Source: Basidiobolus meristosporus CBS 931.73 (lineage: Eukaryota; Fungi; Basidiobolomycota). Taken from it: a stretch of DNA of 64,000 nt. The DNA is taken from NCBI GenBank assembly GCA_002104905.1, contig MCFE01000105.1, positions 106,904 to 170,903 of the forward strand. Direction: 5' to 3'. The notes beneath the pieces were generated by a model. The model saw only the letters and a list, made by a program, of their open reading frames with translations, was not told the DNA's origin and made no database searches. This document shows positions 1 through 64,000 of this stretch, in pieces. The number at the start of each line of letters is the position of its first letter. The first letter of the stretch is position 1. The translations under genes and the position numbers were made by a program.

Positions 1-788
1 TTGATCAAAGGCTTCTCCTGTGGATTAGGAACTTGATAGCCATGCGTTTTGATGAACGACTGGACCGAACGATCCCGTGATTGGATGTGTCGACGAAGAT
101 CTATTTCAAGTTGAAGAAGTTTAGATCAACGGCGAAACGCGATACAAGTATTGTCCCTTGGAACCTTGATACTGTGAGTCTTTTTTTTCCAGCTCGGTCA
201 TGAGGTGTTGTACCTCAGATGGCAAGTTATCAAGGCCTTGAAATATGAAAAAGTATTTAGTTGGCAAAAAAGCGACCTTTATTGCTTAAGACAGTTGAGT
301 TTAGCTCAGTATTGAGAAACATACTTGAAACGAATTCCTGTAGATACACTCCTGCATCTTCCATCTTTATGAGTAATCAAAGAAAAAGCCTCGTGTTTGT
401 ATGAAAAAAAGCTAGAACGGTGGACGACTATTTTGCTTTAAGCAGGATAGCTATTCACTTTGATTAAAACTACTCAATCAAGAATATGACCCAACGGTCA
501 GACACGTGATCAGGAAAGACAACTTTTGTGATACGCATTCCTATTACGGCCATGATTGCCATACAGCAGGGTTATCCAGAACTTTGGGTGCTACCTAACC
601 TGTTGGGGATAAAATATTCAGTTTCGCTATCAGCTGATACCCAGATGGTTGGAATCGTTTATATTATTCGATGGCTTCACAAAATATGTAGGGGATTTAT
701 ATATAGGTGGCTATATGAGTGGCTATATGAGTGGCTATTCGAGGTAGTTTACAAGGTTACAGACCTCCCAAAAAGATGTTGATGTAAT

Positions 789-2135
789 CTAGTGGGACTT
801 GACTTCGTAACTGGTTTCAATGTGATTCTCTTCATCTTTGTCCTGATATGAGACCTCGTCCTTTCTGAATTCGCCTTCCCACCTCGCCATTACAGCGGTT
901 GCGAGACAATTTCCTACGAGGTTTACGGTGGTACGCCCCATATCCATGATGGCATCAACGCCCAGGATTACCGCCACTGCTTCGTAGGGTAGATTGAACG
1001 ACTTCAACGCACCAGAGAGAATCACCAGAGAGGCTCTAGGAACAGCGGCAACACCTTTGGATGTCAACATCAAGGTCAACATCATCAGGAGTTGTTGGGC
1101 TATAGGCATGCTAATCCCGCCAGCTTGGGCTGCAAAGACAGAGGCCATGGCTAGATAGAGAGTGGACCCATCAAGATTAAAGGAGTATCCTGTGGGCATG
1201 ACAAAGGCCACGATCTTCTTTGACACGCCGTAGGCCTCCATGTTCTTCATCGCCCTGGGGAGAGCAGCCTCGGAAGAGGCAGTTGAGAAGGCAATTAGTG
1301 AAGGTTGGCCGATTGCCTTCAGGAAGCCACGAATTGGTAAGCGGCAGAGGAGAACGATTGGCACAAACACGATGAGAACGAAGATGATTAAAGCCAGATA
1401 CAAGGATCCAACCAACTTTCCAAGATTGACAAGGACAGAGATACCACTGTTGCCAACGGTGTATGCCATAGAGGCACCGATACCGATGGGAGCAAAATTC
1501 ATCACCAAACCAGTCACGGCAAACATGATATCAGACAAGCTCTGAAGCCATTTAAGCATAATGACTCTGGATTCCTCCGAAGTGGCCTTGACCATACCGA
1601 GAGAAAACATGATGGAGCAGAACACAACCTGCAAAACCTCATTTTTGACAGCCGACTCGAAGAAACTGGCAGTGATGATGTGATCCAAAACCCCTTGGAC
1701 GGTGATGGATGTATTGGCCAACTTTTCAGCCTCCGCTACCGACGCTCCTTGAAGGTTGACACCTCTGCCGGGATGCAGCACGTTGACAGTAATGAGCCCA
1801 ATCGCCAAGGCAATTGTGGTCACCACCTCGAAGTAGATGATCGACTTGAGCGCCAGTTTACCGATTTTCGCCAGATCGTCACCGTGGCCGGCGATACCAA
1901 CGGACAAGGTAGCAAAAATCAGAGGCACAATCAGGCACTTGATCATGGTGATGAAGATGTTAGCGACAGGCTTGAGCTCTTTCGAGAATGACGGAGCAAG
2001 CCACCCAAGTAGGATGCCAACAAACATAGCGATAAAAATCCAGGCAGTCATGTTGATCCGGCGAATCAATCTCCACGCAAGAACCAACGGGTTTCTGGTA
2101 GGTGGGCGAGCAGGAGCTTCGGGATTCGTGGCCAT
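789..2135 (-). CDS. Dicarboxylate/amino acid:cation symporter (DAACS/SDF family, GltP/DctA-like), intronless
   Basis: Multi-TM ORF with AFSTASSEAALP (HP1), PTGYSFNLDGSTLY (TM7) and GVDAIMDMGRTTVNLVGN (TM8). First in-frame ATG at 2135 (MATNPEAP). Confidence 0.93.
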   Translation of the reverse strand: MATNPEAPARPPTRNPLVLAWRLIRRINMTAWIFIAMFVGILLGWLAPSFSKELKPVANIFITMIKCLIVPLIFATLSVGIAGHGDDLAKIGKLALKSIIYFEVVTTIALAIGLITVNVLHPGRGVNLQGASVAEAEKLANTSITVQGVLDHIITASFFESAVKNEVLQVVFCSIMFSLGMVKATSEESRVIMLKWLQSLSDIMFAVTGLVMNFAPIGIGASMAYTVGNSGISVLVNLGKLVGSLYLALIIFVLIVFVPIVLLCRLPIRGFLKAIGQPSLIAFSTASSEAALPRAMKNMEAYGVSKKIVAFVMPTGYSFNLDGSTLYLAMASVFAAQAGGISMPIAQQLLMMLTLMLTSKGVAAVPRASLVILSGALKSFNLPYEAVAVILGVDAIMDMGRTTVNLVGNCLATAVMARWEGEFRKDEVSYQDKDEENHIETSYEVKSH

Positions 2136-3152
2136 GTTTGAGAAGGCTTTACAGTAATTCAAAACGAATTAAGGCCTCCTCGTGTGCGGTGGATGGGGTT
2201 TTATACGCAATCCGAGCGAGTACCCGCTGCCTTTCGTAAGTCAGAGGCTTTCTACGGCGTACCAATTAAAACACCCACCTCCATCGACCTGCCCAATGAC
2301 GAACCCCCCACAACCGGTTATCTCTGTCGTTCGAAATATAAGGATCCTATATTCCTACGTCTTGGATGTCGTATAGGACGAACAGGTGAGCTACAAGATG
2401 GTTACCTTTTATGTAAACAATTACTATTCTGGTGTGGTTGATGTACGCGGTCAAGAGGTACAATTCGGTTGGCATTACAATACAGGTTAGAGGGTAAAAC
2501 AAGGTTTCCATTGCAAGGATTCCATTCGAATCAATGAACTCTAACCTCACATAAGGGTACTTGACCCGGGGTTTCTTGTAGCATAGTTACTCGGTCTGGC
2601 ATTAGGTGAGTTGATTTGTCGGAAGCTAGAGTTCGATGGAGCTTAAACGTGCATCTTGCCTAGCGATTGGTTGTGTGATCGGCTAAGGTTTAGAGCACAT
2701 GGTACTTTTACTTGTGCCTTTGTGAATGATTCACACGATTCAATCTGCTTTGCCAAATGCGAATCATGAGCCTGGGTAAAGGAGGGGATTCTGGTTCATG
2801 GGAATATCCCTCTGATGGGAATATTTCGCATGAAACGATTAATCATTATGCGTGTATGTGATCGAAACAAGTGTTGTATGATTGCGATCGAAACGCGGAC
2901 TTTACTTAAAATTATGTATGCATGATCAGGCAGGTAGAAGTGATAAGTGGTGAACTAAATTAGCAACGATATGAGGGTTATGGTTATGGTTATGGCTATG
3001 GTTTTGGTTTTGGTTAGAACTAGGTCAAAACTAAGGTGAGATAGAGTGGATGTGCAAATGAGTGGATAGATATAAAATAGGCGCACCGCCACCCACTCGC
3101 TTCTCTCAATCTATAGGAGCGCACCATCCAGACGAAAAATACTGTGTGCTTT

Positions 3153-4442
3153 CTACAAAAGACCAAGGTCCCGGAGATTGGTCTGGATAATGCTGTCGTT
3201 TACTGCAGCCATGACAAACTTGATTTGCTGAGTATCCGTTGCACAGGTGAAGTGTGTATACACTTGTTTGCTGTCGGAGTGGTTGAGAGCAACAAATCGA
3301 TGCTCGATGTACTTGCAAGCCAGATCGTAGTCCTCACCCCCTGTAATGTCACTCGGTAAGTTGGGAATGGCTAAACCGAGTGGATTGAGTAACGTACCTG
3401 TGTAATCAGGGAAATATTGCTGCATTGGTGATCGCAGAATTTTCTCTTTGAAGAGATCGATTTTGTTTAAAAATAAGATAATCGACGTCTTGACAAACCA
3501 ACGAGAATTGCAAATCGAGTCAAATAAAGTCAATGCCTCTTGCATCCGATTCTGAAAAGACCGAGTTAGATTCAAGGGACGAAAAAGGCCACAGGATGGC
3601 TGCATACCACTGTCTCGTCCTCAATCAATGTCTGGTCATACTCGCTTATGGCCACCATAAACACTATGACTGTGACGTTCTCAAAGCAGTGGATCCACTT
3701 CTTTCTCTCTGAGCGTTGCCCACCAACATCCAGCATACGGTAGGTTAAATCGCCGACGTGGAAAATTGTCTCGGTAATTCCGGTTGTTTTGACGCGAGAC
3801 CGTAAGACATCCTGATCAGTTGGGATGTAATCCGGAGACGCTATGCGTTCTATCGAGTCAAAATAGCTAAAAATTGAATCCGGGGTTTAATACTCGGACG
3901 ACGCATAACAGCGGCGAGCGTGCTTACTATTTGGCCGAATCGTTGAGCTGATATTCTCTCGAGCGAGTAAAGCATTCCTGCACTCCCTGATCAGCCCATA
4001 ACGCTTTTACTGCGGTGGCGACCTCGCTTGACAGAGAATCGCACTCCATCTGGGAGGGAAGGTCCATAATGGCATCAACATGGATCGCGTTTTTCTGGTC
4101 TGCGAGACTTAACTTCATGCTCACCATGGCTTCGAGTATCACCCGTAAGGATTGTACAGTGTTTGAGAAAATGATCTCTTTGAAAGATTCACGCTCGTCT
4201 ACACTGTAGCCTCCTTCGTGAATCAGTTTCATTTGCTTTAACACGGTACTTTTACCAGATTCACCAGCACCTGTTGTGAGAATTTAATAAATAGCGCACG
4301 GGCTTAGGCTTGAGCGAAACTTACCGAGTAAAAGCATTTTAATCTCGTTGCGTTGGGACAATTTGTCCTTCTTTATCTGACTATCTATTTCGTTGTTTTT
4401 GCGGCGTCCATCAAGATCTTCCTGGCTAATGCAGCAGCCCAT
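3153..4442 (-). CDS. Heterotrimeric G-protein alpha subunit (Gi-like, fungal group I), multi-exon
   Basis: MGCC N-terminus (ATG 4442). Intron 4271-4324 splits [26 protein letters not shown] and TCATDT motifs present. Ends NLRDLGLL* at 3153. Confidence 0.95.
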
Positions 4443-5110
4443 GATTGTGTACTATTGTGTGGTGGTATTATGTCGTGAAATCAGAAATATTCGAAAAAAA
4501 AAGCACTTCTAGGCTTCACTTGTCAACAAGAAGTTTCGAACAGCTTATTCTTTTGTCTATACCAAGTAAACAGAGCGAAACAAAGAGATTTTATACAACA
4601 GCGTTGGGAATAGAAATGATGTAGGTCAAGGAAACTTCTCAGTGAATTTAAGAGTTTAGTTGGATTTAAGTATCACTCAAGAACCATCTGGGTTCCAAGA
4701 ATGAAAGATTTCGGATTATATTGATTTCTAATAACGCCAAAATACATCAATTCTTTTGTACTGATATAATTGAATTGGTGAGAGAGAGGGCCTACCAAAA
4801 GAGCCCCGTTTCCCACCTCTCTCCACGTGATTCGATGGGGGAATTAAAACGAAGGCCAAATTGGGAATACTGAAAGAAGATTAATGTATATGTGCACCAT
4901 TCATTTTTCCGGATGCGATCTCACCACAAAGACTGACCTGATGAAATACCAGGAACGAGGATGAAATCTACCAGGTGGAAGTCGGGGGTTTTTCAGTTAT
5001 TCCGCCGGAATCAAGCACTGTTACAGCATCTGCTACAATTCATTGTATCATGATGACTATAAAGCACCGTACACGCGCTAGCTGACTTTTGCCTCCAATA
5101 CTCAACCGCG

Positions 5111-8042
5111 ATGGTACAAGGCCTCTTTGCAATTCTGTTATGGGCGCTGGGCTCCGTAGCGGTGATCGGACATAAGGTTAGGGTGAACACTGTGTGATGC
5201 AATTGTCAGGGAATTGACCAGGGAATCGGCCCTTCGAAAGGTGGGGAACTTCGATCGCAGCGTATTGGAGGAGGAAGCATCGGCTATTCTCCAGGACCTG
5301 GACCAGAGCTACAATCCTTGCGAGGACTTTTACAAATACAGCTGTAATAGTCGAAGTCTATATATAATAGGCTACCCCATGATCAAACCAACTAAACCTT
5401 TTTGAATAGGTGGGGGCTGGCAAAAACGACACACCCGTTTGTCAGACATCAGTATCATGGGGTTGGTGAATGCTCAGAACCAGGTTAGTAATTAGAAATC
5501 CTGATGCCGGATTTGGCCATGGCTAACTCGCCGTAGCTCTCCCTATTGGAGATCCTTGAAAACGAGCCTGAAATCCTGGCCACCTCCACTGAAGTGGACC
5601 GAGAGATCTATAAGAAGGCCCGGGCCTTTTATCGTGCGTGCTTGGATGTCGAGAAGATTAATGCGTTTGGGGTCAAGCCATTGGTGCCTCTGCTCCAGCT
5701 CGTAGTTACCGAGTTCCCGGTTGACGAAGACGACCGGAGCATAGATTTCCGAAAGCTAAGCATTGCTCTGGGGAGAGTGAGTCAGCAGGGGATCTGGCAT
5801 CTGTTTGGTGTGGATGTGGATGCGGACTCCAAGAGCCCATTGCAAAATGCAGTTTACCTTATGCAGCCGCATTTGGGACTGCCTAGTCTTGAGTATTATT
5901 CAGAACCCCAGGTGCTCAAAATCTATCAGGTTGCCATGGTAGCAATCCTGTCACAGCTATCCAAAGACCTGCGAGCCTTGGGGCACAGCTTCGAGGTGTT
6001 CGCGGACTCCAACATAGCCAAGCTTTCTAAAGAAATCATCAAATTCGAGCAACTACTGTCCAAGTACATGGCAACAAAGTACGTACGGTATAGAGATCCA
6101 CTTGTATGTCTGATAGCTAAGCGTGTCTTAGGGAACAAATATCCAATCCTGCCCTGACGTACAACCCCTTCAACATCGACTCGCTCGCCCAACTCTCCCC
6201 CAAAATCGACTGGAGGTTGTTCTTCTCGACCATCAAAAAATCACTCAATCATACCGATGTAACCATCGGAGAATCCACGGTCCTGGTAGCTAAGGTTCCG
6301 GAATTCCTGCGCCATTTATCAAAGGATGTTTTGACATCATCCAGTCCCCAAGCTGTGCAGGGGTTTCTGATTTGGAGGATCATTACCAGGAACATTAACT
6401 TTCTACCAGACTATTATCGCAAGCTGTTCTCGCTGATTCAGGGGAAAATATCAGGCGCTAAGGGAGCCGAGCCAAGGATGGAAATGTGCCTTGCACTAGC
6501 AGATGAAGCGATGGGCCCGATTTTGGGGAGATACTTCGTGTTGCAGCATTTTGGAGGTATTCATCTGTCAAGCAGCGTTTGGTTGAGTGAGCATTAGAGC
6601 TTTTTGTATCTTGCCAGGCAACAGCCAACAGCTAGCGAACAGGCTGATTTCTGATATCAAGAGGACCTTCAAAAATCGGTTATCTGGTATCAAGTGGCTT
6701 AACCAAGAAGGAAGGGATCGCGCCAGAGAGAAGGTCGGATCAATGCATAGCCATAGAGCTTCATGGCTAACTGGCAATTTTAGATTGACCACCTGGTCCA
6801 GAAAATCGGCTATTCACAGAAATCACCCGATACCATGTCCCCAGACTCGTTGAAAAAACACTATGAGCATCTGGAGGTTGATCCATATGACCATTTCGGG
6901 AATGCTCTACGCTATCGGGTGTGGACCTTCGAAAATCATTTTAATCGAATTGGAAAGCCGGTTGATAGGGAAGAGTGGAAAGATTCGCCCATCACTGTTA
7001 ATGCTTTCTACGTAAGAAATCCGTGAAACGTCATATGTGTCTTGTGGATATTACTAACTGTATCCTCAGAATCATCGTAGAAACGAAATCGAGTTTCCCG
7101 CTGGTAATGGAATACTTGTGCAGAAGATCTGACCATGCTCCTAACAACTGTTGCAGGGATTTTGCAGAAACCGCTCTACGATGCTAATAGGCCTGACTAT
7201 CTGAACTACGGGGCTATTGGTTCTATAGTTGGTCATGAGCTTACGGTGGGAGTCATTCCCCTCCACTTCAGTAGCACAACGTTCTAATCGATTCATACTG
7301 CTGTAGCATGGATATGACAACAAAGGCAGCATGTTTGATAAATTCGGGATGCAGCGTCAGGTAGGATCTCGTAGAGCTCTGTCAAGATGTAGCAGCTACT
7401 AAGATTGTCAGTGGTGGGATGACGATACAATCAACGCATTTTCGGAAAAAACCCAATGCCTGGTTGACCAGTATTCCAAGCTTAAAGTTCGAATCAATAA
7501 GAAAGATCATGCGATCAACCCGAAACTTACTCTAGGAGAAAACATAGCAGGTATTTCCTCATTGAACCACTAGATATGGTGTTTGTTTGGGACGAATATT
7601 AACCATATCTTAGATAATGCTGGGTAAGCCGGTTCTGCCTCATATGTGCTAAATAGATTGGATGTTTAATGTATATTCAGAGTAATCGAGGCTTACCATG
7701 CATGGAAAAACTCCTCCTCGAGCCCCGAATCATTCACAGGGAACAATCCACAGTTGCCGGGCATGGAAAATACTACCGTTGAACAGCTGTTTTTCATTTC
7801 TTATGCAAGGATGTGGTGTAGCAACATCCAGGATACCGCATCGCTGCATCGGGTAAGTCAATGCATACGATAAAATCCCCGAGAAACAATCCTGAATTTG
7901 TCATTAGCTTCGTATAGATACCCATTCCCCAGACAATCATAGGGTGAATGGAGTGTTGCGGAACAACAGGGAGTTCGCCGAAGCATTCAAGTGTCCATTA
8001 GGATCGCCCATGAATCCACCCAAAAAATGTACGATATGGTAG
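5111..8042 (+). CDS. M13 family metallopeptidase (neprilysin/endothelin-converting-enzyme-like), predicted signal peptide, many introns
   Basis: [29 protein letters not shown]|HG (HExxH split by an intron near 7246), GENIA, C-terminal [10 protein letters not shown]. Start at 5111 ([14 protein letters not shown]) is inferred; the first intron (5177-5240) is tentative. Confidence 0.88.
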
Positions 8043-8441
8043 CCTGAGACGAAATCACTAGAATAATGTGACCAATACACTCGTCGTATTAGTATTCTTG
8101 TCGGCTGGCCGGGTGTTTCGGACCAGTACCGACATTGTGAATAAACTTGGTAATTTACCACATCCATAAATCGCACCCATACCCAAGAATTATTGTGTCG
8201 AAACGGTTATTTCTTGCGCAATTTTGACTCCCCTCATCCAATGGTGACCTGGGATCATATCAAACAGGGGCCTTGGTATTTTCAGCTGCTTTCGGTCCAA
8301 TACACAGTCATATTGGATTATTAAGCAGCGTTTGATTACATTATCTATAACCGTAGATCCATGACTGAAGCAGCCTCTTTTCAGTAGTCTGCTCGTTTGA
8401 TTCTTCTGAACTAGCTGCAAACTAAGCCATTTCTAGCACCT

Positions 8442-9969
8442 ATGAATTACGGGCAAGAATCGAACTGGGGAGGACTTCCCTTGGATATTTTGGCCATGGT
8501 GATGCACCTGTTGCCTGATAACCAAGACGTCGCCAACTGTTGTTTGGTCAACACAGCTTGGTCTAAGGTAGCCAACCCTGTATTGTGGCGTCGCCCCAAG
8601 TTTAATAGTTTCTCAGCAGCCAAAGCCTTCCTGGAATTTGCCAAGAAATACCAGGAACCACCGCCAGGTAATTTCTTCAGTTTGGTCTACACCTTCCCGT
8701 GTGCTAATAAATCGCTACCTTTTTCTAGACTCGAAACTAAGACTCGTCCGAATCTTGGATTTAAGAAGATCATACAGCCTTGAGAAACTGCTGGACCGTT
8801 TCCCGAACATACAGTGTTTATACCTGCCTAGACGTCCACTCAACTTCTCCTATGAAACTCTCCATTTCCCTCAGCTAAAAAAAATCCGAAACGTTCGTTT
8901 AGACTTTGAAGATTGCGGATACTCCCAGCTGAGCCATATATTTCGCCAGTGCCCTTTGTTGGAGGAATTAAGTGTTGATATCAAGGAGAAACCGAATCAA
9001 GGTTTGACGCTTCCTCTTCCGATTGCCAGCCGATTGACCTCTCTAAGTATCACCTGGGACGGATTTGAATATTGGGAGCGGATCGAGGAGAGAGCTCCAT
9101 TGATCATAGACTTTATAAGGGCTATACTGAAAGCCCTGGTGTTACCAATGAAACATTTCAGCCTCAAGCTTGAGCATCCGGTATACTCGGACCCTAATCA
9201 ACCCGAGAAAGGGCATTTCCTCCAGTTGGTTGATGGTCCTTGGTCGGAATTGCGGAGCCTTGAGTTGGACGGAGTCGAACTAGACGCTCTGACCCTACCG
9301 CATCTAACCCAAGTACTTCCCACCGATTTGACCTCACTCAAATTGGCTCAGTTCTACCCTCCAAAGCAACCAGTAAGCCTGGCTCCTTGGGAGCAGCTTA
9401 TAGCAAAATGCGGCAAGTCGTTGACCTCGCTATATCTTATCAACGACCAGCTACCGGAACATATCGAGCGAGCGATCGGAGACTCCTGCCCACAGCTTCG
9501 AAATCTGATATTGATGGGATCCAACCTGAATGATCACTGCGTGAGTTATATAATAGAGAAGGCTGCTAAATCACTGGAATATATGGAGATCGAGGCGGTC
9601 CTCACTTCGCGCACTCTGGAGACCATCTTTCACTACTGCCAATTAAAGGTGCTGAACCTGGAGTCCTTCGACCCTGACACTCGACCCACATACACCATGC
9701 CTCCGAAGGAGTTCTTCTCCCAGCTGGAAAACCTTTCACTCTATGGATTTCGCGTCCAGACACCGCTGTTGGAAGGGATTCTGCAGTACGGAAAGAGGAT
9801 CACCAAGCTCGTGATTAAAGATCACGAAACGCTGGAGGTGTCCAAGCTAAAGACGGTCGTGGAGGGGCTACCGCGTCTAAAGGAATTCGAGTTTTGTCAG
9901 CCGCTGCTCCACCTGGACGGACGTACCGAGATTATGGATCTCATGGAGCAGTTCTCTAACCAAACTTAG
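8442..9969 (+). CDS. F-box/LRR-like protein (2 exons, intron about 8668-8728)
   Basis: N-terminal F-box (LPLDILAMVMHLL...CCLVNTAWSKVANPVLW) spliced to the leucine-rich repeat region of the 443-aa ORF. Confidence 0.8.
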
Positions 9970-10205
9970 ACTCAGAGGATGTATTGGACAGCCTCAAAAA
10001 TCCAACTAGAACGAAGAATCCATTTACATATGTATATCAATGAAACACATCTGTTCATACCAGTGTCATCGTCATTGCCTTGAATTTTCCAATTTCCCAA
10101 TCCGTTATGATTGTTAATCCAAAAGGTCAACCCTCTGGGATCACATGATATAAATATTAAAATTCCTCTGGACATGGCTCACCTGTCTACAACCACTTTG
10201 TCACA

Positions 10206-10730
10206 ATGTCAATTACAGAGGAAGTACTTCAACAAGCTTTGCTAGAGAGACTCGAGGCGGAATACGTCGTACGTTAAGCTTACCGATCATGTTCTTGGAA
10301 GATGCGTTAATCCTGATTTTTGTGTTTCCTTTGATTTCAAATAGGACGTCGTCGACATCTCTGGTAGGTTCCTATAATAAGAGCGTTTTTTGCGCTCCGT
10401 ATCACTCATATATTTGCAAGGCGGTTGCGGACAGAGCTTCGAAGTTGTGATAGTCTCCTCCAAATTCGAGGGCAAGCCACCTCTACAACGTCACAGGTGA
10501 CTGATTTGTTTCGCAACGACCAACCACTATATATACGACCTGGGACTAAACCTAACCCATAGGCTAGTTAACGAAGCCATCAAAGAAGAGATCAGCCAAG
10601 TGCATGCCATCACTCAAGTAACCAGCTCCCTACCTCCTTTTGAGTAGCCATGTATCTCTCTAACACCTCGAACTCCTTCTAGAAAACCTACACCCCTGCA
10701 CAATGGGCAAAGATTCAACAACAGCAGTAA
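10206..10730 (+). CDS. BolA2/Bol2(Fra2)-like protein, 86 aa, 5 exons (absent from the ORF track)
   Basis: Exons 10206-10268, 10345-10363, 10421-10496, 10563-10617 and 10683-10730, all with GT-AG introns. They give [86 protein letters not shown], with BolA motifs GCGQSF and QRHRLVN. Confidence 0.9.
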
Positions 10731-11183
10731 TGTACGGTCAATATGACCAATGGGACAGCGGTCGGTTACCATAATTCCGATTGATAGATGTGTCTTGTAA
10801 TACCTGCGCTTTTGTTTATCATTAAAAGAGTGTTTTTACTGGTACTTCAGGCTGAAATTATGCTTATTCGATTCATGTGCGGTATATATTTACAAGTCCT
10901 TGTTTGTACAGTGGGGCCTGTTGGGAAGACCAAGCAATCACAACAAATCAGAGGTATAAGCTTCAATAAGCACAGCGAACCTCCAAAAACACGTCAGTAA
11001 ACGGAATCCCACAGATGTAGAAGCAGTCGCAAAAAGCATATTCCTATCAGAAACTTTTTATTCACATTATGTCTAGATAGAGAAAGTGGGTCGAACAGCT
11101 CAAAACCTATTCAACATGAGATAAGGAATTAAAGATACAGAGAATTTTGTGACAGTAAGGAAGCAAATAGGGAGTGGACTAGT

Positions 11184-11894
11184 TTATTCCTCCTTCTTCT
11201 CTTCCTCAGCAGCCTCCTCCTTCTCCTCAGCCTTCTCCTCCTCCTCTTCTTCGTCATCAGAATCCTCCTTTTGAAGGGAGGCGTTGATCTTTTGAACTTC
11301 CTCGAACTTGTCCTTGAAGAGGTTGGCGTTTTCGGAGTTGGCGAAACGAATAGCCAAAGTCTCAGCGGTTGGCTCACCGTCGGCGATATCGGCGGTGGTG
11401 TTCCAGACCCAAGAACGGTCAGAGCCAACGTTAGGGGTAAGAGCCATATCGGAGGTGACGTAGTGGTTGGCGCAGACCTTGTGGGTTTGGTCACGACGCA
11501 TGACAAGACGGACCTTGCCAGAGACCTTGTGCTTCAAGAAGCGGACATCACCGGTACCACGTTCCTTCCATTCCTTCAATTCTTTATCGAAACGGAAGAG
11601 CTTGGCACGCCTTTGAAAACAGACCAGATGAGAAAGGAGGACAAAAATAAGAGTGCTGGGAGAGTTTGGGACTTACATCTTGAAAAGAGACTCCTCATCC
11701 TCTTCGAGGGTCTTGACCTCGACCTCATCAAGCTTGATAACGGGCTCGAAGTGAACTTCAGGGGAGTTCTCAACTTCCTCCTCCTTCTACATAGAACAGA
11801 TAGAAGGGTGGGTGAGATGCAACAACAGCTGACAAGGGGAAGCACTAGTTACCTTGACTTCGTCAACAACAGTCTTAGGTTCGGTATCGGCCAT
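11184..11894 (-). CDS. YRB1: Ran-binding protein 1 (RanBD), 3 exons
   Basis: MADTEPK start at 11894. [41 protein letters not shown] and acidic tail. Confidence 0.95.
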
Positions 11895-12349
11895 GTTCAG
11901 TTTTCTTTGAGTTCACTAGGGAAGCAAAAACGATGGCATCTGGTACGTAATAGATGCTAGTTTTATCCCCAGGCCCATGCCCGAAAAAAATCACTGACTC
12001 CCTGGGTCTAGCAACAAGAAATGCCAGCATGATCTTTTTTATTCTAGCTACTGAATTCGATTGTTATTCAAGGCTGGCATCCCAATTTAATCGTAAGCAC
12101 TCTCAGCAACTTATTATGTATACATTGGATGGAAAAGATTCGATCAGCTTCTCTGGAGAATCACCAATAAGCTGAACGCAGCCAATTTATCAGATAACCA
12201 ACATGCCGTCTCAAGTGTAACAAAATATCCATGTATTACATCACCTGACCGAGGCCAACGAGTATGCCTCTCCATCGCATCTTGCTTATTATCTTGCTTA
12301 CCGAGGCGATTGTGCGATTTTTTTTCCAGAGGGGGTTTTTTTCCATCGA

Positions 12350-12360
12350 GAAAATTTTTT
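12350..12360. promoter_or_regulatory. RRPE-like element (GAAAATTTTTT) upstream of fibrillarin
   Basis: Resembles the yeast RRPE (TGAAAAWTTT), about 150 bp before a ribosome-biogenesis gene. Could also be simple poly(dA:dT). Confidence 0.3.
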
Positions 12361-12504
12361 TTTCTTTTTTTAGGATAGAAACCAGTGTTTCAACGCAAAA
12401 AGGAAAACTTCGTCAAGGAGAGCTTGATTCCTTTGGTATTTGAAACTTCCGAATACCTCCCTCTTCGTTTCTTCTTTTTGTAACGTACCTACTTTTCTTG
12501 AATC

Positions 12505-13501
12505 ATGGGTTTTGGTAATCGCGGTGGTGGTGGTGGTGGTCGTGGCGGCTTCGGCGGCGGTCGCGGCGGAGGTCGTGGTGGCGGCCGTGGTGGCTTCGGC
12601 GGCGGTGCTCGTGGTATGTTCTGCTTTACTTTTGCTTTGAAGATTCCAGCTAAATGATAATTCTCGTATAGGCGGCCGTGGCGGAATTCAAAAGCGTGGT
12701 GGAGGTCGCGGTGGAGCCCGTGGTGGTGCTCGTGGTGGCGCTCGCGGTGGAGGCCGTGGTGGCAGGGGTGGAGCCCGTGGAGGAGCCAAGGTTGTCGTTG
12801 AGCCCCACAGACACGAGGGAGTTTTCGTCGCTCGTGGTAAAGAGGATTTGCTCGTCACCAAGAATCTCGTCCCCGGTGAGGCTGTTTACGGCGAAAAGAG
12901 AGTCGCTGTTGAAGGGCCTGATGGCACTAAAGTCGAGTACCGTGTGTGGAATCCTTTCCGCTCCAAGTTGGCTGCCGGTATTTTGGGAGGTGTTGATCAT
13001 GTTCATATTGCTCCTGGCAAGAAGGTTCTTTACCTCGGTGGTGCTTCTGGAACCACTGTTTCCCATGTCGCTGATATTGTTGGACCTGAGGGTGTTGTCT
13101 ACGCCGTCGAATTCTCTCATCGTCCCGGCCGTGAGCTTATCAACATGGCCAAGAAGCGTACCAACGTAGTCCCTATTGTTGAAGATGCTCGTCACCCCCA
13201 CAAGTACCGCATGTTCGTTGGTATGGTAGATGTGATCTTTGCTGATGTTGCTCAGCCTGATCAAGCTAGAATCATCGCTTTGAACGCTCACAACTTCTTG
13301 AAGAATGGTGGACATATCGTCATCTCCATTAAGGCTAACTGTATCGACTCGACTGTTGACGCCGCTAAGGTCTTCGCCTCCGAAGTCAAGAAGCTTCAGC
13401 AAGAGCGCATCAAGCCCCAGGAACAGTTGACCTTGGAGCCTTATGAACGTGACCACGCTCTTGTCGTTGGTGTGTACAGACCTCTTGCAAAGAAGAACTA
13501 G
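12505..13501 (+). CDS. NOP1: Fibrillarin (rRNA 2'-O-methyltransferase), 2 exons
   Basis: RGG-rich GAR N-terminus from ATG 12505, intron near 12613-12671, [38 protein letters not shown]. Confidence 0.97.
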
Positions 13502-13893
13502 ATATTCTCCAGCCATTATTTTAGACTTTCATGGCTGCTTTATACATTTCTATTGTTTTTCTCCTCTTACCTAATGTATCAAACACTTCCCACCTACGTT
13601 ATATTTCGATGTTTTTTAAATGATAAATTACAAAATAAATATCTTCAATATATCCACCACGACTCATGTTTACTCTCCCTAAAAAAAAGATTTCACCGGC
13701 TCACGGTTAGGCCATTCCTGTGAGATTTACATGCTTGTAGAGGTCGAGAAATTTTCGATGCATTAATTTTCAATCCAAATATGGGCCAATCAGAGCTATA
13801 CACACTCGACAAGTGTCAAGACTGGTTTGATTAGAAAGCTGTACTTCGCTGAGCTTTGTATAGCTTTGCTGGAACTTGTTCTGTTAGGCTACC

Positions 13894-14710
13894 ATGGCGT
13901 TCACGAATATGCTGAAAATTTGTGCACTATTGCTTCTTTCTTTCACAGTGGTGCTCGGTCACCGTATTAATGTCGAGCCACGTACAAGTGAATGCTTCTA
14001 TGAGGAAGTTAAGAAAGGTGATTCATTCGTTGTGAACTATGAAGTATCCGACTACTCCGGCGGTATCGACTTTCGTGTAAGAAGCTTTCGCTTATATCTC
14101 GAGTATCGAGGCCTATGGATAAATTTTACTGAACTGGATACTCTATTACTCTCCAGGTCACCGATAATACTGGTCGTACTATTCATTGGAAGTCAGGACT
14201 CCTTGACGATTTCTTCACTGTTGTTGCCGCTACCGACGATGTATACACATACTGCTTTATCAACGAAGATGGAAAGAACGAAGTAAGGGCAATTCTCTGG
14301 AATGTCCACGAGAACTCTAGAACCATTCAATCTGACGACGAAAGCACCGGTAAGGTCTGCCTTCGAATTTGAATATATTCTCTTACTTAGCCTAGCATAT
14401 TAGAACATGCCGAGATCACACCGATTGAAGACGAAATAGTGAAGCTTCGTGATGGTATTTACATTGTTAAATTCGAGCATGAGTACATTGTCAACCGTGA
14501 GCGTACCCATCGCAACAGTAAGTTCTCTCTTTGACAGTGAAGGTTGCTTCGTGCTTTTAGTAATGCTTTGAAAATGTAGCTTGTGAGAGCACCAATGCTC
14601 GTGTCAAGTGGTGGTCCTTCTTCCAAACCGGCTTGTTGATCGCCGCCTGCGCTTTCCAAGTCATTTACTTGAAGCGTTTCTTCGAAGCGAAGCGTAAAAC
14701 TCGTATCTAA
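13894..14710 (+). CDS. p24/emp24-gp25L (GOLD domain) cargo receptor, Emp24-like, multi-exon
   Basis: Signal peptide, ECFYEE, YTYCFIN, ACESTNARVKWWSFFQ, TM segment and FF-dibasic tail YLKRFFEAKRKTRI* (stop 14708-14710). Confidence 0.88.
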
Positions 14711-15152
14711 AAAAGATTCAAGGGGTGTTTCAAACTTATTAGTTACTCGTTGTCATGTGGCCAGATCAGCCTTTCCATAGCATGACAACAACAAGTAATA
14801 GCCTAATGATTGTTTTTGTTCAATAAATCACGTGGAAGCTGTTCGAGTGATTCAGCAGTATATGGAGCTGACATTTATTCTACACATTAAGGGTCGAGGC
14901 AGAGGCAGAGGCAGAGGTTGAGGCAGAGATGCCCTTCCAATCAAAATCAGAGGGTGAAGTATCTAGGGTGTGACGGGTGTACGATGAATAAAGCAAAATG
15001 CGAAATTAATATTAGAGCTTTTGAATACGACTATGATGACACGAAGGAAGGACAAGAGGGCAGGTCAATGATGATTTGTATGGGAAATGAACCAGTCTAA
15101 GCATCTTCACTAGATTCCGACGAAGACTCGTAATAATTGATGGTACGCTGAG

Positions 15153-17133
15153 CTAGAGCGTAGTGGGTGAAGTTTTTCCCGCCACTCCGACGCCGCGATG
15201 GTGAAACATCCTCACTTGGGAAGTCCTCGCCTTTGGAAGCTGACGGGGTTTTGTGGTTTCTCTTGGGAGCAGTTTTGGACTCTTGAATCAGATGTTAATG
15301 GATGTTTGTTACGGAATCATCAAGCAATGAGATATTTACCATATGAGGCTGGCTTGGCGGCTTTACGAGCTGGTGGTTTACGAAGTGACTCAGATTTGGT
15401 TGTCGGCTTGTGCTTGGTATATTCCGATGACGACTTCGGATTACACATAAGCGGAAGTCTCTTTTTAGGGAGCTCGACAACTAACTATGGTTTAATCGAT
15501 TGCTTGGCGAAGTGTTTCCGAAATCAAAACATACCAATGCGGCGCCTCTTCACATTATCGGCGCAGGATTCATCGCAGAACCAGGAACCAGATCCTAGGA
15601 CTGTCGTATCGAAATGTAAGTGACCGAAAACCAAGAACACATCCAAGCAAAGACCTTACCGATTTCATCAGAGATCCCATCTGGGAAGCATTGCTGGTGG
15701 AAGGCTTTTGGGCAGCCTTCGCACATGACCAAGAGATTTCCTGCATGCGATTCCTGCTTTTGGCACACTGTGCAGACTATGCACGTTTGCGGTGGTTAGC
15801 GGTTTGATTGGTAAATCCATACTTATTGAAAAACTTACAGTGCTGAAGAACAGGACGGACACGCTCCTCGATGGACTCGTTCACATAGGCAGTCAGGTTC
15901 AGCCGAGGCAATTTGCAAGCAAAGCCGTAGCCCTTGTAGTCACAGCCGTGTTTGCTAGAATCAAAATCCTTGGTTAGATTTGGATGAGTGTGGCTATTCT
16001 AAAATTGAAACTAACTTGCAAAGCGTGCGCTTGCCCCATGGGCCCGGTCTCCAGTTTACGCCCTCAGTTGTGCCGCAATAGCGGCACCAGTCTACGTGAG
16101 CCTCAGATAACGTTTCGAAGATGGTTGGGGATGAGGTTGTGCGCGGCGGGACTTCCTCTGCTTCACTAACTTCGTCCTCGTCACACTTCAACACCTCGTC
16201 TTCTTCGTCAGAGTATTCGTTGCAAGGATCCACTGCTACGTTCTCAATAGACAGTGCAGCGTCAGGGTGCGCTCGCTTAGCAAGCTTTTTTGGAGTTGGA
16301 GTGGTCTCCGGTGAGGAACAGATCAGTGGGCGCTTCTTTTGGTTTGCAGAGGGCTTATAATGGAAGTCCTCCGAATTGTCATCGATATCGAGCTGATCAG
16401 CTGTGGTAGCAGGTGACGAGGGACTGGATGAGAGACTGGCCAACTCATAATCGTCCTTCTGCTCCGTGGCAGATACCAATTGAGGAGAATGCACAGATGC
16501 AGTCTCCGACGATTCGGTATCAGAACTCCCAAAAGTAGACTGATCCGAGGAAAAATCAGGATCGAGATCAAACCCAAATAGGTTCTCACCTTCATCAATC
16601 AGAAAGTCGGTTGGCGATAATGTAGGTGAGCTGGTATCCGCCCATCTAGAAGGAGCATCATATTTCATAAGATCGAGGTCATCAGCCTCGCATTTCTCGG
16701 GAGACGGAACGGAAAAGAACACGTCTTTGAGTAGGGTTGACTGCAATGGATTGGTATCCAGATTGATCAAACAATTGTCACTTTGTTGCGGCATTTTCAT
16801 TTTTTGATTGCTCTTCTGGGAGATACTTAGAAACACATATTTGCAAGGCGTGCACAGCTCATGAACGAGGTTTGGGTTGGTGTAACGGGAGTTGAGGTTG
16901 CTTATATGCTTCAACAGCCTTGTCTTGCATTGAAAGCAGGCGTACTGAAGCACACGAAGGTCAAACGGTGCTGAGACACTGCCGTTGTAGAAGAGTTGCT
17001 CTATTGAGTTGGTGAGTAGGTTGCGGGGGCTCTCCGCAATAGCGGTGTATGGGTTTGGCGAGGCTTTTGAGGGAGCAGTGTTTGAGAGGCCTGGTTGGCC
17101 TGCTGCTGTCACTTGGTGACTTTTAGAAAACAT
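15153..17133 (-). CDS. Putative chromatin/transcription regulator with an atypical GATA-type zinc finger plus PHD finger (about 6 exons)
   Basis: CRYCGTTEGVNWRPGPWGKRTLCN|KHGC across intron 15955-16015. PHD is CTVC..MCEGCPKAFHQQC..WFCDESC. The 3' exon and the stop at 15153 are inferred from splice signals. Confidence 0.82.
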
Positions 17134-18739
17134 TGGAATTCGTTGAGATAGCCTTTACACTAACTATAAGGCAAACAAGCAGTGAGACACATATACCAAT
17201 TAACCTCAAAGGCCTGACTGAATCCTACCGTGCAAGAGAAGCCGTTGAATGACTGAAAGAAGACTTTGGTATGATACACAAAACTCTAGAAGGTTTCTAT
17301 GTACCGCTTTGATATTATGCTGGATAATAAGAAAGCAACTAGTAAAAATTGACCAAATTGAAAGTCAAAGTCAATACAGGATATAAGGCAAGGAGAGCCA
17401 GATGGTAGAAAATTAGCCAAGATATGTTGATGAAAGCCAAGAGGCTGGAGTCCATGGGAGACTCGGCGTCATGCCCAATTATTGTGAGAGAGCACCGAAG
17501 AAGTACTGTACCCCCCTTTCACCCCCAATTTGGATAACTCAGCTTCATCGAGTAGCACTAAATAATTTATTGAATACTTGCATATAATGTATGTATTTTG
17601 TGATTGCAGGCATTTATTTGATTTATTTATTAGAGTGTATTGCAATCAGAATATCGGCTATTACTTGGATGCCAATATAACTCTCTTAAGAGCTCAGGGT
17701 TGGCTCATTTCGCTTGACGTGAAGTACATCAATGTATAGTCTTCTCACTGCGAAGATTACATGAGTGTAGTGCCTTTGGGATCTGGCCAGCGACCGATTA
17801 CATCACGCTGTCTTTACGGAGAATCATGGAATTCTTGCAACCAAGTTTATTCATTGTTTGTGATACTAGATATGGCTCATTGAAACAATGCCAAAATCCT
17901 ACAATATCATTATCAACAGGCTGAACGGCAATTGGCCTATAGATATATTGATAGTGGGAAGTCCACCCAGCAAGCACCCATCTTTGATTCCACTAATTTC
18001 ATATTAATATCCGACATTTCCGTAGTGACAGGTTGATAATGGCTTTTTGGACATTGCACTATACAGAATGTTGTGAGTGCCTTGGGACGTATTAGGAAAT
18101 CCTCAATTTCTGACCAATACTGGAGTGTAACGTCAAGATTGATGATGAAGCTACTGGCCAGGTTTAAGTTGAATCAAATGATTAGTTACACACCACATAT
18201 ATAATCCTCGCCTCATTCAATCTCAATAGAGTCTAGTTGGCATTGAAGCATCTCTTGAAATCATGTGAGGTGCGTCATTCAGATTAGCTTTAGGGTCACA
18301 GAATACATTGCATATTTCCCGAGTCACGGAACTGAGTAACCATGCTTTCTTTTATATCAGAGAAGGAAAAATGTTCTTGTTTTCTCGAAGTAGTATAAGT
18401 GTTCTCGTTTTATTTTGTTGCTGTGATGGATATTGTGCATTGTTGCTAGTTGTGGTGAAGACCCTTTTCAATGCACAGGCACTTGAAACCTGATCTCAAC
18501 TGGTCATGTCCAGAAATCTAGTGTCCTAAGCGATGAGGTGAAACTTGTGAAAGATAGTTTAGCATTTAGGTTAAAATATCCAACCATCATTAAAATAGTT
18601 GCGAAGTTTAATCAACAAGTCTCCGTAGTTTGGCCAATCGTCGGAGGTGATAATAGAAAACAAATAACATTCCTATAAACAGTCATCTCGCTAGTAGGCA
18701 TTAGCAAGAGTTACTCGTAAAAATTGCTACACTTGAAGT

Positions 18740-20842
18740 ATGGTGGAGGACATGACAGTTACGGGTTATTCAAGTCAAAACACCGACGTTTTCGAAGAGG
18801 CGGACAGTCAACGAGAGGAGTATATCGACGTCACCCCATATTTTCATATCGTCGATGCCTTCGAAGTGCCTCGTTGGAAATACAATTTTGCTAGAAAGAA
18901 CTTCTCTTCGTAAGACTTTCCTACTATCAGGACGGTGTTGAGTTTTTGTTTACGACTTCTTCATAAACAGACATCCCGACGCACCTCAACTTTTCGCCAC
19001 CGCTGCAAACAAGGCATTGTTATTCAGAGATAGACACGATTTGTTGAGGCAGCGGATACTTAGGAACGAAAACTTTGTTCCACCAGCGTTTTCTAATCGA
19101 GACAAAGGGGAATATGTGCAAGTAGGCCTGATTTCCTGCTACAAGCTGTAGAGTTTTATGCTAAACGTGGACGCTTCTGCACACACTTCGTTAGTTGACC
19201 GCAATCAGCTCGTTGCTCGGACGTGAAGACGAATCATTTTTCTTGTTCGGCATGTTGACTCAAATGGAGGATGGAAAATACTACTTGGAAGATCTGGATT
19301 CCCACGTGCAGTTGGATTTTGAGGAAGCAGTAGGTTTCTCGTCCACCTCAAACAAGTTCTACATTTAAACTAATGGTTGTGTATCGGTAGCACCAAACCA
19401 CTGGATTCTTCACCGAGGGCTGCTTTGTGCTCGTCGATGGGGCATATACGGAAGATAATATTTTCAAAGTGAAAACAATTGGTCTGCCCCCTCCAGAAAG
19501 AAGAGAAATCACCAAGTAAGACGCTATGAGTCAAGTGTCGCATGGTGAGGGACTAACACCCGCTCTTACGTCAACCTGATAGATCAGTCTTTGGTCAAGT
19601 CAACTTTTTCGGTGCACCAGAGGAAACACTGCCGATGGTAAGAGAGTGTCGTCATTCGTTGATGGTCAGGATGTTCTTATTCTCCTTCCTTGTTTAGTCA
19701 CAGCTCAAACGAATCGAAGAGTCGCAGAAAGATGTATGCTTTGTGATCTTATCTGATGTGTGGTTGGATCACCCTATGGTACAATTCAATGTTAAGACTA
19801 AGAAGTACAGCAATACGATCCTCATCGAACGATACCATTTATTGTAGACTATTCCAAAACTTCGTACTCTCTTAACAGGGTATGCCAACGCGTTGATCCC
19901 ACTCGCATTTATATTTATTGGCAATTTCGTTTCCGAACCCTTTCTGTACACTGGAAAGGACTCCGCCAGATACAAAGGTAATGTCTCACGGATATGGCAT
20001 GAATGTTGGCCCTCCTAACATGGAAATTGTAGAGTATTTCAACGCACTTGGTCTGCTTATTGGCGAATTCAAGGAGATCTGCCAACACAGTCAGTTCATC
20101 TTCGTTCCAGGTCCACATGACCCATGGGGTGGTGATGTGCTACCAAGACCCCCGATACCGGAGAATTTCACGTCCCAATTGCGGAAGCATGTACCCAATG
20201 CCATATTCACCAGCAATCCTTGTCGGTAATATCAGTCACTTGAATCGCTTCACCGAATCTTTGCGCACCATTAACTCTCTCTTAGGATAAAGTATTGCAC
20301 CCAGGAAATCGTCATATTCCGGGAAGATTTGATCAACAAAATGCGGCGCAATTGTGTGATTAAATCGAGAAAGAGCTCTGAGAGTGACGTGAAGAAGCAT
20401 GTATGTAGCATTGTTCTGTCTGGCGATCATATTCACGCACTGACCAGACCTCATGCAGTTGATTCGTACAATCATCGACGAAGCACATTTGTGTCCTTTG
20501 CCGCTTCAAGTGCGACCCATCTCCTGGTCATATGATCATGCGCTAAGGCTTTATCCGATTCCAAACTTTGTAAGTACCAGGAGCAGGCCCAAGCATGTGT
20601 CATGGCGCTAATATAATCGTGTAGCTGATATTGGCCGACAAATTTGACCCATACAGCGTAAATTACGAAGGCTGTCAATGCGTTAACCCAGGCTCATTCG
20701 TATCTACCGACTTCCAATTCCAAGTGTATTTTCCAGGAAAGAAGTTGGTTCAACTAAGGTAAGTCGATGGATCAGCACAAACTTGATGGGAGTTACTAAC
20801 CGGTCCTTTTTCATCTCTGTTAGTCAACTGCCACCTACTTAG
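18740..20842 (+). CDS. DPB2: DNA polymerase epsilon subunit B (POLE2/Dpb2), multi-exon, 5' end unresolved
   Basis: [71 protein letters not shown]. Ends QLPPT* at 20842. An upstream exon may be missing. Confidence 0.88.
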
Positions 20843-21089
20843 TATCAGTCACACAAGATACACCTTCATAGAATCATTCTTTTAATATACATGACGTGCT
20901 CTCGTTGTATAATATTGAGCTGTGCTAACATCACTTCCACCCGAGGATTACGTGAGATAAACGTAGGCATACATTGAGAAATAAAGGAAGTATTTATGAA
21001 TACATGCAAGTTTGAAGATGGGTAGAGATACCAAGTGAGGTGTGAATGAGTGAATAAACTAAACTATAGGTCGGGTCAATGGAAGGTTG

Positions 21090-21809
21090 CTAATTGCTGG
21101 GAATTTCAATCTTTCTTAAGGTGGGCTTTCGTTGCTTGGTAGTACTTTCGTCTTTAACACTTCTGACATAGTCCAACCTCTGCTGCAACCGTCTCTCCTC
21201 TTGACGTTTAAGAACCTCGGGTGATGGCTGATATTTCGATCTCAGTATCCGTCTCACGGCTTCGAAAGAGATCTTGAACTCCTTGGAAATCCTGTCGATG
21301 GGCCACTCGTCAGGCAATTCACTCTTTAGGAACCGGATTTTCTCCATGGTGGAGCGTGCCACCTTCTTGGCTGGGTTCCACTGGTTTCCCTGCAAGGATT
21401 TCTCGACAGACATTTTACGACGCGCCCAAGCAGGAGCATCCATGTTCATTGATGGATGAACCTCTACTTTGGGTGGGCGTGGTGGTCGTACGTTATCCTC
21501 TTTACGAAGAAGACGCTCAAATACTTTCTCTTCAACCAACTTGTCTCTATTGGCTCTTCTGGAGGTCTCTGTAGAATTTCTTGAACTCAACAATCTGTCC
21601 TCCAACCAGGATACCGACTTGGAAGTAACGTTCTCCGGTAGAGTCAAGGTATCCAAGATACGAGGCTTGGGGGGCTCCTTCTCTTCGGTATGACTATCGG
21701 TGAGGTTCGGCATGTTGTTAATACACCGACGTCCATATAAAACACCAGCTCTACCCCAACTCAAAGCATTTGGAAGAATCACTCGGGAGCGTTGGCACAA
21801 GGTATTCAT
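21090..21809 (-). CDS. RRG9: Neugrin/Rrg9 family mitochondrial protein
   Basis: WNPAKKVARSTMEKIRFLK...KEFKISFEAVRRILRSKYQP neugrin motif and an Arg-rich presequence-like N-terminus. Confidence 0.8.
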   Translation of the reverse strand: MNTLCQRSRVILPNALSWGRAGVLYGRRCINNMPNLTDSHTEEKEPPKPRILDTLTLPENVTSKSVSWLEDRLLSSRNSTETSRRANRDKLVEEKVFERLLRKEDNVRPPRPPKVEVHPSMNMDAPAWARRKMSVEKSLQGNQWNPAKKVARSTMEKIRFLKSELPDEWPIDRISKEFKISFEAVRRILRSKYQPSPEVLKRQEERRLQQRLDYVRSVKDESTTKQRKPTLRKIEIPSN

Positions 21810-22106
21810 CGTTAATTATGTATGGGCAAGTGCAGAAAGATAAATGAGCAGTCTCCAAATTAATAGGCAAATTCAACAAAAATTTCCTTCACTATACGAT
21901 CCTCGTGGAAAAATTTTCCATTAATTTTATCAGCGACCGATTGAGCCCTAAACTCCTGATTATGTAAGCAGCATGGGAGAAGATGGTGCAGTAATAGGTA
22001 ATATTGAGGAGAGCGCAAAACACAACATGAATCAGAGGAAATAATCGATATGTGCCGTTTATTGAAACAAATTGAACCAAGAAATCGACAGAGTAAAGCC
22101 TCAAGA

Positions 22107-22520
<414 letters not shown>

Positions 22521-22942
22521 TTAGTACGTGGTACCGTAATGGATGGATGGATTATTTCGCGCAAAGATATACATCTCTACCACAAGCGTTGACACTAATC
22601 GAAAGTCTAAGAAATGAATATAACGCTAACCTGCTTTGAGACCTTGCGGATACCGAAAGTGAAAGGCTGTGTCTATCCAAAAGCCAAATCATTTTAAAGA
22701 AGGGGGGAGCGTAGTAAAATCACGAACCGTACGTAATTGGTCGGCCAATACCCATAGGGCCAATAAAATTCGCACCGACAAAATTTCCCTGATCCGACTG
22801 AAACTGAAAATCATCGTTCCTTGTGATTGCTTACTAGTCAGTATTTTATTATTGAATCGCAACTCTTTTGAAAATCAGCACCAAGGAAATGAATATATAA
22901 GATTGTAAGTGAACCCGCCAGCCTGAGGGCTCCCCAGTTACT

Positions 22943-25135
22943 TTACACAACACTGTATTCTTCAGCAATCAGAAGAACTTCCTTGGAATAGATGGGCTCG
23001 TCGCCAGTTCCATATAGCTCAAGTTTAGAAACCTACAGATATCTCAAGTGTTACCAGGTGGTTGCGCCCATATTAACCTTGCTTCAAATTACCTCGATGC
23101 CGGAATAGGTTTGCTCAGAGACGAATGAAACATTAACAGGGAAGAATGCATTGGTATCATCGGAGCCAACAGAGAACTCGAGACTTCCGCTCTTGTTGTC
23201 TTGATCAACGATAGGAATCTCCCAATCAAGGCATCTTGAGGATCTGTCAAAGTTGTAGTGACCATCGACATCTCCAACGGTGGGTGTGGTGCCTCCGCTA
23301 AAGTAAATCCAATGTGAGCATGAGGTATCAGGTTGGACGGCCTTTCGAGTGCCAAACTTACGGTATAGGAATAGAAATCACCACATCTTTAAGTTCAAGT
23401 TCATCCGAGAGAAGTTCATATTCGATGTTGACATCACATGAACCATCCCCGCTAGGTGAAGGCCAGCAGTTGACTAGAGATAATTGCCTGGTTAGCTATG
23501 CGGGTCTTCGATCTAGGCGTTAATGCAGGACAATTACTGGCAAGAGGGATGCTGTCTTCGTCTTTACTGGAGTATCTCCACTTGACGACGCCAAGCGATG
23601 TATTGAGAGGGAATGGACGTGACGGATCTTTCAAAGCTACACAGTGCTCGCTGTTGAAAAGTTTCTTGTCGACATTGGGATGTGTCTGTGCAGAGATGGC
23701 TGTGAGTAATTGCTAATGTTGAAAGATTTGAACCGTATTTACCTTGAATTGGATTCCTTCCTTGGTCAAAGGATTCAAAATCAACTTGAGATGAGCCAAG
23801 TCTGGGTCGCTCACTCTGAGAACCAAGTCTCCCTTAACTTCCATATTCTGAAGACCGCCATCACGATCAGCTACTACGGAAATTCTCTCCTCGATCTGAA
23901 TATGGACCCTAAGAAATATCGATTAACCGCGAGCAGAGATAACAGAGGCTAAAGAGCTAAAAACTTACGATTCGGTGGGGATTTGTGGGCTGCTGATTTG
24001 CTCAACAGGAGAGGATACGCTCAACTTTTCGGTAAGGTTCTCGAGCTCGCTGGTGCCAGTTTCACTCTTGAGAACCTCCATGAAATCTTGTGACTTTTGA
24101 CTACGACCAAGCTTCATACCCTTACCAGAAGGTGCGGGGGCAGGGGTAGGAGTAGGGCTATTCGATAAGATGTACTTAGTGGATAGTTCGAATGAATCAG
24201 TGCTGATTGTAACAAGCTTACTTGCTGTATGAATGTGACTCTACTTCACTCTGGGTAGCATACGAAGTAGGCTCGTTCATACCAGGCTTATACGAGCCAC
24301 CCATTGGTCCAGAGGAACCGAAGCTTCCACTGCCGCTGAAAGAACGTCCGCTCTTAGCCATCTCCTTGCGTTGCATCTCAAGCTGCTTAGCCTTACGCTT
24401 GAGCTCCTCTTTAGCTTCTCTTTCTTTGTTCTAAAATGGGAATAAATGCGAAATATTTAGAATTCGACCTAGAAAACAGATATTGGGAGGCCTGTGCCCA
24501 ACCTTGGCAATCATTTCTTGAATCTTCTCTTCGTGACTCTCCATCTCGATGATAGTTCTAATTTGAGCCAAGTTAACATTCTCTCTATAGCCTAAACTAA
24601 CAATCTCGTCAAAGGCGCTAAGGAGCTCAAAGGAGTGGTACAAGATCTCGCTTTCATCAGTAGGATGACAAGTGTCAGAGACTACACGTGCGAATAGATG
24701 AAGTGTATCGATATCTTGTAAGATGTTGGACTGTCTGTTCGTGATGATCACCATATACAGATCCTCCAAAGGTTGGTATACATAGCGGATGTTATCTGTT
24801 TCGATTGTGGTGTGTTGTTGTCCTGTACCCGTCAACTTGGGGAAAGAGGCGAGAAGTCCTTCAATTCGACTGCGGGGCATCTCAAGGAATTGTCTTGAGA
24901 TAACCACTAGGAGGTAGAAAATAGTAAGATTAGCTAAATGCCAACAGGTCCGATGGAAGAAAGAGGTAGGATACCTTTGCCTGCCTTTGTACAAATAGAA
25001 GCAGCTAAAACGACCTTAATGTAGTTGAATAATGACCCATGAGTGTTACAGGGAATGTGATAACAACATCATCTACGGGGGGAAAGCAGCCAATTCTTTT
25101 TCCCCACTCTCTAATGAAGCAGACTAGCTTACCAT
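22943..25135 (-). CDS. RET2: Coatomer subunit delta (delta-COP), multi-exon, ATG-only first exon
   Basis: ATG|GTAAG at 25135, VVLAASICTKAGK, VISRQFLEMPRSRIEGLLASFPKL, SNILQDIDTL and a mu-homology domain. Ends EEYSVV* at 22943. Confidence 0.93.
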
Positions 25136-25569
25136 ATTGAAAAAACTTTAGTGTACTGTAAACCAAGCGGTTGCCGTTAGACAATTCTAGTGGAAAATCA
25201 TGCTTGTACTAACAAATTTACTTGTGTGAAATGAGCGCGGTAAAGGCCGATTTAATTGGTTGATTTATTGCTTATCCGAGACGTCATCTAAGTTGTATGG
25301 TGCTAGAGGTTGGCAACAACTCCAAAAGTAATGATAATTAAAATCTAGCTTAACTTAGACCAAGAGCTCTTGTGCAACAGAATAAATTTTGATCGATTTA
25401 AAGCCGGGGCTATATTCCCGGGGTAGCGGGGGCTCTGGAAAGTATATAGCATGCCTTGGTTGATTGAAGGATCCTTCTTCTGCACATATCGTCGATTTTT
25501 CGTCAGGTAAGAAATTCTCATTATATCCGAAATAATCCGTGTTGCGTGCTAACCGGCTGATTGTTAGAC

Positions 25570-25706
25570 ATGAGAGATAAGTGGAAGAAGAAGAGACAGA
25601 GACGTCTCAAGCGCAAGAGAAGAAAGATGAGAGCCAGATCCAAAGTAAATTCCTTTGATTCGTCTCATCCATCCAACTCCAGCTAACCTTATCCTCTTTA
25701 TAGTAA
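25570..25706 (+). CDS. RPL41: 60S ribosomal protein eL41 (25 aa), stop codon alone in the last coding exon (absent from the ORF track)
   Basis: 25570-25644 encodes MRDKWKKKRQRRLKRKRRKMRARSK. Intron 25645-25703 (GTAAAT..GCTAAC..TAG) is followed by TAA. A 5' UTR intron lies at about 25507-25567. Confidence 0.93.
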
Positions 25707-26503
25707 TTGAATCGCTCTCGATTTAACACTGCCGTAATAGCTCTACGATTTGGAGACTCCGTCACCTATCAATAGTTATTAACTATAAACTCCTGAAATA
25801 AACAAGAGTTTCTATCAAATATCTGAATATTTTATTTTCTCATTCGAGTGATGAATTCTTGACGCTTGTGAAGCCATCTGGGGGTGTTTCATGTTGCTTG
25901 TTAAAATAACATGCTCGTGCTGCAATATCGGTATAAAAGTCACCGCCTCAGTGGGCTGATGAGTGTCTAACGCTTATCAGACTGCAAATGCTAGATACCT
26001 TACGCTGAGGAATTTGTGGCCCTTGTGTCATGAATATCAATGGCATAAACACCAGGCAAGTTAATGTTTATCCCGTATACATGTAGATTTCATCCCAGAC
26101 CTGAATAATTTCAACAAGCAGTACAAGAATATCGAGCCATATGTTAAACAGAAGGATACCTTGGCTCAGCAGCACTCATGCAAACCTACCGTTGTCACAC
26201 CATTATGAATTGCTCCAGAACATGACCCAAGGGGCTGAATTCAGGAAAAGCCATCAAGGAAACAATGCCAGCTGAGTAAAATTATTGAATGCATAGCCTT
26301 CTATTCTGTTCATAAAGAAACATGCGAATAAATGCTTTGTTTTCTGGCTGATATAATTACACCTATTCTTTATTTGCGGCCGATAGAGCTCCGGGTGATA
26401 TATAAGTGACAATGCGTGTTTTCACCCAGGCGTTTGAATATACTTTTATGACGAGGCTCATAAAACGATTCAAGGGGCAGTTCAGTGAATGTGAGCAGCT
26501 TTC

Positions 26504-27076
26504 TCAAGAAATGTATCGTGAATTGTAATAAGCGTTTTCCATTTCCCATATAGCGGAGTCTAGATTGCCTCGAAGTTTTACCACCGAATCTTTGACTACC
26601 TCCTTTTGATTGCTAACCACACGAATGCGTGAAGTGGTGAAGTGGTTCAGGGTGTTTGTGTCGTTGAGCAACAGGGATTGCTTTAGCTCGGTGACCAGGC
26701 CCAGTAAGGACTCCACGGAACGGACCTAAGAAATGTGTTTTCTCAACTCAGTCACTGCCGAACCTTTGAGTTCAGAATCACACTCGAATACGTACAATAT
26801 TGGCGGCCCTACATTCCACTTGGTAGTTTTCTTGGGCGATCCGAAACTTGTCTTTATCTTGGATCTAGAGCGATCAACAAGCTATTGTAAAAGATGTGTT
26901 GTACCATGCTACTTTCTGTTTAGATTTACCTTGGCAACACGAATGATATCTCCAAAAGAATCAACTAACTGATCGAGTTCGTTATCCAACCTTTTGTTGT
27001 ACGTCTCCTCTATTTGTGTCAGAGCATTCGTTGATACATTTCCCGTTGGTGCAGGTTTATTACTAGTGGTTGCCAT
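26504..27076 (-). CDS. MED22: Mediator subunit 22 (Srb6/Surfeit-5 family), 3 exons
   Basis: YNKRLDNELDQLVDSFGDIIRVAK ... RAANIVRSVESLLGLVTELKQSLLLND. Confidence 0.8.
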
Positions 27077-27455
27077 TGTCAGGAGCCGGCTTCTAAAGAC
27101 TACCCCTACTCTATCTACTGAAATTGAATGACCGGTGTAGAATTTGCCCACGATCTTCGAAAGAAAATTTTGTTTAGTCGACTCGTATATACAAATCGCA
27201 TTGAATCTCCACATCATGAGCAGCCACTCAGCAAACAAATAACGATGGTATTACGTTTAAAATTCCACCCACTCTGAAGAGGGGTATATCGAATTTTATT
27301 TATGGTGAGTATGCAAAAGTTAGAAGATGAGTAAAGATCTTATGTATGGTACACAAATGTTTGGAAATAAGGAGTTCCTCTAGATCGTATTAATCTAAAT
27401 GAAGAGTGAATGGGAAGGTATGATGTGCTGATAGAGTAAAGGCGAACCAAGTTTC

Positions 27456-29444
27456 TTAGTTCTTCTTCTCCTCGTTGTCAACAACAGTCTCGCCGTTAGG
27501 GGCGTTGTTGGCATCTTGGGCAGCACGGTTCTTGTAGACAGCCTCGAACAACTTGAGGGAAGCTTGTTGGAGCTCGTTGGTACCCTTGCGAAGTTCCTCG
27601 GGGTCAGCCTCCTCACCGAGGGCAACGGATTCACGCAATTTGCTGATTTGCTCCTTGATCTTCTTGGCCTCCTCTTGGTCAACTTGTTCCTTGAAGTCGT
27701 TCATGTGCTTCTCGGTCTCGTTGATGGCGGACTCGGCGTTGTTGGTGGCTTCGATAGCGGCCTTGCGCTTGGCATCGCTCTCGGCGAATTGCTCGGCGTT
27801 CTTGACCATGTTCTCAATCTCGTCCTTGCTCAAGCCAGAGGAGGCAACAATGGACATGGATTGATCGCGGCCAGTGGCCTTATCCTTGGCACCGACGTTA
27901 ACGATACCATCAGCATCAATATCAAAGGAAACCTCGATTTGAGGAACACCACGAGGAGCGGGGGCAATGCCAGTAAGGTTGAAGTCACCGAGGAGCTTGT
28001 TGTCACGGCAGAGTTCACGCTCACCTTGGTAAACCTTGACTTGGACTTGGGTTTGGCCATCGGCGGCAGTGGAGAAGACTTGAGACTTCTTGGTGGGGAT
28101 GGTGGTGTTACGGTTGATAAGACGAGTGAACACACCACCCAAGGTCTCAATACCAAGGGAAAGAGGGGTAACATCCAAGAGAAGGATATCAGTTACGGAA
28201 CCAGACAAGACACCACCTTGAATAGCGGCACCGATGGCAACGGCTTCATCGGGGTTGACGCTCTTTCCGGGCTCCTTGCCGAACAATTCCTTGACGGTCT
28301 CGATGGCCTTGGGCATGCGGGACATACCACCGACAAGAACGACTTCACTGATGTCAGCGGATTGGACACCAGCATCCTTCATGGCCTTTCTGCAGGGCTC
28401 GAAAGTACGCTCCAACAAAGGCTTGGTCATAGCCTCGAACTTGGAACGGGTGAGCTTCATGTTGATGTGCTTGGGACCGGTGGCATCAGCAGTGATGTAA
28501 GGAAGGTTGATGTCAGTTTGGAGAGTGGAGGAGAGTTCGATCTTGGCCTTCTCACAGGCTTCACGAATACGTTGGATGGCCATTCTGTCGTTGGTGAGAT
28601 CAATACCCTCGGTTTGCTTGAAGTCGCCAACAATTTGGTTGACGAGGTGGATATCGAAATCTTCACCACCCAAATGGGTGTCACCGTTGGTGGACTTGAC
28701 TTCGAAGACACCATTCTGGATTTCCAAAATGGAGATATCGAAGGTACCACCACCGAGATCGTAGATGGCAACAACCTTGTCTCCGACCTTGTCCAAACCG
28801 TAGGCAAGGGCAGCGGCGGTAGGCTCGTTGATGACACGAAGAACATCGAGACCAGCGATCTTTCCGGCATCCTTGGTGGCTTGACGCTGGGCGTCGTTGA
28901 AGTAAGCGGGAACGGTAATGACTGCTTGGGTGATCTTCTTGCTAAGGAAAGACTCGGCGGTATCCTTCATTTTACCCAAAACGAAGGCACCGATTTGACT
29001 GGGGGAGTACTTGGTACCTCTGGCCTCAACCCAAGCATCACCGTTGGTGTGCTTGACAATCTTGTAGGGGACGGCCTTGATGTCGTTTTGGACCTCATGG
29101 TCATTGAAGTTACGACCGATCAAACGCTTGGTAGCGAAGAGGGTGTTCTCAGGGTTGACAACAGCTTGACGCTTGGCAGCTTGACCAACAAGAAGCTCAC
29201 CTTCCTTGGTGAAGGCAACAACGGAAGGAGTGGTTCTGGTACCCTCGGAGTTCTCCAAGATTCTGGGGTTCTTGCCGTCCATGATGGCAACGCAGGAGTT
29301 GGTGGTTCCCAAATCGATACCAATTACGGAGCCATTGGCAGTGCTGTAGTTACGTGCAAGAACACCAAGAGCAGCGCTCTTTTGACGGAACAATTTGGTG
29401 GCGTTCAAAGCAGAAGCCTGGGCGACTTTAGAAATGCTATACAT
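27456..29444 (-). CDS. SSC1: Mitochondrial Hsp70, intronless
   Basis: Presequence-like N-terminus (MYSISKVAQ), [36 protein letters not shown]. DnaK-like, with no EEVD terminus. Confidence 0.96.
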
Positions 29445-30781
29445 ATTGAAAGCTGTTTCGGTAAAAAGAAACCTTGAGAGAAACAAGAAGCAGTATCGAC
29501 TCCACCCGACAATTGGCAATATTTATAGTCTGTCCCCGAGACAAGTGAATTTGTTCGTTCAGATTCCAAAGTGAACAGGTCCAATATTTGCTCAAAAGCG
29601 AAAAAATTTCTTTTGCCTAAATCGGTATCCCAACGCAACTGAGATGTCGGATTTGAAACTTTCAGTAACCAATTTAAACTTAACTCCGTATTTCAATTTT
29701 TCGTGGCTGTATTTCAATATACCGGTACTAATCTACAGTTTATCCGATGAGCATTTCACCTCACCAAACCCTGTCCGATATCACGACTCGCAGGCAATGT
29801 GCGCAGTCTCCTGGTCTCTGAATGTGTCATCTCTTAAGTAGCCGCTTCCACAGCTATCTGATTGAAATGTGGCTGAATCAAGGCGGTAATTTACATATGG
29901 TATCAATATCAAGGCTTACCAATGGAGTAGGTAAGCCCCTCTCAACCCGATCTATGACCCGAAGATTTTGGGGCGGTCACTCATTTGTACTGATTTAAAA
30001 TATGATGTTTCTTTTGTGATCAAATACCAACCTCTCCCTCGTTGTTGCTACGGTTACTCGTGCCAATGGGAGTCTCATCAAAAGAAGGCGCAGCCATCTA
30101 TTGCTGGCCCTTCCGAAAGAACACCCTTCTGATTGGTCCATCGCTGCCCTACCCATGCTAAATATCGGCTCGTCCATAATAAGAAAATCAAGTGAATACG
30201 TAAGCGCTGCGGAGTAGTTGAAGCAGTTACACCTAACTGGCCACGTATCCAATTAATCTCGAACTTTCCCCATCTTTCGCTCTCATCCAAACGGGTCAAC
30301 CTGCAGATTTGACTCACAACCTGATCGCATAGAGAATAGCGGGGTCTCACGGAATTCTCCGCTGTGATAATACACATCAATTTAATTCGGAATAAGTTTT
30401 GACTTTTTCGGATTCCCCAAGGTCCATGATGTCAGATTGAAGGGGCCACTCAAACCCAGGAGGTCGTGAGATTTAGGTGTAGCGTGTTAACCACCCATAT
30501 TAGGGCCGATTGGTATCTTGGGATAATCTTTTGATTCTGCGCCACATCTTTCAGGGTAATTTACGTCATTTATATGCGTCCAAGTGCTCGGTGGATTCGA
30601 GCGGATGGTGTTTTTGACAAAGCGTTGGCGACATTTATTCAAACTGACCGGTGTACATAAAACATATATATTTCAAGATTACTTACATCCCATGGATTGA
30701 TAGATTCAAAATGCTTTCTACGGGTGGCGATATTGTCATCGTGTCCACTAGGATATCAGTACGCTTATGCGGGTTATCCGT

Positions 30782-33683
30782 TCACAGAGCATCAAAGTTG
30801 ATAATGTGAAGATCTTTTCTTCTCTCCAACTCATCTTCTTTCTATTATAGCATATGATAATCAGACGCTGGATCATTTGGGAATCAAATGGGAATCTTAC
30901 CTTTTCTATCCGGGCCAATATATATATGATTATCGATAAAACAACCATGGTAACTACCATTACTAAGAGAACCCATTTGGCATAGCCACTCGGGCTGATA
31001 TAAAGCTCAAGGGACCAGCTGTTGAAGTTGGCTTGGTGAGTGATCCGATGTGTGTGCAGGCGATGTCTCTGCTTACCTTGAAGGGGTGACGGTATCTTCT
31101 GGCTGATAGGGGATGATGATGAGTTGAGAGTTGGGGATAACTCCTTGCCAGGTGTTATAATGCTTGGTCTTTGTTGCAACCGCGGTTAGTATATTCAATA
31201 TGATCCATCGCAATGGCGTCCCAAATACCTGGTTCCTGGTGGTTCCAACAAAAAGATTCTCAATATAATTGTTGGTACGCCCAAGTCCAAACAAGTTATA
31301 TGGAGTCTGGAGAGAACAATAGCCAGATTGAAATAGCTGACTCACTATACCAACCAATTAATCCATGCTGTCCAAGTGTGCTGGCAGCCAAACGGTACAA
31401 ACCTTGGGTGGCACGCTTATTACCATTGGTATCAATCACTGTATACTTGAATGTTGCACCAGGATAGCTAACTCCATACGGCTGAGGGGAAGCCGAAAGG
31501 CAGTGAGCAAGAGAGTTGCACTGAGATTTACTAAATGGATTATTACCTTGGTATTTGGATGGGTTTCTTCCAGCCCACACCAGCTGGGGCACACTCCATT
31601 CAGCACTAATTCAAATCAACTTATTGGGCATCCAAGATGTTTGCCGAACCAATGACGGACTTACCCAGAGTCTTCATAAAAAAGGCATCATTGAAGAAAT
31701 TGTTGTATAAGACGTTGGCGTTGCGGGATGCTAATCGGGTATCGCTATTCGACGGCGAGAGGACCAAAAAGTCAAGGGTTCCCTTGAGTGGGCGTTGTGG
31801 GGTTAGAATGATGCATAGTAGATGAGGCAATTCCGATACACGTACATCCTCATCAAGATCAAAAAACGCCCCGGCTTTGGGATTTGGGATTGCGTTCAAG
31901 TCGTCAAGACCGCTCGACACTAGCACCATGGTCCGTCTCTTTGCATCGATCGTAGCTTGCGAGCAGCGGCCTGATTTGCAGGGTTCATTTTGCAGCAAAT
32001 ACATCTTGGATGAATCTTTTCCCTCTGTAGTAACCAACAGAACATCTGGATGGCCATCCAAATTGTAGTCACCTATTGCAGTCACAATCGATTAGTTTGG
32101 ATTAGTGAGCGATGTGCTACAAATGTTGAACCTATGCGGAGCGGGACTGGTAAGATTCCGTTGAAGTTGGCATCGCTCGTCATGATAGGCTTCGTGATCC
32201 CCAGATCTTTCAAAGCCACAGCAACGTGGCCCTGGAGAAAGGTTAGCATGCTACATCGTCAGTGTTTGTACGGTAGAATACGAACCGGATTATCCTCCGC
32301 TAGGCCAAGGTCAAATTTGAAATTGACGTCAGGCTGGCACAACTCCCCAACCTTTCGACAATTGCCTTGGTTGGATTTGGCACAGAGAGGCATTTGCTGG
32401 TTATAAACAATGTGGATTTCGCATGCGTCGTTGTTCGGACAAACCGGGAAAACCATATCCATAGTCCCATCGCCGTCTAGCCAAAAGGGTTAGCACTTTG
32501 CTCATACGAATGTTGGCCTTGCGCCCTTACCCATATCAGCAAATGAGACTGGTCCGGCACCGTTCGGCAAATCGCCTTCCTGGCCAAGCTTAAACTGGCC
32601 GTTCTTGTTGTTGGTCCATATTTGAAAGTGGACCGGGCTAGAGTCGGTATCTTTGCATGTGATGAATAGGTCTAGTGTATATCAGATTGAGTGCGGCGTT
32701 CTCAAAGCGAGTGTGAGGGCTTCACAAGCTGTACCTGCCAAACAATCGCCATCCAGATCAATGAATGCATTCGAGTGCGGATTCGAGATTTTGCATGCTT
32801 GTCCGCCGACTGGGGTGAAAGGGGTGCTAGGGCCAATGGATGAGTGTTAAATGCCAAGGTGGTACCGGGTGAGAATAGGTGCATTGCGTACATTTCGAAC
32901 AGTTTCGCTGGGTCGTTGGTCCCAGTATTTTTCCATACACTTAGTTGGCCAGGATTAGAAGCGGGGTATCCTATCAAATCGGTGCGCATATCCCCGTCGT
33001 AATCTAAGGTGACTGGCTGGGCCGAGGTGGCAGGTGGAAGCGTGGTGTATGCTTCGGCTAATGTTTTCAGAAACCATAAGTATATTGAAGAGAGTATCAG
33101 CGCATTACTTGTTACGATGCTGACAAAAGTCGTTCTCCCCGTTTCCAAAGTATACCCGCATGAGTACATCTCCAGCTTTTCCTGGATCCTTCTGTCCCAT
33201 CAACAACACGTCCAACTTTCCATCATAGTTAAAGTCACCGGCGACGACGTTGGTGATAACAAAGCCCTCAGCTCCATTCGGGTCTATCTTGATTTCTGAA
33301 GTGGTTTTGACGAACTTGTATTGCTCTATGATAGACGTAGTTCAGATGGACCGATCAGGTAATGACTGCGATTCACTCGGAAATACCATGATGCCAGAGG
33401 TAAAAACTCAAAGTAGACTGGTCGCCACTTAGCACAAACAAATCCGTACTGGAAATAGACAAGTAAGTACACGGGGTATACTGAGTGAATCCAAAGCCAA
33501 AAATTACAATTTATCCTCGTTGATATCACCAAATGCTACTACGGTTCCGCTTATTTCACCCAAGCCTACGTCCACACGATGTAAGCCATTGGTGGAGAAT
33601 TTAGGACGTGCCAAGGTTCCTAGCGGAAGTATGGCACTGAAAAGAAATAAAAGTAAGGAAAATCTTAAGGAAACAACACCCAT
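30782..33683 (-). CDS. ITFG1/TIP/LINKIN-like FG-GAP repeat single-pass membrane protein, multi-exon
   Basis: Signal peptide (MGVVSLRF), FG-GAP-like motifs (AFGDINEDK, GDFNYDGKLD, GDYNLDGHPDVL), NDAFFMK, GRTNNYIE, TM segment, C-terminal EK|KEDELERRKDLHIINFDAL*. Confidence 0.88.
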
Positions 33684-33962
33684 GTGGAATTTGGTTCCCA
33701 AGAGGTGTTGAGAGGTATATTTGTTGTATAGCTAATGGAAACTACGGGATAATATTCAAGTTGATCAAGCCATGCCCGTCCGGACTGACTATCTGGAAAT
33801 CTACGTGATATCACTTGAGATTAGAATAAGGATAATTTTCAATTGAGGCAATCTGGAATGCATTTCTCGAGGAATCGGTGTCTTTTTTTCTCAACCACTA
33901 AATCGTTCGCGTATCTCAAGTCTGCTAAGCTAGTTCTCTTCTGCATCATTCTCTAAGCAATC

Positions 33963-34757
33963 ATGGGGGCTGAGGAGGAATTTTACGTTCGTTACTAGTG
34001 AGTTTCAATTTGCACTTTTGTTTCTTGGGTGAACGTAGAACTAAGAAGTCTTCAATTCGTCGCCGATGACTTTCTAGCACAGGACACATGGGAAAGCATG
34101 GCCACGAGTTTTTGGAATTCGAGTTCCGCGGGGATGGGAAAATGCGTTACGCCAACAATTCCAACTACCGTAACGACAGCCTTATCAGAAAAGAAAGTAC
34201 GCCCTCAAAGGCGCTTCGTGACGCCTACATTGACTGTTTTGTTTGGGCTAAGATCTAACCGATGTTGTGTAGTGGATGTCAGCAAAACCATGTTGAAGGA
34301 GCTCAAGAGAATTGTATCCGAAAGCGGTGTTATGGAGTAGGATATTTTATTTTTCCCAGCGACCCCAGTAGCGAAGTTGACTAAACATAACGTACCTGTA
34401 GCGAGGACGACAAGCTCTGGCCCAAACGTAATGTCGTTGGCCGACAAGAATTAGAGATTCGCCTTGGAAATGAACACATATCTTTTGAGGTAGGTTGCCA
34501 CACCCATCGTCGTTCCAGGAAAGGATTTCTGAACGGTCGTCTCCCTCTAGACTGCGAAAATCGGATCCTTGGTAGATGTCCAAGAGAGCAAAGACCCTGA
34601 GGGGTTGCGCATCTTCTACTATCTGGTGCAGGACTTGAAATGTCTTGTATTCTCATTGATCTCTCTTCACTTCAAGGTAGGCGGTTCATTTGCACGCATG
34701 GCTAACTTCTTTCTACGATGGTAACCGACGAATCTCTTCCAGATCAAGCCCATCTAG
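33963..34757 (+). CDS. MAGO: Mago nashi (exon junction complex core), about 6 exons
   Basis: EFYVRYY|[59 protein letters not shown]|IKPI*. Confidence 0.95.
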
Positions 34758-35088
34758 TCATCGGTGTCCCACTTGACAAGATAATAGAAATCAATGTTGC
34801 CATCATCTCAAGCATCGATGCTGGCTCTAAATAATAAATAACCCATTTGAAAACCTGACCCTAAAAGATTTAGCCATGTATCCCCCTAGACTTAAGTCAG
34901 AAGTTAGTGATTGTTTTTTCAAAATGCTTACCTAAATCAGCCATGTCTCAGGGAAATAAAATCGATTACGCAACACTCAATAGGTCTACGTGAACCAACT
35001 CTTGGACTAAACTGAGTGGGTTATTTGAGGTGTATTCCAAACTCATTCACTCAACTCTAGAACTTCTCCAAATAACAAATCCTTCAAC

Positions 35089-35957
35089 ATGGTAAGTCCA
35101 AGCAGCCCTTCAGCCATCCATAGCACCTTACCAATATGATTCCTTGTTGCTAGTCTATTATGGAATATAACGGAGGCGGTGTTGTCGCCATGGTGGGCAA
35201 AGATTGTGTTGCCATCGCCGCCGATAAGCGTCTCGGAGTGCAAGCTATGACCGTCTCTACCGAATTCCAAAAAATCTTCCCAGTCACCCAAAAGACATAC
35301 GTTGGGCTACCTGGTCTTGCCTCCGATGTGTTGACTCTGTAGGAATAATCCTCCACATAGACCGCAAGTGTTAGTTATTAATTAGCCAATTGAACCCATT
35401 TAGGCAGGAAAGATTCCGCTTCAAGGTCAACATGTACAAATTGCGCGAAGAGAGAGAGATTCAACCAAAGACCTTCGCTCATATGGTATCTTCCACTCTG
35501 TATGAAAAGAGGTATGCATCATTCCCCCATCCGATGTGGGTAAAATTTTCCGCGGCTAACCTTGAGCCCAACTCTAGATTCGGCCCCTACTTCGTTGAGC
35601 CAGTTGTTGCTGGCTTGGATAAGGAGAACAAGCCATTCATTTGCTCCATGGATTTGATTGGGTGCATTAACTTTGCCAAGGACTTTGTTGTTAGTGGTGT
35701 GCCCTCTGCTAACCTCTACGGTATGTGCGAATCCCTCTGGGAGCCTGACATGGGACCCGAGGAGTTGTTTGAGGCCTGTTCCCAAGCACTCTTGAACGCC
35801 GTTGACCGTGATGCCCTTTCCGGTTGGGGAGCTGTCGTTCACATCATGTAAGTATGGCTAATCTCCATTGTACAGACCAAGTAACTCATCAACAACATGA
35901 ATTCCTAGCACTCCTGAGAAGGTCATCACTCGCACATTGAAGACTCGTATGGATTAA
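35089..35957 (+). CDS. PUP3: 20S proteasome subunit beta-3, ATG-only first exon
   Basis: M|[57 protein letters not shown]. Ends LKTRMD*. Confidence 0.96.
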
Positions 35958-36126
35958 TCGATGCTTGGATTTTTTGTGTACATTAAACCCCTCTCAATCT
36001 CCCTTTTCACACGATATGATGTTTATGTTTCATAATAAACCTTTTAATTTGAGAGCTGTTATTCACGAGCAAGTACCTCGGGGACATTTATTAATCGAGA
36101 TGTCAAGTGAAAATAAACGCAATCAT

Positions 36127-36884
36127 TTAGTGGTTGAGTTTGCGGATTTCTGCAACATCCTTGTAGGAATCCATGAACTTCTTGACGATCTTTTCAACGT
36201 CTGCCGCATCTGTGTATTGCTCTTGAAGGAAGCCACGCAGGGAGTTCCAGAATGGCTCACTCTTCAGAAGTTCGTCGCCGGCTGGAGTGAGTCCGGTGGA
36301 GGTTTCCACGGGTGTGGGTGCTGCGGTCTCGGAGGCAGCTGGCAGAGTGGCTTTTTGAAGGAGATGGATCACTGTGCTGCTGGTGATGTTGAATTCGAGA
36401 AGAGATTTGGAATCAGTCAAGGCCTTTCCTTTGAGAATTAAGCGTTGTGCTGCCACTGGCTGTGAGGAGACTGTTTGGAGTCTCTCCTTCAGTTTCATCA
36501 CTGTATCTCCTGGTTTCATCTTGATGATATATTCTTTGCCTCCTTTCAGGGCTTTTACCTTGACCAATATCTCCTCATCTGCACCAAAAAGTCAGCTAAT
36601 GTGTATTGTGGAGGAGCAGAGGTAGACGTTCCAACTTACTACTATCAGAACCAGCTGCGCCAGAGGATTCTGTGAGGGAAGTGAATTCTGGAAGAGCCTT
36701 TGAAGGAAACAACCTTTGGTCAAAATCGAGCCCAGGGTGAAATACATACAGAGGGACTTACATTCAAGATGTTCCTAGGTAAACTAAGTTGAACATGGGT
36801 AGGCGCGGTATAGTTCTCGGAATAACGAACAGGTGCCCCACTCAGCTTTCCAAGGATCTGTTTGGCAAATGCGAGGTCGGACAT
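36127..36884 (-). CDS. Get5/Mdy2 (UBL4A-like) ubiquitin-like protein, 3 exons
   Basis: Exon 1 MSDLAFAKQILGKLSGAPVRYSENY resembles the Get5 N-domain. Ubl domain (QRLILKGKALTDSKSL) and C-terminal FWNSLRGFL dimerisation-like motif. Confidence 0.75.
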
Positions 36885-37264
36885 GTTTGGCGATAGACAA
36901 ACTCGAATTTACTGGGAAAATTCAAAACCCACTTTTGAAAGGTTTAGAACGATTTAGAAGCCTATGTTGAATAGAATCAAGTAGCTGCTTCACGAAATTG
37001 AAAAGTGACGTAGATTATCACCTAGATTTAAGCCTACATGCTGGCCTAACCAATGTAAACAAACGTATTATTGAGGTGGAGCTAGCATGTAGCGAGGACA
37101 AAGGAATTCTCGAGCACAATCGTATCACGTGATCCACACCTCATTGATAGTGAGCGCTTTTGTGACGTTCGTTGTTAAAGGTCTACACTAAGATAGAAAG
37201 GTTCCAAGCGGATAAAGCCCCAAGTCAACCATCACTTTTTAGCTTCCCTTTACGCCATAGTTTT

Positions 37265-40200
37265 ATGTCCTTCAATTTCAACATTAGTAACCGACTTCAT
37301 GACCTGGACTCGTCGGTTACTAACCATCTAAAGATGGAAACTTTCCAAGTAAAGCCATTTTCCCTCCAACTCAAACACATGTGGTACACTAACTAGAACC
37401 CGGAACCAAGGGGAAGTTTGTTCCGAAAGATTTTGTAGAGAACATCTCGGTCAATCTGGTAGCGATGGCTCGAAATCATCCTCAAGGCAGGGCACCTTTT
37501 CTACGCAACTCTACCCATTTCCCTCTTGATAACAGGTCCTTTTCTTCCGACAACTTCAGATTTTGATCCTAAACCCTTTATTCGAACGTTCGAGTTTGCG
37601 GTGAATGAGCTGGTGAGATTAAAGGCTAGAGTAGAGAACACCGTGGATGAGTTGGAAAGAAATACCGAAGACGCTCAGCAAGTATACAAGAAGAGACTTG
37701 TAAATTTATCGGAGGTATCCAAGGTAAGTCCAAGGGGAAAATAACACAAGCGTTTCAAGTGGTAAATTAAGGGAATGTTTGACATAGGACATTCAACATT
37801 CATTCACGACCCTAGAATCTAGGGTTAGTGAAGTGGGAAACATCGCCATTAGGATCGGTATTTATAATCCCTTGTTGTTCATTAGCGCGGCGGCACGCAC
37901 TAAACCAATATGCTTTAGGGGAGCGTCTTGAGAGTATTGATAACCAACGTGTTCATGCATCTGATGTGAAAGAGTTGGCAGAGCTGTTTATACAGTTTAA
38001 CAAAGGTCCGCCTAGATATCTGGAGGATTTGAGGATTAATAGTGGACCGGACGGACAGTTCAAAGTAAGCCTTGCACAGCGTGCGCTCTTGGCATGGCTG
38101 ATCTCCTAATCGCTAAATGCAGGCTGCTACCATCGCTAGAAGACTTAATGGAATAGCCAAGGAAGTAGATTATCCTGGAACAGAGTTGGTACGAGACACA
38201 CAGTGCCTGGGAACCAAGTCCTGAAGTTGTGCTAATCTCACCACGTCTATTATCCAAGGCTGTATCAAACATTGAAAAATACTGTGAGACGCTGGAAACA
38301 AATCTACTGGAGGCATTTGATAGAGGCTACAAGAAGGGAGATACCCGAACCATGGCAGTCAGTATCAGAAGTAGGATGGATTGTTCGGGATGAATGTTGT
38401 TAACTGGGTACTTTAGAACTGCGCTAGAACCCTTTGCGAATTCAATGGCGGCCAGTCATGTATTCAGACATACATCAACCAGCACGAGTTCTTTATTTCT
38501 CAAATGAAGCTCATGGAGCCGGAGAATGCTTTAGAAAACAGATACTCTGGAAGGTAGGGTAAAACGTCCCCTTTATCGAATCTTTATTTACCCGCAGTGT
38601 TATTACCCTCAGTTCGAAGAATTTGAACGACTCCAACCCTGGCTCACTCCCAGTGGATCCCTGGCTTGATCATCTGTATCAGGAGATCAGACAGGTGATT
38701 AGAGAAGAGTGGGAGGTGATATCCATTGTGTTTCCCAACGCTCTATCGGTTATTCAGGTGTTCATTCAACGCATATTTGCACAATCGGTAAGTTACGAGT
38801 AACGGTATTGCTGCGATTGCGTCATTGACAGCAAATGCACTATTCTCCCCAGATTCAAGGTTACCTCGAGAGCCTTCTGCAGCGCGCTGAGTCGCAATCC
38901 CGAGTTGCCTACCTTCGGATTCTGGCGTCCTCACACGCAGCCACCGTGGAGCTTGTTGAAGATCTGAAGAAATTCGATGAATTCGTAATCCAGCCAAAAG
39001 TACACAAGTCTGGTCAAAAGCTAGGCACAGTTAGCTCATTGTCCGTGACACTAGACCGCTGCATGGATGACCTGTTTATCCCGTACTCCGAGAACGAGGC
39101 ATACATCAGGATCGAAAAAAGAGCCCTCAACGACGTATTCAAAGACATTCTAGCCCAATTTACCACCTACCATGTATTCGAGTTTCCATGCAGGCTTTTC
39201 GACAGACTTTTGCTAAAACAACCTCATCGTTTAGGTGCAAAGGCCGGCCTTTTCGAAGAGCCGCTCAGTATTTGGCCGCAGTGGAAGTCGCCGCTCCATC
39301 TCGAGTGGTACGGCTAGACTCTTGGCGAAAGCAGCCACCTCTGTCGGCAATAACGTCCAATTACCGCCTGAGGAGGACGGGATTCTGTCGGTAGATTCTG
39401 CCTTGGAACTTTTAAGTATTCACACAGAGGCTATCGAAAGATGCATCGAGCTCAGTAGCACTGAGGATTTGTAAGTGACAAACAGCCCGTGAATCCCCGA
39501 TGCTCCATCCACTCACAACTCTATTCCTCACAGGCCCAAGAATGTATCCGATCTATTTTCGATTCTGGTAGAGAGCCTAGGCAGGAATTATACTGAAGTT
39601 GCCTTGGACGCGTAAGTATCTTCGGCAAAGCTATTCGTTGGCGATTGTTGCTCAACATACATCATATTTCAGTACCCTCGATGACCTTCAGTACGTCGAC
39701 GCCAAAAACGAGCCAGACCTGAAGTGGTTGGAGACGCTGCAGCTAGCAAGTAGCTTGATTCACTTGATTCAGAACCATTTCCAAACCATCGTGGTAAGGC
39801 CAGTCCCACTACGGCAGCCAGGAACAAAAGCTTACATTGATTTGAGTAGATGCCGTTGCTTACCTCCTCCGCATCGATATACCGAGATGCCATCACCTAC
39901 AAGAACAACTTCATGACATCTTTGGAGAGCAAGCTGAACGGTATCATCCAAAAAACCATCGATGTGATCGGGGCGTGGTTGAACACGATCCTATCCCGCC
40001 AGAAGAAGAATGACTTCCGTCTACGCGATGACGACATAGAGTTCATTGGGATGGCCACCCAGCCATGCACCCAATGTATCGATTTCCTGAAGCGTACCTG
40101 CACGGTAGCTAATCGTACTCTCGATGGGCATAACTTGGAGATGTTCCTCTTGGAGGTGGGAGTCAACTTCTATGGCCTCCTGTTGGCCCATTTCAAGAAG

Positions 40201-40542
40201 TTCACTGTCAACGCTCTGGGCGGACTGGTGGTATCAAAGGATATATCCAAGTACCAAGAGGCCATCTCCATGTATAGACAGAAGGAGCTGAACGATCTTT
40301 TCGAGATGCTGCACCATTTGGGTAACTTGTTTTTGGTGAGAAGCGAGATTCTGAAAAGTCTGTTGGAGGAGGATGCTTTCCTACAGGACATACCGTTGCC
40401 AGATCTGGTACCCTACATACAAATGCGCGAGGACTACCGCTCGTCGCAGATCCCCAAACTCCTTGGTATATACACTCCCCAAACTACTACCGGGTGGAGC
40501 TCGCTGGACAAAGACATAAGAGCGATGTCAATTAACGGATAG
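37265..40542 (+). CDS. SEC10: Exocyst complex component Sec10 (EXOC5), many introns
   Basis: FDPKPFIRTFE, YCETLETNLLEAFD, NGGQSCIQTYINQHEFF, IIQKTIDVIGAWLNTILSRQKKNDF, HFKKFTVNALGGL. Start at 37265 is inferred. Confidence 0.92.
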
Positions 40543-40813
40543 GCTTCCTGTGTATTAGCATTTCATCCTACCTTACGGCCAGACCATCATTCCCCTTCCC
40601 TGCTCTGAGTGTTCTTCGCATTAAATATACTGTACCGGACAAGGCTCTATCCACGACCTGTCATTCTAATAAAACCACCAAAGATAGATCCGCCATTCAC
40701 GAACATTGTCAAGATCAGATGATGGGATAGATCTGCATGGATGCAGATTGATCGCATATCATCCATTCACCTCGACCGGGACTCCTCTCATCACAATATT
40801 CACCCTATTATCC

Positions 40814-42079
40814 ATGGAGCTGGGCTTAGAGCGTATTGAGGCGTTGTTAGTGCACTTGGGTTCGCCGCAAAATTCCCTGCCAGTGATCCACGTCGCTGGC
40901 ACCAACGGGAAGGGCTCAGTCACTGCATACCTGGAGGGGGTTTTGTTAAAGGCTGGCTATACCACCGGTAGGTTCAACTCGCCCCACTTGCTGGAGCCTA
41001 GGGATTCCATCCGAGTGAATGGGAAGCCCATAACTAAGGCAGAGTACGAAAGCACTCTGGAGACCATACAAGCACTGGAGAAGAAGGCCCAGCTGGGCGT
41101 CACCCAGTTCGAGATGCTAACCGCGGCGATGTTTTATTTATTCAAAAAGCACACCGTCGACTACGCCATTATCGAGGTGGGCTGCGGTGGTCTATTGGAC
41201 GCCACCAACGTCGTCACCAACACGAAGGTGGCCGTGATCACTCAGATAGGACTGGACCACATCGGTATACTAGGGAATACGTTGGAAGAGATCGCGTTCC
41301 AGAAAAGTGGGATACTGAAGCCAAACTGCCCAGCGGTTGTTTGCGAACAAACTGAGCCGGTAGTCATGCCGGTGCTCGAGAAGCGGGCCCGGGAGATGGC
41401 GAGCGAGGTGATCCTTGCCAGGCCAGCCAGAAGGGTGAACCCGAATCTTGGTGAGGTGGAGTATATAACCGCGGAGGGCCAGGAGTCACGCCTTCAATAC
41501 CCAATACCTCTCCTGGGTGATATCCAGTTGGAAAATTCCGCGGTGGCGGTGCACACTCTGTTGCTTTTGAGGAGTCTGGGTGCTCATATCACTGACGACG
41601 ACATCATCTCTGGTATGAAACACGTAAGTTGGGCAGCTAGGTTGGAGTGGGTGGAGACCAAGACCAAGGCAGGCAGGATCTTATTGGACGGAGCACACAA
41701 CCCACCCGCTGCCAAGGCTCTCCGCGAATACGTCGAAGGCTACCTTGTAGCTAACAACCTACCATCTACCACGCCTGTCCAGTGGATATTTGGCGCCACC
41801 CGAGGTAAAAACGTGAACGAGATCTTTTCGTATTTGTTGAAGCCGGGGGATTCCGTCTATTGTGTGCCATTCTCGCAGCCCGAGAACATGCCCTGGATAT
41901 CCTGCATCCCACCCAAGGAGATTGAAGATTCCCTGAGGGATAGCTCGGTCCACACAAAAGCCTTCAACGGAGTTGTGGCTGCCCTAGACGACGTCGACCC
42001 TCAAAAGTTCCCTCTGGTAGTCATGTGCGGCTCACTGTATTTGGCGGCGGATTTCATCCGAGCCCGAGACCTTGATTAG
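40814..42079 (+). CDS. Dihydrofolate synthase/folylpolyglutamate synthase (FolC family, Fol3-like), intronless
   Basis: MELGLERI, IHVAGTNGKGS, GRFNSPHL, IEVGCGGLLDATN, LLDGAHN, CGSLYLAAD. Confidence 0.93.
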   Translation: MELGLERIEALLVHLGSPQNSLPVIHVAGTNGKGSVTAYLEGVLLKAGYTTGRFNSPHLLEPRDSIRVNGKPITKAEYESTLETIQALEKKAQLGVTQFEMLTAAMFYLFKKHTVDYAIIEVGCGGLLDATNVVTNTKVAVITQIGLDHIGILGNTLEEIAFQKSGILKPNCPAVVCEQTEPVVMPVLEKRAREMASEVILARPARRVNPNLGEVEYITAEGQESRLQYPIPLLGDIQLENSAVAVHTLLLLRSLGAHITDDDIISGMKHVSWAARLEWVETKTKAGRILLDGAHNPPAAKALREYVEGYLVANNLPSTTPVQWIFGATRGKNVNEIFSYLLKPGDSVYCVPFSQPENMPWISCIPPKEIEDSLRDSSVHTKAFNGVVAALDDVDPQKFPLVVMCGSLYLAADFIRARDLD

Positions 42080-42392
42080 TCTAGTTTTTTTTACATGAAT
42101 GAAGAATGCACGAATTTTCAGTGGTTGTTTGTTAGTCCATGTCAATACATGCTCCATCGAAGGAATAATCAAACAGGGGAATTTCCCTGCGCACATGCTC
42201 GACGAGGGAAAGTGGTTGAAGGAGATATGTACAAGAAGTACGATGCACATGATTTCACAGTGAGCTTGTGAAAGAATGGCATAGTTTTGCACATCGTTTT
42301 ACATACTGCCTAGTATAAATATGGTTGACGCTGTTGCGTTCCTGGCCACTTATTTATTTCACACTCTCCATCTCCGTTCGGCACCAGAAAGC

Positions 42393-42881
42393 ATGTCAGT
42401 TGGGAATTCAGTGGTTTCCGTATGTTGTGCTTGGATTGACACGGGGCTTTCTGTCATTTAGGTCTCCGCCAAACCCACAGCACCCGGATCTAAACAAAAC
42501 AGCACAGGTCAAGAATCAGGTGGATGAGGTGGTAGGCATCATGCAAGATAACATCGAGAGGGTTATGGACAGGGGGGAGAAGCTTGATGTGTTGAGTAAT
42601 AAAGCAGGTGAGATACCATGCGATCAACCAGTCCTTAGATCCATATTAACCAGACATCTCTAGAGGACCTCGAGCTCGGCGCACGGCAGTTCAAGAAAGG
42701 AGCCAACAGAGTTAGAAAACAGATGTGGTGGAGAGATATGAAGCTACGTCTGGTGATACTGGCTATTGTGGTTATCCTGCTGATCGTTATCATAGGTAAT
42801 TAAAGTCATTCCCATTCCGACAACTTGACTGTGACGTTAACTAGCCTTGCAGTCCCCATCGTGGTCAGAAACCGCACGTAA
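42393..42881 (+). CDS. Synaptobrevin/VAMP R-SNARE (Snc1/2-like), 4 exons
   Basis: VKNQVDEVVGIMQDNIERVMDRGEKLD, FKKGANRVRKQMWWRDMK, C-terminal TM segment. First exon is uncertain. Confidence 0.9.
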
Positions 42882-43071
42882 GAATGCCCTTTTTGTCACG
42901 AAGTAATATATCCTTCCTTTTTGACTGTCAAATATCACCGGAGCGGCTAGGAGCAACGGTAGTAGATTTATTGAATGCAAATGTATAATGAATTGGTGCA
43001 TGGCTGGTAACTAATAAATACAATGATGAATGTGCAATGAGAAAGTGCTGGAAGATATATATATGTACAAA

Positions 43072-44572
43072 TCAATTGTCGTATCTCTTGTAGGACAAAA
43101 ACCTCTGGGAGGGCTGAGATATGGGCTGGAAGAAGTACCCGGACCGCCTTTGTAACTCGGTGCACACCGACTTCACCAGTACGAAATTCATATTCTGATG
43201 AACGTCAAGAGTGAATTTACGGAGACCGTTCGTGGAATCCCGCAGATGCTCCAGGAAGTCATTCTGCATCTCATACCCTAGGAGACTGACCTCTCGAAGA
43301 TTACAGAAGAACTCCTTTCGGACAGGCGTTTGAATGGGGGTTGCGATTTGCTGGTTACGATAGATTTTCAATGCCTGCGGCCTGCAGAGCTTCAAGACTC
43401 GCAAGAGAGAAGGTGCTTCGAGCAAGCTGCTGCTCACCTCTATATACTCTAGTTGTTCGGCTAAACTGTTGACGATATGAAGAAACGACACATCGTCAAA
43501 GTTGGTTGCGTTGATGATGAGCCTACGAAGTCGCGGACAGGTTCGACTTATCAACTCGCCCAGCTCTACTGGCAAGAAATGATTCTCCAGCTGGAGGGTT
43601 ACGAGGTTCTCGCCACAACTATTCAAGAGCTGGTAGAAGGAATGAATGTCGGGAATGATTTCGTGAGGGGTAAACCATGAGAGCTTCAAGGTGGTCAATG
43701 CGGGCGATAGAGTGTTTGCCAAATTCAAGAACGCTTGGGAGGTGAGCCCTACTCTAGCCAGTTTGAAGTAGGTCAAGTCGGTCCAAGGCATACCACTAAA
43801 GCTGATCGGGACTTCGGGGTTGCGCGATTCACCAGTGAATTCCAGGGAAAATTCCTGTAGGTTGGAACAGAGACTATACCACATATTTTGCACCAGTCCT
43901 TCGATGCGAGACGCCCTCTGCTCCTCGGTCGCGTCCACCAATTGCGGGTCACTCTCTTCTGTATTCCAACGGATGAAGAGGGCTCTGAGCTGTCTTGTTT
44001 GCGGGATGCCGGGCACCAAAAACCCGAACGGGAGACCGGAGAGCTCCAGAGAGAGAGATTTGAGGAGCGGGGATTTGTGTAAGAAGCACCCTAAACGGAA
44101 GATATCCCACGAGGTGAAGTTCATGACATAGTTACGAGCCTCACGCAGAAGCGGAAAGTACAGGTCGTGCTCCTCCGCGTGAAGCAGCCAGTTGTACTCC
44201 TCCGAGCCGAATACTTTCAAATTTACGAATTGGGTGAAGAGTTTCTTCGATATCAAGATTTCCAGAAACTCCTGTTTTAAAGCCAGCTCCTGGACATACC
44301 GCAATTTACTCCCTATGAGAAGAGAAGAATGAGTAATGGGCCTTCAAAGAACAAGGGGGCTAGAAAAGAGACTCACAGCTCAACTCGGGGTGCTTGACAA
44401 CGTCCAGAAAGAGCTCAAATGACTCCGTGTCGTGAAGCACCGGCTTGTACCAGAGACAGGGAGTGGCCACCTTGGTCCAAGCTTTGTTGACAAGGCAGCA
44501 GGTGGCTAGGTCGTGCGATTTATCCAGCCAGCCTATGATTTCGTGAAGAACTTCAATTGGAAGGCTGTTCAT
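43072..44572 (-). CDS. F-box/LRR-like protein (2 exons), paralogue of 8442-9969
   Basis: MNSLPIEVLHEIIGWL...CCLVNKAWTKVATPCLW. Phase-1 intron at the equivalent position, then SKLRYVQ and LRR-like repeats. Confidence 0.8.
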
Positions 44573-45523
44573 GTTAACCAGAAGATTTCAAACGAATGGA
44601 GGAGATGCCAGAGGCGGTCTTTTATGACCATGCTACAACCGTCACTCCACACCTAAAAGCCAGCACGACAACTCAGATGAATTGCCCAATTTGGAAGGCA
44701 GTCAGATTCATGGCTCATATGACTCTCAACCTCTGATCACGCCATTGGACAGCAAGTAATTTGTGATCATCTTGTGCTGATGCGAGAAGGAATGTAGGGG
44801 CGCAATTGATCCAGTAGTGGAGATAATCGGAGGATCTCATGTAATGCGTTTGAAACCACTTTCCTATGTCCACTTGGTGTGTTCAACCAGTAGCAGGTAG
44901 CCAGAAACTGCTTGCCACCAAACCCCAATCAGGGGATTTTCATGATGCATAACAAAGTTTGTGCTTTGTACTCTATCCTGTCCATCGCAAACATGTGAAG
45001 TGTCCTGAGTCATGATTGCTCCAAAGAAGTTGTCGCACCAGCCATTCCGGAACATCGAGAGAGTGGTTAAGTTATGCCGAGTGCGGGTGAAAATGGTTAT
45101 CTCCGAGGATGTCGGAGTTGTTTCCAGTCAATGCGTTCAGCGGATATAGCCTACAATTTATCCATATTTACCCATATTTACCCACATCTCCTTCATTAAA
45201 CCTGCCCAGCATAAAGTCCAATCCATTGGCCGACATTTCCAAAATTATTCATTTGAGGCTTCACTCCAGCTCCGCCTTGATTGCTCGTATATCTTCTTTA
45301 GTCAATGCATCCAAATAGGCATGATTAAAGCAAAAGTATGATTGACTCATAAATATCTACTTGTCTGTTTTTTAGGACACCCCGTTTCCTGTCCGATCAT
45401 ACTTTTGACAATCGAATCGCCACCCTCTTTTGTGAAGTCATTATTCTCCCAGCACCCCAATAACATAATCCTTAAGCTCCCACCACAACAGCCACCTAAT
45501 CTCCTCTGCACGATCCCCTCGCC

Positions 45524-46423
45524 ATGGCTGAAGCTAGACTTAATGTTTTCCCCACTCGTATGTATGTACCGGCATTTACCGACCTTGGCTTTATCGCTGC
45601 GAGGCAAATATTTCCCCGAAGGAGGGTTTGGTAATAACAATCGACTTCCATTTAGGGCACAAACTGCCATGAAGATCAAGCTTAAGGGAGCGCAAACTGG
45701 CCACAGTCTCTTGAAGCGTAAGAGTGAGGCGTTGACCAAGCGTTTCCGTGGCATCATCTCCAAGATTGAGGAGGTAAGGATGCTTTCCTCGCTTTGCTGC
45801 AACGTAGGTCTCATAAGCCATCTATTTCTACCCTAATAATCTAGGCCAAACTCTCTATGGGTAAGGTTATGCAAGTTGCTTCCTTCTCACTTGCTGAGGT
45901 TTCCTACAGTACTGGCGATATCAGTTACCAAGTACGTGAGAGTGTGAAGTCTGCTCAACTCAAGGTTCGCGCTCACCAGGAAAACGTCTCCGGCGTTATG
46001 CTTCCGGTTTTCGAGTCTTATTCCGAGGGCGCCAATTCGTTCGAACTGACCGGTCTAGGCCGCGGTGGCCAGCAAGTCCAAAAATGCAAGGATACATATA
46101 TCAAGGCGGTGGAAACCCTTGTAGAGCTCGCTTCACTCCAAACCGCCTTCGTGATTCTTGACGAAGTTATCAAGCTTACAAACAGACGCGTCAACGCCAT
46201 CGAGCATGTAATTATCCCCAAGGTGGAAAACACCATCAAGTACATTGCCTCCGAATTGGACGAGCAGGATCGTGAGGAATTCTTTAGATTGAAAAAGGTG
46301 CAGGGCAAAAAGAAGGAGGCCAAGGCCGCTGACGAAATCAAAAGAGCAGAAGGCGAAAACGACGAGGATGCACCCGTCAAGAACCTTTTGAGTCAAAACG
46401 AAGATGCGGATATTATCTTCTAA
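45524..46423 (+). CDS. VMA8: V-ATPase V1 subunit D, 3 exons
   Basis: [57 protein letters not shown]. Confidence 0.96.
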
Positions 46424-46737
46424 CCTACAAGATACCACAACGTAGTATTCTATCAACATGAATTCCTTTCCCATTTCCGAACTTATACACCCAACAATCG
46501 ATGTCTCGCTTTCCCCTAATATCCAATGCCGTTCTATAGTGAATCAAAATTGTTTGCTTGGGATGTGTTTGGCCTGTGTTTTGCTCGATACTAATAAATC
46601 ATGGTTAAAAACCTGATTTGTTTGCTCAACTTTAATCAATCAGGATTTCAATCCTTTCACTAAAATTGTAGTTGGTTTTTTTTCGAACTTTCATTGTCCG
46701 ACATACTTTAGGAGGATCTGGTGTGGTTGAATTTCCC

Positions 46738-49133
46738 ATGTGTGGCATACTCTTCGGATTAACAAGTGACCCAGCTGTACTGCCGGACCACTGGGACTCG
46801 CTCTCTTTGGCAAACCAGAAGAGAGGTACGATTTTTCGGTTTTTATTGTTCGTCTAGAGTTAGACCCAGCGTTCTTCTACCCGAGATCCGTGAAATAACT
46901 TCATTATTGCCGAGTAGGTCCTGATTCGCAAGCGCTCGTGAGCGAAACCCATCACAAAGCGGGGTTGCATTGGTATGGCGCGGTGCTACATTTACGCGGA
47001 GAGTACAATGTCCCACAACCAAGGGTTGAGACAGAGGGTGTTTTATGTTGGAATGGGGAGATTTTTGATGGAATTGAAGTAACTATCAGATGGTACATGG
47101 GGTTGGACGTCCATGGGTTTAATAGCGTTTGAAATATCTGTAGGTTCCTGTGGACACCAACGACACTGAACTGCTATCAAAAATGTTGAATGAGGCTGAG
47201 CTCACAGATGAGAGAGTTTTGCAAGTATTCAGCCAGGTCCGCGGACCGTATGGTTTCTTCTTTTTCGAGGTGAAGGGAAGATTATTTGTGACTTGGTAGC
47301 AAGGCTACAGGAGACTGAGACATGTTTGATTACTTTAGAGATCGACAGAAAGATTATGGTTTGGCAGAGATTGTCTGGGCCGTAGGTCTTTGCTTTGGCA
47401 TCTACCCAAACATTCAGGGGATGCATTCGTACTGTCTTCAGTCGGTCCTGAGTACGAATGCCCAGAAGGATACTGGGAAGAAATCCCAGCCAAGGGAATC
47501 TACTGCTTAGACCTGTCGCAAGGGTTTGATTTCGTATGTATTTGCTTGCCAAACCACTGTGCTAGCGTTTTTAATCATCAATCAATCACAGGAAAAGCTC
47601 GCCGACCGGCTGACATTGCATGAATGGCATTTTAATGAAGCTGAGCTTATGGTAAGGATCCCATTTATGTTCATTAATTTCAGTTAGCATCAAATTGACG
47701 TGGCTTGTACAGAGAATTCCCTTTGGAAGAATCAACACCTCCATTCCTCAAGAAGACGACCTCTTGAGCGTGGGTGAGGGAACGGAGATGCCAACACCAT
47801 CGGAATTGATGAAAGAGAAGGTTCAGACGCTGATCCAGACGCTTGGCGATTCGGTACGTCGCCGGGTGGTAAACATCCCAAAGGAAGGGTAAGTGAGAGA
47901 TGAAATCAGCCCACATTCCGGAATCCATCATAATAGTTTGAGCAGGCCGGTTACGCAGCCACGCTTGGGCATCCTCTTCTCCGGCGGAATCGATTGTATC
48001 TGTTTGGCTCTATTAGCCGATAGGTTCTTGCCCCAGGACGAACCGATAGACTTGTTGAATGTTGCCTTTGAAAATCCACGAATTCAAAAGCATGCCAGCA
48101 AGCCAAACAAGAAAAAAACAAGCGAGCAGGCGCCGAAAGCGAACTACGATGTGCCTGATAGAAAAACAGGGCGGCAGGGAGTGGAGGAACTAAGGTTGGC
48201 TCCTAAGATTGATTGCCCTTGCAAGGAAAGTAGTAACAGATGGGATTTTTCTTCAGAGGTGTAGCGCCACACAGAAAGTGGAATTTCGTTGAAATCAACA
48301 TTCCTTTCGAAGAAGCCATGGCAAAAAAAGATTACATCTTGTCCTTGATGGCCCCACTGAACACCGTAATGGATTTGGTGAGTGATGAGTGGCTTCGTCG
48401 TTGAATTCCAGCCTAATAATCATTTCCGGGCTTAGAGCATCGCCATGGCGTTTTGGTTTGCGTCTAGAGGAATTGGTAAAGTTCTTGGGTGGCTCGCTTT
48501 GTAACCAGAATCTTAACTGACATAAATCTAGGTGGAGTTGTCTCTGATTTAGAGCATCCGGATGTACTACAGGAGTACACAAGTCCAGCGAAAGTACTTC
48601 TTCTTGGTATTGGTGCTGATGAACAGTTGGCCGGGTACTCTAGACATAGAGAGAACTTCCGTCATAGAGGGTGGAAGGGACTTGTTGAGGAGGTATGTGC
48701 TAGGCGGTAATTTTCCTGTTTGCGGTGAGAGCTGAGCGATTTTGTACCAGATTCAATTTGATGTGGATAGAATCTCCACCAGGAATTTAGGTGGGTAAAC
48801 AGGTACACCGAATCTAAGTTCCTCTACTCACTTTAAACAATAGGTCGTGATGACAGAATTATTTCTTCTCATGGAAAGGAGGCCCGTTTCCCGTACCTGG
48901 ATGAGAAATTGCTCGGGTTTTTGAACTCGTTGCCCATCTACATGAAGACTGACATGCGGTTTGAACGCGGAATCGGTGAAAAGTTGCTACTTAGACTAGC
49001 GGCGAAAGAGTTGGGCCTTGTTAATGCCTCTAGATTCTGGAAACGTGCCATTCAGTTTGGAGCACGAACTGCCAAGATGGAGGATAACAAGGAAAAAGGA
49101 AATCATTCGTTGAAAAAAGAGATCGAACCGTAG
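46738..49133 (+). CDS. Asparagine synthetase domain-containing protein (ASNSD1/Yml096w-like), multi-exon
   Basis: MCGIL Ntn start, [52 protein letters not shown]. Confidence 0.9.
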
Positions 49134-49464
49134 TCACACACTCAACCATTTCCAAATCCCTATAATAAAGTCAGTAAGCCTATATTTGAAGTAATATTTG
49201 GCAGTTTGTAGTCAACATGCATTATATTCAAAGCAATATTTGGCAGTTTCCCCTGAAATAATCATGGTAGTCGCTTGCATGTCCACAATTGGTAATCGAA
49301 CAGCGTCACATCATTAGATAAGAAGGTTCCTGGGCAACTGGCAAAACAAACTTGACATCGCTTTGGACCAATCAACATCCATTTTCCATTGTTTACATCT
49401 CCAGTTGGCGGCAATATATAGCTCTCTGGACTGTCTTTTTGCTGCAACCCATCCTACACCACAA

Positions 49465-49704
49465 ATGACTCAACAACACCACCAAACCTACGAAGCCCAG
49501 CCAGCTGAGCAGCTACTGTTCAAGCATCGTTTGATTCAAAACACCAAGAATCACTTAACGAGCCCCACGGACAACCTGATGTCTCCATGCACTCAAAAGC
49601 TGATTGCCAAAAGAAACAGCCATGTACAATCGCTAAAGCCAAGGTCCCTCTCACAGACATTTGCCGCTGCCGCCGATGAGCTTGGAGGAAGCCAGCCTTT
49701 GTAG
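49465..49704 (+). CDS. Spo12/Bns1-family small protein (79 aa)
   Basis: SPTDNLMSPCTQKL matches the Spo12 family core motif. Confidence 0.7.
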   Translation: MTQQHHQTYEAQPAEQLLFKHRLIQNTKNHLTSPTDNLMSPCTQKLIAKRNSHVQSLKPRSLSQTFAAAADELGGSQPL

Positions 49705-50155
49705 GTTTCGAAGACAACCTAGAGAAGCCTTGCTGGATCAGTGAACATGTAAATATTCCTACTATCTCATTTCCTTAAGCTACATCTATTTTATATTTCT
49801 TACTATCGGAAGTCAGTCTACCAATAAATATACCTCAACATTGTTCTCGAATTAGACCATTGGCGGCACCCCGAATAGACCACGTAAAATCACTTACATT
49901 AGTAACAATTGGTTTCCGTTTGACATTATTATTCACCACTACTGAATAGCGCCAAGTTTGGATCTTTTCTGAATGGGGTCAAGTTCGGATGGAAGGCAAT
50001 TATTCTTAGTGCCCATCCCAAGTGTATTCACTACTATCATACGATTGCTCGTTTCGTTGTCATTCCTTTTTTTATTCACTTCCTTTCAAAAAAATAAACC
50101 ACCTTTCATCGACGGGGGAATGGTTATGCCATAAGCGATGTTGAATGGGTACCCT

Positions 50156-53100
50156 TTAGGCTGATTTATCGTCTTTGTTGGGGTCGTATATCTCCTCATC
50201 ACCCACCGGTGCCAAGTTTTCCTTCAGATTCTTCGCTTCATCATGTTGCAGTTCTCCAGGTTCATGGTTGCGCTGAACTTCCAACTCAGTCTCACCCGAA
50301 CCAAGCTTCTTGACACGTACTTTGGCTGTTTCTCCAGCACGTACACCGCCATCGATCAATAGACGGGCCAACGGATTCAACAGTTTCTTTTGGATCAATC
50401 GGTTCAGAGGACGCGCGCCGTATGCGGGGTCATAGCCATGGTCGCCCAACCAATCTCGCGCTTCCATATCAATATCCACCTTGATTTGACGATCACTTGT
50501 GCGTTCCTCCACTTCCTTGATTCGAACATCCACAATATCTCGGAGCGCTCTCTTGGAAAGGCGATTGAATAGCACCTACATCATTGGAATATCATGGTGA
50601 ATCCAGATACTTTACCGCATGGTTGGATCACCAAGTATATCGTATCACTTACCATTTCATCAATACGGTTTACAAACTCTGGAGCAAAGTTCCCGCGCAC
50701 AGCCTCCATTACGTTGTCTCTAGCGCGTGCACTCACAACGCCCTCCTTGTTGATATCGTGAACAAGCGCATCTGCTCCCAAATTCGAGGTCATGATGATA
50801 ATCGTATTCTTGAAATCAATCTTTCTTCCTTTGCCTATTTAATATTGAAAGTCAGAACCAGAGTTGAGGCAATAAAACTTGTGCTTGTGCTAGCTTCTGG
50901 AACGAAGGGCACATCTTGATTTTCTACTTACTATCAGTCAAAACACCATCGTCAAGAACCTGCAGAAGTATGTTGGAGACTAGAATTGGGAGAGAAATCA
51001 TATGTTAACATGTCACTATCTGCGTGGCAACATCCAGCTCAAATCCCATATTTACCATCTCTATGGGCTTTCTCCATTTCATCCAAGAGCACAACCGCGT
51101 AAGGCTTGCGTCGTATAGCTTCAGTCAACTCGCCGCCCTCTTCGTGTCCTACATAACCGGGTGGGGAGCCAATAAGGCGACTAACTGAGAATTTCTCCAT
51201 GTATTCTGACATATCCACTCGAATGATCGCATTCTCGGTATCAAATAGGAACTTGGCAATCGTTTTGCATAATTCTGTCTTGCCAACACCTGTTGGTCCT
51301 AGAAACAAGAATGAAGCAATCGGTCGAGACGGGTTCTGTAGACCGGCGCGGCTTAGACGGACGGCCTCAGCAACGGCAGTGATCGCTTCGTCTTGACCAA
51401 CAACACGCTTCGAAAGCACGTCTTCCATATGGAGAAGCTTCTCCCTCTCACCGCGCATCAAATTGGCCACGGGGATTCCGGTCATACGCGATACTACTCG
51501 AGCAATATCGTTTGATGTCACGCATTCGTGTATGAAGGATTCAGATTCATCTTCAAGCGAATTCTCCTTGGGGAGACGTTTTTCAAGATTCGGGATGACA
51601 CCATAACGAAGTTCTGATGCACGCTGGAAGTTGCCCATACGCTGCGCAGCTTCAAGATTGACACGCGCCTGTTCAAGGTCTTCTTTGACTCGTTTAATCT
51701 CGTCCAACTTGCTACGCTCCTCGTTCCACATCTTGGTCATCTTTTGGCTTTCATTCTGCTTTTCCTCAAGTTTTGCTTGCAGCTTTTCCCTGCGTTCAAT
51801 CGAAATAGCATCAGATTCTTTACGAAGCGATTCAAGTTCAATCTGCATCGTCATAATTTGACGATCTAAGGTTTCCAGTTGCTCGGGTTTGCTCTCCTGC
51901 TGGAGGCGTAATTTCGAGCATGCCTCATCTACAAGATCAATCGCCTTATCGGGCAAGAATCGATCGGTGATATATCTATGTGAATGAAGTGCCGCTGACA
52001 CAAGTGCAGAGTCAGCAATCCGAACACCGTGATGTACTTCATAACGCTCTCGCAGCCCTCTCAAAATGGAGATCGTATCTTGTACCGTGGGTTCCTCAAC
52101 CATCACCTGTTGGAAACGACGCGCTAATGCAGGATCCTGCATTATGTACTTGCGATATTCGTCGACAGTTGTCGCGCCCACACATCGTAACTGGCCACGA
52201 GCTAACGCTGGTTTTAAGAGATTTCCAGCGTCCATGGCGCCTTCGGACTTGCCCAGGCCCAGCAAGTTATGGATCTCATCCACAAACAGGATGATTTTCC
52301 CTTCTGCTTCCGTTACTTCTTTAAGAACAGACTTAAGGCGGTCCTCAAATTCGCCCCTGTTGGCCATTCCGTGGTGAGCATATCATATTTTCCGAACACT
52401 GAGCTAAAACTTACCGGTACTTAGCACCTGCCACCAAGCTCTGGTCAACAGTAATATTAAATTGCAGTTAGAAACAAACCATTTCACAAACGTTAGTGGG
52501 AGTGGACTTACACCAAGATCTAACGCGACAACACGCCTTCCTTGTATTGATTCGGGTACCTCGTTTGCAACAATACGTTGTGCCAAACCCTGAAATGGCA
52601 GGTTAAAAAGCAGGACATATATAACAAGCTTGATGTGATTCCCTTACTTCAGCGATGGCTGTTTTACCGACACTAGAATAAGTTGATTGAAAATGCATTA
52701 GTTTATAGTGTGGCACTAGAGTAACCTGTACAATCTTGTTGCTCACCCAGCTTCACCGATCAAAACAGGGTTATTTTTGGTTCGACGTGCTAGGCTTCAA
52801 GTCGTCAATAGGTTAGTCAACGGCCTATAAACCGATCGTTACCAAGAGTCTTACACTAAAATCATGTTAGTACCAAGCCTGAGCAACACGTCTGAGGTTC
52901 ATTTAAACTATTCCTACCTTCGAGAGTACGTCTTATCTCTTCGTCACGGCCGATAACAGGGTCTGTATAGAGATAGTTCGGTTAATATGGCGTAGACCAA
53001 AAGCAGTCAGCAATTTTATTGAAAGAGCCACGCAATATGCTTACCCAGTTTGCCCTTTTCTGCCATTGCTGTTAGATCAAGTCCCTACAAATACCACATA

Positions 53101-53528
53101 GAGTTCAGGAAAGCAGTAAAACGCTATATGGTTCATAAAGCACGCATACAAATTGCTCCAAGGCGCTTTTTTGCTCCTGTTGTTGGTTTGGATCTAAACG
53201 AAAACCTCCGGGCCCACCTCTTGGAGTTCCTCCTATTTGATTCAACCAAACAGAATTTATTGAACAAAGTCATTCCAGGAAACCCGATTTTTACAAACAT
53301 CAACCTACCAGAGTAGAAGCGCTTAGCACCAAGGGCCAAAGGCGCTGCCCAGAAATGACTATGCCGAACGGACGCCGAGATTCCAGGACGTAATAAAACA
53401 CACCCCCGAGCTCGTGCGGAGCTTACCCTACTAGTTTCTGGGAACACACGTTTCGAAACGTTTAACTTTGTTAAATTTTCAAGTCCCGTCGACTTGAGAA
53501 TACGGCGTTGACTGGCTCGCAACATCAT
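50156..53528 (-). CDS. HSP78: Mitochondrial ClpB/Hsp78 disaggregase, multi-exon
   Basis: Presequence-like N-terminus with no ClpB N-domain. NBD1 (FVDEIH, RCVGATT), middle domain, NBD2 ([21 protein letters not shown]), YGARPL. Confidence 0.94.
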
Positions 53529-54178
53529 ACAAACAAAAAAATGATTGTCAAACGCGGCCGGTTAATTGGCATTTATATTGCTAAAATCATCATGCCACCT
53601 ACCGAGCTGGGCAGATTTCGATATTATTCTTCTGATGTAATATATAAGCCACATCTCATTTGTGGTGAGGTGAGTGATGTCATCAACACGATAAACCACT
53701 ACCACAAAAATAGAAATCAGCCAAGATAAAGTGCATTCATGGCTGTTCAATTCACATCAGTAGGCGATAGTGCTTTTCCTCGCTGACTTGGACATTATGT
53801 AGCATATCCAGGCGAATAGCAGCTACAACAGTCAAGTGAAGTCAAAGGCGCAGAGAATTGTCAACTCACGGAGTCTTTGTTTACCTGCTTAACATCCAGG
53901 CCGCCATTCTGGAAAATCGATATGCTTACTTCCCTAAAGTATGTAGATGAAACACCATTGATGATGTCCCCTCATGCAAATCATCTTTGACCTAGCTTGT
54001 TGAATATCCATGATTTGTGACTGGCCTGGTAAACATCGTGACACAATAAGGTAGTGCTATAAATGTATATCAGCCAGGTGTTTATGTATACTCTGTTGAT
54101 ACCACTTTACAGAACCAAAAAGCAAGTTTGATAGTAAGAGGGATTAATTTGCCAGTATTCTTACCAAAACTGCCTTTT

Positions 54179-54466
54179 TGTTGTAAATTTGGTAACCATA
54201 CCTAAATATTCCATTTACTTAGAACTTGAGCAAGATATTCAAAGACTCATGATCCAAGCCACCTTGTTGGGATTTACTTTGAATATCTTGCTCAAGTTCT
54301 TTGTTGGGATTTACTTTGAATATCTTACCAAAATATTGAGGACATGAAAATTCTGAAGGTTATGCACGTGTTCTCAGTCAAATATCCAACTTTTGCTAAA
54401 ACGCTCCGAAAATAGTGGTGTTTTCTTTAAAGCGTATCACAACCATGTCCTGACATTGTTACAATA
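54179..54466 (+). mobile_element. Degenerate solo-LTR relic related to the Copia LTR, in the opposite orientation
   Basis: Starts TGTTGTAAATTTGG..ACCTAAATATT..ACTTAG, like the minus-strand LTR start TGTTGTAAAAATTTG..ACCTAATTATT..ACTTAG. CCTTGTTGGGATTTACTT and ACATGAAAATTCT match the LTR. The right end is uncertain. Confidence 0.6.
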
Positions 54467-54869
54467 AAGGCAAACGGCGACTACTCCTTATTTGTCTTGT
54501 CTGGTTCAGCCAATTATACCAGGAATATTGGATTTCTATCCATATACTATTCTGCCGGATTAGCTATAATACCATAAAAGTGTTGCGAAGGTCAAAAATA
54601 ACAACACAAACCTATGATGTGCCATTTGTCCTCGGGCTATTCCATTGCTTTCTATGATTTAAATCATTGTGATATTCGTTATCAGTAATACCCAAGTATG
54701 ATGATTTTGGAGTGTGGTCATGTCGAGAATTTGTTTATGCTTTGGAGTTCCATTTGAAGTTTACTCTAGTAACTATTAGTAGAGGGAATCTGATGGCAGA
54801 GTATCCAGAACAGGTTTTCTATCACAAATACTATTAGAGTGGGTAGTTGAAATATAACGACATTACATC

Positions 54870-55160
54870 CTAGTGGAGGTTCCCGACCTTTGAACGCCAT
54901 ATCCGGGCTCTTTCAAAGCCGTTGACTCCCATGCTATAGTCAGTAAACATCTGTAAAAATCACTGGAATGGTTCATGACAAATGGGCCGTGTTGGACAAT
55001 AGGTACTCTGATGGGCTCACCAGCAACAAGTACCAAGTGGACGGCAGTGTCTCCGGTCTCCATACTGATCACGTCACCTTCTTCGCTCAAAGTCAACGTA
55101 TGATGCGCCTGGCCCAGTGTGCGCTCGGATCCAAATAGTGACCAGATATGACTTTGATGA
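54870..55160 (-). pseudogene. Pirin C-terminal fragment (5'-truncated, frame-disrupted)
   Basis: HHTLTLSEEGD..VHLVLVAGEPIRVPIVQHGPFVMN, then in a shifted frame MFTDYSMGVNGFERARIWRSKVGNLH*. No N-terminal cupin was found upstream. Confidence 0.8.
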
Positions 55161-55849
55161 CGGCTCAAACGGAATTGGCTGATAAGAGCACTATGAATGA
55201 TTCCATGGTTTCATTTATTGGCCAGAGAATGATTGAATCTGGTTCAGAAAATTCCAGTTCCAATGTATAATATGCGCAGTTTAATTGAGTGAAGTGTTTA
55301 TAAGAGGGAATATCAGAATAGATTAGTCAAGAACAGAAGAAATCCCTGGTAACTTCTGTATCATTCCATTAGAAAATTGACTCTACAATTGCTTCCTCAT
55401 GGAGCGCTTATTGTATTGAGTAAATTCCCGGACTAGTAGGAATAAGGGTTAGCCTTATAGGGTTAGGGGGGAAGCAGTCACCAACAGGTGAAATCTTTAT
55501 TTCAAATGAAACAAAGAAGCCAGCGCTACTGTTGTAGCTTTGATACAAGAGTGTGTAGCTGAGGTGAATTGGTCAGTAACTGTAAAAAAATTAAGAAAAG
55601 GCCAGCAGGATACCATCATAATATCAGCTGAATTCCAAGTTTCTCAAAACTGACAACTCTCAATATCTCAGATACTAGCTGTTGGGCAGACAAGCAGATT
55701 TATTTTCCAAGAGGAGACTAGGCCAAATAGCATTCACACTAAATTTGGCAATCAGCTGCCTACAACTTCTACCAAAAATTGCAATTGAAAACTTAAACAA
55801 AAACACTAGCTGAATCCCAGCAAAGTACCATTAGAATACCAGCAGAATA

Positions 55850-56181
55850 TGTTGTAAGAGTCTTGGAGATATTGGAAGTGATTGGGAGAACAAGTAGATT
55901 ATGTGGTTTTCACTTAATGATTTATTGATTGTAAAAGTAGTATTTATACTTTTACCTGGTCTTGGCATAACAAACACGTAGAATAGGTTAAGGAAGGTCC
56001 CAAGAACATGTGTGCAAAGTTTGGGGCTGTTTGGACAACTTTGAGAATTTTCATGTTCTGGGTAAATATTCTAAGTAAATCCCGACAAGGAATTTGGTCA
56101 GTATTTTCTAGGATTTGAAGGTTATGATCTAAGTGACTAAGTTAGGTGAATAATTAGGTGGAAATACAAATTTTTACAACA
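55850..56181 (-). repeat. Copia 3' LTR (332 bp, TGTTGTAA...TTACAACA termini)
   Basis: 8-bp terminal inverted repeat. Aligns without indels to 63458-63784. Left flank GAATA is the candidate TSD. Confidence 0.93.
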
Positions 56182-56190
56182 CTCCCACTC
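56182..56190 (-). promoter_or_regulatory. Copia polypurine tract (GAGTGGGAG)
   Basis: Purine-rich run immediately before the TGTTG of the 3' LTR on the minus strand. Confidence 0.75.
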
Positions 56191-56192
56191 AG

Positions 56193-59100
56193 CTAAATGT
56201 TCATACTGACTAGTCCTAATTTTGACCTAAGATATTCAAACTTGTCTCTAGCTAATGGTTTGGTAAATATGTCTGCAATCATTTCATCTGTAGGACAGTA
56301 AACTAAGCTAACTAAGTTATTCTCTATAGCTTCACATATGAAATGATGTCTAATATCTATGTGCTTGGTTCTAGCATGAAAAGTTGGATTTCTACCTAAT
56401 TGTATACATCCTTGATTATCTTGAAATAAAGTAATAGGCGTTTTTTGACATAGGCCTAAATCTGTAAACAGTTTTCTTAACCACATTGCTTCTTTTGTAG
56501 CCTCACAGGCTGCCATATACTCTGCCTCTGTGGTGGAAAGTGCTACGGTTGGTTGTTTTCTTGAATTCCATGAAATTGCTCCTTTACAGTAAAGAAAGGT
56601 GTATCCTGTGGTGGATCTTCTGTCTTCCAAATTTTGTCCCCAATCAGCATCAGAGTATCCCACAAGATCCTGTTCTGAATCCTTATAAGTGTATCTTAAG
56701 CAGATATCAGCAGTTCCTTTTAGGTATCTAAAAATCCGCTTAACTGCTGCAATATGATCAGATCCATAATTCTGATTATGTTGGCTGACAACTCCCACTG
56801 AATATGAGATATCTGGACGTGTTCCAAGCATGATATACATCAGACTGCCGACCATAGATTGATAAGGAAAGTCAGGGCTTTCAGATGGCACCAAGCTCTC
56901 TTGATTTGGTTGAGTTTTGACCAAGTTAAGGTTTGTCTCCATTGGGGTAGCTGCTGGTTTACAGTCTTCCATTTTGTACTTCTTTAGTATATCTTGAATA
57001 TACTTGGATTGGCTTAGGGTGATAGTCTGGGTATTTCTGTCTATGGAGAACTTAATTCCTAAGTAGTAACTAAGTTCTCCTAGATCGGACATCTTGAACT
57101 CCTTATATAGGCTGGATTTAGTCTCTTCCAATGTTTCTAGGTTATTGGCGGCTATAATAAGATCATCCACATATAGAGCTAATAGAACTGGATTTGCTCT
57201 ATCTGGCTTATAGTATATACTATAGTCAGCATTACTTCTTTTGAAACTCAAGGATTCCAAATAAGAATCTATCTTGCAATTCCAGGCTCTTGGTGATTGT
57301 TTGAGACCATATAGTGACTTTTTAAGCTTGCAGACCAAATGGGGGTTATCTTGGTCAACAAACCCATCAGGCTGGTCCATATACACGTCCTCATCAAGTT
57401 CTCCATTCAAAAATGCAGTTTTTACATCCATTTGATGAATAAAAAACTTATATTTGGCTGCAATAGCCAATATTAATCTGATGGAATTAAACTTGGCTAC
57501 CGGTGCAAAGGTCTCAGTATAGTCAAGTCCTTTTGTTTGAGAGTATCCTTTGGCTACAAGTCTTGCTTTGTATCTTTCAATTGTACCATCAGCCTTGTAT
57601 TTTGTCTTGAAGACCCATCTGCATCCAATTGATTTTTGGCTGATTGGTAATTTGACTAAGTCCCAAGTTTGATTTTCCATCAGTGCCTGATATTCCTCAG
57701 TCATTGCAGATCTCCAAAACTTTGTCTGAGGGCTATTTAGGGCCTCTTTTACAGTCTGGGGTTCATCAATATGGACTGAATAGGCATAGGCTAAGTTTGT
57801 ACCCTCATTGATATAGTAATTTCGGCTATTTCTTGTCCGATTTGATCTCCAGGCATTTGATACTGGAATGATCACTTCTGGGATATTCCTGGGCACTGAT
57901 TCTGGCTGAACCATGGTTGTAGAGTCCTCTGGAGTGAAAAAATTTTCATTGTTTTGCTCTGATTCAATCCTGACAATTGGTGGACTTGAGATCAAATTTT
58001 TGTCATCATCTGATGTCATTTTTTGTGAAAATTTTGAATTTTCATCAAACAACACATCCCTGGACTTGATAAGCTTCTTTGCTTTGTTATTGTAGAGTCT
58101 GTATGCCTTACTCTCATTGCAGTAGCCCAAAAATATGCATTTTACACTTTTTAGCTCAAATTTTGACTGATTTCCGGCCAGTTTTTTGGCATATGCTGTA
58201 CACCCAAATATTCTTAGATGTTCTGCACTTGGTCTGTATCCATACCATGCTTCAAATGGAGTAGAATCACAAAGTATTCTGTTATAACTCCTATTTTTAA
58301 GATATACAGCAGTGGCAACTGATTCCGCCCAAAAATCATAGGATAATTTTTGATCATGGATCATAGATCTTGCCATATCAATTATTGATCTGTTAGCTTG
58401 TTCTGATACTCCATTTTGCTGTGGGGAGTATGGTACAGTAGTCTCTTGCTTTATCCCATGAACTTTGCAGAAGTGGATGAAGAGTTTTGAGGTATATTCT
58501 CCACCATTGTCAGAGCGTATTTTCTTGATTTTTTCACCAGTTTCTCTCTCCACCATGGCTTTAAACTCCCTGAACTTAGACAGAGCTTCTTCCTTTCTCT
58601 CCATGAAGTAGACCCATGTGTATCTTGTATAATCATCAATAAAAGTGATTAAATACTTCATCCCACCTAAGGATAAATTTTGCATAGGTCCACACAGATC
58701 TGAGTGAATTAGATCTAATTTTTTCTTAGTTTTGATTAACCCAGAGCTCTTGAACGGTTGTCTGGCTTGTTTCCCATATATGCAGGCTTCACAGTGCTCC
58801 AAATTAGCTGGGGGATCAATTTTCACTCCAGAAATTAGCTGATCTTTGATCATTTTACGCAAATAATCAAAATTGATGTGTCTAAATCTCCTGTGCCAAA
58901 GCATTGGTGTTTCTTCATTTAAGTTACTTATATTGGCTTCCAGATATGATGGAATATAAGTCAACTTGTATAGATTCTGATCTCTGATGCCCGATGCAAT
59001 ATGAGCACCATTTTGATCAGTGATCCTGCATCCAGAATTGTCAAGACTGAAACTGAGTCCTTCTGCTGTGGCCTTGCTTACAGAGAGTAGGTTCTTGGCT

Positions 59101-59557
59101 ATTGCTGGTACATAGAGTACTTCTTTAAAGGTCAGTGTATGGCTTCCTTTGCTGCTTCTAAGGTTTACTTGGATAGTTCCTTCTCCCACTGCATCAAGTG
59201 TTCTATTGTCACCCATCAAAACCTTCTTAATTGGAATATCTTGATATTGGGTAAAAAGTTCTTTTTGGTGTGTAAAGTGTTGAGAAGCTCCAGAGTCAAT
59301 ATACCATGTCTGAGAATCCTTGTTTGTGGTCATATTTAGTGCAGATATGAATAGTCTATCTTCAGTTGTTGCAGCATTTCCATATTCAGGCTTCTTTTGC
59401 TGATAATCTCTCTTTTTCAAACACCGGTCTGATGTGTGTCCTTTCCTTTTGCAGTAGTTGCAAAATAGGTTGTTGTTGCCTTTGTAGGGTCTTGGGTACC
59501 TCTTTTGTTGGTTATCATTGCTTAATGAAGCATTTGCTTCTTCCTTCTTATTGGCGC
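56193..59557 (-). pseudogene. Copia gag zinc knuckle and pol (PR, IN, RT, RNase H), open but cut off from the gag start
   Basis: CNYCKRKGHTSDRC, WYIDSGASQHF, HSDLCGP, SDNGGEY, PQQNGVSE, QMDVKTAFLNG, LYVDDL, GYSDADW, STTEAEY. Confidence 0.95.
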
Positions 59558-60361
59558 TGTGGTGGTGTAGAGGTACTCCTGGGAGAAGCTACACAACTCA
59601 AGGTGTGTGAGGTGTCTGATGGGTGCAATAACCTCTGTGTCTAAACTGCTGGTGTCTTTGTCAATATGTTACTATGGTAAAAGCTCCTGCTTCTCTAGCT
59701 TCCTAGGTGCTCCAAGTGTCTCCAAAGGCCTCTGTGTGTCTTGTGCACTACCCTGAAAAGCTCCTTGATGGCAGGTCTGAGATGTACTGTTGAAGGCAGG
59801 TGCAGTGATCAGCTGCTAATCAATAAGGAAGAAGTGTTACTGATAGAAGGGATGATTTATTGATGAGGGATTACTTTCCCTTAAATACTTTTCCTGATTG
59901 CCAAGTGATTACTAATAACAAGGTTCTAGAACATTCTAGGTATCAGTGGAATTCTTGATGACATCACAATGAGCTAAAATATGCCAAGAATGTCCTGGAA
60001 GGATCTAAAGGGCACAGCACATCCAACCAATCAGGAATCAGTAGTCTGAAACCTGTGCAACATAGAAATACCATATATGGTATTGAAATGGTAGAGATGG
60101 TAACACAGACCTAGGTCATGTGTCACGGGTACTGACGCGGGTACTTGCCTTATACAGATACATCAACTGATCACAAAGCTGAATAACATCTGGAAATAAC
60201 TAATGCTAATAACTAATCAGGGTAAACATCATATGGGGATAATACTGATAATATGGGCAAAAGAAGAATGGGATAATACTGATAAGATAAAATATGGATA
60301 AGTATATCATAATGACTATATGAATAAACTTGTCTGTGGGAGGTATGTTTACCCTACCACA
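59558..60361 (-). repeat. 3' LTR of the nested element (804 bp)
   Basis: TGTGGT/ACCACA termini. Purine/G-rich PPT-like AAGTGGGGGGTGGA abuts it on the minus strand (60362-60375). Confidence 0.85.
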
Positions 60362-60439
60362 TCCACCCCCCACTTGAGCTAAAAAGTTTCAGGGAACTTT
60401 TTAGCTAACCACTGTAAGTTTGGAGAACAAAGTGCTCTC

Positions 60440-62296
60440 TCAGTCTTCCTCAATGAAGCCACCTGTCCTTTCTTGAGATAGAAATCTACATGATGTCATT
60501 GATTGGATATTGTTTGAGTCCACACCACAGAAGGTTGCTGTTAGTCCTGGGCTCTCTGAGTATATAGTATACCATGCTGAACCATCTGGGTAGTTCACTG
60601 CAGTTGCTCTTGCTTTTACTTCCCATGGTCTTCCAAGAAGTAATTCAAAGTTAGCCTTTGCACAAATGAATACTGGGATCTCATGGGGTATTCCTTCAAT
60701 GATGAGAGGGAAGCTGTGAATAATTCCTAAAAGCTCTGATTGCCCTGAGTTGGCATCCTTCATGCTCCAATTGATATTGGTGTCTATGGGCAATAGGTCT
60801 TTGCATGGTAGTTGTTTCCAAGCCTCCAAAGGCATCACACATATCTCAGATCCACTGTCTATATGACATAGGATTTCTTGATTATGCACAGTTCCTGTAG
60901 TTGTTGCAGTTGCCACTGAGTAGTAGTGTTTCTGGCTTTGATGCAGCTTACTGATATCTTGGCTTCCTTGAACTGTCCTGACCTGGTTGCCTTGAGTTGC
61001 TTCAATTGGATGCTTTCTTATTCTGATATGCTCATCCAGAGTCTTTCTTACAGATGGTGATACACTGAGTAGCTCTCCAACCTTGATTGATATGTTGCTT
61101 CCTAGTATATGACTTGTCAGAGCCTCTGGGGTACCATTTTGCTTGACTCTAGGCTGCATGTGGTAGTTGTTGGCCTTGGCAGACTCTTGTAAAATTAATG
61201 GGGGTGATGCTTTCTTCTCAATCACAACTTCTGGCTCACATCTTAGTACTTTTGTTGCTGGGCCTGGATTAGCCATTTTTTCAGGATGGTGTCTCTTTGA
61301 AGCATAAATTGAAGCTATATGATCTTGGGCCTCTCTGGGGTCCTCATAGTCAAAGTTCAGAACTTCAGCTGGATCAAAGTAGTCAGGATCTTCTTCTTCA
61401 TGGAGGTGAACCTTTCTTGTTTGAGAGGTGACTTGCTTGTAGTGAACTCTCATTCCTCCTTGTCCAAATGCTGTGGATAATTTGTCACCATGCTTACTGA
61501 CTATGTATCCCTGAGGACTATATAGGACATCACCTGTGGATAGTAATGACTGAAGCTCTTGGCAATTTCTCTTGGAATGGTTGGCAGAGTCACACCACAT
61601 GCATGTATATTTGACTTCTTTCTCTACTGGCTTCTGACCATATGCTTTGCTGGCAAGTAGCAAAGAGAGTTTCTCTAGTTGCTGTGTTGGCTCCTGAATT
61701 TGAGTGCTTTGATTGCTGGGATTAAGTATGTCTTGGCTATCTTGGTTTTGTTCTGGGCTTAAAAGAAGCTTTCTGATTGGTGAGGTTTCTTCAGGGGCAA
61801 GTAGAATCTGCTTAGCTAACTGAAATGCAGGCAGTGAACTCATAGCTTTCACAGTAGGATTGTTTTCAATCCTTCTCACCAGGCCTTCTGGTAGTGCTCT
61901 GAGCAGATAGGCAGATAAAGTCAGATCAGTGATAATGCCTTGGGCTTTCAGTGACTCTCCAATTTGCTCAAGGCCACTCAAGTATTCTTTCAATGGTAGC
62001 AGCTTAAACTTGCTATAAGCAAAGTTCTCCAAGTCTTTAAGTGTGTAGTCAACTTGTCTCTCTCCGTATTCATCAATCAAGTAGCTCTTCAAGAGGGTCC
62101 AATTTGTCAGCAGATCATTTCTTTCATATAAAGAGAGCATGATCTCATCAGTGCTGTAGGGGGGCATCTCTTCAGCCATAATGGCCTCAGGTATTTTGTG
62201 GGCTCTGCAGAAAAGTTCCCACCTCTTGATGAAAGCTTTGACTTTAGTTCCATCAAAGAAAGGGGTTCCTTGCATTCCTGGTAAAGGTAGATCCAT
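60440..62296 (-). CDS. Gag-aspartic protease polyprotein of the nested element (618 aa, intact, no RT/IN)
   Basis: PFFDGTKVKAFI gag start, CMWCDSANHSKRNC zinc knuckle, HIDSGSEIC catalytic motif, ELLLGRPW. Confidence 0.88.
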   Translation of the reverse strand: MDLPLPGMQGTPFFDGTKVKAFIKRWELFCRAHKIPEAIMAEEMPPYSTDEIMLSLYERNDLLTNWTLLKSYLIDEYGERQVDYTLKDLENFAYSKFKLLPLKEYLSGLEQIGESLKAQGIITDLTLSAYLLRALPEGLVRRIENNPTVKAMSSLPAFQLAKQILLAPEETSPIRKLLLSPEQNQDSQDILNPSNQSTQIQEPTQQLEKLSLLLASKAYGQKPVEKEVKYTCMWCDSANHSKRNCQELQSLLSTGDVLYSPQGYIVSKHGDKLSTAFGQGGMRVHYKQVTSQTRKVHLHEEEDPDYFDPAEVLNFDYEDPREAQDHIASIYASKRHHPEKMANPGPATKVLRCEPEVVIEKKASPPLILQESAKANNYHMQPRVKQNGTPEALTSHILGSNISIKVGELLSVSPSVRKTLDEHIRIRKHPIEATQGNQVRTVQGSQDISKLHQSQKHYYSVATATTTGTVHNQEILCHIDSGSEICVMPLEAWKQLPCKDLLPIDTNINWSMKDANSGQSELLGIIHSFPLIIEGIPHEIPVFICAKANFELLLGRPWEVKARATAVNYPDGSAWYTIYSESPGLTATFCGVDSNNIQSMTSCRFLSQERTGGFIEED

Positions 62297-62347
62297 GGTC
62301 TTGATAATTTGTTCTTTCTTAAGTCTTCTAGGGGCAGTTCAGTCAAA

Positions 62348-62365
62348 CCCCCCCGTTGGGTGCCA
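62348..62365 (-). promoter_or_regulatory. Primer-binding site of the nested element (TGGCACCCAACGGGGGGG), tRNA-Lys-like
   Basis: Lies 4 nt after the LTR end. Resembles the tRNA-Lys1,2 PBS TGGCGCCCAACGTGGGGC. Confidence 0.65.
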
Positions 62366-62369
62366 AATA

Positions 62370-62842
62370 TGTGGTGGTGTAGAGGTACTCCTGGGAGAAG
62401 CTACACAACTCAAGGTGTGTGAGGTGTCTGATGGGTGCAATAACCTCTGTGTCTAAACTGCTGGTGTCTTTGTCAATATGTTACTATGGTAAAAGCTCCT
62501 GCTTCTCTAGCTTCCTAGGTGCTCCAAGTGTCTCCAAAGGCCTCTGTGTGTCTTGTGCACTACCCTGAAAAGCTCCTTGATTAGCAGTTGATCACTGCAC
62601 CTGCCTTCAACAGTACATCTCAGACCTGCCATCAAGGAGCTTTTCAGGGTAGTGCACAAGACACACAGAGGCCTTTGGAGACACTTGGAGCACCTAGGAA
62701 GCTAGAGAAGCAGGAGCTTTTACCATAGTAACATATTGACAAAGACACCAGCAGTTTAGACACAGAGGTTATTGCACCCATCAGACACCTCACACACCTT
62801 GAGTTGTGTAGCTTCTCCCAGGAGTACCTCTACACCACCACA
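62370..62842. repeat. Fold-back palindrome replacing the 5' LTR: 212-bp perfect inverted arms (62370-62581 and 62631-62842) with a 49-bp spacer
   Basis: The arms are exact reverse complements by direct comparison. The left arm is identical to 59558-59769. Confidence 0.93.
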
Positions 62843-62846
62843 GCGC

Positions 62847-63426
62847 TTGATTTTCTTAATTCTTCATCCAGGAGCCTTCCATATACGTAGTTTAAGGTCA
62901 AATCTTCAGTTCTGGACTCTAGGGCTGATACAAGGCCCTGAAACTTGTCTGTCAGGCTATTCAGGATGGTAACTATCACATCCTCATCAGTAGTTGGTAT
63001 GCCAACAGATTCCATCTCATCTACCAGCAGGGTAATTCTGTTAATTAGATTTTTCATTTCTTCTCCTGGCAGCATCTTTGTAGTAAAGAATTTTCTTCTA
63101 AGATACATTTTCTTGGCAGCTGAACATGACTGGTAGGTGTCTTCTAATGCCTTCCAGGCATTCTTTGCCGTTTATGCTCTTGAGCATTGAATTAGCAATT
63201 TGTCCTTGACATTAAGGCAAATGCAGTTAAAGGCACTTTGTTCTTTCTTCTGGTACTTCAAGGCTTCCTCTCCCACGTTTTTGGGAGGGCATTCTTCTCC
63301 CATGACAATATCCCAAAGGCCTCTTTCTTGTAGCAGCATCTTCATCTTCACCTTCCACACTTGGTAGTTAGATCCATCCAACTTTTCAGCAGAGGGAAAA
63401 ATTCCAGTAATAGCAGTAGTAGACAT
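62847..63426 (-). pseudogene. 5' part of Copia gag (UBN2-type), with a premature TAA at 63172-63174
   Basis: KLDGSNYQVWKVKMKMLL, then RA*TAKNAWKALEDTY in frame, continuing MYLRRKFF...RLLDEE. Confidence 0.9.
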
Positions 63427-63445
63427 TGCAGAGAGTGACAGCTCA

Positions 63446-63457
63446 GGGCTCATAACC
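63446..63457 (-). promoter_or_regulatory. Copia primer-binding site GGTTATGAGCCC (half-tRNAiMet type)
   Basis: Directly follows the LTR-terminal CAACA. Resembles the GGTTATGGGCCC PBS of copia-type elements. Confidence 0.8.
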
Positions 63458-63784
63458 TGTTGTAAGAGTCTTGGAGATATTGGAAGTGATTGGGAGGACA
63501 AGTAGATTATGTGGTTTTCACTTGATGATTTATTGAATGTAAAAGTAGTATTTATACTTTTACATGATCTTGGCATTATAAACATGTAGAATAGGTTAAG
63601 AAAGGTCCCAAGAACATGTGTGCAAAGTTTGGGGCTGTTTGGACAACTTTGAGAATTTTCATGTTCTGGGTAAATATTCTAAGTAAATCCCGACAAGGAA
63701 TTTGGTCAGTATTTTCTAGGATTTGAAGGTTATGATCTAAGTGACTAAGTTAGGTGAATAATTAGGTGGAAATACAAATTTTTA
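63458..63784 (-). repeat. Copia 5' LTR, lacking its outer 5 bp (CAACA on the + strand)
   Basis: Matches 55850-56176 with 9 substitutions, then runs into TTAGGG repeats. Confidence 0.93.
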
Positions 63785-64000
63785 GGGTTAGGGTTAGGGT
63801 TAGGGTTAGGGTTAGGGTTAGGGTTAGGGTTAGGGTTAGGGTTAGGGTTAGGGTTAGGGTTAGGGTTAGGGTTAGGGTTAGGGTTAGGGTTAGGGTTAGG
63901 GTTAGGGTTAGGGTTAGGGTTAGGGTTAGGGTTAGGGTTAGGGTTAGGGTTAGGGTTAGGGTTAGGGTTAGGGTTAGGGTTAGGGTTAGGGTTAGGGTTA
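63782..64000 (+). repeat. Telomeric array (TTAGGG)n, about 36.5 units to the window end
   Basis: Perfect hexamer repeat, G-rich strand running 5'->3' toward the end. Confidence 0.99.

What the first reader, a model, noticed from the sequence alone, without database searches (positions are those of the whole stretch)
62370..62842. Retroelement integrated with two U5 ends: 5' LTR replaced by a snap-back palindrome formed at a 5-bp microhomology
Seen: the PBS-adjacent LTR follows the 804-bp 3' LTR for 212 bp to TTGAT. It then continues as the reverse complement of LTR positions about 266 to 1. The intact LTR has TTGAT (59765-59769) and ATCAA (59819-59823) 49 nt apart, which exactly explains the junction and the spacer. 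About 540 bp of U3/R are gone, yet the outer end is a valid ...ACCACA flanked by the GCGC duplication, and the host frame is restored on removal. Inference: the DNA folded back before integration, plausibly the minus-strand strong-stop cDNA, and integrase used an inverted U5 end in place of U3. The 212-bp perfect hairpin should also be a fragile site and a dsRNA/siRNA source, about 1 kb from the chromosome end.
Basis: partly seen in the sequence, partly recalled or inferred. Interest (0 to 1): 0.78.

Follow-up and report, generated by a model that had tools for sequence, protein, structure and literature searches.

The report
Retrotransposon with a fold-back 5' end
A young jumping gene near a fungal chromosome end has a perfect 212-bp hairpin-shaped repeat where its left terminal repeat should be, most likely because its first DNA copy folded back on itself before insertion; this is a rare natural trace of a copying error known mainly from test-tube work, not a new biological system.

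Summary
A 3,285-bp LTR element (minus strand, 59558-62842) sits in the gag of an older Copia, about 940 bp from the TTAGGG telomere. It is flanked by a 4-bp GCGC duplication, and removing it restores the Copia reading frame. Its 3' LTR is a normal 804 bp. Its 5' "LTR" is a perfect 212-bp arm, a 49-nt spacer and a second 212-bp arm. The junction lies at TTGAT/ATCAA.

The element is not Copia. It is a pol-less gag-protease element of Ty3/gypsy type.

Best explanation (about 0.65): minus-strand strong-stop DNA primed on itself, or on a second such molecule. It copied back to its tRNA end and so gained a PBS copy. It then stood in for plus-strand strong-stop DNA, and the cDNA was integrated through two U5 ends. 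Three things fit this: spacer orientation, the exact outer terminus, and the closeness of the two breakpoints.

A replicative double template switch after integration remains possible. So does an assembly error. Reads and other copies could not be examined.

Other notes of this scan list several fold-back retroelements and normal 3,616-bp copies in this genome; I could not check them. The fragility and siRNA claims are untested.

The parts
59554..59557 (.). Left copy of the 4-bp target-site duplication, GCGC
59558..60361 (-). Intact 804-bp 3' LTR of the inserted element (TGTGGT...ACCACA). In element sense it has TATTTAAG at LTR position 475 and AATAAAT at 501
59765..59823 (.). In the intact LTR: TTGAT (59765-69) and ATCAA (59819-23), 49 nt apart. 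This is the inverted 5-nt microhomology used for the fold-back. The stretch has no significant fold of its own
60362..60375 (-). Polypurine tract directly upstream of the 3' LTR
60440..62296 (-). 618-aa ORF with a gag CCHC zinc knuckle and a DSG aspartic protease. No RT, RNase H or integrase. Distant full-length relatives have the Ty3/gypsy domain order
62348..62365 (-). Primer-binding site (TGG...), 4 nt after the LTR end
   Evidence: tRNA identity not tested (no tRNA gene in the window)
62370..62581 (-). Inner arm next to the PBS. It is the last 212 bp of the LTR in normal orientation, 212/212 identical to 59558-59769
62582..62630 (.). 49-nt spacer. It is LTR sequence contiguous with the outer arm, so inverted relative to the inner arm. 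One mismatch to the 3' LTR (equivalent of 59812)
62631..62842 (+). Outer arm: an inverted copy of the U5 end, ending exactly at ...ACCACA next to the target-site duplication
62843..62846 (.). Right copy of the target-site duplication, GCGC
55843..63750 (-). Older host Copia element. LTRs at 55843-56142 and 63451-63750 are 96% identical. Gag pieces lie at 62830-63108 and 63172-63585, pol at 56193-59420. It has the same orientation as the insert, so its transcripts would read into the palindrome
63782..64000 (+). TTAGGG telomere repeats

Best explanation
This is an aberrant reverse-transcription product that was integrated as one unit.

LTR positions are given in element sense, where 1 is the U3 start and 804 is the U5 end.

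1. Minus-strand strong-stop DNA was primed by a tRNA at the PBS and copied U5 back to about position 539-544.
2. Its 3' end, ...ATCAA, paired with TTGAT 49 nt upstream. The partner was either the same strand or a second strong-stop molecule.
3. Reverse transcriptase extended it back to its own 5' end and into the tRNA. The resulting strand reads inverted-U5, loop, U5, PBS.
4. Because this strand ends in a PBS copy, it behaves like plus-strand strong-stop DNA. It made the second strand transfer onto a normal minus strand derived from the co-packaged second RNA.
5. Completing both strands gave a linear cDNA whose left end is an inverted U5 end, set by tRNA removal exactly as the right end is.
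6. Integrase processed both ends and inserted the cDNA with a 4-bp duplication. It was supplied in trans, because this element has no pol.

Shown: the structure, the single target-site duplication, the restored host frame, the microhomology and the spacer orientation. Inferred: every replication step.

The copy lacks U3, so it has no promoter of its own and was dead on arrival.
For: - One GCGC duplication and an exactly restored Copia frame show that the whole 3,285 bp entered in one event.
- The outer arm ends at the very last LTR base, as expected if its terminus was made the way a U5 terminus is made.
- Read 5' to 3' in element sense, the outer arm plus spacer is the sequence of strong-stop DNA starting at the U5/PBS border. 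The inner arm then continues without a break into the PBS and gag.
- The spacer is contiguous with the outer arm. This is the orientation the model predicts, and the opposite of a chromosomal break fold-back from the PBS side.
- 5-nt microhomology at a blunt random join is expected about 0.6% of the time. About 19% of possible 3' ends have such a partner inside the strong-stop strand.
- The two breakpoints are 54 nt apart in LTR coordinates. For two independent breakpoints this has probability 0.03-0.13.
- The U3 and inverted-U5 termini share TGTGGT and 10 of the first 12 bases, so one integrase could use both.
- Self-priming of strong-stop DNA, in competition with strand transfer, is documented in vitro for HIV-1; intra- or inter-annealing of strong-stop cDNA is proposed there as a cause of abortive products (PMC4668388).
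- Integration of aberrant template-switch products with a normal target-site duplication is documented in plants (PMC1950507).
Against: - There is no direct evidence: no reads, no other copies, no RNA 5' end, no VLP cDNA.
- The intact LTR has no stable hairpin at the site (z = -0.55). The fold-back therefore rested on about 5 bp with a 49-nt loop, which is weak.
- It is unknown whether position 539-544 is the RNA 5' end. TATTTAAG at 475 and AATAAAT at 501 allow a start further upstream, in which case the strand would have been an incomplete strong-stop DNA.
- Recombination between the perfect arms could flip the spacer later, which weakens the orientation argument.
- I found no paper reporting such an integrated product, so its feasibility in vivo is inferred.
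Confidence: 0.65

Rival explanations
1. Replication error after integration. A normal copy with two 804-bp LTRs was inserted. Later a nascent strand switched template twice. The first switch was at TGTGGT, which the U3 start and the inverted U5 end share. The second was back at TTGAT/ATCAA. Together they replaced LTR positions 7-592 with an inverted copy of positions 544-798.
For: It gives exactly the observed sequence, including the spacer orientation and the exact outer end. Microhomologies of 6 and 5 nt are present at both switch points. Fold-back and template-switch events with microhomology and spacers are well documented in chromosomes (PMC3907307, PMC10622511 and PMC11724301, listed).
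Against: It needs two precise switches, a return to register, and a 586-bp replacement. That is much larger than the short templated inversions reported at yeast breaks (mostly 5-34 bp, PMC11724301 abstract). The element is very young (1 difference in 266 nt against its 3' LTR), which leaves little time for a rare chromosomal event. Reverse transcription is far more prone to such errors; this last point rests on general knowledge.
Confidence: 0.12
2. Two cDNA molecules were involved. In one version, two copies inserted head to head at the same GCGC. In the other, one integration complex joined the U5 ends of two separate cDNAs. Either way, a microhomology-mediated deletion then removed everything between the two copies.
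For: The orientation and the TTGAT microhomology are compatible. Another note of this scan describes an inverted two-armed Gypsy remnant in this genome (s1-233538; not checked).
Against: It requires reuse of the same 4-bp target, or an unusual two-donor event. The two deletion endpoints would also have to fall within 54 nt of each other in LTR coordinates by chance, which has probability 0.03-0.13. There is no extra copy of the target-site duplication and no host loss.
Confidence: 0.05
3. Assembly or sequencing artefact. The true locus has a normal 5' LTR, and a chimeric or fold-back read or a consensus error created the palindrome.
For: The site is a repeat inside a repeat about 1 kb from a contig end, where coverage can be thin. 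Other notes of this scan list many retroelement palindromes in this assembly (not checked), which could point to a systematic artefact. Reads were not available.
Against: A missing-adapter fold-back read gives a palindrome with no spacer at a random point (general knowledge), and it does not rejoin the flank. Here the inverted arm ends at the exact LTR terminus. It is followed by the correct 4-bp duplication and by in-frame host sequence that runs through the Copia LTR to the telomere. The junction shows microhomology and a 49-nt loop, which is the mark of a polymerase priming event.
Confidence: 0.1
4. Chromosome-end break repaired by fold-back priming, the classical inverted duplication next to a healed end. 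It would be linked to the telomere healing 0.9 kb away.
For: The locus is subtelomeric. According to another note (s1-197492), the neighbouring Copia LTR is truncated and capped by telomere repeats.
Against: A fold-back of the centromere-side end predicts the spacer in the opposite orientation. It also predicts an inverted arm that runs on into the PBS and gag. Instead the arm stops at the LTR terminus and the undisturbed host sequence follows.
Confidence: 0.02

Closest known systems
Self-priming (snap-back) of retroviral minus-strand strong-stop DNA, e.g. the TAR-dependent case in HIV-1
   Same: The 3' end of strong-stop DNA pairs with an upstream stretch and is extended back along its template, in competition with the first strand transfer. 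The nucleocapsid chaperone normally suppresses this (PMC4668388, citing Guo et al. 1997).
   Different: It is known as an abortive in-vitro product driven by a stable hairpin. Here there is no stable hairpin, only 5 nt of pairing. The product seems to have been rescued by its PBS copy and integrated into a chromosome.
Complex LTR retrotransposon insertions made by abnormal template switching (Sabot and Schulman 2007, PMC1950507)
   Same: An aberrant reverse-transcription product integrated by integrase as one unit. It is recognised by a single flanking target-site duplication and near-identical LTR sequence.
   Different: Those have three LTRs in direct orientation and two interiors, produced by inter-RNA switching. 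This one has an inverted partial LTR and no U3 at the 5' end.
Pol-less gag-encoding non-autonomous LTR elements
   Same: LTRs, PBS and PPT around a single gag-type ORF with no RT or integrase. Such an element is mobilised in trans.
   Different: This one also keeps a protease. That class describes the carrier element, not the fold-back.
Chromosomal fold-back inverted duplications at double-strand breaks (PMC3907307, PMC10622511)
   Same: Inverted arms separated by a short spacer, with microhomology at the junction.
   Different: Those continue inward until a break and are paired with a terminal deletion. Here the arm stops at an integrase-type terminus with a target-site duplication, the host sequence is intact, and the spacer has the other orientation.
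Autointegration inversion circles of LTR retrotransposons (PMC7197481)
   Same: Aberrant cDNA forms that contain inverted segments next to an LTR.
   Different: They are circles made by integrase attacking its own cDNA. They would not give a linear insertion with two processed ends and a host target-site duplication.

Membership tests
LTR retrotransposon, Ty3/gypsy type | LTR with TG...CA ends, a PPT before the 3' LTR, and a PBS after the 5' LTR | tested here: met
   804-bp 3' LTR with TGTGGT...ACCACA ends, a PPT at 60362-60375, and a PBS starting TGG 4 nt after the U5 end. The 5' LTR is aberrant.
LTR retrotransposon, Ty3/gypsy type | Short target-site duplication made by integrase | tested here: met
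   GCGC on both sides; the host frame is restored on removal.
LTR retrotransposon, Ty3/gypsy type | Gag with zinc knuckle, then protease, RT, RNase H and integrase in that order | tested here: inconclusive
   This copy has only gag (CCHC) and protease (DSG; Asp_protease E = 0.029; DUF4100 below cut-off). Distant relatives at 24-30% identity carry PR, RVT_1, RNase H, Integrase_H2C2 and rve in gypsy order.
Copia/Ty1 (for the folded element) | Copia-type gag (Retrotran_gag_2) and RVT_2 with integrase before RT | tested here: not met
   Those domains are found only in the host element's ORFs, not in the 618-aa ORF.
Integrated self-primed strong-stop DNA product | The inverted segment begins exactly at the U5/PBS-side terminus and is contiguous through the loop; the copy continues into the PBS | tested here: met
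   The outer arm plus spacer is the reverse complement of the last 266 LTR bases. The inner arm of 212 bp runs on into the PBS.
Integrated self-primed strong-stop DNA product | Junction at a short inverted microhomology within the R-U5 strand | tested here: met
   TTGAT/ATCAA, 49 nt apart.
Integrated self-primed strong-stop DNA product | The 3' end of the folded strand coincides with the 5' end of the genomic RNA | not testable with these tools
   Only motifs are available: TATTTAAG at LTR position 475 and AATAAAT at 501, with the junction at 539-544. This needs 5' RACE or CAGE.
Integrated self-primed strong-stop DNA product | Other family copies have a normal 5' LTR (a one-off event) | not testable with these tools
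Other notes report 3,615-3,617-bp gag-protease elements in this genome, which matches 804+2008+804 = 3,616. I did not check them.
Chromosomal fold-back inverted duplication | The spacer is native to the centromere-side arm, the inverted arm runs on past the repeat, and distal sequence is lost | tested here: not met
   The spacer is native to the distal arm, the arm stops at the LTR terminus, and the distal host sequence is intact.
DIRS-like or Foldback-type elements with inverted terminal repeats | Inverted repeats at both ends as a family design; tyrosine recombinase or no RT-type ends; no LTR-type target-site duplication | tested here: not met
   The 3' LTR is in direct orientation to the inner arm. 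PBS, PPT and a 4-bp target-site duplication are present. No recombinase ORF was found.

The most novel reading that the evidence does not exclude
Self-primed strong-stop DNA can replace plus-strand strong-stop DNA in vivo and still give an integration-competent cDNA with two U5 ends. In this fungus the event recurs across retrotransposon families: other notes list several 5'-LTR palindromes, one of them twice at the same base just behind the TATA/AATAAA motifs. If that holds, the junctions mark transcript 5' ends, and the products form promoter-less hairpin loci. Read-through transcription would turn these loci into double-stranded RNA against their own family.
Probability: 0.2. Interest if true: 0.7.

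Novelty: new variant of a known kind. Interest (0 to 1): 0.5.

Why it matters
If the reading is right, this locus records three things.

- Strong-stop DNA self-priming, a reverse-transcription side reaction studied almost only in vitro, happens in a fungal virus-like particle.
- Its product can be rescued through its PBS copy.
- An integrase can insert a cDNA carrying two U5 ends with a normal target-site duplication.

It also gives a simple sequence signature: inverted U5, short loop, U5, PBS, and a single target-site duplication. A whole genome can be searched for this signature to measure how often the error happens and whether the junctions map transcript starts.

For the host, the result is a dead element with a perfect 212-bp inverted repeat near a telomere. 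That repeat may be unstable, and it may yield hairpin RNA if the surrounding Copia is transcribed. Both points are conjecture.

Tried and rejected
- **Other copies of the family.** There is no second copy of the LTR or ORF in the window. The sequence look-up in the scan's notes gave nothing.
- **Protein word search.** No hits for the 618-aa ORF. The full library search found only distant relatives of 30% identity or less.
- **A pre-existing hairpin that would drive the fold-back.** Not found (z = -0.55).
- **tRNA identity of the PBS.** There is no tRNA gene in the window. The tRNA-Lys assignment in other notes is unchecked.
- **Literature.** None found a report of an integrated LTR element with a snap-back 5' end. 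From memory, Olsen and Swanstrom 1985 (J Virol) reported inverted strong-stop-derived repeats in unintegrated avian retrovirus DNA, and Covey and Turner 1986 reported hairpin DNAs of cauliflower mosaic virus. Neither could be retrieved, so they remain unverified recollections.
- **Explanations rejected on the sequence.** These are the chromosomal break fold-back (wrong spacer orientation, intact distal flank), autointegration circles (cannot give a linear insert with a target-site duplication), and a DIRS or Foldback-type family design.
- I did not run a family scan on the joined, insert-removed Copia gag, because a joined sequence has no reference. It was only translated inside a script.

Full report
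**What is there.** The last 8 kb of the window is an old Copia element on the minus strand. Its LTRs lie at 55843-56142 and 63451-63750 and are 96% identical. It carries Copia gag, integrase and RVT_2 domains. It runs into TTAGGG telomere repeats from 63782. The rest of the window holds ordinary host genes, including an SDF transporter, Hsp70, a Mur-ligase-like gene and an AAA+ chaperone. Other notes of this scan name the genome as the fungus Basidiobolus meristosporus; I did not test that. It is not human DNA.

**The inserted element.** A second element lies inside the Copia gag at 59558-62842 (3,285 bp), also on the minus strand. Its parts are:
- a regular 804-bp 3' LTR at 59558-60361, with TGTGGT...ACCACA ends;
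- a polypurine tract at 60362-60375;
- a 2,008-bp interior with one 618-aa ORF at 60440-62296;
- a primer-binding site at 62348-62365.

The ORF has a CCHC zinc knuckle and a DSG protease motif. It gives a sub-threshold DUF4100 hit and a weak Asp_protease hit. It has no close relatives. The full library search found 634 distant relatives at 24-30% identity. The long ones among them carry PR, RVT_1, RNase H, Integrase_H2C2 and rve in Ty3/gypsy order, and the protein atlas agrees. The folded element is therefore a pol-less gag-protease element of Ty3/gypsy type. Copia is only its host.

**Check of the observation.**
- The arm next to the PBS, 62370-62581, is 212/212 identical to the U5 end of the 3' LTR.
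- It is followed by a 49-nt spacer and a 212/212 complementary outer arm at 62631-62842.
- The outer arm plus spacer plus 5 nt is the reverse complement of 59558-59823.
- The switch lies at TTGAT (59765-69) and ATCAA (59819-23).
- 538 bp of the LTR are absent.
- GCGC flanks both sides. Removing the insert and one GCGC restores a Copia frame that runs from about 63165 into the pol ORF.

One detail is new. The spacer differs from the 3' LTR at one base (59812 is G, the spacer copy has A). The repeat finder had rounded this to 100%.

**Mechanism.** LTR positions below are in element sense (1 = U3 start, 804 = U5 end). The top strand of the aberrant end reads: complement of 804 down to 539, then 598 up to 804, then the PBS and gag. 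The first segment, read 5' to 3', is the sequence of minus-strand strong-stop DNA starting at the tRNA/U5 border.

1. The 3' ATCAA of this strand can pair with TTGAT 49 nt upstream in the same strand, or in a second strong-stop molecule.
2. Extension then copies the strand back to its 5' end and into the tRNA, which adds a PBS copy.
3. Such a strand mimics plus-strand strong-stop DNA. It can make the second strand transfer onto a normal minus strand from the second packaged RNA.
4. The finished cDNA has an inverted U5 end on the left. That end is set by tRNA removal and integrase processing, exactly as the right end is.

The U3 start and the inverted U5 end share TGTGGT and 10 of the first 12 bases, so one integrase could take both. 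Because the element has no pol, RT and integrase came from a helper. Only the structure is shown; each step is inferred.

**Tests between models.**
1. A single target-site duplication and an exact host frame argue for one integration event.
2. The spacer is contiguous with the outer arm. The reverse-transcription model predicts this. Fold-back repair of a chromosomal break on the PBS side predicts the opposite, and also predicts an arm running on into gag. The caveat is that recombination between perfect arms could flip a spacer later.
3. The breakpoints are 54 nt apart in LTR coordinates. For two independent breakpoints (two insertions plus a deletion, or two donor cDNAs) this has probability 0.03-0.13.
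4. Microhomology of 5 nt or more at a random join is expected about 0.6% of the time, so a priming event is indicated. About 19% of possible 3' ends would find such a partner, so the site is opportunistic rather than special. The intact LTR has no stable hairpin there.
5. An assembly artefact would have to end the inverted arm at the exact LTR terminus and rejoin the true flank at a 4-bp repeat. That is unlikely, but it cannot be excluded without reads.

The one rival that gives the identical sequence is a double template switch after integration, using TGTGGT and TTGAT. I rate it lower because it needs two exact switches over hundreds of bases in a very young element (1 difference in 266 nt).

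**Open point.** It is not known whether position 539-544 is the RNA 5' end. TATTTAAG lies at 475 and AATAAAT at 501. By the usual layout of Metaviridae LTRs (PMC3601003), the second motif could be either a core promoter or the poly(A) signal. If the transcript starts upstream, the folded strand was a paused or truncated strong-stop DNA that could not transfer.

**Context from other notes (leads, unchecked).**
- Several windows of this genome hold 3,615-3,617-bp gag-protease-only LTR elements with identical LTRs. The arithmetic 804+2008+804 = 3,616 suggests they are normal copies of this family. If so, the palindrome is a one-off and not a family trait.
- One note reports that TGTGG...CCACA elements make 4-bp duplications (s1-194831), as seen here.
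- Others list fold-back retroelement structures elsewhere in the genome (s1-216258, s1-212647, s1-209792, s1-233538). So the scan has met related structures before on other DNA. Whether they share a cause, biological or technical, is open.

**Consequences.** The copy has no U3 and therefore no promoter of its own. The host Copia has the same orientation, so its transcripts would read through the palindrome. As RNA, the palindrome folds at -462 kcal/mol. Hairpin RNA and fragility are plausible, and closely spaced inverted repeats are known to be more recombinogenic (PMC10164571 abstract). Nothing here tests either.

**Literature.** Self-priming of strong-stop DNA is established in vitro (PMC4668388). 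Integration of template-switch products with a target-site duplication is established in plants (PMC1950507). I found no report of an integrated element with this architecture in ten searches.

**Limits.** Reads and the rest of the genome were out of reach. 

**Verdict.** This is a real and unusual, but single and non-functional, structure. It is best read as an integrated snap-back product of reverse transcription.

Noticed in passing
window 60440-62296 (-), with notes from other windows: Each follow-up on the 3,615-3,617-bp gag-protease-only elements said it could not tell whether they form a spreading family. Taken together, the notes list about ten such young copies, and this window adds an aberrant one. 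That points to an actively mobilised non-autonomous family. The sequences were not compared here.
   Followed up: partly
window 63108-63172 and 55843-63750: The host Copia is degenerate. Its gag is split into two ORFs by a stop near 63170, and its LTRs are only 96% identical. It is therefore much older than the insert.
   Followed up: partly
window 27456-29519 (-) and 27516-29477 (+): An intact Hsp70 gene has a 653-aa open frame on the opposite strand that matches Pfam NAD-GH (PF10712, E = 9e-159). From memory, this family is thought to consist of antisense translations of Hsp70 genes.
   Followed up: no
window 59812 versus 62588: The only difference between the palindromic end and the 3' LTR is a G/A change in the loop. 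It could be a reverse-transcriptase error, a later mutation, or a mark of two different co-packaged RNAs.
   Followed up: no
window 62366-62369: Four bases (TATT in element sense) separate the U5 CA end from the TGG of the PBS. The unintegrated cDNA would therefore carry about 4 extra bases for integrase to remove, more than the 2 usual in retroviruses.
   Followed up: no

Follow-up and report, generated by a model that had tools for sequence, protein, structure and literature searches.

Healing of chromosome breaks by telomerase at short seeds is a textbook process. A close counterpart of the locus analyzed here has been described in Magnaporthe oryzae, in which 19 of 24 de novo telomeres had seeds of 1–4 nt, and 17 of 23 truncated MoTeR–telomere junctions had in-register seeds of 1–7 nt (Rahnama et al. 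2020, PMC7367193). The chromosome end of Basidiobolus meristosporus CBS 931.73 examined in this study, the right-hand end of a 64,000-nt stretch of contig MCFE01000105.1 (hereafter the window), resembles the Magnaporthe cases in that (i) it belongs to a TTAGGG fungus; (ii) an element has been cut short and joined directly, and in register, to telomere repeats; and (iii) retroelement-rich chromosome ends appear to have been remodelled repeatedly. However, in Magnaporthe it is telomere-specific non-LTR MoTeRs, or rDNA, that are truncated, and the truncations were observed while cultures were being grown (PMC7367193), whereas here a dispersed Copia LTR is cut 5 bp from its tip and the event is inferred from one assembly.

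A second point of comparison is provided by the SiRTAs of yeast, in which telomerase is recruited by a telomere-like tract on the 5' side of the site of addition (PMC10055226). At the present locus, two TTAGGTG motifs 17–35 nt upstream of the TTA at which the telomere begins form a tract of this kind in the corresponding position. While SiRTAs are defined functionally, by Cdc13 binding and a raised frequency of addition, the motifs described here are short and may be due to chance.

Two groups of retrotransposons also invite comparison. As with HeT-A/TART/TAHRE, SART/TRAS and MoTeR, the outermost feature ahead of the chromosome tip is a retroelement; however, those elements are non-LTR retrotransposons that add themselves to telomeres, or insert into them, always in the same orientation, and are confined there, whereas here a single copy of a high-copy, dispersed Copia has been truncated rather than appended, and its own end lacks a telomere repeat. 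Ty5 and Ty1 (PMC4700185) share with this locus the placement of a Copia-type LTR element near a telomere, but Ty5 is inserted by integrase into silent chromatin and has complete LTR ends, while the outer LTR end is incomplete here.

The junction between LTR and telomere

The window ends in a perfect (TTAGGG)n array of 219 nt (36.5 units, zero variants), the G-rich strand of which runs 5' to 3' toward the window end, the orientation of a true right-hand chromosome end (Table 1). No subtelomere lies between the non-telomeric DNA and the perfect repeats at the sequence end. Read directly, the outer LTR copy runs ...GGAAATACAAATTTTTA up to 63784 (the fuller lead-in to this position being GGTGGAAATACAAATTTTTA) and is followed by GGGTTAGGG. 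This outward-facing 5' LTR breaks off at ...AAATTTTTA, 5 bp before its natural tip, so that only CAACA is absent, and its last three letters, TTA, are shared in register with the first TTAGGG repeat. CAACA can be taken as the natural tip because the LTR has 8-bp inverted termini and because the inner copy is complete.

Table 1. Features of the chromosome end, listed from the tip inward (window coordinates)
Feature	Position	Strand	Description
Telomere tract	63785..64000	+	TTAGGG repeats; 63782–64000 when the common TTA is counted
TTA, putative telomerase seed	63782..63784	+	Fits both LTR and repeat; chance frequency 8.5%
Two near-telomeric motifs	63750..63768	+	TTAGGTG at 63750, TTAGGTGG at 63762
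5' LTR, outward-facing	63458..63784	-	First 5 bp missing (element strand TGTTG, + strand CAACA)
PBS position and N-terminal part of gag (DUF4219, Retrotran_gag_2)	62847..63457	-	In-frame stop near 63172
Nested LTR-type element in Copia gag	59558..62842	.	TG...CA ends, 4-bp target duplication GCGC
gag C-terminus (zinc knuckle) and pol	56182..59553	-	Protease barrel, integrase, RVT_2, RNase H
3' LTR, complete	55850..56181	-	Ends TGTTGTAA...TTACAACA
Non-coding fragment, 379 bp	55471..55849	-	Minus-strand 3' end ...CTGCTT-CCCCCC-TAA; adjoins the telomere-like scrap
Telomere-like scrap AAGGGTTAGCCTTATAGGGTTAGGGGGG	55440..55470	+	About 8 kb inward of the tip
Pirin gene fragment	54866..55210	-	C-terminal quarter only; residues ~211–268 of 288-residue pirins
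Mitochondrial Hsp78/ClpB-type chaperone gene	~50156–53528		~2.3 kb from the Copia element, 10 kb from the tip

These observations agree with the junction as an earlier note on this DNA had described it, with an inner copy ending in CAACA, a terminal copy 5 bp short of that end, and a TTA common to LTR and telomere. The note had also considered that copies of the family might naturally end in TTTTTA or carry telomere repeats; the inner LTR proved to be complete to CAACA, and this complete tip of the element neither carries the telomere repeat nor pairs with it. The note's division of the sequence into an intact element and a separate terminal copy had to be given up: both LTRs belong to a single minus-strand Copia element, which occupies 55850–63784.

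Integrase requires and retains the terminal CA of an LTR, and the present outer end can therefore not be an integrase product. An insertion by integrase into a telomere array might still have been followed by a small deletion of CAACA and the duplicated target, since the distal junction could also result if the DNA between two TTA triplets were lost. Such an insertion should have left telomere repeats on both sides of the element, yet the proximal flank, ...ACCAGCAGAATA, is non-telomeric: the proximal boundary reads ...CCAGCAGAATA followed directly by TGTTG, and 55830–55849 is free of telomere repeats. We therefore reject this explanation, to which we assign next to no probability; on this point the exclusion already made in the earlier note, to which the incomplete LTR end also testifies, stands.

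We determined that a seed of at least 3 nt in register is available at 8.5% of the positions in the 64-kb window. Owing to this frequency, a 3-nt seed is by itself weak evidence, and cannot alone separate telomerase from other ways of joining an end to telomere repeats. One of these is a telomerase-free capture, in which the broken end would have used the TTA to invade a different telomere, with microhomology-mediated break-induced replication then copying that telomere onto the end. The outcome would be identical in sequence, with perfect repeats directly after a short microhomology, but a homology of 3 nt is very short for strand invasion, and de novo addition at such seeds is a documented route in another TTAGGG fungus. 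We consider the capture very unlikely and infer that telomerase, not recombination, made the tract.

The junction is known from one assembly, in which it looks real. That a contig was wrongly joined inside a high-copy LTR, either to reads of another LTR copy or through a chimeric read, is nevertheless conceivable: copies of the family are very numerous, one LTR boundary alone adjoining some 150 different flanks, and over their last 183 bp the two LTR copies of the window are identical, leaving no variant by which the terminal copy could be marked. Against this stand the 3-nt overlap, which is too short to drive an assembler join, and the length of the LTR, 332 bp, which long reads span with ease. 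Furthermore, a wrong join inside the LTR would still require a real LTR–telomere junction somewhere in the genome. On balance, it is quite unlikely that an assembly join lies behind the junction.

An old Copia copy from a dispersed family

The LTR of the element begins and ends with TG...CA, within its 8-bp inverted termini, TGTTGTAA...TTACAACA. The inner LTR, which ends ...GGAAATACAAATTTTTACAACA at 56181 (in longer form ...AAATTTTTACAACA), is the sole other copy of this LTR in the window. Both copies begin with TGTTGTAAGAG (at 55850 and 63458), and they can be aligned from there until the telomere replaces CAACA. On its proximal side the element is flanked by GAATA, while the distal flank is gone. 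The pol reading extends from 59420 to 56193 and contains, in the order typical of Copia, a protease barrel, an integrase core and RVT_2, with integrase ahead of reverse transcriptase. Domain matches were obtained to Retrotran_gag_2, DUF4219, gag_pre-integrs, rve (residues 238–333) and RVT_2 (residues 583–828), and a purine-rich tract, GAGTGGGAG, adjoins the 3' LTR. Judged by its gag type, domain order, LTRs and purine-rich tract, the element is a Ty1/copia LTR retrotransposon. In a word search of a protein collection with the Copia pol, the best relative was only 49% identical.

An alignment of the 5' and 3' LTRs revealed nine differences in 327 bp, all of them inside 63497–63601. This clustering suggests local gene conversion or uneven mutation, and makes the divergence of the LTRs a poor clock here. 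Within the 105 bp that hold all nine differences, the terminal LTR mostly has the letter that is in the minority in the family.

The gag region is interrupted by a nested LTR-type element (Table 1), the right end of which is palindromic, with perfect 212-bp arms (62370–62581 and 62631–62842) separated by a 49-nt spacer. The nested element has an ORF of 618 aa with a weak match to DUF4100. Contigs of other copies of the Copia family cross the insertion site uninterrupted, with loose ends at 62843, and intact family copies are without the nested element. Scans of 53000–64000 for tRNAs and with Rfam gave nothing above threshold; weak MIR473 miRNA matches at 62550–62662 were dismissed, as they reflect the hairpin of the palindrome and nothing more.

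Taken together, the nine LTR differences, the stop codon in gag and the nested element identify this Copia copy as old and damaged. Nothing but the telomere has been added distal to it.

The abundance of the family was assessed with contigs from the organism's own sequencing runs (four runs from one study), the comparison covering 1,006 letters. Tens of thousands of family contig pieces match this kilobase, and at the inner boundary of the LTR, 63457/63458, about 150 family contigs part ways into flanks that differ from one another. The family is a dispersed, high-copy Copia family. We had also considered that it might be specific to telomeres, and rejected this candidate in view of that dispersal and copy number and of a tip without a telomere repeat. 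The final 25 nt of the LTR had no match in a metagenome scan, and exact-protein look-ups with two ORFs of the gag N-terminus and with the Hsp78 exon matched no other contig.

A probable older healed end farther inward

Ordinary genes reach almost to the chromosome end. The outermost of those listed in Table 1 apart from the pirin fragment is the chaperone gene, and the closest relatives among the candidates compared in a word search with its Hsp78 exon were Mucorales proteins, at about 90% identity, which confirms that the DNA comes from an early-diverging fungus. Farther inward, at 27456–29519, ORFs of 687 and 653 aa lie on opposite strands and overlap almost fully.

Between the chaperone gene and the Copia element, the arm contains three features in succession: a pirin gene fragment, a telomere-like scrap and a non-coding fragment. 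The 230 bp upstream of the pirin fragment contain no pirin-like sequence, and the N-terminal two thirds of the gene are absent before the scrap. The scrap itself probably survives from a former telomere. The fragment that adjoins it, of which there is no second copy in the window, probably represents a retroelement tail of the telomere-attaching type, and the Copia element sits on its distal edge.

As the truncated pirin gene is followed by a telomere-like scrap and then by a probable retroelement tail, the arm seems to have been healed before. The stretch 55440–55849 would then mark the place where the pirin gene was broken and healed at an earlier time, and where a retroelement was subsequently copied onto the end, and breakage and healing seem to recur on this arm.

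Origin and significance of the chromosome end

The reading that we favor, with a probability of roughly 0.6, is that the junction is an ordinary terminal truncation, later than the Copia insertion, that was capped by telomerase at a short seed. The arm would have lost all DNA distal to a resident and already old Copia element, either through a double-strand break or through loss of the telomere followed by erosion. The exposed 3' end of the + strand, ...AAATTTTTA (...TTTTTA), would have paired through 1–3 nt (TTA) with the template of the telomerase RNA, and telomerase would have built a new TTAGGG tract on it. A break later than the insertion is what we infer from these data, and the finding that no telomere-type retroelement lies beyond the Copia element fits such a later break.

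Counted against a plain truncation is the small target that the break would have had to find: in about 8.3 kb there is a single outward LTR tip, and the junction is no more than 5 bp away from it. A break at random would have a target of about 0.06%, which leaves room for a cause linked to the LTR end. However, the 5-bp nearness is a post hoc find, since a reader would flag many landmarks, and under the favored reading the distance from the tip is probably a coincidence.

The most direct way of linking the junction to the LTR end is to suppose that retrotransposition itself made the break, leaving a free end exactly at the LTR tip. This end would have lost 5 nt by trimming, back to the first usable seed, and telomerase would then have capped it. 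This could have happened through (i) a near-terminal integration with a distal gap that was still unrepaired at replication; (ii) a one-ended integration; or (iii) the joining of a linear Copia cDNA to a chromosome end that had lost its cap. Such an origin would account for the closeness of the junction to the tip, and the TTA at -5 is indeed the first seed of at least 3 nt that is met going inward from the complete LTR tip. The complete proximal LTR end is what a strand-transfer product would look like, and the element lies in dispensable terminal DNA, in which a distal loss would be tolerable. Moreover, yeast Ty1 cDNA joins in chromosome-end events upon telomere failure (PMC4700185). The telomere would, however, have to be as old as the insertion, and yet the LTRs of the Copia copy have since come to differ at nine positions, and its gag has gained a stop codon and been split by a nested element; nor has a telomere-attaching retroelement been added beyond it, as one probably was at the older end 8 kb inward. 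A direct precedent was not found in the literature searched, and we place retrotransposition second, as a rather doubtful source of the break.

The truncation and healing of a resident element thus retains, in modified form, the de novo telomere addition proposed in the earlier note: an outer end that is not an integrase product, loss of the distal DNA, and addition at a short seed together give the best-supported reading of the anatomy. The note had in addition attached significance to how close the junction is to the LTR tip, for which it invoked nuclease cleavage there or a captured cDNA-like end, and had suggested that the family could act as a recurrent telomere-seeding cap. Neither idea received support. 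The Copia element is old and damaged, and its family is dispersed at high copy number.

The position of the addition may nevertheless have been influenced by the local sequence. The two near-telomeric motifs are found 17–35 nt inward of the point of addition, on the strand that has its 3' end at the tip and would form the overhang. TTAGGTG occurs eight times on the + strand of the whole window, and four of the eight occurrences are within the two LTR copies. The motifs, together with the first-available TTA seed, may thus have helped to set the point of addition. A stronger version of this idea is that the outward LTR tip of the Copia family is a preferred site for new telomeres, which we hold to be unlikely. 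Two routes might lead to such a preference: the two TTAGGTG motifs and the TTA might act like a yeast SiRTA, or failed or one-ended integrations near chromosome tips might leave a free LTR end for telomerase. If the tip were a preferred site, a common LTR family would repeatedly seed new ends in this genome, in which chromosome ends are very numerous.

Most likely, the junction is a further example of a known process, the healing of an end by telomerase at a short seed, and not a special capping system. Because short-seed healing by telomerase is already documented in fungi, a single healed break adds little, and interest in the junction is modest unless it recurs at other ends. Nevertheless, the arm seems to show two successive end-repair events, the first at the truncated pirin gene and the second at the Copia element. 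Its value is that of one data point on how often this fungus breaks and re-caps its chromosomes, and on the seed sequences that are favored when it does so.
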